DNA of 64,000 bases. Origin: an uncultured Acidobacteriota bacterium (GTDB lineage Bacteria > Acidobacteriota > Vicinamibacteria > Vicinamibacterales > CAVVIG01). This document shows, one piece after another, positions 1 to 64,000 of this stretch; within the stretch, counting starts at the first letter, position 1; the number at the start of each line of letters is the position of its first letter. The notes beneath the pieces were generated by a model. The model ran no database searches, was not told where the DNA came from, and saw nothing but the letters and a program-made list of their open reading frames with translations. The DNA is taken from positions 3,249,080-3,313,079 of the forward strand of contig CAWEDP010000002.1 of the NCBI GenBank assembly GCA_963807925.1, read 5' to 3'. Both the position numbers and the translations under genes were made by a program.

Positions 1-2718
1 AACTCCCGCTTCGTTTGATCCTGCTGCGTGTCGCGTCCCTTGACTTCAACGACGACCATCTCACCGGAGCGCAGCCGAACGATGAAATCGGGTCGGAACT
101 TGTGCACCATACCCTGAAACAGGTAGAGGACTTCGAAGCCGAGATGGTCATTCTTCACCCATGCATCAACGTTTGGGTGATGATCGAGCGCGAAGGATTC
201 GGTCGATTCCCACGTGCTGTCCGCCACGCAGAAGTTGATGTGCGACTTCTCCGTGTAGATGCACGGCTTGCCGGAATACCACTGGCGCATATCCGCTGTT
301 GAGCGGATCGGATTGTCAGTGTCGAACACGGGCACGGTGCGTTCGGCGTTGGCAAACCGAATCGCTTCCCATATATGCTGCACGACCTTATTCATGTTCA
401 GCGTGATGAGAATCCGCCGACGTGCATCGTCCTGATTGAACAAAGGCGGCGTGATGTGGATGTGCCCGGAAGAAATGAACTGTTCGACCAGCCGGATCAA
501 TTGGGCTAACAGGAACTCCCGGCTCCCGGTCCACGTCGGCTGCATCTGGTCGTAGATGTCACGGGCGGTTTCGAAGACGATTTTCTGCATTCGAAATTCG
601 TCCGCCAATTTGTCCAAACCGATTTCCGCGATGATTTTCTCGACGGGCTTGCCGGCGAGCACGGGCGACAACTGTGCGATGGTCGCCGTGTCTGCCGCAT
701 TCAGGTCGAGCGGCTTCACGGCATCCATGTCCAACCGCAACGTCGGTTTGTAGACGTGGTCGATCCGCACGACATTCGGGAATCGGATTTCGAACTGCGC
801 CTTTTCTCGCACCGGCTCGACGCAGGTTTTGGGGCGGGCGGCGGCGGCGGTGGACCTTCGCCGCCTTCGTGCGGCAGGAACGTGAACGGCACACCGAAGA
901 TGTTCACGTATTCGGGGTCGAACAGCCCGGTCTGCCGGGTTGACCTCATACGACGTGCGCCGTAATCCGCGCCCGACGACCTGCTCACAGAGCGATTGCG
1001 ACGTGAAGGCGCGTAAACCCATGATGTGCGTGACAGTTTTCGCGTCCCAACCTTCGGATAGCATGCCGACTGAAATCACGCTCCGAATCTGTTCGCCAGG
1101 CTGCCCCACGCGCCCCACGGTATCGACCGTTTCCCGGAGCACTTCGGCTGCTTCTTTTTTCGTGAGTTTCCGCCGACCAGATTCCGCGCCGTCGTTGTCT
1201 TCCTCATCACCGTTCTCATCCGCGCTGTCATCGCCGTTCGTAACCGCCGTCACCGGAGCCTCATCCTGCGACTCCGCCATGTCCAACACCTTCGAATCGA
1301 TGTGCAAGGTGAGCTCGGGATCGCAGAGTTCATCGATGCGGACTTTCTTGTGATCGAAGGCGTATTTCACGCGGGCGGCGGTTTCCGTCCGGTTGACGAC
1401 GGAAATCATCACGGGCGGCGTCTTGAACCCGACATGTTCCCACGCCTTCGCCGTCTCCAACCAATCACGTCCGAGCAGGTAGTAGCCATTGATGACAAGG
1501 TCGGGGAGCGGTCTCGTGCTCCTGCGCCTTTCGGTTCAAGTCGTCCTTACACGGAATCGTAGATGTGGTAGAGCTTGGACTTGTAGGTTTTGACATCAGG
1601 AAGTCCATCGTCACGGACGACCACACGTGGCGTTTTCACCAGCCCGGATTCGATGGCGTCGTTCAGACCAAAGTCCTAGACAATCCATCCGAACAGGGCT
1701 TCTTCGCTGCTCTTCTTGCCCGATGGAACAAATGGAGTGGCGGAGAAATCGTAGCAGCCGAGAATGTTGCGTGTGCGTGTTGATGCGGTCCAATCCGCCG
1801 ATCCACTTGGTCGCTTCCTCAATGTCGTCCTTTGACACACCCTCGATCTTCGAGCCGGCTGGCACACGCCACGCATGGTGCGCTTCGTCGTTGATGACGA
1901 GGATGTTCCGGGCACTCGCCATGTCTGCCCCAAGAACCTGCCGGACGTAGGCTTCGTCGCTTTTTGCCCCACGCTTATCGACACCCTTTTTCTTGGCGAT
2001 CCGTTCGGCTGACTCCCAATTGAGTGCGTGCCAGTTGCGGATCTTCACCTTGCCTTGCCGCAACTTGTCCATGAGCGCGGTCGGAACGATGTTGAACTCT
2101 TGGTAGTAGTTGTCGGAGCCGGACGGCTCCAACACCGCAAGCCGGCTCCGCACCGTTAATCCCGGTGCAACGACAAACACATGCTTGGAAAACCGAGCGT
2201 CTTGCGGATTGCTGACCTTGTTGAGGATGTGCCACGCGATCATCATCGCCATGACGATGGTCTTGCCGGAGCCGGTCGCCATTTTCGCGCACACCCGTGG
2301 GAACGCGCCGCCTTCCTGTGGCACATCGATCCCTACCTTGTCGGCGTCCGGCGCTTCCGTCAGCCAAATCAGTGTCTCGATGGCTTCCAACTGACAGAAG
2401 AAGAATCGGCGATCTGTTCGTTCATCCGGGTCATACCAATGGTCGAGCAGGCGCTTCGTGATGGCGGTGACGCCCGGATAGCCGGCTTCTCGCCATGCCT
2501 TCACCCGTGGACGAATCAGATTGACGAGTGGGATTTCTTTGAAAATGCCCGGATCATCGAACGAACGGGAATGCTCCGACGCGATGACGTATCCGGCAGG
2601 ACGCCGCTTGCCTTCAATCGAGCGAGAACGTCCGAGAATCACGGTCGTATTGCCAATAGCGCGTCGGCTCCTGATACGGCGAGTTGACGATGAGCTTGTC
2701 GATTGTGGTCGTCGCCAT
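1..2718 (-). pseudogene. res: Type III restriction enzyme Res subunit (SF2 helicase + C-terminal PD-(D/E)xK-like nuclease), heavily disrupted; 3' end runs off the window
   Basis: ATG at 2718, six nt after the mod stop. Walker A AKMATGSGKT and DEAH box VINDEAHHAW (ORF 1611-2642). SEGWDAKTVTHIMGLRAF helicase motif. FRPDFIVRL..VVVEVKG near the window start. The frame must be changed at ~2630, ~1785, ~1555, ~1520, ~935 and ~835, and there is an in-frame TAG at 1676-1678 (GWIV*DFGLNDAIESG). Confidence 0.8.
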
Positions 2719-2724
2719 GTCCGA

Positions 2725-5288
2725 CTACTCGACGGCGACGATTTTCAATGACTCGATGCCACGGTCATCGATGATCTTGACCGCAACGCGCTTGTGCTTG
2801 CCGGCTTCAAACGGTAGGGAAACGTGGCCACGAAATGCCGCGATGAGGTCGGGATCGATTTCGGCGTGCAGGCTTTTCGCCAGCCGCGCCCAACCGTCCT
2901 TCTCTCCCGCCATTGGGAAGAACACTTGATGCGGGTAGACGCTGCGCCCATCGTAATCCGTGTCCAGCATCCACATGGCGATCTTGTCGGTGCTGCCAGA
3001 CACAATCGTGCCGGATTTCGTATCGTAGTAATCGAAGCCGCGCACTTCGACCGTGTATTTGCCTTTGTGATCGCCCGACGTGATCCTCTTCGGCGAAGGC
3101 GACGTCGGGCTGGCCAATCAGCCAAAAACTCTCATTGCTGGCGCGTTTTTTCTTGAGGTCGTCGGTCAGCAGATCGGCGCTCATCTGTGCCTTCAGAAGC
3201 GTCACGCCGGGAAAGTTCGTCTCGTCAATGTCCTTCGCAGCTTCGGGATCGAACTGGAATGCCGCAAACACGATCATCTTGGGCTTCGGAACGAGCCGTG
3301 CTGCTTCCTCAACCGCTGTCTCGACCTGCCGCTGTTCGAGCGGTGCGTGCGCCGGTCCAAAGCTGATGGCAACCCGCTGTGCATCTCTCGTCTCCGCAAT
3401 GGCGTGTAACCAGCGCGTGCCCGGTGACGGCTCGACGCGCACGAACTCAATTTTCTGTCCGCCCTTCCCGCGAATGCCAGTCTTGTGGAGTTCGTCGCGC
3501 CATTCAGCCTGCCGGAGCGTTTCACCGGAACGTGAGATGGATTCATCAGCGGGCGCGGCGTTCTCCGCTTCGATATCGTGTAGGGATTCCACTGCGGGCG
3601 CAGGCACCGCTTCGACCGTGAATGGACCCGTCACGCGCACTTTGTTGTTGTCGGGAGTCGGTTGGTCGAAAAGAGTTTCGGGCTTGGCATAACGAGCAAT
3701 CGCATGATCGACCTGCTCTCTCGGCATTCCGGCGCGAATCTCCTGGTTATTCGCAATCGTTTCCAACGTCACGTGTGGCACGGTCTTGTAGACGAAACCA
3801 CTACCGACGCCTTCTTCTGGTCGAGCGAGTTGGTAATACTCGAACAGAGAGGTCATTAGCCGTTGCTTCGCAAGCGTGATGGCAACGCGAGACGTATCGC
3901 ACGTAATCCAACGCCTGCCCCATTCTTCAGCGACGAATGCAGTGGTCCCCGAACCGCAAGTCGGATCGAAAACAAGGTCGCCGGGGTCAGTTGTCATTAG
4001 CATCGCCCGCTCGATGACAGTTTGCGTGGTCTGAACCACGTAGATGCGCCGCTTGAACTCAATCGTGTCCTGCCAAGAATTGACGAGCGATCCGAATCCG
4101 AAGTCGCTGAGATACATCTTGAAGTAGAGTTTCTCGCCGAGCACGAAGAGCCGGTTGGCGTTCCGCAAACGTTCAACTCCGGCTGGAGTTGTCCGCCAAC
4201 TTTTACCGCCGCTTGTTTGGAATGGCTCGCCTTCGAACTCGATGGTGAAGGTGCAGGACGGCGTGTAGCCAGACGAAGCGAGGTCAGACCGCTTGAATAT
4301 CCTTTCGGTCGCCGCTGTCCTATCGAAGTGTTCTATTTCTTCAGCCGTGAGTCGTCGATATCCACCGTCAGCGGTATCGGCAAATACGAACTCTGAGTCT
4401 CCGCCAACATTCTTCTCGACAAAGAGGTTTCGATATTTCAACGCCTTCTTGTCTCTCGCATACCAGCAGAGATAGTCGAACACGGATTCGATATGCCCGG
4501 ACTCAAGGGGCATCATCGTCTTGAAGTTGATGACTGCAACGAAATTCTCCGGTCCGAACACTTCATCGAGAAGACACCGGACTCTGTGAAGATTCTCGTC
4601 ACCAATCTGCACGAACACGGAGCCGCTGTTGGTTAGCAGATTCGCGGCTGAGCAACAGCCGGTCCCGCAAATAGGTCAAATACGAATGGACGCCGAGTTC
4701 CCACGTATCGCGGAATGCCTTGATCATTTCCGGTTCCGTGGTTAAGTCGTCGTCTTTGCGGTCGTCCACCTTCCGCTTGTTTACGAACGGCTGAAAATTC
4801 GAACCGTATTTGATGCCGTAGGGCGGGTCGAGGTAGACCATCTGCACCTTGCCGCCCATGCCTTCTTTTTCAACCAGCGAGTTCATGACGAGCAGGCTGT
4901 CGCCGGCAATCAAGCGATTCGACCAATTGTGGCGGTGCTTGTAGAACTCGATGGCTTCCCGAAGCGGCGGATTTTCGCTCGGTTGCTCGAACAGTGACGG
5001 TTGGTGCTGCGTGCCGTTCCGCTTCCGAACGGCTTCGAGGACGCTTCGAGAATCGATGCGTTCGTGAACGTGCAGCGAGACGGTCGGCACGTCGAACGAC
5101 GTGTGTTCCGCTTTACCTGCCCATTGCAGTGTTGGATCAAGATGCGGGTCGTAGGCGTAGGTTTTCTTGCCGCCGTCTCGGTCGGTGTCGGCGGTTACGA
5201 GTCCAACGGGCGGGTTGTTGACGCGCTTTTTGTCGGGATGTGCGTATTGCTCGATGGGCTTTTTCTCAGATTTCGGCTTTCGCGCCAT
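2725..5288 (-). pseudogene. mod: Type III-like (beta-class) DNA methyltransferase Mod, two frameshifts
   Basis: ORF 4599-5387 carries motif IV DPPY (VYLDPPYGIKYGSNF). ORF 2807-4618 carries motif I FDPTCGSGTT (IV before I, as in type III Mod). The C-terminus continues in ORF 2725-3117. Frameshifts at ~4640 (LLLSRE|LLTNSGSVFVQIGDE) and ~3090 (VAFAEE|ITSGDHKGKY). Likely start ATG 5288 with GAGAGG 8 nt upstream. Confidence 0.8.
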
Positions 5289-5463
5289 TCCAACCTCTCG
5301 ACGTTTCACGACCGACGTCTTTCGCGCCGGCTTCGAGCGAGCCGACTGCGGGCGGGCGGATTTGCGTCCACGAACTCGTTGCGGCATGTTGTCGCTTCTT
5401 GCGACGGCACTTTAGCAGCTTTGTGCGCGGCTCGAAAGTCGGAGAACCGGCTGCACCGCTACA

Positions 5464-5718
5464 ATGTCGTCGATGAACCTCAGCGAAATCTTTGATGCGT
5501 TGAACGGCAGGACATTCGCCTACCTCGAATGCCGCGACGGACGGAAATTCGGTCGCGTGCCGCTTGCGGTTAACTTCTGCGATGATGAAAACCTCGCGCC
5601 CGCCTGTATCGACGTAAAGCCGGACGGCTTGGTGCTGCACTTCAACTCCGATGACGGCTCCGGCACGAACAAGCGTGGCGAGTCCGTGCCGTTCGGCGAC
5701 ATTGTTGCCGTGCGGTAG
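5464..5718 (+). CDS. hypothetical protein (84 aa)
   Basis: ATG-started ORF on the same strand as the next two ORFs, with a 9-nt gap to the next. No motif recognised. Confidence 0.35.
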   Translation: MSSMNLSEIFDALNGRTFAYLECRDGRKFGRVPLAVNFCDDENLAPACIDVKPDGLVLHFNSDDGSGTNKRGESVPFGDIVAVR

Positions 5719-5727
5719 GTAGGTCTT

Positions 5728-6057
5728 TTGCTTTTTGTTCGCCCGCCTGCTATGCTGGCGTCCGCCGTGGGCGTCCGGGCGTGCATCGTGACTTTTTCCG
5801 GTGAGCGCGGCGTCCGGCATGCGGTCGAAGTGACGGCTGAATCACTCTACGAAGCGGCGGCACTGGCACTGTCGATCTTCCGCACATCCGAATGGGCGGA
5901 CCAGATCGGACCCGGCACCGAACTGCACGTGACCGTGAAGAATCCTGAAACGACGCACCGCGTGACGCTCGACCAGATCCGGCGCTGGTGTGACGGTGTG
6001 GCGGTGTCGCCGACCGAAGTGCTGAAACGTCATCGCGTCAAGACGCTCATTGGGTGA
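5728..6057 (+). CDS. hypothetical protein (<=109 aa, start uncertain)
   Basis: The ORF stop overlaps the GTG start of the next ORF (GTGA at 6054-6057), suggesting translational coupling. No motif recognised. Confidence 0.35.
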   Translation: MLFVRPPAMLASAVGVRACIVTFSGERGVRHAVEVTAESLYEAAALALSIFRTSEWADQIGPGTELHVTVKNPETTHRVTLDQIRRWCDGVAVSPTEVLKRHRVKTLIG

Positions 6058-7166
6058 GGCAAGCGTCCATGCCGTCAGTTCTCTCGCCGCAACAAGCCGC
6101 GTTCGACGCAGCCGTGAAGAGTTGGTGCGACTTCGATTATCCGGGCATCGCGGATCTTGAGGAACTGCGCACGCAGAATCCGTCGCTCAGTGCGTGGGTT
6201 GATCAATTAGTGGAACTTCGGCAGGCGTTCAACGCGGCGCTCTCCGTCGAAGGACAACACATCACTGATCACGCGCCGCACTCGCCGTTCTATTTCGATT
6301 ACCTTGACTCTCATCGTTCAAATGCACGTGCGTTCAGGGACGAGAACCACTCGTTCATCGGCGTGACGCTACCACTTGTTCGTGGTGTGGCGGCGATGTC
6401 AACATCGGTGAGCGCATCCGACGCCGTGGTAACACGGATCGGGCTTCCGATGACAACCGACCGCGAAGTCCTCAAGGGTGTGTTGTCATGGCTACTGCTC
6501 GGATATGTGATCACGCACGAATACACGCATCACGTTCACGGGCATCTTGATGGACGGTTCGAGCCGCTTGAGGAAATCAGCGCCGGTTCATTAAAGGGCA
6601 CGCTGGCGCAGCAAGCACGTGAACTCGACGCTGATGGCTACGCCGCGTATTTCACGCTCGCGTTTTGGCTCGACAGCCCGGACGGTCGGAATGCAATCTC
6701 GCATCTGTTGGGCATTCAGGATCTTCCACCGGAATCTCACGACGCGATTTCGTTTAGTTGCTTCCTCGTCGCGCAGGCGGCGTTTACGTTCCTTCGTGAG
6801 CCGGAACTGCTTGACAGGGACAAGGCATACCGCCGAACTCACCCGCCGCAGCCTGTCAGACTTCAGGTGATGTCTCGGTTCGCTCGAAAATGGTCCACCG
6901 AGTTCCGTCCGACTCTATATCGTTGGATGACGCAGGCGCGGTATCAGTTGATGATGGATGCCGTGTCAGCCGTGATTTGGACAGGCAAGCACGCGGTGGG
7001 TTGGCGAGCGCAGATGGAGTTTCTGAAGTCAGACGACGGAACGGCATACGTCAATGCCTTGCTCGCGGAACTAGATTCGTTTCGAGGGACGTTGCGCACT
7101 GGGAACGAAGCTACTGGGACATCCGATGCGATTGAAGCCGACCGTTTCATTGGCGTTACGGACTGA
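6054..7166 (+). CDS. putative HExxH zinc metallopeptidase, ImmA/IrrE-like
   Basis: 370 aa. HExxH in VITHEYTHHVHGH is followed ~35 aa later by ELDADGYAAYF, the HExxH...ExxA(N/D)x(F/Y)A layout of COG2856/M78-type peptidases. Assignment is from the motif only; alternative ATG start at 6069. Confidence 0.5.
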   Translation: MRQASMPSVLSPQQAAFDAAVKSWCDFDYPGIADLEELRTQNPSLSAWVDQLVELRQAFNAALSVEGQHITDHAPHSPFYFDYLDSHRSNARAFRDENHSFIGVTLPLVRGVAAMSTSVSASDAVVTRIGLPMTTDREVLKGVLSWLLLGYVITHEYTHHVHGHLDGRFEPLEEISAGSLKGTLAQQARELDADGYAAYFTLAFWLDSPDGRNAISHLLGIQDLPPESHDAISFSCFLVAQAAFTFLREPELLDRDKAYRRTHPPQPVRLQVMSRFARKWSTEFRPTLYRWMTQARYQLMMDAVSAVIWTGKHAVGWRAQMEFLKSDDGTAYVNALLAELDSFRGTLRTGNEATGTSDAIEADRFIGVTD

Positions 7167-7208
7167 CACTCACGGATCGGCGGCGACCGTGGAAGACACA
7201 ACGCCGAC

Positions 7209-7471
7209 TGTGACCTCGATTGTGACCGTGCCAATCCGAACGCTGGTGTTTTACTGCGGTTTACGGCGTGTGAGCTAGATCGACGGGACCGAAACTAAAC
7301 CGTTTGGTCAGTAGACGTTCAACGTGATCGGCAGCACTTTGCCGCGATCCGCCGAAGCACTTTCCAAGCGTGCTCCTTCAACCACTCGGACATCTCTCCG
7401 ATTGAGTGGAATCAACAGTTTACCGGACGGCGGCGAGCCCTGCAAAAGCAAACTGTGACGTGACTGTGACG
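7209..7471 (+). repeat. Four direct (C/T)TGTGAC(C/G) repeats in two pairs flanking a tRNA-like core; candidate integrase arm-type sites
   Basis: TGTGACC at 7209-7215 and 7221-7227 (12-bp spacing). CTGTGACGTGA x2 at 7453-7463 and 7464-7474 (11-bp period). All four are in the same orientation. The tRNA-Ser-like fragment lies between the pairs. Confidence 0.5.
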
Positions 7472-8612
7472 TGACGCTTTCAGGCACGTCGACGATCGCT
7501 TTGATCTCCGCGTCCTGTGCTTGGTTTCCCTTCTCGTCGCCATTGCCGTTCGACGGTAGCACGCGACCGCGCTGCGCATCCAGCGCGTCGAGCGCCTGGC
7601 GCTTCGCGTCGATCCGAATGTGCGAGTAGTGCTCCAGCATCCGGCGCGACAGGTGGCCGGTGATCGACTCGAGCACATGATCGGCGACACCCATTTCGGC
7701 CGGCTCGGTGATGACCGTGTGCCGCAGGTCGTGGAAGCGCAGGCCGTGCAAGCCGGCGGCGTCACGAAGCGCACGCCAGGCCGTGTCCCATTTCAGCATC
7801 GGCTTCGTCGGATCGAACTGTCCCCACTGGCAGGCCGGCCAAAGGTAATGCTCCGGTTCGGCGTGGCCGAGCATGTCGGCGCGCTCGAACATCCGCGCGA
7901 GTGCATTGAGCGCAGACCCGTTCAACGGGATCACGCGATGACTTGACTCGTTCTTGCTCCGTCGCACGTGCAAGAGCTTCTTGACGAGGTCCACATCGCA
8001 CCGCCGCAGGTGCTTGACCTCGACCGGTCGCATCGATGTGTTCGCGGCGACAATCGCGGCGCAATACACGTGCTCCCATTCCTGATTTGATGCAGCGGCG
8101 GCGAAGAGCCGCCTCTGCTCGTCGGCCGTCAACGCACGGCCGATCGGATGCTGGCGCTCTGGTAGATTGCGCACATGCTCCGCCATGGCTCGCCAACGAC
8201 CGCAGGACTTCAGCACGCGCGATAGCACGCCGACGTCCATGTTGATGGTGCGGTTCGCGATCCCCGCGTCGTGGCGTGCCCGCTGAAAGTCGGCAATCGC
8301 TGCCGCCGTAATCGCCGAGAGGGGCACGTCGCCGAAGTGTTTCTTGACGAGGCTGAGACGCTCCTCTTCAAGCTCGATCGTCCGAGGCGAACAACGCATC
8401 TGCTTAGCGGCAAGGTACGATTCGATTCCCTCCGACAACCGCTTGGGTCCCTGCTCGCTGGTGGCCAGCAGTCCGCGGCCGGCGTTGTCAATCAGGTCGC
8501 GCTCGCGCTTCTTCGCTTTCTGCAGATTCGTCGTGCCGAGTCGCTTCCGGTATCGCTGCCCGGCGACGGTGAAGTCTGTCCAGTACTGACGGCCGCGCTT
8601 CCAAAGACTCAT
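7308..8612 (-). CDS. int: tyrosine recombinase / phage-type integrase with atypical ~90-aa C-terminal extension
   Basis: 434-aa ORF. Catalytic region RFHDLRHTVIT...GHLSRRMLEHYSH (R..HxxR..Y). The extension after the catalytic Tyr reads through a tRNA-Ser-like sequence (aa NRRDVRVVEGARLES). Confidence 0.9.
   Translation of the reverse strand: MSLWKRGRQYWTDFTVAGQRYRKRLGTTNLQKAKKRERDLIDNAGRGLLATSEQGPKRLSEGIESYLAAKQMRCSPRTIELEEERLSLVKKHFGDVPLSAITAAAIADFQRARHDAGIANRTINMDVGVLSRVLKSCGRWRAMAEHVRNLPERQHPIGRALTADEQRRLFAAAASNQEWEHVYCAAIVAANTSMRPVEVKHLRRCDVDLVKKLLHVRRSKNESSHRVIPLNGSALNALARMFERADMLGHAEPEHYLWPACQWGQFDPTKPMLKWDTAWRALRDAAGLHGLRFHDLRHTVITEPAEMGVADHVLESITGHLSRRMLEHYSHIRIDAKRQALDALDAQRGRVLPSNGNGDEKGNQAQDAEIKAIVDVPESVTSQSRHSLLLQGSPPSGKLLIPLNRRDVRVVEGARLESASADRGKVLPITLNVY
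7358..7400 (-). other. 5' half of a tRNA-Ser(GGA)-like sequence (acceptor 5' strand, D-arm, anticodon 5' stem and loop); no 3' half
   Basis: Minus strand reads GGAGAGATGTCCGAGTGGTTGAAGGAGCACGCTTGGAAAG. This gives acceptor GGAGAGA, a Ser-type D-arm TCC-GAGTGGTTGAA-GGA and loop TTGGAAA (anticodon GGA). The sequence after the loop does not pair with the stem and no T-arm follows. Confidence 0.6.
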
Positions 8613-8881
8613 ACCCGCAACTCCCCGGCCTTCGACTCTCCATCTGACGCGGAAACCGATCCCGTGTCAACTACACACGCGCGAATGAATTCATCGAGGT
8701 CCGCCCGCAGGTACCGAACGGCTCGCCCGAACCGGACGAACCGCGGTCCTTTGCCTCGATGACGCCACGCTCGCAGCGTCGCAACGGACAATCCGAGATG
8801 GTCCGCGGCGTGCGTCTCAGTGAGTGCGTTTCCGGATCGGAATTTCTCGTTGGTGTCAGCGATGTTCCGCGAGGTCCTCAT
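8609..8881 (-). CDS. excisionase/AlpA-family helix-turn-helix protein
   Basis: Its stop overlaps the int start by 4 nt (ATGA). HLGLSVATLRAWRHRGKGPRFVRFGRAVRYLRADLDEF matches the AlpA/Xis-type HTH. The true start may be internal. Confidence 0.65.
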   Translation of the reverse strand: MRTSRNIADTNEKFRSGNALTETHAADHLGLSVATLRAWRHRGKGPRFVRFGRAVRYLRADLDEFIRACVVDTGSVSASDGESKAGELRV

Positions 8882-9429
8882 AAGCGATCTCCCAGCGCGC
8901 CACGTTGCGCAAGAACGAACAATGCTTTGCGGGGATTTGCGCCAAGGCGCGCCGGCGATGTGGCCGGCGCGGTGCTGGATTCAGGCGCGGGCGCTGGCAT
9001 GATGCGAGCGCCGGGCCACGTGGACGCTTAGTCGACGCGGTGTGGGCAGCGATTTCAGCAATCGCTCACTGTCCCACCCGAAGTCCGGCGAGTACTCACG
9101 GCCGAAAGGCCGAGAACCATTCGCCGCTGCCGGCTGGCTGACGCTCGCCTTGAGGACGGCGTCGCTGAGTGCCACCGGTCTTGTCGTTGCCGTGCGCGAC
9201 GTCGTTGCGCTCAGCGCAGTGAGTGCTAAACGGCCTTGCGTTCGACGGAGGACCTGGGTCGTCAGTCGTAACGCGCTCCGCATGCGATGTAGCGAGCGGA
9301 GGGGGTGCTCTAAGAGCACCGGCGAGATGATCGCAGGATAGCGCCCCATCGATCATCTCGTCAATCTCAGCCATTGTGATCCGTGATATCACGTCGGCGG
9401 CCGAGCGATTCTCCGTTGGTGATCGCCGT

Positions 9430-12400
9430 CTAGAATTCGAATTTTAGTTGCACGGCGATCATTCGCGGTGAATTATCGCCGCCCAGTCCGACACCGAGCA
9501 AACCCGTCGGCGGTGAGGTCGTGTACGTGAGCGCACCGAACCCGGTTTGCGTACTCGGCTCACCGGGAATGCCCGCAGTCGACGTCGGAAGCGCAAAGTT
9601 CGCGCGGTTGAACAGGTTGAACACTTGCAGTTCCGCTCGCACCGTCGTCCGTTTCGAGCGGGCGATCCGTTTGCTCACGTACAGATCGCTCCAGACGAAC
9701 TGCGGGCCGCGTACGGATTGCGACCGAGATCCCCAAACTGACACGTCGCCAGCGAGTCTCCGCCGCGACAGGCGCCGGTACTCGGATCGACGCTCGAGAC
9801 AAAGGCATCCGGATTCAACCACTGGAGCGTGCCTGGCGGTGTGACACCCGTAATCGGCATCGTGGTGTACAGCGGCACGCCCGGTACGACGCTCGCGAAC
9901 TGCGGGCCGCCGCCGTTGATGATGCCGTGGCCGTTTGCGGAATACGGCGCGCTCTGCACGGTGAAGGGCACACCAGTGTGCCAGAAGAAGGTCTCCGAGA
10001 TTTGCCAGCCGTTGATCAGCGCAGCCAGCCACGGACGTGACGCGTGCGCGGGCAGCTCGTACGTGTACGACGCCGTGAGGTTGTGGCGAATGTCGTAATC
10101 GGCGTCGCCGAACTGCCGGGCGAGCTCGCCGGGCAGCGGCGAGAGCAGCGCCCCCGCCGAGAACGGCAGGAATCCGCCGTTCGAAACCGCGTCCTGCGAG
10201 TGACTCCACGTGTAGTTGGCGATCCACGACAACCCGGCGCTCGGGCGGCGCTGCAGCGTGAGTTGCAGGCCGTTATACCGGCTCGTCGCATTCGACATGA
10301 ACTGCGTCACGTCGCCAAAGCGGGGATCGGGCGGCTTCCCGTACGGATACGGTGCGAAGCAGCCGTCGCACACCGTCTGATAGCCGTTCACATGCATTTG
10401 GTACGTGAGGTCGTAGCCGCGCGTGCCGACATACTGCGCGCGAAGCATCATGCGCGCCGGCAGCTCCCGTTCGAAACCGGCGCTCCACTGCAAGTAGAAG
10501 GGCACGGCGAGGCCGCCGGGCGGCAGCGCGGTCACGTTCACGGGTGGGAGGCACGCGCTCGGATTCGCGAGCGCCGAGGCACATGAGCGCTCGCCGTTTC
10601 GAAACCCAGAGAGGAAGGCTTGGTTGGCCGCGGCCGTCGCATCGACGGCGCTGTTCGGCACACCGGGCGCGATCGCCAACCCGCCGGCTGATCCTAGCAA
10701 CCCGCCTTGAAAGCTGTTCACGAACGGCGGGTTGGGAGCGAGCGCGTCGATCAGGCTGCCCGCCGGCAACAGATCGCCGAACACCCCGAACCCGCTGCGC
10801 AGCAGCGTGCGCGGTGTCACTTGCCACGCGAGACTGGTGCGCGGCTGCCAGATCGCGCCCGGCCGCGCGTTGAGCACCCGAGACTGATTCGTCGCCATGA
10901 CGGAATCGATCGGTTGATTGATGTCATGCGCCATCTGATCGAACGAGGTGTTCAAGCGCGTCAGCGCGGACGACGGGCTAGACGGATTCGAGATCCAGGC
11001 GGTTCGCAACCCGATCGTCCACGTGGCGCGGTCAGACAGCTTGATGGCATCCTGCGCGAACACGTCGATATTGTTGACGCGGAACGCCGTGATCGGAGCG
11101 GCTGGGAAGGCGCGCGTCGCCGTCGAGGCGACGCCATAGATGAATTGCGGCAGCGTCGTGTAGGTGACGACCGGCGTGGTGCCTGCGCCGAAATCATAAT
11201 CGTCGAACCGAAGCCATCGGATACTTTCGCCGAATCGCCACTCGTGCCGCCCGGCCGTCCAGGTCACATCATCGTTCACGTGGAACCGTGTGGCTTTGCG
11301 ACCCTGCGGCCACAAGTAGTCGAGCCCGCCCAGCGTGGCGAAGGGGACGTTCGGTCCCTGCCCTTGCAGCACGATTGGGAAGGCCGATAAGGTCGCCCCG
11401 AGATCCGACGGCGCGAACACGCTCGAATACCACGAGAACGACGGATTGAAATGGTTCACGAGGTGATCGCTGAAAATGTGGGTGTAGCCCGACACGAACG
11501 AGTACAGCGGCTGTGGCGAGATCGCGTGAAACAGCGGACTGATGGGATCGGTGTATGCGGCCTGGAGGCCCGTGTCGGCCTGAAGCCGATACCAGACGAG
11601 GTTGTTCGGGTTGACGTTCTGATCGATCCGCAGCGTGAACACCTGCTCATGGTCCGGACTGCTAAGTGTGACGTTCTGTCGATTCGCGCAGCCGTCGCCA
11701 TTAGGCACCGCGCCAGTCGCGACGCCGCCCGCCGCGATTAAGGGACAGCCCAGGACAGGCAGCGGCTGCCCTGCCGTGCTGCGGTACAGCGAGAACATTC
11801 GTTGATAGAAGGGCACAAGCTGCGGCGCGGCCGGATAGGTCGTGCCTGAAATGGCGTCCACGCCGCCGCGCGGTAGTTGGCCGAGGATGTACTGCTGGAA
11901 TGCCATCGTCGGTACCGTAACCGTTGTGGCGATCGGCACGCGGATGCGGACCTGCTCGAAGTCCGCGAAGAAGAACACCTTGTTTTCGCGGACAGGTCCG
12001 CCGAGACTGCCGCCGTAATGCACGACCTGCGTGTCCGGCTTCTGTCCCCCAACCAGAGTCGTGAAGTAGTTGGCGGCGTTCAGCGCCGATCCATTCCACA
12101 GGCCGTAGGCGTTGCCGTGGAACGCGTTCGTCCCGGACTTCGTGACGTAGTTGACTTGCGACGCCGCGTACCGCCCCTGGTCGACTCGGTACGACGTCGT
12201 GTTGACGGTTACTTCCTCCATCGAATTCATCCCGAGTACCAGGTTCGTTGCCAAACCGCTGTTCAGATTCGTCAACGGATCGTTCGTCTCAAGGCCGTCG
12301 ACGATGAAGCCGTTGGACGTGCCGGGCAAGCCATTGACCTGGAAGTTGCCAAACCCGCTGGGACCGCCGACGAAATCATTGCCGGAGCCTGCCGTATTCA

Positions 12401-12914
12401 TCAGCGCGCCGGCCGCGAGTTGCGCCGGGAACGTGATATCGCCACCGGGGTTGGGCAGGCTCTCGATGGCCGCTACCGCGAAGGTGGTCGTTGTGTTGGG
12501 ATTGCGCGTGTTCAGCACGGGTGGTTCCGCGGACACGCTGACGGAGGCCGTGAGTCCCGCAATGGGCAGCGTCAACGTGATGGTTTCCGTGCGGCCAAGG
12601 GGGACGGTAACCGGCTGCTCCACTCGCTCAAATGCTGGGGCTTCGGCTTCCACCCGGTAGCGACCGGGCTGCACATGTGGAAACGAAAAACGACCCTCGA
12701 TGTCTGACGAAACCGTACGGCGAAAGCCCGTGTCCAGGTAGATGACGGTGATCGTGGCACCGCCGATGGCGCCCCCGCTCGGATCGACGACCTGCCCACC
12801 GAGTCCGCCCGTGGTCTCGCTCTGTGCGGAAGCGATGACCGGGAACGCCACGCTCATCAAGGTCGCCGCGAAGAACGCGCAGTATCGGACCGTCTGGTGC
12901 CGCAGGATGTGCAT
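9430..12914 (-). pseudogene. TonB-dependent receptor with N-terminal carboxypeptidase-regulatory-like domain, one frameshift near the 3' end
   Basis: Signal peptide MHILRH..VIASAQSE. CarboxypepD_reg-like GRFSFPHVQPGRYRVEAEAPAF. The 1079-aa ORF (9675-12914) stops early. The final barrel strands, ending ..IAVQLKFEF, lie in the frame of ORF 9430-10227. 1-nt shift at ~9717 (FGDLGRN|SVRGPQFVWSDLY). Confidence 0.8.
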
Positions 12915-12915
12915 A

Positions 12916-12954
12916 GATTTTGACTATTCAAACTCAGCATCTATGCTAATCGAA
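12916..12954 (-). promoter_or_regulatory. Conserved upstream module shared with the second receptor gene (blocks ATTTTGAYTAYTCAAA and TATGCTAATCGAA)
   Basis: Aligns without gaps to 40750-40789 (28 of 40 identical by hand count; 13-nt block identical). It sits immediately upstream of the receptor ATG (12914). Contains TTTGA-N4-TCAAA and TCAGCAT-CT-ATGCTAA inverted repeats. Confidence 0.4.
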
Positions 12955-13553
12955 ATCGCCTGGGCTGGCGCGTCAATCTCCCGGTCGACAATCGGCAAGG
13001 CTCGCAGCAAGTCGGCCATCACGTAAGGGCCGACGTCTTGAGCTGCGCGGAGGCGCGGTCAAGGTCCGAAGCGCCGCGGAACGTGGCGGCGGAGCATAGC
13101 GACGAGACCTTGACGGCGCCGAGCACAGCGGGATGCTGAAAGACGTGATGGCCGCGGTGCACATCGCAGGTCACAACTCGCCGCAGATCCTGGGTCAGTA
13201 CGAGGCCCAGAACGCGGTCACCGAGACGCCACAGATCAAACGCAGAACGCCGCTCTGATTGCCGTTCTGAGGGCGCAGATCCGCTCACGCTTCCCGCGCC
13301 ACGTGCAGGCTTCAGCGACACGCAAGCCGTGGTGTGAACGACCCCATCCGTTCAGGCGCAGGGCCACCCTGCGCGCGCCACGCCATCGTGATCACCTGTT
13401 CCACGCCATCGTGATCACTCATTCCACGGCATCGTGATCACCCGTTCCACGGGTCGTGATCACCGATTCCACGCCTCGTGATCACCGGTCGGCGACGCTG
13501 AGCCAAGGGTTCTGCCATCGTGGCTTGGGCGACATCCCGTCCCAAGGAGTGCG

Positions 13554-15128
13554 ATGGCCACGGAACGACTGCTCATGCGACACATTCGAGAGATTCTGCG
13601 GTTGAAATGGACATTACGCCGGAGTCACCGGGACACGGCCCGGAGGCTGGGGATCAGTGCGGGCGCCGTCGCCTCGGTGATGACCCGGGCCAAGGCGATG
13701 GCGCTCACCTGGGACGCCGTCGGCACCCTCAGCGACGACGCGTTGGAGCGCACCCTGTATGGGCCGAAGCTCGCGTTGACCGTCGCCCGGCCGGGGCCCG
13801 ATCTGGTGTGGATGCACACCGAGTTACGGCGGCCGGGCGTGACGCTGGAGCTCCTGCATCTCGAGTATCTGGCGACGCATCCCGACGGCTACCGGTATTC
13901 GGCGTTCTGCGGGCACTACCGGCGCTGGCTGGCGCAGCAGCGCACCTCGATGCGCCAGGTCCACACGGCGGGCGAGAAAACGTTTGTCGATTACGCAGGG
14001 CAGCAGCCGTCGTTGGTGGACCCCACGACCGGCGAGATGGTCCCCGTCGAACTCTTTGTCGCCGTGCTCGGGGCCTCCAACTACACCTACGCCGAGGCCA
14101 CGCTCACCCAGCGCAGCGTCGACTTCATCCAGAGTCACACGCGGACCGTGGAGTATTTCGGCGGTGTCTCTGCGGTGGTCGTGCCGGATCAGCTGCGGAC
14201 CGGCGTCACCGATCCCTGCCGGTACGAGCCGACCATCCAGCGGACGTATGCGGACTGGGCGCGGCACTACGGCACGGCGATTGTCCCCGCCCGGCCGGCC
14301 AAGCCGCGCGATAAAGCGAAGGTCGAAGTCGCGGTCCAAGTCGCCGAACGCTGGATCCTCGCCCGGCTGCGGAACGAGACCTTCTTCGCCCTGGTCGCGT
14401 TGAACGCCCGGATCGCCGAACTCCTCATCGATCTCAATGACCGTCCGATGAAAGGGTACGGCGGCGCCTCGCGCCGCGCGCTCTTCGAGCGCTTTGATCG
14501 GCCGGCGCTGCAGCCGCTCCCGCGGGATCGCTACGTCCACGCCGATTGGCGCCACGCGCGCGTCAACATCGATTACCACGTCGAGGTCGATCGGCACTAT
14601 TACTCCGTTCCTCATGCGTTGATTCACGCCGCCGTCGAGATCTGCCTGACGGCGACGACGGTCGACGTGCTGCTGCGCGGCGTGCGCGTGTGGCTCCACG
14701 TGCGCAGCTATCTGCCCGGTCGCCACACGACCATCCCGGAGCACATGCCGAAGGCGCACCGCGCGCATCTGGAGTGGAGCCCTTCCCGCTTGATCGGCTG
14801 GGGCGCCACGATCGGGCGCCACACCGAGGCGCTGGTCCAGGCGCTGCTCGAGAGCCGGCCCCATCCCGAGCAGGGGTATCGCTCGTGCCTGGGCATTCTG
14901 CGGTTGGCGAAGCAGCATGGCTCGGACCGGCTCGATGCCGCGTGCGCCCGCGCGCTCGCCGCCGGCGCGCGCTCCTATCGTCACGTCGAGTCGATCCTCA
15001 AACACGGCCTGGACCGTCTGCCCCTGGACGGCGAGCCCGCGCCGAGCGCGCGGCCCGTGCATGCCAACGTCCGCGGCCCTGCGTACTACGAACCGCCTGA
15101 TGCCGAAGGAGACCGCCATGCTGACTGA
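13554..15128 (+). CDS. istA: IS21-family transposase IstA
   Basis: 524 aa. N-terminal HTH (MRHIREILRLKWTLRRSHRDTARRLGIS) and a DDE core region (FVDYAGQ..., VVPDQLRTG...). Confidence 0.92.
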   Translation: MATERLLMRHIREILRLKWTLRRSHRDTARRLGISAGAVASVMTRAKAMALTWDAVGTLSDDALERTLYGPKLALTVARPGPDLVWMHTELRRPGVTLELLHLEYLATHPDGYRYSAFCGHYRRWLAQQRTSMRQVHTAGEKTFVDYAGQQPSLVDPTTGEMVPVELFVAVLGASNYTYAEATLTQRSVDFIQSHTRTVEYFGGVSAVVVPDQLRTGVTDPCRYEPTIQRTYADWARHYGTAIVPARPAKPRDKAKVEVAVQVAERWILARLRNETFFALVALNARIAELLIDLNDRPMKGYGGASRRALFERFDRPALQPLPRDRYVHADWRHARVNIDYHVEVDRHYYSVPHALIHAAVEICLTATTVDVLLRGVRVWLHVRSYLPGRHTTIPEHMPKAHRAHLEWSPSRLIGWGATIGRHTEALVQALLESRPHPEQGYRSCLGILRLAKQHGSDRLDAACARALAAGARSYRHVESILKHGLDRLPLDGEPAPSARPVHANVRGPAYYEPPDAEGDRHAD

Positions 15129-15849
15129 ACCGACCCTCGATCGCCTCCGCGCCCTCCGTCTCGGCGCGATGGCCGACGCGTACCGGACGCAGCTGCAGGA
15201 CCCGGCGATCGGGGCCCTCAGCTTCGACGAACGCGTCGGCCTGCTCGTCGACGCCGAGCATCTCTCGCGCGACAATCGCAAGCTCGCCCGCCGGCTCAAG
15301 GAGGCCAAGCTGCGCATGGCCCAGGCCTGTCTCGAGGATCTCGAGTACGCGCCGCGCCGCGAGCTCGATCGGGCGCTGATGCGCCAGCTCGCGACCGGCC
15401 GCTGGATCGCCGAACACCGCAACGTCCTCATCACCGGCGCAACCGGCGTCGGCAAGACCTACGTGGCGTGCGCACTGGGGCAGCACGCGTGTCGGCAGGG
15501 CTACCGGGCGATCTACCGGCGATTCCCGCGCTTCTTTCAGGAGCTGGCGCTCGCACGCGCCGATGGCTCCTACACGACCGTGCTCGCGCGGCTGGCGCGC
15601 GTGGACGTCCTGATTCTCGATGACTGGGGCCTCGCCGCCGTGACCGATGTGCAGCGCCAGGATCTCCTCGAGGTGATGGAGGATCGCGACGCCACGCGCT
15701 CGACGATCATCACGAGTCAGCTGCCGCGCGATCAGTGGCACGCGTATCTGGGTGACCCGACGATCGCCGACGCCGTCCTCGATCGCCTCGTCCACAACGC
15801 GTATCCGATCACGCTGAAAGGCCCGTCGCGACGCAAGGAGAAAGCCTGA
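15118..15849 (+). CDS. istB: IS21-family helper ATPase IstB
   Basis: The ATG at 15118 overlaps the istA end. Walker A ITGATGVGKTYVACALG and Walker B VLILDDWG. Confidence 0.92.
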   Translation: MLTEPTLDRLRALRLGAMADAYRTQLQDPAIGALSFDERVGLLVDAEHLSRDNRKLARRLKEAKLRMAQACLEDLEYAPRRELDRALMRQLATGRWIAEHRNVLITGATGVGKTYVACALGQHACRQGYRAIYRRFPRFFQELALARADGSYTTVLARLARVDVLILDDWGLAAVTDVQRQDLLEVMEDRDATRSTIITSQLPRDQWHAYLGDPTIADAVLDRLVHNAYPITLKGPSRRKEKA

Positions 15850-16353
15850 GTGGAGCGACGGGCCGTGGACGCTGCCGGACCCGTGGACGCACAGACCGCG
15901 CCCACCGGTCCTTGGAAAACCGCCGCGGTTTTCCACGAGCGCCCACCGCCATCATCGAATCGTGAAAGGAACAAGAACAGAACGACGAGAGAAACCGAAA
16001 ACCGAGCCACTATCACTGGAGGCGAACACCGGATAACCTATCCCGCAGCTCAGCGTCGCGTCGCTCCGATCACGATGCCGTGGTCCGCGTGATCACGATG
16101 GCGTGGACGGACTGATCACGATGGGTGGAATGCGCAGCCACCCTGCGTCGCCCGCACCGGGGTCGTTCACACCACGGCTTCCTCATCAATCAGACGCGGT
16201 GTGCGCGCTGACGGGCGGCAGACTACGCCGCCCGATCGCGGCGATGCTGCCGCGAAACGCTTGCGAGGGCGTGCGATTCGCAAACTTCGTGCGCGCGATG
16301 GATTGCTGTCTGCTGGCTGGAAGCGGAGCACGGTCGAAATGGTTCAGGACAAC

Positions 16354-17437
16354 CTACGCGGTCGCTAGGTTGTCCCCCCCGTGGAGCCCTTTCTCGACCC
16401 CGTCGGCTGTACCGATGAGCGGTGCGAGCTGCAAGTACTGATGCGGAAGTTCGGCGAATTCGACGCGCCCCTCTCCCCGCTGGAGCTGGTCTCGAAGGGC
16501 CGGCGTCTGCATCGCCCGGAGCGCCTGCACACCGCGTTGCTGCCACACGCGATAGAGCGCATCGAAGCGAGCGGCACCGAACTTACGAGCGGTCGTCGTG
16601 ACGTCGAGATCACGGTCAGCCGAGGGGCACACAACCTCGCCCCGACGCGCGCGGAAGTACCAGTCCAGTTCGTCGACCTCACGCGGGGTCAACGGTATCA
16701 GGAACGCGTCGCGCACGGCATAGCGATAGAGCGCGACCGCCTTGCGGAAACGGCGCGGCAGCAGCACGCGAACCGTCCATTCATCGACCCACCTCAACAG
16801 GTCCGCGTGGCGCAGCAGGAATACCCGAAACTCGGTCGGCACTTCGCGCGTCGCAAGGTACGAAAAACACGTGTCGCCGGTGGCCTTTGAGCGGCACGCC
16901 GATTGGCAACTTCTCGGGAAAGAATCGCGTCGTCTTCTCAGTCTCGGTGCCGTAAGTGAGATGCGGGTACCAGTCGTCCGACAGCTCCCTGTCGAGGGCT
17001 TCGCGAAAGTACGCGCGCTTGTCGTGCTCGGTGCCCAGCCAGCTGTGCCGCCGGTCCGCGAGCACGGCGTCCAGGAGCATCAGGCGTTCGACGAACCGTC
17101 CCAGAGAGGCTGGCTTTCGGTGGCGATTATTTGGTTCGCCGATCGCCTCGTAGAGCGGCTTGTACTGGACGTGATACAGCCGCCCGCGGTGCAGCGCGCC
17201 AGGCGTGATGAGGGTAGCGTATCCCTCCCTCACGAGCTTGGTCAGAAAGTCGTGCGTCTTCTGCCCATGCGCCAGGCCCGTGAACGCGCGGTACTGCCGT
17301 TCGAGGAATACGCCGGAGAAGACGAGGACGTGGACGAGAAACCGTGCTTGGCGGATCGGAAAGCCCAGATCCATGAGCGCCTGGATCCGACCCGGGCGGA
17401 CGCTCTCGTCCATGTAACACGGGACCAAGCGCATCAT
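16354..17437 (-). pseudogene. hypothetical wHTH-like protein (~360 aa) with one frameshift
   Basis: ORFs 16781-17437 and 16354-16842 join into one protein with a shift at ~16860. N-terminal IRQARFLVHVLVFSGVFLERQY. Possibly replication-relaxation-like (from memory, unverified). Confidence 0.45.
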
Positions 17438-18399
17438 ACGAAGTCCTCGGCCACGCGCGGATCGAAGCCGCGCCCGCCACTCCGGCCGCCGCCTCCGTAG
17501 CAGCGGAATCCCAATCTCGCCACGCCCCGAGCGTGCGCCCCTCGGTAGTGCTCGGTGACGACTTCCACGTCCTCGTGGCGGTCGCGTCCGTCGAGTTCGT
17601 ACTCAATGCGGAAGTCCGGGAAGTGGACCGACTCATCGAAGTGCGGGAGGTCATGGTCGCGCGCCCATTCCTCGATCTCGCGAGCGTCGCGATCCGGTCG
17701 CCCGTCGCTGTCCGGCCGACCGCGATTCGAGTCCTGCAACCACTCCTGATACTCGCGCTTGAGCTCGTGCTCGAGGACGACGCCGCGGATGTCCGCGCCC
17801 TGCTTCCGAAGTCGCTCCTCTTCACGCAAGTACGCCCGATAGAGTTGGACGTCGTGCGACAGTTCACGGGCTCGGTTCACGCCGGCATAGAACGTTTGCC
17901 CGCGTCCGTCGTCGTGCTCGCGACGATTGGCATCCAGGAGGTGGCGCCCGCGTTCAGTCAGTGTGACAGCACGATCACGACCATCCAGTGCGACGAACCG
18001 CATGAGGCCTTCGTCGCGGAGGTGCCGCAGGTCAGGTTCTCGCGCCTCGCCGGACTCGTCCCGGGGATCCCTGAGATCGCGCTCCGCCACGACCCGAAAC
18101 GCGCCGACGGTTGCGAGCGAGCGGCTGTCGTCGCCGTTCAGTTCGTACCGGTGATCGCCGTCCATCACGACCTCCCGTTCGAGACCGCGCGGCAGTTCAA
18201 GCCCACCGAGGAAGACATCTCGTGGATCGATCTCGCGGTCGCGTGAATCGCGATCTCGATCGCGAGTGTCGTCGTCACGGTCACGAGGGTCGTCCGCTTC
18301 GCGATCAGAACTGGGACCGCGCCCCAATTCGATCCAGGGCATGTCTACGTCACGTTTTTCGTCGCGCTCCAGATCTCGCGGGTCAAGATCGAAATCCAC
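17434..18399 (-). CDS. hypothetical protein with Asp/Arg-rich N-terminus, wHTH-like segment and PD-(D/E)xK-like C-terminal motif
   Basis: 321 aa. Its stop overlaps the next gene start (ATGA at 17434-17437). Low complexity RDRDDDTRDRDRDSRDREIDPRD. FVALDGRDRAVTLTERGRHLL. SHD...PDFRIEYE...DVEVVTEHY. Confidence 0.5.
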   Translation of the reverse strand: MDFDLDPRDLERDEKRDVDMPWIELGRGPSSDREADDPRDRDDDTRDRDRDSRDREIDPRDVFLGGLELPRGLEREVVMDGDHRYELNGDDSRSLATVGAFRVVAERDLRDPRDESGEAREPDLRHLRDEGLMRFVALDGRDRAVTLTERGRHLLDANRREHDDGRGQTFYAGVNRARELSHDVQLYRAYLREEERLRKQGADIRGVVLEHELKREYQEWLQDSNRGRPDSDGRPDRDAREIEEWARDHDLPHFDESVHFPDFRIEYELDGRDRHEDVEVVTEHYRGAHARGVARLGFRCYGGGGRSGGRGFDPRVAEDFV

Positions 18400-18768
18400 A
18401 ATGCACCTCCGTCAGCGAATAGCGCCAGCCGTGAGCCACGGCCTAAGGCCGAAGCAATATGACTGTGGGCGTCAGGCAGCGACCTGAGTCAATGCCGGAC
18501 GCTTACCGAGGTTGGCGCGCTCGTCGGGCTCTGTAGCGACGACGAGCCGCCTGGCGGGTGTGCAGGTTTGAAGCGAAGAATCCGCCGATCACCGTTATAG
18601 CGCTCGACTGGCGAGCGAGCAAGCACGTCGACTCACACACGCCGACAACAACGCGCACGTTCTCGTTGATAGTTTTCCACCTGCGGCGACAGAGCGATGC
18701 CGGCGGCAATCAAGCATTGCCCTGTGCTCGCCGACGTCAAGGTGTACGCGACATTGTGCCTCCTCAGG

Positions 18769-20859
18769 CTACACCCCTGGAATTCTGAGGGTTTCATGAT
18801 CCGGATGCCGTTGTACCAGGCGCCGTTCGCGCAACGCACGCAGCGTGTCCCGCAAGGCCGGCGAATCGAGGACCTCGGGAGCGACCCACCACATGCTGCC
18901 GGGGACGACCTGCGTGCCCGGAATGATGCCCCGCTTGAGGAGCAGCCCGGCGTAGGACGGGCAGATGCCGAGGTGCTCGGCCGCGGCCTTCGCCGTGAGC
19001 CAGGCGGGCTGCGTGGCATCGCAGGCCGGCAGATCGAGCCGGCTGCGCAGCTCGCGGATGCGCAGGCGAGTCCAGTGGTTGCCCGCGCCGGTGCGCCAGC
19101 CGAGCAGATTGAGTTGCGCGGCGATGGCGTCATCGTGCCAGCGACCGGCCATGCGGCGCACCAGCGCGATTGCCTCGGCATCGGTACACCGCATCGTGCG
19201 ACCGCCCTCGGGGCGTGGCACGCGCACGTCGGTGTGACGACCGCCCTGCCAATGGATCACGAGCACGACCGCATGGGCCTCGTCATCGACATCCGCGATG
19301 ATCTCGTGGATGAGGATCCGGACAATGCGCTGCTTGAGACGCGGATCGATCGCGGGATCATGCCAGAGGGCCGGCACATCCTGGGCCAGGGCCTGCAATG
19401 CGCGCGCATCGACGGCGGGCTGCTGACCGGTACGCGCATCGAAGTCCGCCAGGCGCGCCTCGAGTTCGCGCACGCGCTCAAGCGCGCCGTTCCAGCGCGC
19501 TTCCAGTTCCGCCGCGACCAAGCGCATCTCGGGATCGACCTGCTCGTAGCGGCGCGCAGCGAGCCGGGCGTCATAGCGCGCCTGTTCGCCCTCCAACCGG
19601 AGCGCCTCGCGCTGCTCGCGATGGCCGGCTTCGGCCCGACGCGACGCTTCGATCGCGGCGTCGATGGCCGTCGGCGCGATCGCCTGCAGAATCTGTGCGC
19701 TGACCGCGTCTTCGACGGCCGTCCCGGCAAATTGCACGCAACGCGCGCTGCCGGTCTGGAGATGGCGGCGCGTGCAGCGAAACGCGGGCGCCGTGCTGTC
19801 GCGGCCGCCATAACTAATTTGCAGCGTGTGCCCACAGCGGCGACACCGCAGCAACCCCGCAAGCAGGCTGCGCCCGCCGCGTCCGGACTTCCGAGGGCCG
19901 GGCTTCATATACGCATTGGCCTCGATCATCGACAAATGCCGCACAAACGTGGGCCAGTCAAGGTACCCCGGATGGTGGTCCGGGATCACGACTTCCCATT
20001 GGTCGAGTGCACGCGCGTGGCCGGACGTCCGTCGGATGCGGCCGTCCACAATCGTCGTGCGACTTTCGGTGCGGCCGAAGACGTACGCGCCCGCGTACAA
20101 CGGGTTGGTGATGATGGCGTGCACGCGCGCGTAGTTCGGCGACGTCCATTCCGTATCGCGCCCGCCCTTGACGTACCGCGTGACGGGCAGCGCGACCTGC
20201 TCGCGGCGCAGCGCCAGCATCACTTGGCGTGTGCTGCCCAGTTCCTCAAACTGGCGCAACACCAGCCGAATCGCCTGTTGCACGCGGACATCCGGATCGA
20301 TCTCGATGACCCCACGCGGCCCGTACACGAAGCCGACGGGCAAGGGCAGCGGCAGCTCGCCGCGTTGCGCCTTCACGCGCTTGGCTTCATGCGCGCGCTG
20401 CCGCAGCGTGGCCATTTCGAATTCGCTCATGATCCCCTTGAGCCCGAGCAGCAAGCGGTCATTGACGAGGCACGGGTCGTAGATGCCGTCGTGATCGATC
20501 AGCACGACCTTCGTGATCGCGCCGAGTTCGACCAAGTGCGACCAGTCCCGATCGTTGCGCGCGAGGCGCGAGGCCTCGAGCGCCAGCACGGCACCGGCCG
20601 CACCCGAGCCCACCGTCGTCAGCAAGCGTTGAAAGCCCGGTCGCTCGGAGAAGCCACTACCCGAGACGCCCAGATCCTCGTCGATCGTTTCCACGCGACG
20701 AAAACCCAACGCGCGCGCGACCTCCACGAGCGCGTACTGGCGTCGCCGGCTCTCCGGGTGATCCTGCACTTGGCCGGCCGTCGACTGCCGCACATAGACG
20801 AGCGCGGTGCGCTCCAGGTGCTTAGCGGTGATTTTCGGATGCATCGTGGGCCTCGTCAT
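18769..20859 (-). CDS. large serine recombinase
   Basis: 696 aa. Resolvase catalytic domain with ALVYVRQSTAGQ (nucleophile Ser), recombinase domain and zinc ribbon (CRRCGHTLQISYGG...FRCTRRH). Alternative start at MHPKI (20844). Confidence 0.9.
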   Translation of the reverse strand: MTRPTMHPKITAKHLERTALVYVRQSTAGQVQDHPESRRRQYALVEVARALGFRRVETIDEDLGVSGSGFSERPGFQRLLTTVGSGAAGAVLALEASRLARNDRDWSHLVELGAITKVVLIDHDGIYDPCLVNDRLLLGLKGIMSEFEMATLRQRAHEAKRVKAQRGELPLPLPVGFVYGPRGVIEIDPDVRVQQAIRLVLRQFEELGSTRQVMLALRREQVALPVTRYVKGGRDTEWTSPNYARVHAIITNPLYAGAYVFGRTESRTTIVDGRIRRTSGHARALDQWEVVIPDHHPGYLDWPTFVRHLSMIEANAYMKPGPRKSGRGGRSLLAGLLRCRRCGHTLQISYGGRDSTAPAFRCTRRHLQTGSARCVQFAGTAVEDAVSAQILQAIAPTAIDAAIEASRRAEAGHREQREALRLEGEQARYDARLAARRYEQVDPEMRLVAAELEARWNGALERVRELEARLADFDARTGQQPAVDARALQALAQDVPALWHDPAIDPRLKQRIVRILIHEIIADVDDEAHAVVLVIHWQGGRHTDVRVPRPEGGRTMRCTDAEAIALVRRMAGRWHDDAIAAQLNLLGWRTGAGNHWTRLRIRELRSRLDLPACDATQPAWLTAKAAAEHLGICPSYAGLLLKRGIIPGTQVVPGSMWWVAPEVLDSPALRDTLRALRERRLVQRHPDHETLRIPGV

Positions 20860-21230
20860 CGCGGCTGGTGTCCAGCGGGTCGGCGTCTCGCACGGCGGCC
20901 AGCAACAGATCCGCCAGCGCCTCCACCACTTGGTGCGCTTGCTCCGCCGGCAGGTACGCGGCCGGCAGGCCGCGGTCGAACGGCATCTGCAGTTGTTTCG
21001 GTGATCGACGTCCCATCGAGGGCCTCCTGATGGGACCCACGATCACGCGTCGCGCGGGCCGCTGCAATCACAGACGCCAGCTCGCCGAGGGCATTCACCG
21101 AGACGAGACCTGGACCGACGGACAGCACGGCACACGCCATGCGATCCGTCATCCAGATGGGAATCGCGGCCGTGTGCTGGTTTTGATCGCACAGCCAGAG
21201 CTCGCGACGCGCGCGGACCGTGCGTCGCAC
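20856..21230 (-). CDS. small conserved protein upstream of the serine recombinase (DUF5372-like, from memory); start and C-terminus uncertain
   Basis: The open frame extends upstream to ~21290 and contains VHYRWHPLHGQTLDV..RELWLCDQNQHTAAIPIWMTD. A second small high-GC3 ORF (20822-20986, MPFDRGLPAAYLPAEQ...) overlaps its 3' part, so a frameshift is possible. Confidence 0.3.
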   Translation of the reverse strand: MRRTVRARRELWLCDQNQHTAAIPIWMTDRMACAVLSVGPGLVSVNALGELASVIAAARATRDRGSHQEALDGTSITETTADAVRPRPAGRVPAGGASAPSGGGAGGSVAGRRARRRPAGHQPR

Positions 21231-21465
21231 ATCCAGGGTCTGGCCGTGCAGTGGATGCCAGCGATAGTGAACCGTGACCTGCTCAGTGTGGTGGGCGGAA
21301 TGTGACTGGCGTGAAGGCTCCTCGCTTCGCTCGGACCTCTGGCTACGGCCTTGACGTCGCCTGCGCGCAGGACCGATGCAAGCATTTGCCGCCGGCCATC
21401 AGAAGATGCCGATTGCTCACTGAACGTGCGCAGTGCCAGGACCGATTCTGCAACCGTTACCTTGT

Positions 21466-21678
21466 ATGGTAACATCTTGCGAAGTGGGCAAGCACCGGCG
21501 TGGCGGGTACGTTTTCATCACTTGGAAAGGCGACCACCCACCGCGTCATGTCCACGTGTATCGAGACGGCAAATTGGTTGTGAAATGGGATCTGGACAAT
21601 CAGAAGGCCATGATGGGCGCCGCCACGCGCCGTATCTTGGGCTTGATCGCGGAGCTTGAATCGGAAGGACTGCTGTGA
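21466..21678 (+). CDS. DUF4160-like small protein (putative toxin-like partner)
   Basis: YVFITWKGDHPPRHVHVYRDGKLVVKWDL resembles the DUF4160 H-P-P-H-x-H core. Its stop overlaps the next ORF start (GTGA at 21675-21678). Confidence 0.6.
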   Translation: MVTSCEVGKHRRGGYVFITWKGDHPPRHVHVYRDGKLVVKWDLDNQKAMMGAATRRILGLIAELESEGLL

Positions 21679-22142
21679 AAATCCGCTCTGTCAGGCACAA
21701 TAATCGGAAGAAGATCTTCGAGGTTCGCACCGCCACGAAGACCCTCGCCTTCCCGTTCTCGAAGACGGAGCCCACGCCAACGATCCAGGACCCGATCGCA
21801 GAGGTGTTCGCTGACGAGGAAGCGGGTCGGGAGGCGTTTACCTACGTCCTGCACTCCGGCCGCACAGGCACCGTCCACGTGGAGAGGGTGCTCGAATACA
21901 ACCGTGATCCGAAATACCTTAGGGACCTTCTACTTTATCAGCTGACACTCGAAGCCCAGAAGCGAGTAGCCGAGAGTCCGCTATCGAAGCGCGAGATCGT
22001 CCGTCGGCTCGGAACATCTGCGGCGCAACTCTATCGCCTGCTCGATCAGACGAATTACCGCAAGTCGGTCGATCAAGTGCTTGCACTGCTGCAGGTACTC
22101 AACTGTGACGTCGACCTAGTCGTTCGGACGAAGACTGCCTGA
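21675..22142 (+). CDS. partner protein with C-terminal HTH (DUF2442-like N-terminus plus XRE-like HTH)
   Basis: 155 aa, translationally coupled to the upstream ORF. SKREIVRRLGTSAAQLYRLLDQTNYRKSV is HTH-like. Confidence 0.5.
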   Translation: MKIRSVRHNNRKKIFEVRTATKTLAFPFSKTEPTPTIQDPIAEVFADEEAGREAFTYVLHSGRTGTVHVERVLEYNRDPKYLRDLLLYQLTLEAQKRVAESPLSKREIVRRLGTSAAQLYRLLDQTNYRKSVDQVLALLQVLNCDVDLVVRTKTA

Positions 22143-22219
22143 GGCAGCAACGATCGAAAGCCGCGTCCATGATTACGGAGGGCACCCAGCCCGACCAGAC
22201 ATCGCCTTCACCTTCATGT

Positions 22220-22249
22220 CCAATATGGGCATGACCATGCCCATATTGG
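22220..22249. repeat. 30-bp palindrome CCAATATGGGCATG-AC-CATGCCCATATTGG
   Basis: Perfect 14-bp arms and a 2-nt spacer, in the non-coding gap between the HTH gene and the IS21 copy 2 left end. Confidence 0.6.
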
Positions 22250-22632
22250 GTTCGATGGCCGATTCGTCGCACGCTCTTGGCCGCCAGCGACACAGAATCC
22301 GTTAGGGCCTCCACACGCACACTGACGCGATTACGGCGTTGATGTTGAGGTGGCCTCTGTCGGTTTAGGTTCGTCGAGCACACGAAGGGTCCAATGACAG
22401 AGTGTCGCTCTACGTTCCGGTGCGTATTCCGGACCATCGTGAACACCCATTCCAGTCGACCGTGAACACCGATTCCGACCGATGCTGAACACCGATTCCG
22501 GTCATCATGAACGCCGATTCCGGCCATGGTGAACACGGATTCCGGTGATCGTGCACACCGGTTCCGGCCAAGCTGAACGCTCGTCGGTAGCGGCGCGATC
22601 CTGGGATCTTTTCCCCCGAAGGAAGGTCCTGG

Positions 22633-24252
22633 ATGGCAGCCACGAGGCTACTGATGAGACGACTCCGTGAACTACTCCGCCTGAAATACGACGTCGGGCT
22701 CAGCCACCGCGCGGTCGCGCAGGCGTGTGCGATGGGGCTGGGGACGGTCACCGGGTATTTGCAGCGCGCGACGGCCGCGGGCCTGTCGTGGCCCCTGCCC
22801 GCCGATCTCGATGACGCCGGGCTGGAAGCATGCCTGTTTGCGCGGCCAGCGGTCCCGTCGGCCCGGGATCGGGTGGTCCCCGACTGGAGCCAGCTGCACC
22901 AAGAACGGAAGAAACCCGGGGTCACGCTCGCCCTGCTCTGGCTCGAGTATCGCGCGGCGCATCCGAGCGGCTACGGCTACAGCCAATTTTGCGAGCGGTA
23001 TCGGTGCTGGGCGCGGACCCTGAAACCGTCCATGCGCCAGGTCCATCTCGCCGGCGAAAAGCTCTTCGTCGATTTCGCGGGGCAGAAGCCGCAGCTGGTC
23101 GACGGCACGACGGGCGAGGTGGTGGTCGTCGAACTCTTCGTCGGCGTCCTCGGTGCGAGTGGGTTGATTTATGCCGAGGCCACGCGGACGCAGGAGCTGG
23201 CCGCGTGGGTCGACGCGCATCGGCGGATGCTCGACGCCTTCGGGGGCAGTACCGCGATTTGGGTCCCCGACAATTTGAAGAGCGGCATTACCACGCCGAA
23301 TCGCTACGAGCCCGAGGTCAACCGGACGTACGCCGAACTCGCGCAGCACTACGGCGCCGTGGTGATTCCGGCGCGCAGCCAGGCGCCCAAAGACAAAGCC
23401 AAAGTCGAGGTCAGTGTCCAGATCGCCGAACGCTGGGTCCTCGCCGCCCTGCGGCATCGGACTTTTTTCGATCTCGCCGCGCTCAATGCCGCGATTGGCG
23501 AGCGGGTCGCCGTGATCAATGGCCGCCTGATGAAGGTCCTCGGCATCAGTCGGCGCGCGCTGTTCGAGCAACTCGATCGGCCGGCGCTCCGCCCGTTGCC
23601 CCCGACGCGCTATGAGCTAGCGGAATGGAAACCCTGTGTCGTCAACATCGATTATCACGTGGAGGTGGATCACAACTACTACAGCGTGCCCTACACCCTG
23701 GTGCACCAGCACGTCGAGGCGCGCTTCACGAGCACCACCGTGGAGGTGATCGTGAACACCCGACGCGTCGCGTCCCACCAGCGACTCACGGGCCGCGGGC
23801 GGGCGTCCACGCAGATCGCGCACATGCCGCGGTCGCACCGCGCGCATGCGGAATGGACCCCATCCCGGCTGATCGCCTGGGCCGAGCAGACGGGTCCGGC
23901 CACGGGCCGGGTGGCGGCGGGCATTCTCGCCGGGCGCCCGCATCCGGAGCAGGGCTACCGCGCCTGTCTCGGGCTCATGCGACTCGGACGCGTGCATGGC
24001 GCCGCGCGCCTCGAAGCGGCGTGTCTGCGCGCCGAGCGGCTGCGCTCCTATCGTTATCGCACCGTCGAACACATTCTGATCCACCAGCAGGATCGGCTCC
24101 CGCTCGAGGAGCCCGCGCCTGCCCGCCTCGCGATCACGCACGAGAATGTGCGGGGGGCGGCCTACTACGCAGAACAGGAGACCTATGCTGACGCACCCCA
24201 CGATGGAGAAGCTCCACGCCTTGCACCTGACGGCGATGGCCACCGCATTTGA
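22633..24252 (+). CDS. istA: IS21-family transposase IstA
   Basis: 539 aa, collinear with the copy-1 IstA (MRRLRELLRLKYDVGLSHRAVAQAC..., FVDFAGQK..., VPDNLKSG...). Confidence 0.92.
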   Translation: MAATRLLMRRLRELLRLKYDVGLSHRAVAQACAMGLGTVTGYLQRATAAGLSWPLPADLDDAGLEACLFARPAVPSARDRVVPDWSQLHQERKKPGVTLALLWLEYRAAHPSGYGYSQFCERYRCWARTLKPSMRQVHLAGEKLFVDFAGQKPQLVDGTTGEVVVVELFVGVLGASGLIYAEATRTQELAAWVDAHRRMLDAFGGSTAIWVPDNLKSGITTPNRYEPEVNRTYAELAQHYGAVVIPARSQAPKDKAKVEVSVQIAERWVLAALRHRTFFDLAALNAAIGERVAVINGRLMKVLGISRRALFEQLDRPALRPLPPTRYELAEWKPCVVNIDYHVEVDHNYYSVPYTLVHQHVEARFTSTTVEVIVNTRRVASHQRLTGRGRASTQIAHMPRSHRAHAEWTPSRLIAWAEQTGPATGRVAAGILAGRPHPEQGYRACLGLMRLGRVHGAARLEAACLRAERLRSYRYRTVEHILIHQQDRLPLEEPAPARLAITHENVRGAAYYAEQETYADAPHDGEAPRLAPDGDGHRI

Positions 24253-24937
24253 TCAACAACGGAGCGCCAGTCAGTACGCCGAGCTGGCGTTTGACGACCG
24301 CTTCGGCTTGCTCGTCGACACCGAATGGACCGCGCGCGAGCAACGGAAACTCGCCCAGCGCTTGCGAAATGCGAAGCTGCGGTATCCCGCATCACTCGAA
24401 GACGTCGATTTCAGTACGCCGCGGGGACTGCACCGCGAGGTGGTCCTGAGCCTCGGCACCGGCGGGTGGATTCGCGATCACGCCAATCTCCTACTCACGG
24501 GCCCGACCGGGATCGGGAAATCGTGGTTGGCGTCGGCGTTTGTGCAGAGCGCCTGTCGCCATGGCTTCACGGCCACCTACGTCCGGGCGCCGCGGCTCCT
24601 GCACGAACTCGCCGTCAGTCGCGGCGACGGATCGTATGCGCGGCTCCTGGCGAAACTCGCGAAGCTCGATCTCGTCGCGATCGATGATTGGCTGCTCGCG
24701 TCGCTCACCGACGCCGAACGCCGGGACCTGCTCGAGGTGATTGAAGATCGGAGCGAACGGGCCTCGACGCTGATCGCCAGCCAGCTGCCGCCGACCGCGT
24801 GGCACGCGGCCATTGGCGAGCCGTCCGTCGCCGATGCGATTTGTGATCGGCTGATTCATCACGCGCATCGGCTGACGCTGAAGGGGCCGACCATGCGCGA
24901 CCCGGGGACACGGCGCAGTCCAAAGGGAACATCATGA
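24185..24937 (+). CDS. istB: IS21-family helper ATPase IstB
   Basis: The ATG at 24185 overlaps the istA end. Walker A LTGPTGIGKSWLASAF and Walker B LVAIDDWL. Confidence 0.92.
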   Translation: MLTHPTMEKLHALHLTAMATAFDQQRSASQYAELAFDDRFGLLVDTEWTAREQRKLAQRLRNAKLRYPASLEDVDFSTPRGLHREVVLSLGTGGWIRDHANLLLTGPTGIGKSWLASAFVQSACRHGFTATYVRAPRLLHELAVSRGDGSYARLLAKLAKLDLVAIDDWLLASLTDAERRDLLEVIEDRSERASTLIASQLPPTAWHAAIGEPSVADAICDRLIHHAHRLTLKGPTMRDPGTRRSPKGTS

Positions 24938-25132
24938 GCACTGTCCGCCGCGCCTGTGGGGCATGCTATCGGTCGGCCGGGCTCGCGATCGTCGCGCCTG
25001 CGGCATCCTGGGCGGTCGTGGATCGCCGAAAGGAGCCTGTGGACCGTGCCCGAGCTGTGGAAAACGCACAGGACGCGTTTCCCACAAGCTCGTTGGACGG
25101 CGCACAGAACGCGCCGCCCACAACGGTCCACA

Positions 25133-26569
25133 GGGGGATGTCCCACTGACTGTTGAAATTTGAGAGCGGCGGCTCCTCACTGCTCGTGGTACACGAGTGG
25201 TGACTAGCCGCGGGCGCAAGCCCGCCAACAAGGAGCCGCCATGACGAAGTCTCGCATAGCCCGCCCGATCGCTGCTGTTGAATCTCCCACCGTCCGGACA
25301 CTGCCGCTCGTCGAGTTGCTGGTCGACACCAAGACCGAACTCATGGAGCTGATGGTCCGATCCGGCCTGCGCGTCCTGGAGGCAATGCTCGAGGAGGACC
25401 GGACCGCCCTCTGTGGCCCCCGGTATGCGCATCAGGCCACCCGCACCGCCGCGCGCGCGGTACGGTCCCGAGCGAGGTCGTCCTTGGGGGGCGGAAGATC
25501 ACCGTCGCGCGGCCGCGTGTGCGCGCCGCGGGGCGCGAGGTGCCGCTGCCGACCTTCCAGACGCTGGCGCAGGAGGACCCGTTGAATCGGCGCGTCGTCG
25601 AGCAGATGCTCGTGGGGGTGGCCACACGCCAGTATGCGCGGAGCCTGGAGCCGGTCCCGGCGGGCGTGGTGAGCCGCGGCACGAGCAAGAGCAGTGTCAG
25701 CCGCCGCTTCGTGGCGAAGACGACGGCGCAGCTGCGGGCGTGGCAGTCGGCGCCGCTGGACGGGCTCGACCTGGTCGCGCTGCTGGTCGACGGCGTGCAC
25801 ATCGGCGAGCACTGCCTGGTGGTCGCGCTCGGGCATCGCCGCCGATGGGCAGAAACACGCATTGGGCGTGTGGGAAGGGGCCACTGAGAACGCGGCCGTC
25901 TGTCAGAGCTTGCTGGCGAATCTCCAGAGCCGGGGCCTGCGCACCGACCGCAGCCTGCTCGTGATCCTCGATGGCGCCCTGGCGCTCCACACGGCTACGC
26001 GCGCCGTGTTCGGCGAGGCCGCCCTCATCCAGCGCTGTCAAATTCACAAGCTTCGGAACATCCTCGACCACCTGCCGGAGCGGCAATGGCCCTGGGTGCA
26101 GGCTGTCGTTCGACGCGCGTATCAGGCGACCGACCTCAAGATCGCCACGCGCTTGCTCACCGATCTCGCGAAGCGCCTCGACGACGAGTATCCGAGTGCC
26201 GCCGGCAGCGTCCGCGAAGGGCTCGAGGAGACGCTGACGGTCCTCACCCTGCACCTCTCGGCGCGCCTACAGCGGTCGCTGACGACGACCAACGCCGCCG
26301 AGAGTCTGCTGAGTCGCACCCGGCACGTGAAGCGGAATGTGAAGCGGTGGCGTGGCGGCCAGATGATGCTGCGCTGGGTCGCCGCGGGCGTGCTCGAAGC
26401 CGTGAAGGGCTTCCGGCGTTTAAAGGGCCATGCCGACATGCCCCGACTCGTCGCCGCGCTTCGTGCACGCGATCAACGTCTCGGTCTCGGCGTGTCAGGA
26501 GAGGAGAACGTCGCGTAGAATCTCAACTGAGCCGCCGCCGAATTTCAACAGCGGGCGGGACATCCCCCC
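25133..26569 (+). mobile_element. IS256-family insertion sequence with inactivated transposase
   Basis: Imperfect ~40-bp terminal IRs: GGGGATGTCCCACTGACTGTTGAAATTTGAGAGCGGCGGCTC (left) versus the reverse complement of the right end, GGGGATGTCCCGCCCGCTGTTGAAATTCGGCGGCGGCTC. No flanking direct repeat. Confidence 0.8.
25241..26518 (+). pseudogene. IS256-family (Mutator-like) transposase, two frameshifts
   Basis: Three ORFs (25241-25585, 25519-25887, 25694-26518) join into one transposase. Shifts at ~25458 (ARA|GTVPSEVVLGGRKI) and ~25833 (LVVALG|IAADGQKHALG). TTNAAESL signature. Confidence 0.85.
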
Positions 26570-27738
26570 AAGCGGCGTTGGGCGCTGCCCTGAGAGGACG
26601 GTTCCACGAAGTTCTCGTCGATGAGGGCCAGGACTGCAATCCGCACGATCTTGCGATCCTGACTTGGCTTCGAGGCCACGGCGTACCAGTCACTGTTGTG
26701 GCTGATCCGGACCAGGCGATTTACGAATTTCGCAGGAGTGTGCCGGCGGAGCTGTCAGCTTTTCGAGAGACGTACGCTCCGGAGAACCGACTGCGGCTTA
26801 CCGGCAACTTCCGTAACAGTCCTGCCATTTGCGCACTCGCCGCCACCCTCCGCTCGGAGGGGATTCCAGATAGATCCATAGGTGCAACCGCCGAATCGGC
26901 TCAACCGATACTCCTTTGTCCGTACGATGGTGAAGTCTCGTCTGACATAGGAACATGGTCCGGCCAGTGCATTTTACGAGCGATAGATCCCATCGCGATT
27001 TCCGTTCTGCTGGCGCACAACCGCAACTCGGCACAAAGAGCTGTCGGGCGTGATTCGCCAGACGGTGGCACCTCGCGAATCGCTGCTCTGGCCCGCGCAG
27101 TAGCCGCCTTCCATTCCGAGTCGGTAAGTCTCCGTTCGCGTGAAAGAGCACTGCATGCTGTTGAATTGCTGTTGCTGGAGTTCATGGATCGGCTGCAGGA
27201 CCACGAGACATCCGTCCAGGCGCTGGCACGCCACGGCATGAACGTCAGATTGATGCGACGTCAGGCACTTGAGTTTCTCACTGGCCTTCCCAAGCATTGT
27301 CCAAACGACGATGTCTCGCGTGAAGCCTGGATCGGAGCAGCGAGGCGTTGCTGTGAGCGGCTGAGGCTTCCGATGCCTCCTGGTCAGACAGCTGCTCGGT
27401 TCTTTCGCAATCCCCCCAACGGGGCGTGGGCACGTGGACTGCGCATTCGCGACGAAGTCGACATGCCATGTAGCACCGTCCACGAAGCCAAAGGGAAACA
27501 GTTCGACGCCGTTGTCGTCGTAATCCCGCCGGACCGGGCGCCGGCCCGTCGAACAGAAGAATTATTTACGGCTTGGGAGCAAAGGACTGAGCTTGAGGCA
27601 AAGCGCGTCGTCTACGTAGCCGTGACCAGGGCGCGTCGTCTTGTCGTTCTGGCCGTGCCTTCAGCTTATGCGCCGCGTTGCCAGAGGATTCTCGAGGCAG
27701 CCCAAGTGCGGTTCGAGCTTGCTCCGCCAGTCATCTGA
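26570..27738 (+). pseudogene. UvrD/Rep-like SF1 helicase, C-terminal ~390 aa only (5' part removed at the IS256 junction)
   Basis: Begins directly at the IS256 right end. Motif II FHEVLVDEGQD, TVHEAKGKQFDAVVV and motif VI YVAVTRARRLVVL. No Walker A region is present. The 550-aa ORF 26086-27738 is a read-through from the IS. Confidence 0.75.
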
Positions 27739-27796
27739 AGACCTGACGCCCGCTAAAGTGCAACTGGCCCAACTCGGGAACAGCGGCAACAGGGTA

Positions 27797-27822
27797 CAAA
27801 AAAATAGCCGGCTCGGCCGGCT
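27797..27822 (-). terminator. putative intrinsic terminator (minus strand)
   Basis: Hairpin AGCCGGC-TCG-GCCGGCT (27806-27822) with A7 on the plus strand, so hairpin followed by T7 on the minus strand. About 155 nt downstream of the tRNA-Pro remnant. Confidence 0.5.
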
Positions 27823-27975
27823 CATTCGAGATTTCTCCGCACTCCCACCACGCGAAAAAGGCGCGCGAATGCGCAAGCCTAACAACAGCCTAACGATTTG
27901 GGTCCGATCACGCCCGATCTTGACCGACCATCACCGACCATCTCGATCAAGAAACGCCAATGTTTTCGGGAAAAG

Positions 27976-28027
<52 letters not shown>

Positions 28028-28173
28028 GGCCCGACGCGGATTCTCGAATGATTTGGTGGCTTTTCGGGACCGGGTAGTAACCGGGTAGCGATTAGGCCAG
28101 CTCAATGACCGGGCTTCGCCGACGATCGCCGGTATCGATGATCGGCGACGTCTGGCGTAAAATGATCCCAGCG

Positions 28174-28413
28174 ATGAACTATCAAGACCGCATCGTCCGA
28201 GACCCTCAGATCGTTGGAGGCGAGCCGGTCCTGAAGGGGACGCGGGTGACGTTGAAGACTGTCCTCGCGAGTCTCGCCGAGGGCGCCACGACTGCTGAAA
28301 TTCTCGCCGACTTCCCTACGCTGGCTGACGAGGATGTCCGGGCCGCCATCGCGTTCGCTGCTGCCTCCGCTCAGGAGGATCTTCCGCTCGTCGAGACGCC
28401 CGTCAAACGGTGA
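28174..28413 (+). CDS. DUF433-family antitoxin-like protein
   Basis: 79 aa from the ATG at 28174. IVRDPQIVGGEPVLKGTRVTLKTVLASLAEGATTAEILADFPTL is a typical DUF433 sequence. 4-nt overlap with the next ORF. Confidence 0.8.
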   Translation: MNYQDRIVRDPQIVGGEPVLKGTRVTLKTVLASLAEGATTAEILADFPTLADEDVRAAIAFAAASAQEDLPLVETPVKR

Positions 28414-38048: not shown

Positions 38049-38067
38049 TATACCCAGGTAGGCTATA
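38049..38067. promoter_or_regulatory. candidate operator: pseudo-palindrome TATACCC-AGGTA-GGCTATA upstream of the repressor gene
   Basis: AT-rich arms around a GC core, 9-27 nt upstream of the ATG. Reminiscent of CsoR/RcnR-type operators but not a consensus match. Confidence 0.3.
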
Positions 38068-38128
38068 TATCGCGAGTGATGGGGTGATGGCTCGGGATGG
38101 AGCCTGCACTGCCGGTCAGAAAAGCGCG

Positions 38129-40811
38129 CTAGAACGGAACGGACACTTGGAGTTGAACGGCTCTTGGGGTGACGAAGTGCGTACCCGAGAAGGTCGACAG
38201 GAAGTTGTAGAGGGCAACGGTGTCGAGGAGATTGATAATCGTCAGGCGAAGGCGGAGGGGCACGCGTCCGATCGTTAGTTTGTCCAGTCCAACCGCTACG
38301 TCGAACAGATGATGCGGAACGATGCGCGGCGGATTCGTGTCGTCGTTTTCCGTGCCTGGCGCGGGAATGTTGATGCGGGTGGCACCGAAATTCTCCGACG
38401 CACAGCTTCGCAGCGGCTGGCTTCGTGTGGCGACCAGGTCGCCACAGTACAACCCCATCTGGGCTTGCTCATCGCCCGTCAGATGCAAGGCCGTGGCATA
38501 CGTCGGGACGGCGACGGCGACCAGCCCGCTGTCGTACCGCCACGTCAGGCCGGCCCAGAACCCGAGCTTTCCGACGGATCGATATTCAAGGTGCGTGTTC
38601 TGTTGGAAGGGTTCGTCGTGATCAGGCCGCGCGACCGGCGCGTAGTCCGCGCTGAACCTGAGCCCGCCAAGTTCAGGCCCGAACAGCCGTGAGCGCGTGT
38701 GCGACAACGTCGTGTACAGCTGCCAGCCGTGGGACTCCGGTAGCGCAATCCGCACGAGTCCGCCATCCTGCTTGGACTGACGGAACTGTACGGGAAACGC
38801 CAACGGCGTGTTCAGAATGATGTCGAAATCGTACGCGCCCTGGGTGAATTTCCAGAAGTACTCCGCGTCGATCCGAATGCCCCGCCACATGTTTTGCTGG
38901 AGGCCGACATCGGTACTGATTGCGGCGGCCGGGCGTGAGTGGCGCCCCGCCCACACTTCCAAGTAACCCCCCGCCAAATCCCCCGCTTCCGGTCGAACTC
39001 GCGAGCACCAGGTTCTCGTTATACGGCGTCAGAAAGATGCGGCCGTACGATACGCGCAGAATCGTGTCACTTCGATCGAGTCGGTAGGCCGCTCCGAGTC
39101 GAGGCTGCACGCCCGTCGCTCGACTCAACCCGTCATAGATGTCGAGCCGGAGGCCTCCGGTCAGATCCCAGTGGTTAATCTTCCAGGAGTCCTGCAGATA
39201 CGTCGCCCATTGCGTGATGCGCCCGGTCCCGTCGAAGTTGAAGAGGGCTCCACCGCGCGTCAGATCGTACGGGAGCAGACTAGGAAGAAACCCGTCATTG
39301 ACGACCAGCCCGCGTCCGCCGCACTGCGACGGATCGCGAAGCGATGTGTCGCCAGACGGATCGCCTCCCGCCGTGAAACAGGGCGTGTTGAACGCGGGAT
39401 CGGTCAGACCGGTCTGAAATTGCTCCGCGAGCCATGTCGTCGTTTCTTGAAGACCGGCCTTGAACGTCTGGGCGCCCGCGGCATATGACAGCGTCGCCTT
39501 CGCGCCGGCGTTGGTGAGCGTCCTGCGTTGCGAGAGCACAGCCGGTTGATCGTCGAAGGGGTTCGCGCTGCCGTCATATTGGACGGCGTCGCGGCGGAAC
39601 CACCCGTTGAACTCCACGACGGCGCGCGATCCGAGCGTTCGCGTGAGCGAAGGCGCTAGGTTAAAACTGTGCTGGTGCTGCTGTTGGTCTTGCCCCGCGT
39701 CCTGCTGGTCGAACGTGTTCGGCGCTTGGAAGACGGAACGGGCCACAGACACATTCAGTTGAAGGCTCGTCGTCGCGGACAGACGAGCGTCGAACCGGTC
39801 AAAGAGGTTGAACAGGTTCCCGTGCGCGTGAAGCGGCGCGACCTCCGGCGTGTCCAGGAATCGGCGGCTCGTCAATCCGTCGATGGCGACGAAATTCCCG
39901 ACGCGCTGCGAGCCGGCACCAAGCGCGAGCGAGGCGGTCGGCGTCGTGAACGATCCATACCCAAAGGACACGGACCCGGTTGGCCGGTGAACGCCCAATC
40001 CTGAGCGCGTCGTCGCTTTGACGATCAGGCTCGTCTTGTCCCCGAATTCCGCTGGAGGCACACCGGTCATCACGTCGAGCGACTGAATCGCGTTCTGCGA
40101 CAGCTGATTCGAAAACGTGCGGCTTTGCTGGTCGGTGATCGGCTGGTTGTCCACGCTAAAGGACGTCTCGGCATGTTCGCCGAGCGGGTGAAAGCCGCCA
40201 TTGGAGTCGGCCGCGACGCCAGGCGTCGTCAGCGTGACGAGGGAGCTCAGCCCAGCGCTCACGCTCTCGCTGGGGAGCGTCTCTATCAAGCGGCGGTTGA
40301 CGTCCGTCTGCATGGTCGCCGTGGCCGGCAGGTCGATGCCGGTCGCTTGAACAGAGACCTCCTCCTGCAAACCGGACACCCCGAGGATCACAATCAGCGG
40401 CCGAGACAAGGCCGCGTCGACCGTCAGCGTCTGATCAAACGATGCGAAGCCTGGGAACATCACCCGGAGCCGATAGAGACCGACGCTGACGTTCGGAAAG
40501 ACGAATGTCCCATCGGCGGCAGACACCGTCGGACGCGTAGACGTCGACTCACCCGCAGGTGACAGTTCCACCGTCGCTCCTGGGAGCACGAGGCCGGTGG
40601 TGTCGCGCACGGTTCCCGTCACCGACACGCTCGATGCGCGCCCTTGAGCCGCGGCAACACAGGGTGCGTTGACGATCGACCATCCCAGGATAGCGGCACA
40701 GATCGTAAGGGAGCTGACTCGCGTGGAAGCCAACGTCCACGGCCGGAGCGTATTTTGATTACTCAAAGACGTAGTATATGCTAATCGAATATAAGATTGC
40801 TGATAAATCAA
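38129..40811 (-). pseudogene. TonB-dependent receptor with carboxypeptidase-regulatory-like domain, one frameshift; true start probably TTG ~40733
   Basis: CarboxypepD_reg (GTVRDTTGLVLPGATVEL..GLYRLRVMFPGF). ORF 38673-40811 continues in ORF 38129-38977, ending ..RAVQLQVSVPF. 1-nt shift at ~38915 (RRNQY|DVGLQQNMW). The signal peptide fits (M)ASTRVSSLTICAAILGWSIVNAPCVAAAQG. Confidence 0.75.
40750..40789 (-). promoter_or_regulatory. Conserved upstream module (second copy), between the receptor gene and the divergent DtxR-family gene
   Basis: GTATTTTGATTACTCAAAGACGTAGTATATGCTAATCGAA aligns to 12915-12954 and contains TTTGA-TTAC-TCAAA. Confidence 0.4.
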
Positions 40812-40834
40812 ACTCTGCTACACTGCAGCACGAG

Positions 40835-41590
40835 ATGCTTCCGTCAAGCACGGTCGAGAACTATCTGAAAACGATTTACTTGGGGTCCACGGCACCCGGC
40901 TCGAGTCGCGGTCTGCTGCCGATGGGGCGGCTTGCCGCAGGCGTCGCCGTGACTCCCGGCACCGCGACAACGATGGTCAAGGCCCTCGCGGAATCGGGTC
41001 TCGTCAAATACGAGCCGTACTCGGGCGTCGCGCTGACGCGCGCGGGCGAAAAACTGGCTGCGCTGGTTCTCCGGCGTCATCGCTTGGTGGAGCTCTTCCT
41101 CGTGCAGGTCATGGGACTACATTGGGACGAAGTCCATGACGAGGCGGAACTCCTTGAGCACGTCGTTTCCGACCGACTCATCGATCGCATGGACGAAATG
41201 CTGGGCCGACCGGAGGCAGACCCACACGGCGATCCCATTCCCACTGCCGACGGGGTGATCAAGCCGCAGGATGCACGGACGCTGCTGACGTGCCCGCTTC
41301 ACGAGCAGGTCACCATCACTCGCGTGATCGATCAGGACAAGATGTTTCTGAGGTTCATCGCGTGCAACAACCTGAAGCCGGGTGAATTGATCGAGGTGGA
41401 GGAGCGCGACGCCGCCGCCGACAGCGTGCGGGTCCGCGGCCAAGATGAGCGGCACATCACCATCGGCACGCGTGCCGCGTCCAAAGTGTTGGTGAAAGTC
41501 GCGCGCGCCGATCGATCGCGACGACGAAGCGGACGATCAGTGCCACCACCCCGGATGCCTCCGGAGACGATCCACACGTCGAGGGTGTGA
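40835..41590 (+). CDS. DtxR/MntR/IdeR-family metal-dependent transcriptional regulator
   Basis: ATG at 40835. ENYLKTIY, wHTH, the metal-site region RHRLVELFLVQVMGLHWDEVHDEAELLEHVVS, and an SH3/FeoA-like C-terminus. Confidence 0.85.
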   Translation: MLPSSTVENYLKTIYLGSTAPGSSRGLLPMGRLAAGVAVTPGTATTMVKALAESGLVKYEPYSGVALTRAGEKLAALVLRRHRLVELFLVQVMGLHWDEVHDEAELLEHVVSDRLIDRMDEMLGRPEADPHGDPIPTADGVIKPQDARTLLTCPLHEQVTITRVIDQDKMFLRFIACNNLKPGELIEVEERDAAADSVRVRGQDERHITIGTRAASKVLVKVARADRSRRRSGRSVPPPRMPPETIHTSRV

Positions 41591-41787
41591 ACCGGGCACC
41601 GGCCCCGAGATGACACTCCAGCAGGTCCCTCGGCTTGGAATCAGAAAGGGTCGAGCCGCTGGTTCGCTCAACGTCGGTCCCGTCTCCACACCCTACCGTG
41701 CGATAGCACGTGCCATCCTAAGTAGTTGCGACCGAAGGCGCTTGCTGGTCGGTGTGGCCGAGCATAGACTCTCGCCAGGGGCACGTC

Positions 41788-41935
41788 GTGGCAGACGCTC
41801 AGAAATGCGCGCATCCGTCGTGCAACTGCACGGTGACGAAGGCGGGGAATACGGCAAGTGCTGTAACGAGCACGGCAAGGAAAACGCCGGCAGACCGAGC
41901 TGCCGTGCGAATGCCGGCACCCGGCGTCCAAGTAA
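41788..41935 (+). pseudogene. possible small Cys/His-rich metal-binding protein gene broken across three frames
   Basis: Frame 1 gives DAQKCAHPSCNCTVTKAG, frame 2 gives EYGKCCNEHGKENAG and frame 3 gives ELPCECRHPASK*. The pieces are consecutive and non-overlapping. Confidence 0.3.
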
Positions 41936-42289
41936 CTCCCGGCTGAAGCTTCGCGCTCCGCTTGGCGCCGTTCGCAAGCCTCAAGCCTGCGCCACGCACG
42001 ATCGCGTCCCATCCCGCAGTTCTGAAGACCTGCGCCACTCACGACCAGGGCACTGCGGTCGCGTCAATCGTGAAGACCACAATGGGAGAAGGAACATGAA
42101 GGGCAACGAGAAACTGCTGGCCGTACTCAATCAACTCCTGGCCGACGAACTCACGGCTATTAGTCAGTACATGGTGCACTCCGAGATGTGCGACAGCTGG
42201 GGCTATGACAAGCTGCATAAGGCCATCGAGAGCCAGGCGAAGGACGAGATGCATCATGCCGAGTGGCTGATCCGCCGCATCATTTTTCT

Positions 42290-43736
42290 CGGTCTTCACC
42301 GATTTGAGTACAGCCTCTGGGGGCTGAGAAAACGAGCCAGATCGCGAGCGGACCGGATCGGGTGAGCGGTGGCCCACTTCAATTTCAAGAGGAGCATCGC
42401 GTCATCGCGCATGCCTCGCGCGCGTCGGAGGACGGCCTTGATCGTGGTGTTCAACGACTCGACGACTCCGAACCGAACGGGATGGTCGCAGTACGCGGCG
42501 ATGCCATCGATGTGCGCGACTAACGTGTCACCCAGTTTCTCCATCTCCGGGAGCCGCTGCCAGCGCAAGGCCTCGAGCCATCCCCACAGAAAGTTGGCGA
42601 CGCCATCGCGGGTCTTATAGGTCCACAGGTGATCGAGCTCTTCGCGCAACACATAGGCTTTGAACAGGCGCCGATTGACGGCAAAGAGCGCACGCAGTTC
42701 TTGGCGCTTCGAGCCGCGGACCGTCTTCCACCGTCTGAGCAACAGCCACCGCTTGCCGCGACCGAATGCCCGCATCACGGCACCCGCGCGAAAGAACTCC
42801 TGGCGTCGCACGTCGTCGAGCGCGGCCGAGGCGTGCTGCAGCACATGAAACTTGTCGTACACGATCGCCGCGGTCGGCAGCTGCTGGGCCACGGCGTTGG
42901 CGTACGGCCGATGCATGTCCGTACAGACGGCGTCGACCGCGGCGCGCTGCCGGGCATCGAGACACGTGGTCAGCAGGCCGGCCAAGCTCGCCTCCGTCCG
43001 ATCTTTCGCCACGCCGATCACCTCGCCGTGCACCAAGTCCGAGAGCACCGTGTAGAACTTCTGCGCCTTGCCGCGGTGAATTTCGTCGGCGCCGAGATAT
43101 CGAGGACGGCGTCGCGGACGCTGCCCGTCCCAGTCGCGCAGGAACGCGTGCTCCGCTCGACGGGCTTTTCCCCAACTGACGCCGTGGCGGATCGCGGCAT
43201 GCGACGTCGGCATCGACTGACAGTCCACCCCGATCTGTTGCCGCAAGCGCCGCGTGACCCGCGCCTTCGAATCGGCGAACTCGATGGCTTCGGTGCGAAT
43301 GCCGCAGTGGCGACACCGGACGCGTCGCTGCACATACACGAGGGTGACGGGATGCGACGCCCACGGGACATCGTCCCACGTGCGCTCGCGCGCCGATCGT
43401 ACGCGACTCGTGCGGCGCCCACAGCCACTGCATCCGTAGCGCCGGACCCCGCGGCGCTCGATTCGAATCCTCAACCGGCTGTCGACCGCGTCGCTATCAC
43501 TCTCCGTCGCCACCACCCGAAACCCCGGCAAGCCCAGAATCCACGTACAATCGCGCCGCGATCCCACCGGTCCTCCCTTGTTGTTTGCACATCAAGAGAA
43601 GATGACACCGGATGGTCCGGTGCACGTGGGATCGCCTTGATCGACCAGGCCGCCGAGCAGACCGCCCACCCAACAGCGGTCCGCGCAGGCGGCCGGGTAT
43701 TACCTCAAATCGCTGTACTCAAATCGACGAAGAGCC
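42290..43736 (-). mobile_element. ISL3-family insertion sequence, copy A
   Basis: 25-bp IRs CGGTCTTCACCGATTTGAGTACAGC / GGCTCTTCGTCGATTTGAGTACAGC (reverse complement of the right end). 8-bp target duplication ATTTTTCT (42282-42289 / 43737-43744). Confidence 0.85.
42296..43567 (-). CDS. ISL3-family transposase
   Basis: 423 aa. Zinc-finger CSGCGRRTSRVRSARERTWDDV. DEIHRGKAQKFYTVLSD. The stop lies inside the terminal IR. Confidence 0.9.
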   Translation of the reverse strand: MGSRRDCTWILGLPGFRVVATESDSDAVDSRLRIRIERRGVRRYGCSGCGRRTSRVRSARERTWDDVPWASHPVTLVYVQRRVRCRHCGIRTEAIEFADSKARVTRRLRQQIGVDCQSMPTSHAAIRHGVSWGKARRAEHAFLRDWDGQRPRRRPRYLGADEIHRGKAQKFYTVLSDLVHGEVIGVAKDRTEASLAGLLTTCLDARQRAAVDAVCTDMHRPYANAVAQQLPTAAIVYDKFHVLQHASAALDDVRRQEFFRAGAVMRAFGRGKRWLLLRRWKTVRGSKRQELRALFAVNRRLFKAYVLREELDHLWTYKTRDGVANFLWGWLEALRWQRLPEMEKLGDTLVAHIDGIAAYCDHPVRFGVVESLNTTIKAVLRRARGMRDDAMLLLKLKWATAHPIRSARDLARFLSPQRLYSNR

Positions 43737-44038
43737 ATTTTTCTAGAGGGAACGCCGGTCATTTCCACACTGAATCCCATCAAGATCGGCCAGACCGTCT
43801 TGGATATCGTGGGCAACGACCAGGAGGCCGAGCTCGCAGCAGTCCGCGCCTACAATCAGGCCATCGGCCTCGCGCGCGAAACCGCCGACCAAGCCACGGC
43901 AGACCTGCTACTTCAGATTCTGAAGATGGAGGAAGGCCATGCAGATTGGGCCGAGATGCAGCGAGCTCAGATTGAGCAGATGGGCCTGCAGAACTACTTG
44001 GCGAACCAGACCGCAGGCGCTGCAAGCTAGATACGTGT

Positions 44039-44905
44039 ATGCCCAAGCTCCAACCCATTCTGTTTCCTTACGACTTCTCCAGCCAAGGTCGCCAGACTGT
44101 GCCATTTGTCCGAGCGCTCGCGAAGTCCTTCGACGCCAGCGTGACTGTAATCAGCGTGGTTCCGCCCATCTTCGAGTCGGTGCCAGCGGGTATGGGCCCG
44201 CGGCTCCGAATCGGCGACGACGCGGCTGAATGGAGGCGGGCTCTCCAGTCCCGGCTGGATCAGGCCTTGATCGAAGAATTCACAGGCCTCCGCGTTGAGC
44301 GCGTCGCCGACGGCGGCGATCCCGCATTGCGGATCACAGACTTCGCGCACAGCCACAGTGTGGACCTAATCATGATGCCGACGCATGGGCTCGGTTTGTT
44401 CCGCAGTTTGTTGGTCGCTTCAGAAACGTCGAAGGTGTTGCACGATGCGAAGTGCCCGGTATGGACGGCCGCTCACGCCGAGACCCAGAGGGCACCGGAG
44501 CTCCCGCGAACCATCCTGTGCGCGGTCGACCAAACGCCGCAGACGACAGACTTGGCGTAGTGGGGCGCCGAATTCAGCGCGCACATAGGCGCGCGATTCA
44601 GCCTGCTGCACATCGTTGGCCCGATCAGCGACTGGCCGTCGCTCGAGAGGGAGCGGCGTCTGCAAGACCACGTGCGCGAGGAGGCGCGCGACACGATATT
44701 GTCGACGCTGAAGTCCGCCGGTGTCGAAGCGCCCCTGCGTGTCGTCGTCGGTGAAATCGTGCCCACGGCGACGGAAGAAGCACGGCAAGGGAACGCCGAC
44801 CTGCTGATCATCGGGCGTGGGTCCGTGTCTGAGCCATTCGGCCGTCTCCGCACCCACACGTTCGGGATCATCCAGCGCTCGCCGTGCCCCGTGCTCAGCG
44901 TGTAG
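44039..44905 (+). pseudogene. tandem universal stress protein (UspA-family) with an in-frame amber stop
   Basis: ORFs 44039-44560 and 44672-44905 are in the same frame. TAG at 44558-44560 (QTTDLA*WGAEFSAHIGARFSLLHIV). Second domain ends ..ADLLIIGRGS..RSPCPVLSV. Confidence 0.75.
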
Positions 44906-44912
44906 GTTGGAC

Positions 44913-45707
44913 GTGAGTGTGCCGATCACTGAGACCGCGCCAGCGACTCGATCGGTCGTGCGAACGGAAGGCCTGACGCTCGGCTATCGCCACCGCACGC
45001 TCGTGCAGGATCTATCGTTTGAGATCCGCTCCGGAGAGATTCTCGGCATCGTCGGGCCGAATGGCTGCGGCAAGACGACCTTGCTGCGGACGATTCTGGG
45101 GCTGATGAAGCCCATTCACGGCCGCATCGAACGCGACCCCGCACTGGTCGTCAGCTACGTCCCGCAACGCGACCGACTCGACACGATGCTCCCGATCACC
45201 GCCTTCGAAGTGGCGCTGATGGGACGCGCGGCGCGATCCGGTGCGCTCCAACGCCCACGCGGGACGGATCGCGACGCGACCAGGCACGCGCTGGCTCGCG
45301 TCGGCGTCGAAGCGCTCAGTCCGCACCTGTTTCGCACCCTGTCCGGTCGCCAACAACAGCGTGTGCTTCTCGCCAGGGCGCTCGCGGCCGAGCCCGACGT
45401 GCTCGTCCTGGACGAACCGACGGCTGGCATGGACGTCGCGGGCGAGGCGGCCGTCATCGAGTTTCTGCGCGGCCTGAATCGCGCACACGGCGTGACAATC
45501 TTGATCGTCACGCATCTCCTCTCCCTTGTTCTCAACTTCGCCACGTCAATGATGTTGATGGGCAATGGCGCGATCCTGCATGGCGCCGTGGACGATGTGC
45601 TCCAGGAAGATCGGCTGAGCGAGCTGTACGGCGTCCCGATCCATCTAGGTCGTCTGGGCGGCCAGCGAACGCTCGTGGTCGTCAACCCAGGCACCCTTGA
45701 TGTTTGA
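44913..45707 (+). CDS. metal (Mn/Zn-type) ABC transporter ATP-binding protein
   Basis: GTG start at 44913. Walker A GPNGCGKTT, signature LSGRQQQR and Walker B VLVLDEPT. Followed by an ABC-3 permease. Confidence 0.8.
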   Translation: MSVPITETAPATRSVVRTEGLTLGYRHRTLVQDLSFEIRSGEILGIVGPNGCGKTTLLRTILGLMKPIHGRIERDPALVVSYVPQRDRLDTMLPITAFEVALMGRAARSGALQRPRGTDRDATRHALARVGVEALSPHLFRTLSGRQQQRVLLARALAAEPDVLVLDEPTAGMDVAGEAAVIEFLRGLNRAHGVTILIVTHLLSLVLNFATSMMLMGNGAILHGAVDDVLQEDRLSELYGVPIHLGRLGGQRTLVVVNPGTLDV

Positions 45708-46494
45708 GAGCTCGTTCATGCGCGTCGCGCTCGTCGCATCCATCGCGACGAGCGCGCCGCTCAGCGTAATTGGCGTCTATCTGATTATCCGGCGCGTCGT
45801 CTTTCTGGGATTGGTCCTGGCCAACGCGGCCACGGTTGGAGCCGCTGTTGCGCAGACTGTTGGATGGCCCCCAGAAATCGCTTCGGTCGCGGCGGCCGTT
45901 GCGGCCGCATTGGGGTTAGGTCTCATGTCCACACCGCGTCGCGCCTCGTCCGAAGCCATTATCGGGTGGGCCTACGCGGCGGCCTCATCAGCCACGGTGC
46001 TGATCTTGGCGGGCACGGCGGCGGCCGATGCGGACACGCTGCACTTGCTGTACGGCAACGTGCTCGCAGTCAGCCCGAGCCATGACACGGCGCTTATCCT
46101 CGTCGCGCTCGCCATCGGGATCGTGCATGCGATCTTCGGGCGGCGATTCCTGCTCGTCACCTTCGACGCTGAAGCCGCGCAGGTGGCCGGCGTGCACACG
46201 CGCCTCTGGGCGCTCGGCCTGAATCTCTCCATCGGCGTGGCCGCTGCCGCCGCCGTCCACGAAATCGGCGCCCTACTCACGTTTTCGCTGCTGACACTGG
46301 CCCCCACGGCGTCGCTCCTGATCACGCGACGCATCGCCACGACGTTTGCGGTATCAGCCGCGATCGGCATGACGGCGGTGTGTGGGGGGCTCGTGGCGGC
46401 CTTCCAGCTGGACTTGCCGCCGGGTCCCGTCTCGGTGGCCGCGCTGGCCCTCACCGTTCCGGCCGCGGCGCTCTTCAGCCGGTGGCAAGGGTGA
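45697..46494 (+). CDS. metal ABC transporter permease (ABC-3 family, ZnuB/MntC-like)
   Basis: 265 aa, polytopic, overlapping the ATPase gene by 11 nt. No solute-binding-protein gene is adjacent. Confidence 0.8.
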   Translation: MMFESSFMRVALVASIATSAPLSVIGVYLIIRRVVFLGLVLANAATVGAAVAQTVGWPPEIASVAAAVAAALGLGLMSTPRRASSEAIIGWAYAAASSATVLILAGTAAADADTLHLLYGNVLAVSPSHDTALILVALAIGIVHAIFGRRFLLVTFDAEAAQVAGVHTRLWALGLNLSIGVAAAAAVHEIGALLTFSLLTLAPTASLLITRRIATTFAVSAAIGMTAVCGGLVAAFQLDLPPGPVSVAALALTVPAAALFSRWQG

Positions 46495-46509
46495 TCATCA
46501 GGGGTGGAT

Positions 46510-46967
46510 TCAGATCCACGGCCTCACTCTCTGGCAGTACTCCCGGAACTGGTCGCCGAATCTCTCCTGGAGCATCTCTTCCTCGCGCGTGATGAAGACT
46601 TCTGCAGTAGGAGAGGAAACACGAAGACAGCCAGCCATGGTGATGCCGATCGCAGCAACATGGCTATCCCGCCAAGAGCCAACGTCATTCCCAGGTACAT
46701 CGGATTCCTGCTGATACCGAACACGCCCCGCGTCATGAGTTCTGTCGAGATCTCGAATGGCTTGACTGTGGTTCGGTGCCGCTTGAACGATCGGTCGGCG
46801 AGGATATTCAGGGCGAGTCCAGTTAGTAGTGGCGCGAGGCCTGCCAGCGACCAAGGGAACGAGACAACGGTGGTCAAGGGCAAAACGATGTGAAGAACAA
46901 TCATTAGTAGAATGGCCATGAGAAGGTATGTAGGTGGCAGGATGCGATTCATGTCACACGAGTCCAC
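46510..46967 (-). pseudogene. isoprenylcysteine carboxyl / phospholipid methyltransferase-family membrane protein, one frameshift
   Basis: RGVFGISRNPMYLGMTLALGG (ORF 46524-46967). The conserved C-terminus TAEVFITREEEMLQERFGDQFREYCQRVRPWI is in the frame of ORF 46510-46854. Shift at ~46630. Confidence 0.65.
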
Positions 46968-47299
46968 GTTCGGAGGCGGCTGTCATGGATGTCTCAAGCC
47001 TCGGCTCATGACTCTTGCCGTGGCGCACGGCGCGGACGCGTTGAGGAGAAAACGCGGTTGGAAGTCGCAAGGTCGAACGATCTCCATGACGTCGAGCTCG
47101 ATGCCATCGGCGAGCGCCTACCCACCTCTTCTGCCGTGAGATGTCGCATCCGCGCTCTGGCCCGAGGCAGTCGCTGTTCACTACCAGGATTGTGCCCCTA
47201 ATAGGGCGTGTCGACGGTCCCGAAGATCCCAACCGTTATGCGAATCCCGCCTCCGGCAAGCTCTCATGGCTCGTCTCTCTGGATCGAAGGACGGGCCTT

Positions 47300-48047
47300 T
47301 CACACCAGGTGGGTTTTGAAGAACGCCACGATGCGCCGGCGCGCATCGCGGGCCGAAGGTTCGTGATAGGCACTCCTAGTCAACGCGCCGAGAACCTTGA
47401 AGACGACGGGGACGCGATCGCCGGCGCCCTCGTGGTCGTTCATGAATGCGTGGCCGGCGTCCGGATACTCTTTGACGTCGTGCGGGACACCCGCCGCGGT
47501 GAGCACCTGCTCGAGCCGCGCAGCGTTACCGCGGTTCCCCCAATCCTTGGCCCCATAGCTCGCGACGATGGGACAAGAGCGCCCAAGGTAGCCCTCGGTG
47601 TAGACATCTTTCGGCACGGTACCGTAGTTCACGCTTGACGCCGCATAGCCGTGACCCGGCGCGAGCAGCAACGCGAACCCGCCGCCCATGCAAAAGCCGA
47701 TGATGCCGACGTGGCTGAGTACACCTCGGCTCGTGCACAAGCCATGTGCGGGCCGCGTCAATCTCGTCGAACGATCGCCCCCGTCGCTCTCGCACATCGC
47801 GCATGATCTGACGAATGCACGTCAGCATCGTGCCCCAGTGGTACAGGTTTGGCGCCGCGGCGAGAAAGCCTTCGCTTGCGAGCCAATCGGCCTGACGACG
47901 AAGATCGTTACTCATTCCGCCCGCGTCGAGAACCACCACGACGCCGGGGAACCGGCCATCCTCCGTGGGCGCGGCACAGTGAGATCGGAAGATCGCCGTA
48001 AGGGCTTGGAATCGCGAGCTCGGACATCTCACCTCCGCAGGGTCCAT
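47300..48047 (-). pseudogene. dienelactone hydrolase-family protein, one frameshift
   Basis: FPGVVVVLDAGGMSNDLRRQADWLASEGF (ORF 47526-48185) continues as [22 protein letters not shown]...[11 protein letters not shown] (ORF 47300-47797). Shift at ~47750. Confidence 0.7.
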
Positions 48048-48297
48048 ACGAGGAGCCCGCGACTCGTCGTAGCGGAGCACACGGGCTGTCTTCCCTTTCC
48101 GCATGGATCGAGAGCGGTCAAGCGATCCGGCTCTGCACTTGTGTTGGAACGGCCCTCTTCCACGGCAAGGTGGAGAGCAACTCACCTGTCGCCCAGGTTA
48201 CGCTGAAGATCAGGACCAGCGGCACGCGACCGCGCAGGGAATACTGTGCCTCGTCAGCATGCCGCTCGAACGCGACGGGCGCCCGAACCTACATCCA

Positions 48298-48633
48298 TCA
48301 GATCGATCGAATCATCGCCAACAGCATCTTGAACCGCGTGGGCGCATGGACCGCGTGCGGCTGATTGGCAGGCATCAACACCATCTCTCCCGCCGACACC
48401 CTGAGCGGTGTGCCCGAAATGGTGATGTCAGCGTGTCCTTCCAGAACATGCGCCACCGCATCGAACGGCGCGGTGTGCTCGCTCAACGACTGCCCTTCGT
48501 CAAACGCGAACAGCGTGAGGGTTCCACCTGCGCGCTTGAGCAGCGTGCGGCTGACCACCGCGCCATCCTGGTAGGCGGCCAGCGCCAAGGGCTCGAGAAG
48601 CGTGGCGGGGGGCATTTCAGATGACGTCGTCAT
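48298..48633 (-). CDS. cupin-domain protein
   Basis: 111 aa. LSEHTAPFDAVAHVLEGHADITISG..GEMVLMPANQPHAV is a cupin_2-like pattern. Confidence 0.7.
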   Translation of the reverse strand: MTTSSEMPPATLLEPLALAAYQDGAVVSRTLLKRAGGTLTLFAFDEGQSLSEHTAPFDAVAHVLEGHADITISGTPLRVSAGEMVLMPANQPHAVHAPTRFKMLLAMIRSI

Positions 48634-48682
48634 AATTCCCCATCATCCCTTGCGTCTCCTCCGTGGGTGCTATGTTTCGATC

Positions 48683-49363
48683 ATGGACCCTCTCGCGGGC
48701 TCGCAATGGAGCGCCCCCGGCACCGTGGCAGGGTTCGCGCAGTCGGCTCCAAACGCCGTTCTGATGGCGTTCGCGAAAGAGGAACTGCGGCGCGCTGGGA
48801 ACGGGCGTGTGCTCGACCTCGGTTGCGGCGCGGGGCGCAACGCCGTCCCGCTCGCGCGCCTCGGCTGGACGGTCGTCTGCACCGACCTGTCGTGGCCCAT
48901 GCTGTGCGCCGCTGCCACCCGCGCGCGTGATGATCGACTCGACGACTGTCTGCACGTGGTCCTCGCGCCGATGGAGCGTATTCCCGCGCGGGACCGCAGC
49001 TTCGATCTCGTGATCGCGCACGGCATCTGGAATCTTGCGCGTTCCGCCGCGCAGTTCCGCCGGGCACTCAGCGAGGCAGCCCGTGTGGCCAAGCCAGGGG
49101 CGGGCCTGTTCGTGTTCACCTTCTCGCGGAACACCTTTCCACCCGAGGCAGAGCCCGTGGCCGGCGAACCCTTCGTGTTCACGCAGTTCTCCGGCGAGCC
49201 GCAGTGCTTCCTCACCGAGGCGCAGCTCCGCGCCGAGTTAGGTCGTGTCGGCTTCACGCCGGATCCCGGCGTTCCCTTTCGCGAGTACAACCGGCCGCTG
49301 CCGGGGGCCCTCATCACAGGGACGCTGCCGGTGATCTACGAAGCGGCGTTCCGTCGCACATGA
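48683..49363 (+). CDS. class I SAM-dependent methyltransferase
   Basis: ATG at 48683. Motif I VLDLGCGAGRNAVPLARLG. Acidic post-I residue in VVCTDLS. Confidence 0.75.
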   Translation: MDPLAGSQWSAPGTVAGFAQSAPNAVLMAFAKEELRRAGNGRVLDLGCGAGRNAVPLARLGWTVVCTDLSWPMLCAAATRARDDRLDDCLHVVLAPMERIPARDRSFDLVIAHGIWNLARSAAQFRRALSEAARVAKPGAGLFVFTFSRNTFPPEAEPVAGEPFVFTQFSGEPQCFLTEAQLRAELGRVGFTPDPGVPFREYNRPLPGALITGTLPVIYEAAFRRT

Positions 49364-50655
49364 CCTCGACACCGCGCACCCAACTGCCGCCGCGGCTGTT
49401 GCCGATCCTGTATTTCGGCGCCGCGCACGTGGCGCTCGCGCTCGCATTTGGTGCCGTCGCCTTGGATCCGCGTGGCGTCTCCGGATTCTTCTATCACCCT
49501 CGCATGCTGGGGATCGTCCACCTGATCACCCTGGGCTGGATCACCGCATCCATCCTCGGCTCACTCTATATCGTCGGGCCGATCGCGCTGCGCGTGTGGA
49601 TCCCTGCCACGTGGCGTGACTACACCGCGTTCGCCCTGGTCCTCATCGGTATCGTCGGCATGGTGGCGCACTTCTGGATTCAAGACTACGCCGGCATGGC
49701 GTGGTCGGCCGGTACCGTCGGCGTCGGCATCATGGCGGTCGGCGTTCACGTCATTCGGTGCCTCGGTCCTGCCGCGCTTCCGCGGGCCGTCAGCGCACAT
49801 ATCCTGCTGGCCTTCGTGAACGTCTTGGGTGCCGCGACGATGGGCGTGCTCATTGCGTTCGACAAGGTCTATCACTTTCTGCCGGGGTTCGTGCTCGCCA
49901 ACGTGTTCGCCCACGCCCACCTGGCAGCAATCGGCTTGGCGTCGATGATGGTGGTCGGTGTGGCGTACCGGCTGTTGCCGATGGTCCTGCCGGCGGCAAT
50001 GCCCAGCGGGCCGCGTCTGTGGATCAGCGCGGTACTCCTCCAAGCCGGTGTGTCGGGGCTCTTCGTGACCCTGTTACTCCGCAGTCCGCTGGCCTGGATC
50101 TTCGCGCTGATCGTCGTCGCCGGGTTTGTGGGATTCATCTCGCAGGTTGTGTGGATGCTGCGGCGTCCGCGTCCCCGCCCGCAAGGGTCGCGTCGTCCTG
50201 ATCCGGCGGTACTACACGCGGGTGCGTCGTTCGCCTCGCTGGGCGTCGCGTCGGTGCTCGGGGTGTGGCTCTCGATCGCCGAGCCGTCTTCGGCGGCGCT
50301 GCGCATCGCGATGGCCTACGGCGTCTTCGGCCTCGTCGGGTTTCTAGCGCAACTCGTCGTCGGCATGGAAGGGCGATTGCTGCCGATCTTTGCGTGGTAT
50401 TGGGCGTACGCCAACACCGGATACAAGGGGCCGGTGCCTTCACAGCACGCGATGTCCTGGCGCCCCGGTCAGCAGCTTGTCTTCGTGCTGTGGCTGTTCG
50501 GTGTGCCTGCCTTGGCAGGCGGCCTCGCCTTCGACGCGATTCCGTTCGTCAGCGCTGCCGCATGGTGCCTGCTCGCGGCGACCCTGATCGATGCTGCCAA
50601 CGTGACCAGAATTCTGCGTTACGCGTTTTTGACGCCGGCATCGGCGCCGGCCTGA
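49360..50655 (+). CDS. polytopic His-containing membrane protein of unknown family
   Basis: ATG at 49360 overlaps the methyltransferase stop (ATGA). About 12 hydrophobic segments. Conserved-looking His in HPRMLGIVHLITLGW and FAHAHLAAIG. A heme-copper/NnrS-like assignment is only a guess. Confidence 0.6.
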   Translation: MTSTPRTQLPPRLLPILYFGAAHVALALAFGAVALDPRGVSGFFYHPRMLGIVHLITLGWITASILGSLYIVGPIALRVWIPATWRDYTAFALVLIGIVGMVAHFWIQDYAGMAWSAGTVGVGIMAVGVHVIRCLGPAALPRAVSAHILLAFVNVLGAATMGVLIAFDKVYHFLPGFVLANVFAHAHLAAIGLASMMVVGVAYRLLPMVLPAAMPSGPRLWISAVLLQAGVSGLFVTLLLRSPLAWIFALIVVAGFVGFISQVVWMLRRPRPRPQGSRRPDPAVLHAGASFASLGVASVLGVWLSIAEPSSAALRIAMAYGVFGLVGFLAQLVVGMEGRLLPIFAWYWAYANTGYKGPVPSQHAMSWRPGQQLVFVLWLFGVPALAGGLAFDAIPFVSAAAWCLLAATLIDAANVTRILRYAFLTPASAPA

Positions 50656-51224
50656 ACATCCCGTCGGCGGCGATGTTTCCGTGGGACAGCCCTGCTCGCG
50701 TGCGAGGCGGGATATGTGACCTGCGTTCCCTGGACTCGTGCCCACGGCGTCAGTTCGTGAGGCCGCGCGCGAACCCCGCTGGTGATCTCGCCCGACTCGA
50801 CGCCTCGCGCCAGCAGCGCGTCCGCAATCAGCGACCGGTGACAACGCCACGGCACTGACTCTGCACACATCAGCGCGACGCGCTCTCGTTTCGCGAAGTC
50901 AATACACCGCGCCAGGCTGTCTGCGAACTCCGGCGTCTGCATGTAATCGGCATAGCCACGGAAGCTGGCGTTCCGCCACGCCGTATTCGCGGAGTCGGCC
51001 CGCGCATGGCGCAAGCCGCCCAGCCCAGGCATGTGTGTGTAGTGCATCCTCGCGCAGTGCAGGGCCGGAGACAGCTGGACGCGATTGAACTGTGGATTGT
51101 GGCGTGATCGCGGAATCGTGCGCACGTCGACGACGCGTTGCACGCCATGCGCCTTGAGAAGTCGGATGAAGACATCGATCGGGCGCGTGGAGTGCCCGAT
51201 CGTAAAGATGATCGGCCGTGTCAC
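50619..51224 (-). CDS. DUF488-family protein
   Basis: IFTIGHSTRPIDVFIRLLKAHGVQRVVDVR...ALMCAESVPWRCHRSLIAD is a typical DUF488 sequence. Confidence 0.8.
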   Translation of the reverse strand: MTRPIIFTIGHSTRPIDVFIRLLKAHGVQRVVDVRTIPRSRHNPQFNRVQLSPALHCARMHYTHMPGLGGLRHARADSANTAWRNASFRGYADYMQTPEFADSLARCIDFAKRERVALMCAESVPWRCHRSLIADALLARGVESGEITSGVRARPHELTPWARVQGTQVTYPASHASRAVPRKHRRRRDVQAGADAGVKNA

Positions 51225-51235
51225 GTCACTCCGCC

Positions 51236-51661
51236 CTACGGTTCCGCTTCCGTGATCGACTCAGCCGTCCTGCCGGGCCACGCGATCGTGAGCAGGAACG
51301 CGCTTTCTTGAAGGGCGTCGAGGGCATGAGGCGTTCCGTGATCCAGCGCGAGCAGACTCCCCGGACGGAGGTCGAACGTGCGTCCTGACGCATTCAGCCG
51401 GATGTGGCCTGAGAGGACGTGGACGGAAATTCGCCCTTCGGTTTGGTGTTCGGGGATGTGGGTATTGGCCTGGAGCGCCGTGAGGACCACTCGGAAGTCG
51501 TCGTACTTCAGGAGCGTTCTCGCGTTCTGACCGGTGCTCCAGGTCGTCTCACGGTGAAGCCGATCGACTTCTGCCGTCAGGTCGAATTCGAGAAACGGAC
51601 TCGCCATCAGCGGGGAATGCGGTCGCCTGTGCGCGGGCTCTTGCGGTGGGCTATCAGACAT
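51236..51661 (-). CDS. cupin-domain protein
   Basis: ATG at 51661 with GGAGG upstream. IPEHQTEGRISVHVLSGHIRLNASG..LALDHGTPHAL. Confidence 0.7.
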   Translation of the reverse strand: MSDSPPQEPAHRRPHSPLMASPFLEFDLTAEVDRLHRETTWSTGQNARTLLKYDDFRVVLTALQANTHIPEHQTEGRISVHVLSGHIRLNASGRTFDLRPGSLLALDHGTPHALDALQESAFLLTIAWPGRTAESITEAEP

Positions 51662-51697
51662 CAGAACCTCCATGAGTGCTCGCGGACCGTGCAACGA

Positions 51698-51895
51698 TTA
51701 TCGTTCGATCCATTCTACGAACGATCCCACGCTGTCGGTGACGAGCATCACGCGCAGAACGCGATCGTTGTGATACATGAGCTTCGCGCCGGCTCGCGCA
51801 TCCTCGACGGATAGGTAGTGCGTCCACGTTTCGGGAAGACCCGCCGCCGTCCCCTGCTTCATGATCGCCCGAAGCCTGAATGCCGGTGTCGGCAT
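51698..51895 (-). CDS. small hypothetical protein
   Basis: ORF 51698-51934, likely starting at MPTPAFRL (51895). No motif recognised. Confidence 0.3.
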   Translation of the reverse strand: MPTPAFRLRAIMKQGTAAGLPETWTHYLSVEDARAGAKLMYHNDRVLRVMLVTDSVGSFVEWIER

Positions 51896-52067
51896 GTCCG
51901 CCCTCCTCCTCGCACCCTCGTGCGAAACCTCCATGCGGTTCCCATCCTGCCCCCGGGCACCTCGGGGCGTCTTTGCGGTGGCGCAATCATGCGATCAGCC
52001 TGCCAGAGACGACCCCGGCAAAACATGCGCTCGGCCGGGCGATATGGCACGATGAGGCGCAGATCCC

Positions 52068-52785
52068 AATGACTGTTCCCCGCGACACGTCGGCACTCGG
52101 CGACCAGCTCGGTCACGTGCCGCTGTTTCAGGGCCTGGCCGCCGATGTCATGGCGCGCATCAGAGGTCAGGCGCGCTCACGAGCGATCGCGACGGGTGAG
52201 GCCTTCTTCCACGAGGGAGACGAAGCCGACGCGTTCTTCGTCCTCACGAGTGGCCGCGTGAAGCTGACACAGCTCACGCCGGAGGGACATCAGGTGGTCC
52301 TTCGTATCATTGGCGTGGGCGACGCCTTCGGCGGCGCGGGTGCCTTCGGCGATGTCACATATCCGATTGGCGCCGAAGCCGTCGAGCCGGCCGTGGCCCT
52401 GGTGTGGACATCCCAGGCGATCCGGCAGTTGCTGGAGACCGAGCCTCGAGTGGCCTTCAATGCCGTGCAATTCGTCGCCGGCCGGCTGCACGATCTGCAG
52501 CGTCGCCACCGGCAGCTCATGACGGAACGCGTGGAGCGGCGCGTCGCACGGGCGTTGCTGCGACTCGTGCGCGAGGCTGGCCGCCGTGTGGACGGCGGGG
52601 TGGAAATCGACTTCCCCGTCTCGCGCCAGGACATCGCGGAGATGACCGGCACGACGCTGTACACAGTGAGTCGCCTTCTGAGTGCCTGGGAGGATCGCGG
52701 CATCGTCCAGAGCGGTCGCCAGCACATTATTTTGACGAAGCCGCACGCACTGGTGGTGCTCGCGGAAGACCTGCCCGACCGCTGA
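52068..52785 (+). CDS. Crp/Fnr-family transcriptional regulator
   Basis: ATG at 52068. cNMP-binding-like domain (VPLFQGL..FFHEGDEADAFFVLTSGRVKL) and C-terminal HTH RQDIAEMTGTTLYTVSRLLSAWEDRGIV. Confidence 0.85.
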
Positions 52786-52855
52786 AACGCGCCGGGTTGT
52801 CAGCCTCGTTGCGCGGGCGCAAAGACGCGGCTCGTCAGCCGATCCACGATGGCCC

Positions 52856-53113
52856 TTGAGCATCAGTGAACTCATGGGCAACAGGCCTGAAATGGTCAAC
52901 ACCGGCGAAATGGTGTCGGCTCTCCTGACCAGACATCCGCGGGCTGCGCGGGTCTTGGTGAATCACGGCATGCACTGCGTCGGCTGCGCGATCGCGCGAT
53001 TCGAAACGCTGGCGGAAGCGTGCGCGGTGTATGGCATCCCTGTGGAGCGCCTGCTCGACGAGCTTCGTGAACGGGGTCCTGAGGCCGACGAAGAAAGCGA
53101 GGACAACGCATGA
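52856..53113 (+). CDS. DUF1858-domain protein
   Basis: LLTRHPRAARVLVNHGMHCVGCAIARFETLAEACAVYGIPVERLLDEL is DUF1858-like. The start could be at an internal Met. Confidence 0.65.
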   Translation: MSISELMGNRPEMVNTGEMVSALLTRHPRAARVLVNHGMHCVGCAIARFETLAEACAVYGIPVERLLDELRERGPEADEESEDNA

Positions 53114-53379
53114 CGACATTCACTTCGCCAACCATCATCGGCGGCGATCCCGTGTGTCTCGACTCGGCCGGGCCGATGACGTCTGACGTCGTCGAGCGGA
53201 TCCAGGCCGAATACACGGAGATGCCCGGTCTGACGCTCACACTGCCGCAAGCGGCCCGCCTGTTTGTGGTGAATGCGCACGAGTCGCAGCGTGTGCTGTC
53301 GGAACTCATGGCGTGCGGATTCCTCCGCCGGGACCAGAGCGGCGCGTACCGACGGCAGCCCTGCCCGCGTTGCTCGTGA
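53110..53379 (+). CDS. small hypothetical protein (wHTH-like)
   Basis: 89 aa. Overlaps the upstream stop (ATGA), and its own stop overlaps the norB ATG by 1 nt. Confidence 0.4.
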   Translation: MTTFTSPTIIGGDPVCLDSAGPMTSDVVERIQAEYTEMPGLTLTLPQAARLFVVNAHESQRVLSELMACGFLRRDQSGAYRRQPCPRCS

Positions 53380-55725
53380 TGAGGCCAGGTCACATGCCTG
53401 ACGACCGACGTCCGCTTGATGCGCTCTCGCCCTGGTGGCGACACACCACGATTCTGCTGCTCGTGTTCGGCTTGACCGTGTTGATCTGGCTGGCCGCACG
53501 CACGTACCGCGGCAGTCCGCCGATTCCGGATCGCGTCGTGAGTTCAACCGGCACGGCGCTCTTCACCGGCACCGACATCATGGCCGGTCAACAGGTCTTC
53601 CTGAAATACGGTCTCATGGAGAACGGCACCGTCTGGGGGCACGGTGCGTACCTTAGGCCCGGACTTTTCTGCCGCGTATGTGCATGCGGTCGTGGACGAC
53701 GCTCGAGAGCAGCTCGCCGCGCAGCAGGGCCGTTCGTGGGCAACGCTCACGCCGACCGGGCGGGCGGCCGTCGACGCGAGCGTTCGCGCGCTACTGAAAC
53801 ACAACGGGTACGACGACCGCACGCGCACCCTCACGCTGTCAGACGTCGAGGCCGCGTCGTACCGTCGCCAGATTGCGCGGTGGCAGACGTATTTTGCACA
53901 GTCTCACGAGAGCAGTGGATTGCCCCCGCACTACATCACGGATGCCGGCGCGCTCCGTCAGCTGACGGCGTTCTTCGCCTGGACCGCCTGGGCGTCGGTG
54001 GCCGTGCGTCCGGGAACCAACTATTCCTACACCAACAACTTTCCCTACGATCCGGACGCGGGCAATACGGTGACCAGCGAGGCGATCGTGTGGAGCGCGC
54101 TCAGCCTGATCACGCTGCTCGCCGGGACCGGCCTCGCGCTCCTGGCCTTCGGGAAGTTCGACTACCTCGGCTGGAAAGGCCGGACCGGGCACGTCCATCC
54201 GCAACTTCTGCCAGGCGTCACGACCCCGAGCCAGCGCGCGACCCTGAAGTACTTCGTGCTCGTCACCGTCTTGTTTCTTGCGCAAGTGTTCGTCGGAGGA
54301 GCCACAGCGCACTACCGTGCGGATCCCACGAGTTTCTACGGCATCGATCTCAGTCGCCTGCTGCCCAGCAACATCGTCCGCACGTGGCATCTGCAGCTTG
54401 CGATCTTCTGGGTCGCCACAGCGTACATCGCCGGAGGTCTCTTGCTCGCGCCCGCATTGTCTGGCCGGGATCCGCGAGGTCAGACCCGCGGCATCCACCT
54501 CCTCTTCGGCGCCCTCCTGGTGGTTGTGACGGGCAGCCTCCTGGGGGAACTGCTCGGCATCAATCAGCGCCTCGGCACGCTCTGGTTCTGGCTGGGCCAC
54601 CAGGGATGGGAATATCTCGATCTCGGTCGGTTCTGGCAAATCTTGCTCGCGGTGGGCCTCGTCGGGTGGCTCGTGCTGCTCTTTCGAGCGATCGGTCCGG
54701 CCCGCCACGATCCGGCGTCGCTGGAGATCGCGTCGCTCTTCTTGTACACCGCGGTCGCGATCCCGCTCTTCTATCTGCCGGCACTCTTCTTTTCGAGCAC
54801 GAGCAGTTTCTCGGTCGTCGATACGTGGCGCTTCTGGATCATCCATCTCTGGGTGGAAGGCTTCTTCGAGGTCTTCGTCACCGTCATGGTGGCCATCGTC
54901 TTCTTCAAGCTGGGCGTCATCTCGCAGCAGACCGCCGCGAGAGTCGTCTATCTCGACGCCATTCTGTATCTCGGGGCCGGCATGGTGGGCACGGCGCACC
55001 ACTGGTATTGGACGGGCCAGTCGGTCACGACGCTGGCCTTCGGCGCCATGTTCTCAGCGATGGAGGTCGTGCCGCTCACCTTGCTCACCCTCGACGCATG
55101 GGATTTCATCAGGCTCACGGACGGCACGTGCGACGTGTGCGGCCAGGCGATCGCCGTGCCGCACAAGTGGACGTTCTACTTCATGATCGCCGTGGGCGTG
55201 TGGAACTTCGTCGGGGCCGGCGTGTTCGGATTCCTCATCAATCTGCCGGTCGTCAGCTACTTCGAAGTCGGTACGCTGCTCACGCCCAATCACGGGCACG
55301 CCGCCATGATGGGCGTCTTTGGGATGCTGGCCGTGGCCTTGGTCGTCCTGGCCATCCGGCAAGTGTCGACCGACGACGAGTGGTCGCGGGTCGAGCCGTA
55401 CATTCGCGTGTCGTTTTGGGGCTTGAACATCGGCCTCGCGCTCATGGTCGTCACGAATCTGTTTCCCGGCGGCGTCCTGCAACTGATGGACGTTCTGAGA
55501 CACGGGTATTGGCACGCCCGCAGCCGGGAGTTCCTCGACGCCCCGCTCGTCCGGACGCTCGAATGGCTCCGGATGCCTGGGGATCTGGTCTTTATCGCGT
55601 GCGGCGTGGTGCCGTTGGTCATCGCGACGGCACGCACTTACATTCGGACGTTGACGGGCAACGGGAAGCTTCTGGCCCGCGGCGGCATCAGCTCAGTCGA
55701 CAGCGCTGCCACTGCTCATGACTGA
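53379..55725 (+). pseudogene. norB: quinol-type nitric oxide reductase large subunit (qNOR/NorZ-like), one frameshift
   Basis: The N-terminal extension (ORF 53313 frame: WWRHTTILLLVFGL..GTVWGHGAYL) joins ORF 53644-55725 (PDFSAAYVHAV...). An extra A at 53655 breaks the frame. His ligand regions HLWVEGFFE, GTAHHWYW and NHGHAAMMG. Confidence 0.8.
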
Positions 55726-55743
55726 AGTCGGAACGTCCACTAG

Positions 55744-57022
55744 CAGGATGCTGAAAAAGTGACGTTCAGCGCTCGGTTATCGTTCGCCCAATCATGATGG
55801 CGACATCGCTCGTGGCTCGTGGTCCTCATGCCTTGGTTCCGTCAGGCTGGCTGGGCCAGCAGTGTGCGCATCCGGACCAGGTTAAACGCCGCGGCGGTGA
55901 AGATGAAGTTCCAGTTGACGCGCGCGCCGCCGCGGTGTCGCAGCTTGCGCATCAGACCGACCGTCTTCATCCAGCCGAAACATTGCTCGACCAGCTTTCG
56001 TTTCTGTTGACTGACCGCGTAGCCCGGATGTCGGGTCGTGCGCGCATCGATCGCGCTGCCGCGAGTCGCCGTCTCGGGATACTGGGCCACATGCGGGGTG
56101 ACGCCCAGCGTGCGGAGTTGGTGCACGAAACCTTTGGTGTCGTAGTTCTTGTCGCCGCCGACCGTCACGCGATGGGTGTCGGGCAGATCGGCAATCATCG
56201 CCCCGGCTGCATCGCGCTCCGCCGTCCCCGTGGCATGCGTGACCAGCGCGTCGATGATCAAGCCGTGACGATTCTCCGTGAGCACATGCCCGAGATACGC
56301 CAACTTGGCTTCCTGCCCCGAGGCTTTCTTGTACAGGCGCGCGTCCGGATCGGTGGTCGACGCATGCGTGTCGTTCGCCCGCTCCTCGCCGCGGAAGTTC
56401 ACGGTCGGATTGCGGCCCGTCGGATCATCCGCTGGTGGATCCGGGCGGTCCTTGGGGCGAAAACTTTTCTGACTCGCCCACGCCTCGAGCAACGTGCCAT
56501 CCACGGTGAAGTGGTCATCCGAGAGCAAGCCCGCCGCCCCCGCAGCCGCCCGCACTTCAAGGAAAAACGCCTGCGCGATGTCGCCCTCCAAGAGCCGGTC
56601 TCGATTCTTGCTGAAGACGGTCGGCACCCAGACCGGGTCATCCATACTCAGGCCGATGAACCACCGAAACAACAGGTTGTACTGCAGTTGCTCCATCAGC
56701 AGCCGTTCGCTGCGCACGGTGTACAACGTCTGCAGCAACAACGCCCGCAGCAACTGCTCGGGCGGGATCGACGGCCGACCGATGTCCGAGTACAGCCGGT
56801 CAAAACGAGGCGACAACCGCCCGAGCACTGCGTCGGTCATCTGCCGAATCGGACGCAGCGGATGGTCGGCAGGGATCCGATCCTCCGGCGACAGGTAACT
56901 AAACAGATGCCCCGTTTGCTGGTCGTCTCCACGCATCGGCTGGCTCCCTCCGTGAATGGGAGCATCGTAGTACGACGAGATCACGATGTCGATCCCATGG
57001 GAGTCACTTTTTCAGCATCCTG
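55744..57022 (-). mobile_element. IS5-family insertion sequence, copy 1 (intact)
   Basis: 1279 bp. IRs CAGGATGCTGAAAAAGTGAC / GTCACTTTTTCAGCATCCTG. Flanked by CTAG on both sides (55740-55743 / 57023-57026). Confidence 0.85.
55842..56984 (-). CDS. IS5-family DDE transposase
   Basis: 380 aa. GGDKNYD, VEQCFGWMK and FNLVRM are typical of IS5-group transposases. Confidence 0.9.
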   Translation of the reverse strand: MISSYYDAPIHGGSQPMRGDDQQTGHLFSYLSPEDRIPADHPLRPIRQMTDAVLGRLSPRFDRLYSDIGRPSIPPEQLLRALLLQTLYTVRSERLLMEQLQYNLLFRWFIGLSMDDPVWVPTVFSKNRDRLLEGDIAQAFFLEVRAAAGAAGLLSDDHFTVDGTLLEAWASQKSFRPKDRPDPPADDPTGRNPTVNFRGEERANDTHASTTDPDARLYKKASGQEAKLAYLGHVLTENRHGLIIDALVTHATGTAERDAAGAMIADLPDTHRVTVGGDKNYDTKGFVHQLRTLGVTPHVAQYPETATRGSAIDARTTRHPGYAVSQQKRKLVEQCFGWMKTVGLMRKLRHRGGARVNWNFIFTAAAFNLVRMRTLLAQPA

Positions 57023-57284
57023 CTAGTGGTGGGCGCACCTGGTGGGCGCACCTCGAGTTCACCCCTATAAACATTGATGTCATACCGACGTCGACCTCAA
57101 ACCGATCCGCGTAGACTGTGCGGCGTCCACGCTCGCCGCGCTCGGGTTGAAGGAGGCCGAGATGAGACTGATCGGCTGCGACTTACATATGAGCCAGCAA
57201 TCGATAGCGATGTTGGATCGCGACACCGGTGAGATCGTCGAGAGGACATTGACGCACGAAGGCGGGGCCGTCCGCGAGTTCTAT

Positions 57285-58562
57285 CAGGATGCTGAAAAAG
57301 TGACGTTCAGCGCTCGGTTATCGTTCGCCCAATCATGATGGCGACATCGCTCGTGGCTCGTGGTCCTCATGCCTTGGTTCCGTCAGGCTGGCTGGGCCAG
57401 CAGTGTGCGCATCCGGACCAGGTTAAACGCCGCGGCGGTGAAGATGAAGTTCCAGTTGACGCGCGCGCCGCCGCGGTGTCGCAGCTTGCGCATCAGACCG
57501 ACCGTCTTCATCCAGCCGAAACATTGCTCGACCAGCTTTCGTTTCTGTTGACTGACCGCGTAGCCCGGATGTCGGGTCGTGCGCGCATCGATCGCGCTGC
57601 CGCGAGTCGCCGTCTCGGGATACTGGGCCACATGCGGGGTGACGCCCAGCGTGCGGAGTTGGTGCACGAAACCTTTGGTGTCGTAGTTCTTGTCGCCGCC
57701 GACCGTCACGCGATGGGTGTCGGGCAGATCGGCAATCATCGCCCCGGCTGCATCGCGCTCCGCCGTCCCCGTGGCATGCGTGACCAGCGCGTCGATGATC
57801 AAGCCGTGACGATTCTCCGTGAGCACATGCCCGAGATACGCCAACTTGGCTTCCTGCCCCGAGGCTTTCTTGTACAGGCGCGCGTCCGGATCGGTGGTCG
57901 ACGCATGCGTGTCGTTCGCCCGCTCCTCGCCGCGGAAGTTCACGGTCGGATTGCGGCCCGTCGGATCATCCGCTGGTGGATCCGGGCGGTCCTTGGGGCG
58001 AAAACTTTTCTGACTCGCCCACGCCTCAGCAACGTGCCATCCACGGTGAAGTGGTCATCCGAGAGCAAGCCCGCCGCCCCCGCAGCCGCCCGCACTTCAA
58101 GGAAAAACGCCTGCGCGATGTCGCCCTCCAAGAGCCGGTCTCGATTCTTGCTGAAGACGGTCGGCACCCAGACCGGGTCATCCATACTCAGGCCGATGAA
58201 CCACCGAAACAACAGGTTGTACTGCAGTTGCTCCATCAGCAGCCGTTCGCTGCGCACGGTGTACAACGTCTGCAGCAACAACGCCCGCAGCAACTGCTCG
58301 GGCGGGATCGACGGCCGACCGATGTCCGAGTACAGCCGGTCAAAACGAGGCGACAACCGCCCGAGCACTGCGTCGGTCATCTGCCGAATCGGACGCAGCG
58401 GATGGTCGGCAGGGATCCGATCCTCCGGCGACAGGTAACTAAACAGATGCCCCGTTTGCTGGTCGTCTCCACGCATCGGCTGGCTCCCTCCGTGAATGGG
58501 AGCATCGTAGTACGACGAGATCACGATGTCGATCCCATGGGAGTCACTTTTTCAGCATCCTG
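57285..58562 (-). mobile_element. IS5-family insertion sequence, copy 2
   Basis: 1278 bp with the same IRs as copy 1. 4-bp target duplication CTAT (57281-57284 / 58563-58566). Removing it restores the IS110 reading frame. Confidence 0.85.
57383..58524 (-). pseudogene. IS5-family transposase with a 1-nt deletion
   Basis: Split into ORFs 57940-58524 and 57383-57943. Copy 1 reads CGCCTCGAGC (56481-56490) where copy 2 reads CGCCTCAGC (~58027). Confidence 0.85.

Positions 58563-64000: not shown

Follow-up and report, generated by a model that had tools for sequence, protein, structure and literature searches.

The window (the whole stretch of 64,000 nucleotides that was analysed) carries, inside the reading frame of a tyrosine integrase gene, a copy of the 5′ half of tRNA-Ser(GGA) flanked by direct repeats. 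We interpret this site as the seam of tandem integrative islands at the only tRNA-Ser(GGA) gene of the genome and assign a probability of roughly 0.87 to this reading. Region 7190-7480 would be the attL of a younger island (el1), which abuts the remnant of an older one (el2). The polarity of these islands is rare but documented: the front half of the gene and its promoter are replaced, not its tail. The features of the site are as follows.

7209-7226, minus strand: P′-arm repeat pair of el1, GGTCACAAT and GGTCACAGT; the motif recurs at the other end of el1.
7252-7266, minus strand: CCGTAAACCGCAGTA, a P′-arm box that is conserved in the same place in the P′ arms of loci L025, L065, L102 and L138.
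7361-7400, minus strand: displaced 5′ half (nucleotides 1-40) of tRNA-Ser(GGA), the att core, recognised by its identity to the intact gene.
7362-7368, minus strand: anticodon loop TTGGAAA, the putative crossover or overlap region, at the fragment break point.
7401-7425, minus strand: tRNA leader and −10-like block GGTAAACTGTTGATTCCACTCAATC; a second copy with two differences lies 5′ of the intact tRNA.
7417-7445, minus strand: putative element-borne tRNA promoter, TTGCAG (7440-7445), a 17-nt spacer and TAAACT (7417-7422), read by eye.
7453-7474, minus strand: P-arm repeat pair of the int2 element, GTCACGTCACA twice on the minus strand (CTGTGACGTGA twice on the plus strand), conserved in relatives.

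Read from 7400 to 7361 on the minus strand, the core is GGAGAGATGTCCGAGTGGTTGAAGGAGCACGCTTGGAAAG. The first-pass annotation of the sequence had recognised a tRNA-Ser(GGA) 5′ half here, and the match is perfect: 40 of 40 nucleotides agree with nucleotides 1-40 of the tRNA at C2 3229765-3229804. This intact gene (C2 c[3229714..3229803]) is the only tRNA-Ser(GGA) of the genome and is on the same strand as the fragment (C2 3256440-3256479). It lies 26.6 kb downstream of the fragment, which is upstream in the tRNA's own direction, and it contains the 3′ half, whose loss had been offered as one possibility. ARAGORN found no tRNA in the window, and an Rfam search of the site gave 0 matches at E ≤ 10, in agreement with the earlier view that no complete tRNA-Ser folds there. 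The 5′ half is present twice in the whole genome, both copies being on one strand. Identity ends one base past the anticodon loop, and similarity extends ~22 nt 5′ of the tRNA start, which had escaped the first pass. In many genomes, more than 25 fragments in all, the break is at the identical point, which supports the proposed crossover in the anticodon loop. Where the attL and attR cores differ in sequence, the differing bases put the crossover 3′ of position 26 (genome G036) and 3′ of position 19 (G041).

Four TGTGAC motifs flank the core, as had been seen before, with starts at 7209, 7221, 7454 and 7465, all on the plus strand; the latter two belong to the 11-bp tandem repeat at 7453-7474, and the previously listed 7453 and 7464 are the starts of CTGTGAC. 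The hexamer occurs 24 times over both strands of the window (~0.11 per 300 bp), close to the ~0.1 estimated earlier. Close pairs of the form GTCACA-N3-8-GTCACA were found four times in the 4.78-Mb genome, and three of the four lie beside the two tRNA-Ser cores, each oriented like the tRNA. Dozens of Vicinamibacterales loci have the P-arm pair, which is unchanged in G009, G036 and G026; majority identity is 0.84-0.91 in the P-arm block versus 0.55-0.71 in the linker. GGTCACAAT is also found twice 5′ of the intact tRNA, at the far end of el1, and the P′ arm of el1 aligns with those of related islands. The sequence of the arm repeats changes with the integrase subfamily (GTCACAG, GTCACAAT or ACACAATT). 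Judged by sequence, arm-type repeats distinct from the core sites thus lie on both sides of the core. The TGTGAC pairs, which are conserved next to related integrases, variable between subfamilies and nearly unique to this setting, behave as candidate arm-type sites that the integrase may bind, as the first-pass annotation had supposed. The leader and −10-like block reaches a mean majority identity of 0.91 over 32 int2-type loci, and its TAAAC box lies at equal distance in all subfamilies. Strict sigma-70 and terminator scans of both P arms gave no match, so we refer to the promoter as putative.

The core lies at the end of a two-gene module:

7308-8612, minus strand: int2, tyrosine integrase of 434 aa (Pfam PF00589, E=7.7e-20).
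8609-8881, minus strand: xis2, excisionase-like HTH_17 protein of 90 aa that overlaps the int2 start (Pfam PF12728, E=5.6e-12).

In int2, the PF00589 match covers residues 160-332, and the protein has the motifs HDLRH and LEHYSH. The first-pass annotation was correct in describing an extension beyond the catalytic tyrosine, which is residue 329, but 105 residues follow it instead of ~90. The frame crosses the linker, the arm repeats (codons 380-387), the promoter-like block and the tRNA 5′ half (codons 405-418) and stops 50 nt past the crossover (codons 419-434). A Pfam search with the 86-aa tail identified no family, and in the N-terminal 70 aa Arm-DNA-bind_2 was matched on residues 7-32 with E=0.18 and 12 bits, compared to a cut-off of 22. 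Homologues are 72-91% identical, with alignments that end at amino acids 418-422. The frame is open through the core in 36 of 44 loci, where 13 linker lengths occur, all equal to 1 mod 3. Next to an intact gene, the int2 frame crosses the whole tRNA. Since int2-clade genes lack a stop before the att core, their last residues are set by the DNA past the crossover. A split integrase of the SSV type was also considered and rejected, because the complete catalytic domain, including Tyr329, is encoded upstream of the core and only the tail is exchanged.

Homologues of int2 are followed by a same-strand intact tRNA-Ser(GGA) that overlaps the frame at 33 other loci, and by a 5′ fragment at 13 loci; the fragment thus accompanies homologous int genes. 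DNA homology to other int2 loci begins at xis2, and for more than 30 of them it ends exactly at the crossover (window 7360/7361). In G017 and G016, a native promoter block (GCGTGTGCGATAAT...CCGCTCGCAA...TTGATTCTAAAGAC) lies 5′ of the intact tRNA; the same block precedes the displaced fragments of G012, G019 and G027, and a looser version is found in G021. In uninvaded genomes this native promoter is conserved and unlike the island-borne one. Its position before either the intact tRNA or the displaced fragment bears out the unusual polarity first remarked on, with the 5′ half as the shared block. Islands of int2 type that are complete, having both a P′ arm and a fragment at the far end, exist in G045, G046 and G047; lengths of 8.5, 14.9 and 27.9 kb were measured. 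In the tree, all rows linked to the tRNA-Ser(GGA) 5′ half fall into one clade with 100/100 support, whose 38 rows include 10 without a core in the available DNA; neighbouring rows have the usual layout, in which int and tRNA point towards each other. Displaced fragments were found in 8 of the 35 genomes searched in the order. With the core beside int2 and the relatives in agreement, the proposal of an att site of a tyrosine integrase that targets tRNA-Ser(GGA) stands.

The stretches on either side of the module are assigned to the two islands:

1-7360, no strand assigned: the part of el1 nearest attL; it contains a module of three genes and a type III R-M system that has decayed (from GC3 and Pfam).
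8882-9375, minus strand: end piece of el2, the older and presumably truncated island, homologous to L030 until 9345 and to L024 until 9374.

The whole of el1 spans C2 3229804-3256439 (26.6 kb) and begins outside the window. Its GC3 is 0.6-0.73 versus 0.8-0.87 for core genes. Pfam matches in its window part are N6_N4_Mtase and ResIII; outside the window it encodes xis1/int1, a TIR protein, a ParB-methylase and an IS3 transposase. The int1 protein (PF00589, E=5.9e-19) is 58% identical to int2. Its gene lies 3.7 kb from the intact tRNA on the other strand and 22 kb from attL, and is directed away from the intact tRNA, an arrangement from which the nearest relative, L059, differs. The gene that adjoins the intact tRNA is not int1; it is a 253-aa ORF without Pfam match. 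A second recombinase fragment is also carried by el1 and, together with the IS3 element, suggests that el1 may be rearranged or composite. As the P′ arm of el1 also resembles int2-type P′ arms, its assignment to int1 hangs on a difference of 1-2 bases. At the far end of el2, neither a P′ arm nor a native 5′ fragment was found after 8882-9375, and 8860-9720 contained no att remnant. Likewise, BLAST with word size 7 against the genome and the att regions of L025 and L027 revealed neither an el2 P′ arm nor a further copy of the 5′ half beyond the two. We therefore regard the truncation of el2 as presumptive.

The tandem structure, the polarity, the geometry of the repeats, their conservation and that of the frame are shown; how the insertions followed each other is our inference, and so is any activity of the islands today. 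The islands belong to one tyrosine-integrase clade that is common in Vicinamibacterales (Acidobacteriota). Their attP carries the promoter-like block, the leader and tRNA nucleotides 1-40. Two arm-type repeats at ~55-75 nt on the upstream side make up the P arm, and two at ~135-190 nt on the downstream side the P′ arm. By recombining in the anticodon loop, an island would push the promoter of the host and its 5′ half upstream, where they would remain as a dead fragment, and the working gene would combine the 5′ half of the element with the 3′ half of the host. It seems likely that el2, of int2 type, was inserted first and that its far side and the native fragment were later deleted, leaving xis2, int2 and the P arm. 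Subsequently, el1 would have been inserted into the rebuilt tRNA, splitting off the 5′ half of el2 as the fragment at 7361-7400. Insertion into a tRNA whose 5′ half and promoter came from el2 would produce a junction composed of the P arm of el2, the core and the P′ arm of el1. The likeness of the site to an attP follows from this hybrid make-up of a junction between stacked islands.

The first-pass annotation had offered an unrecombined attP as one interpretation. In the form considered here, one element would hold both int2 and the 26.6-kb segment, and the intact tRNA would either have no relation to it or represent a second site. One core beside int is indeed surrounded by P and P′ arms whose repeats are similar, and the P′ arm of el1 aligns with int2-type P′ arms. 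On the other hand, tandem junctions look attP-like by construction. Furthermore, homology to more than 15 int2 loci breaks off at the crossover. The island beyond it reaches as far as the intact tRNA, where the segment terminates in a P arm of its own with GGTCACAAT repeats. The segment also has its own xis and int, and elsewhere an intact tRNA follows the same int. A single unrecombined element is thus very unlikely. Slightly less probable still is that xis2 and int2 form a resident, vertically inherited chromosomal module and that only el1 is mobile. This would fit the lack of a far-end fragment of the int2 element in G000, G009 and G026, as well as the TonB-receptor gene with core-like GC3 that starts 800 nt past xis2. 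Against it, a search of 41 genomes of the order found the module in only 7, although it is ~83% identical across families; two-ended islands of int2 type exist, and uninvaded genomes carry the different, conserved native promoter.

A partial tRNA duplication that arose by chance or replication slippage beside coincidental TGTGAC repeats can be given almost no credence. It would account for the bare existence of a partial copy, and for nothing more. The comparative data contradict it: the fragments share their break, the repeats are conserved and vary with the integrase subfamily, integrases are adjacent, and GTCACA pairs are almost confined to att sites.

Returning to the seam of stacked islands, the read-through of int2 into the tRNA might conceivably act as a switch that reports the integration state, a retroregulation device made from the target gene, which we consider an improbable speculation. 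In an island beside an intact tRNA, the int message would run into the complete tRNA. RNase P would then cut out the tRNA and leave the int mRNA without a stop, so that the integrase would be subject to tmRNA tagging. In the excised attP or at a tandem junction, only half a tRNA would be present, and a normal stop in the P′ arm would give the full integrase.

The site is a clear case, with many members, of islands by which the front of a tRNA gene is rebuilt together with its promoter, and not its tail. It explains orphan tRNA-Ser(GGA) 5′ halves in Acidobacteriota genomes and marks this gene as an integration hotspot. Such anatomies could help to map islands by tRNA fragments. As one clade has the 5′ polarity and its neighbours in the tree the usual one, the evolution of att polarity becomes testable.

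Islands with 5′ tDNA fragments have been reported by Islander (159 of 3919; Hudson, Lau & Williams 2015, PMC4383910), so the novelty is modest. The islands and tandem arrays described there share with ours an intact tDNA with an upstream cognate fragment in the same orientation, a tyrosine integrase inside or overlapping, an anticodon-centred crossover and arrays resolved island by island; to our knowledge, that paper does not describe the att anatomy of its 5′-fragment islands. In our case, intact tDNA and fragment lie on one replicon in the same orientation with the fragment 26.6 kb upstream, int1 lies within the island, the int2 frame overlaps the fragment, the length of 26.6 kb falls within 2-200 kb, and uninterrupted sites exist in relatives (33 loci with int2 before an intact tRNA, and the never-invaded G017 and G016). 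Unlike the Islander set, the islands here represent one integrase clade in one order, in which this polarity is used throughout, with a promoter-like block and with neighbours of the usual 3′ polarity. Islands with dusA-specific integrases (Farrugia et al. 2015, PMC4482086) similarly replace the 5′ end of their target gene and give it a new upstream region, in which there are putative boxes of the −10 and −35 type, but their target is protein-coding and the integrase belongs to another family.

With the heterobivalent lambda Int/attP system, the site shares the catalytic domain of tyrosine recombinases (PF00589), xis-int read towards attP and direct repeats ~55-190 nt from the core. The lambda arm-type consensus is (C/A)AGTCACTAT, which GGTCACAAT resembles. 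The lambda attB is intergenic, whereas a tRNA gene is the target here; moreover, all four repeats here have one orientation, and the arm-binding domain is a tentative one (sub-threshold Arm-DNA-bind_2 match, E=0.18). The int2 frame itself resembles that of phage Mx8. The target of Mx8 is reportedly also a tRNA gene, of which it is said to use the 3′ end (tRNA-Asp). In Mx8, attP lies inside the coding sequence of intP (Tojo 1996, Magrini 1999, summarised in PMC6070905); as in our case, the core is in the int frame, and integration gives int a new 3′ end and leaves the catalytic domain intact. The att core of the window likewise lies inside the int2 ORF (codons 405-418 of 434), and recombination changes its 3′ end, as shown by the tails after residue 418: ...LESASADRGKV... 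in the window versus ...LESVCRGNST... beside an intact tRNA. Unlike in Mx8, the frame runs in sense through the arm repeats, the promoter-like block and the tRNA 5′ half. The Mx8 precedent is thereby extended to a bacterial integrase whose frame is kept free of stops through its arm sites, then a promoter-like block and finally one half of a tRNA gene.

The tRNA-Ser(GGA) 5′ half reported at this site by the first-pass annotation was verified against the host genome (G000), in which the window corresponds to C2:3249080-3313079. The minus strand from 7400 to 7361 reads GGAGAGATGTCCGAGTGGTTGAAGGAGCACGCTTGGAAAG and matches exactly nt 1-40 of the intact tRNA-Ser(GGA). Locating that gene had been proposed as a check, and the genome holds a single one, at c[3229714..3229803] of contig C2. 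Only two copies of the 40-mer exist genome-wide, the fragment and the intact gene, both on the minus strand, with the fragment 26.6 kb upstream in the tRNA's own direction. Identity stops 1 base past the anticodon loop (TTGGAAA; stem CACGC). On the other side, ~22 nt 5′ of the tRNA start are also common to both copies, which differ there by a substitution and a 1-nt indel (GTAAACTGTTGATTCCACTCAATC at the fragment, GTAAAGTGTTGATTCCACTCAAC at the intact gene). A complete tRNA-Ser was not found at the site: ARAGORN called no tRNA in the whole window, and Rfam at E<=10 returned nothing tRNA-like in 6500-9500.

The fragment adjoins a tyrosine integrase gene, int2, and repeats lie on both of its sides. 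They are listed here with the other GTCACA-N3-8-GTCACA pairs of the genome (four in 4.78 Mb).

Integrase ORF and GTCACA pairs (window positions, or contig C2 where stated)
7308-8612, minus strand: integrase ORF int2, 434 aa
7209-7226: GTCACA pair
7454-7470: GTCACA pair
C2 3229856-72: GTCACA pair, 52 nt before the intact tRNA
C2 928950-928965, minus strand: GTCACA pair, GGGTCACACCGGGTCACATCC, in an unrelated place

BLAST detected no tRNA-Ser core near the last pair, which may be a chance occurrence or an unrelated site. The four same-orientation TGTGAC motifs were recovered on the plus strand at 7209, 7221, 7454 and 7465. With 24 copies on both strands of the 64 kb, ~0.11 are expected per 300 bp, in agreement with the earlier estimate of ~0.1.

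The interval between the two tRNA copies (C2 3229804-3256439) has a GC3 of 0.6-0.73, compared with 0.8-0.87 in the flanking genes. It carries its own xis1-int1 pair, in which the 365-aa int1 shares 58% identity with int2 over residues 1-348. Its other contents include an IS3-type transposase, methylases (among them a ParB-methylase) and a type III res remnant. Two GGTCACAAT repeats stand directly 5′ of the intact tRNA, and GGTCACAAT and GGTCACAGT directly 3′ of the fragment. These matching arms at its two ends identify the interval as an island, el1, of which the fragment is attL and the intact tRNA attR. The earlier proposal of an unrecombined attP-like site or a junction with a lost tRNA 3′ half thus holds as to an att site; the site is the attL of el1, not an unrecombined attP, and no 3′ half was lost, since the intact gene lies 26.6 kb on. 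Small motif differences suggest that the arm beyond the core (P′) belongs to int1 and not to an int2-type enzyme. It may be that el1 is rearranged or composite: int1, at a distance of 22 kb from attL, points away from the intact tRNA, and the island also contains the IS3 element and a second recombinase fragment. By its cargo el1 looks like a defence island, with a TIR-domain protein of 410 aa (C2 3237815-3239047; L001 11816-13048, minus), a ParB-N/DNA-methylase fusion (C2 3244270-3245568; L001 18271-19569, plus) and a decayed type III restriction-modification system. A third tyrosine-recombinase ORF, outside the window (C2 3235615-3236241; L001 9616-10242, minus), encodes 208 aa with a catalytic domain only (PF00589, E=1.2e-18). 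It showed no relation to int1 or int2 at E<=1e-20 and may mark an older boundary within el1.

Within the order, 41 genomes were searched and 7 had int2 homologues. In G009, G036 and G026 the homologue is ~83% identical, and its reading frame enters an intact tRNA-Ser(GGA) that comes directly after it on the same strand. Among 80 loci from a scan of GTDB species genomes, mostly Vicinamibacterales MAGs, 33 have an intact tRNA-Ser(GGA) after the integrase and on its strand, and in 13 a 5′ fragment follows. Protein alignments of the homologues stop at residue 418-422, and DNA homology to int2 loci stops at 7360/7361, the crossover. Taken together, these comparisons suggest that xis2-int2-P arm-tRNA-Ser was the state before el1 arrived. 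Complete int2-type islands in long contigs measure 8.5 kb (G047), 14.9 kb (G046) and 27.9 kb (G045), each with a displaced 5′ fragment and then a P′ arm (CCGTAAACC..., then GTCACAGTTACGTCACA) at its far end. Homology of G000 to them ends near 9375, and neither a third core nor a P′ arm of the older island, el2, was found in G000, so el2 appears to be a stump; the IS elements seen nearby in the first reading could have caused the loss. The layout recurs in G041 (L137 and L136; G041:C12 193789 and 129854): an int2-type gene that lacks its own far-end fragment, then a 5′ fragment, a 64-kb island and the intact tRNA. A second integrase lies 17 kb into that island, on the opposite strand.

A native block GCGTGTGCGATAAT...CCGCTCGCAA...TTGATTCTAAAGAC precedes the intact tRNA-Ser(GGA) in G017 and G016; in G012, G019 and G027 it stands before dead 5′ fragments, and G021 has a looser version. 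Because this block precedes dead fragments, it seems that the promoter and 5′ half native to the host are displaced and that the island supplies the working pair. A fuller form, GCGTGTGCGATAAT-N14-CCGCTCGCAA-N4-TTGA(T/A)TCTAAAG, is kept across genera (L112, L126, L114, L120 and L135, from G017, G016, G012, G021 and G027). Some islands copy its last part, TTGATTCTAAAGAC; int2-type islands have TTGATTCCACTCAA there. The attL and attR cores differ at positions 10 and 26 in G036 and at 16 and 19 in G041, which places the exchange 3′ of positions 26 and 19, respectively, consistent with the anticodon loop. The first P′ bases past the loop (GCGAT, ACGAT, GCGAA, GTGCT, TTGCT) retain some of the stem complement GCGTG, a pattern that imperfect dyad symmetry of the core would give. 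Two to four copies of the sequence occur in 8 of the 35 genomes of the order that hold it. In L135 (G027:C10 896000-912000), 4.5 kb separate two 5′ fragments, and the native promoter stands before the upstream copy. An intact tRNA-Ser(GGA) was not found there within 16 kb, nor a third genome match at <=3 mismatches, and the working gene may lie further away or have diverged.

Repeat versions differ by integrase subfamily, with similar distances to the core on both sides.

Repeat versions
int2 clade: CGTCACAG
el1: GGTCACAAT
L059, nearest relative of int1: TTCACAAT
L060: GTCACAA
clade of L066 and L089: (T/G)ACACA(A/G)TT

The GGTCACAAT and CGTCACAG repeats (7209-7226, 7453-7474) resemble the lambda arm-type consensus, (C/A)AGTCACTAT. 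From the repeats we infer integrase binding; the N-terminal arm-binding domain gave a weak match (E=0.18). A promoter-like TTGCAG-17 nt-TAAACT block, which a strict promoter consensus scan did not call, ends 16 nt before the tRNA, and its TAAAC box was found again in all subfamilies. Across 32 int2-type loci, conservation is 0.84-0.91 in the arm and this block, 0.55-0.71 in the linker that precedes them and 0.8-0.95 in the catalytic region, which fits constraint at the DNA level.

In a tree of 57 integrases, all rows linkable to a tRNA-Ser(GGA) 5′ half fall in one 38-row clade (support 100/100), 10 rows of which, including short contigs and int1 itself, had no core in the DNA examined. Neighbouring groups have the usual layout, in which the tRNA after the integrase (Asp, Val, Pro, Gln or Ala) is encoded on the opposite strand. 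The tree is rooted at its midpoint only, so the polarity switch may have run in either direction. Clade integrases also occur in MAGs labelled Bifidobacteriaceae, Acidimicrobiales, Cyanobacteriota, Gaiellales, Gemmatimonadota and Xanthobacteraceae (L045, L049, L052, L065, L068-L070, L072, L074). Since those loci with a core carry a tRNA-Ser(GGA) of Acidobacteriota type, errors of binning or labelling are more probable than a wide host range.

As first described, the int2 frame reads through the tRNA half beyond its catalytic Tyr (residue 329): codons 380-387 are arm repeats, 405-418 the tRNA half and 419-434 past the crossover. Within the int2 clade, spacings between the Tyr motif and the tRNA take 13 values (217-271 nt), all 1 mod 3, and in 36 of 44 loci the frame reaches the tRNA without a stop. 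Five int2-clade loci lose this frame, namely four MFD-labelled MAGs, plausibly long-read assemblies with indel errors, and L077; the remaining exceptions are L059, L060 and L102. The int1, L059 and L060 subfamilies stop earlier. These lengths and stops indicate that the linker evolves as coding sequence and that read-through into the core is a clade feature. The tail past residue 418 varies with context (16 residues here; the whole tRNA gene is crossed beside an intact tRNA) and has no Pfam match in int2.

Our data give good support to a real att junction at tRNA-Ser(GGA), where islands of 5′ polarity are stacked; the site clearly exemplifies a minority class that is already documented. Table 1 of Islander counts 3760 islands with 3′ and 159 with 5′ fragments, and its filters, as described there, allow 5′ fragments located upstream of the tDNA and resolve arrays of tandem islands (PMC4383910). 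In dusA islands, the 5′ end of the target gene is replaced and a new promoter supplied (PMC4482086). Taken one by one, 5′ polarity, a tandem junction and an integrase that crosses attP all have precedents. Our literature search found no description of one clade with 5′ polarity throughout, of the att anatomy of such a clade, or of an integrase gene that overlaps arm sites, a promoter-like block and half a tRNA in sense orientation. An SSV-like split integrase was ruled out, since the catalytic domain of int2 is not split. The most distinctive trait is the Mx8-like overlap. Mx8 and SSV integrases are listed by Islander as extending across attP (PMC4383910), and for Mx8 attP is described as lying within int, with integration making a new 3′ end (PMC6070905); likewise, the int2 frame crosses the att core and its 3′ end depends on the DNA beyond the crossover.
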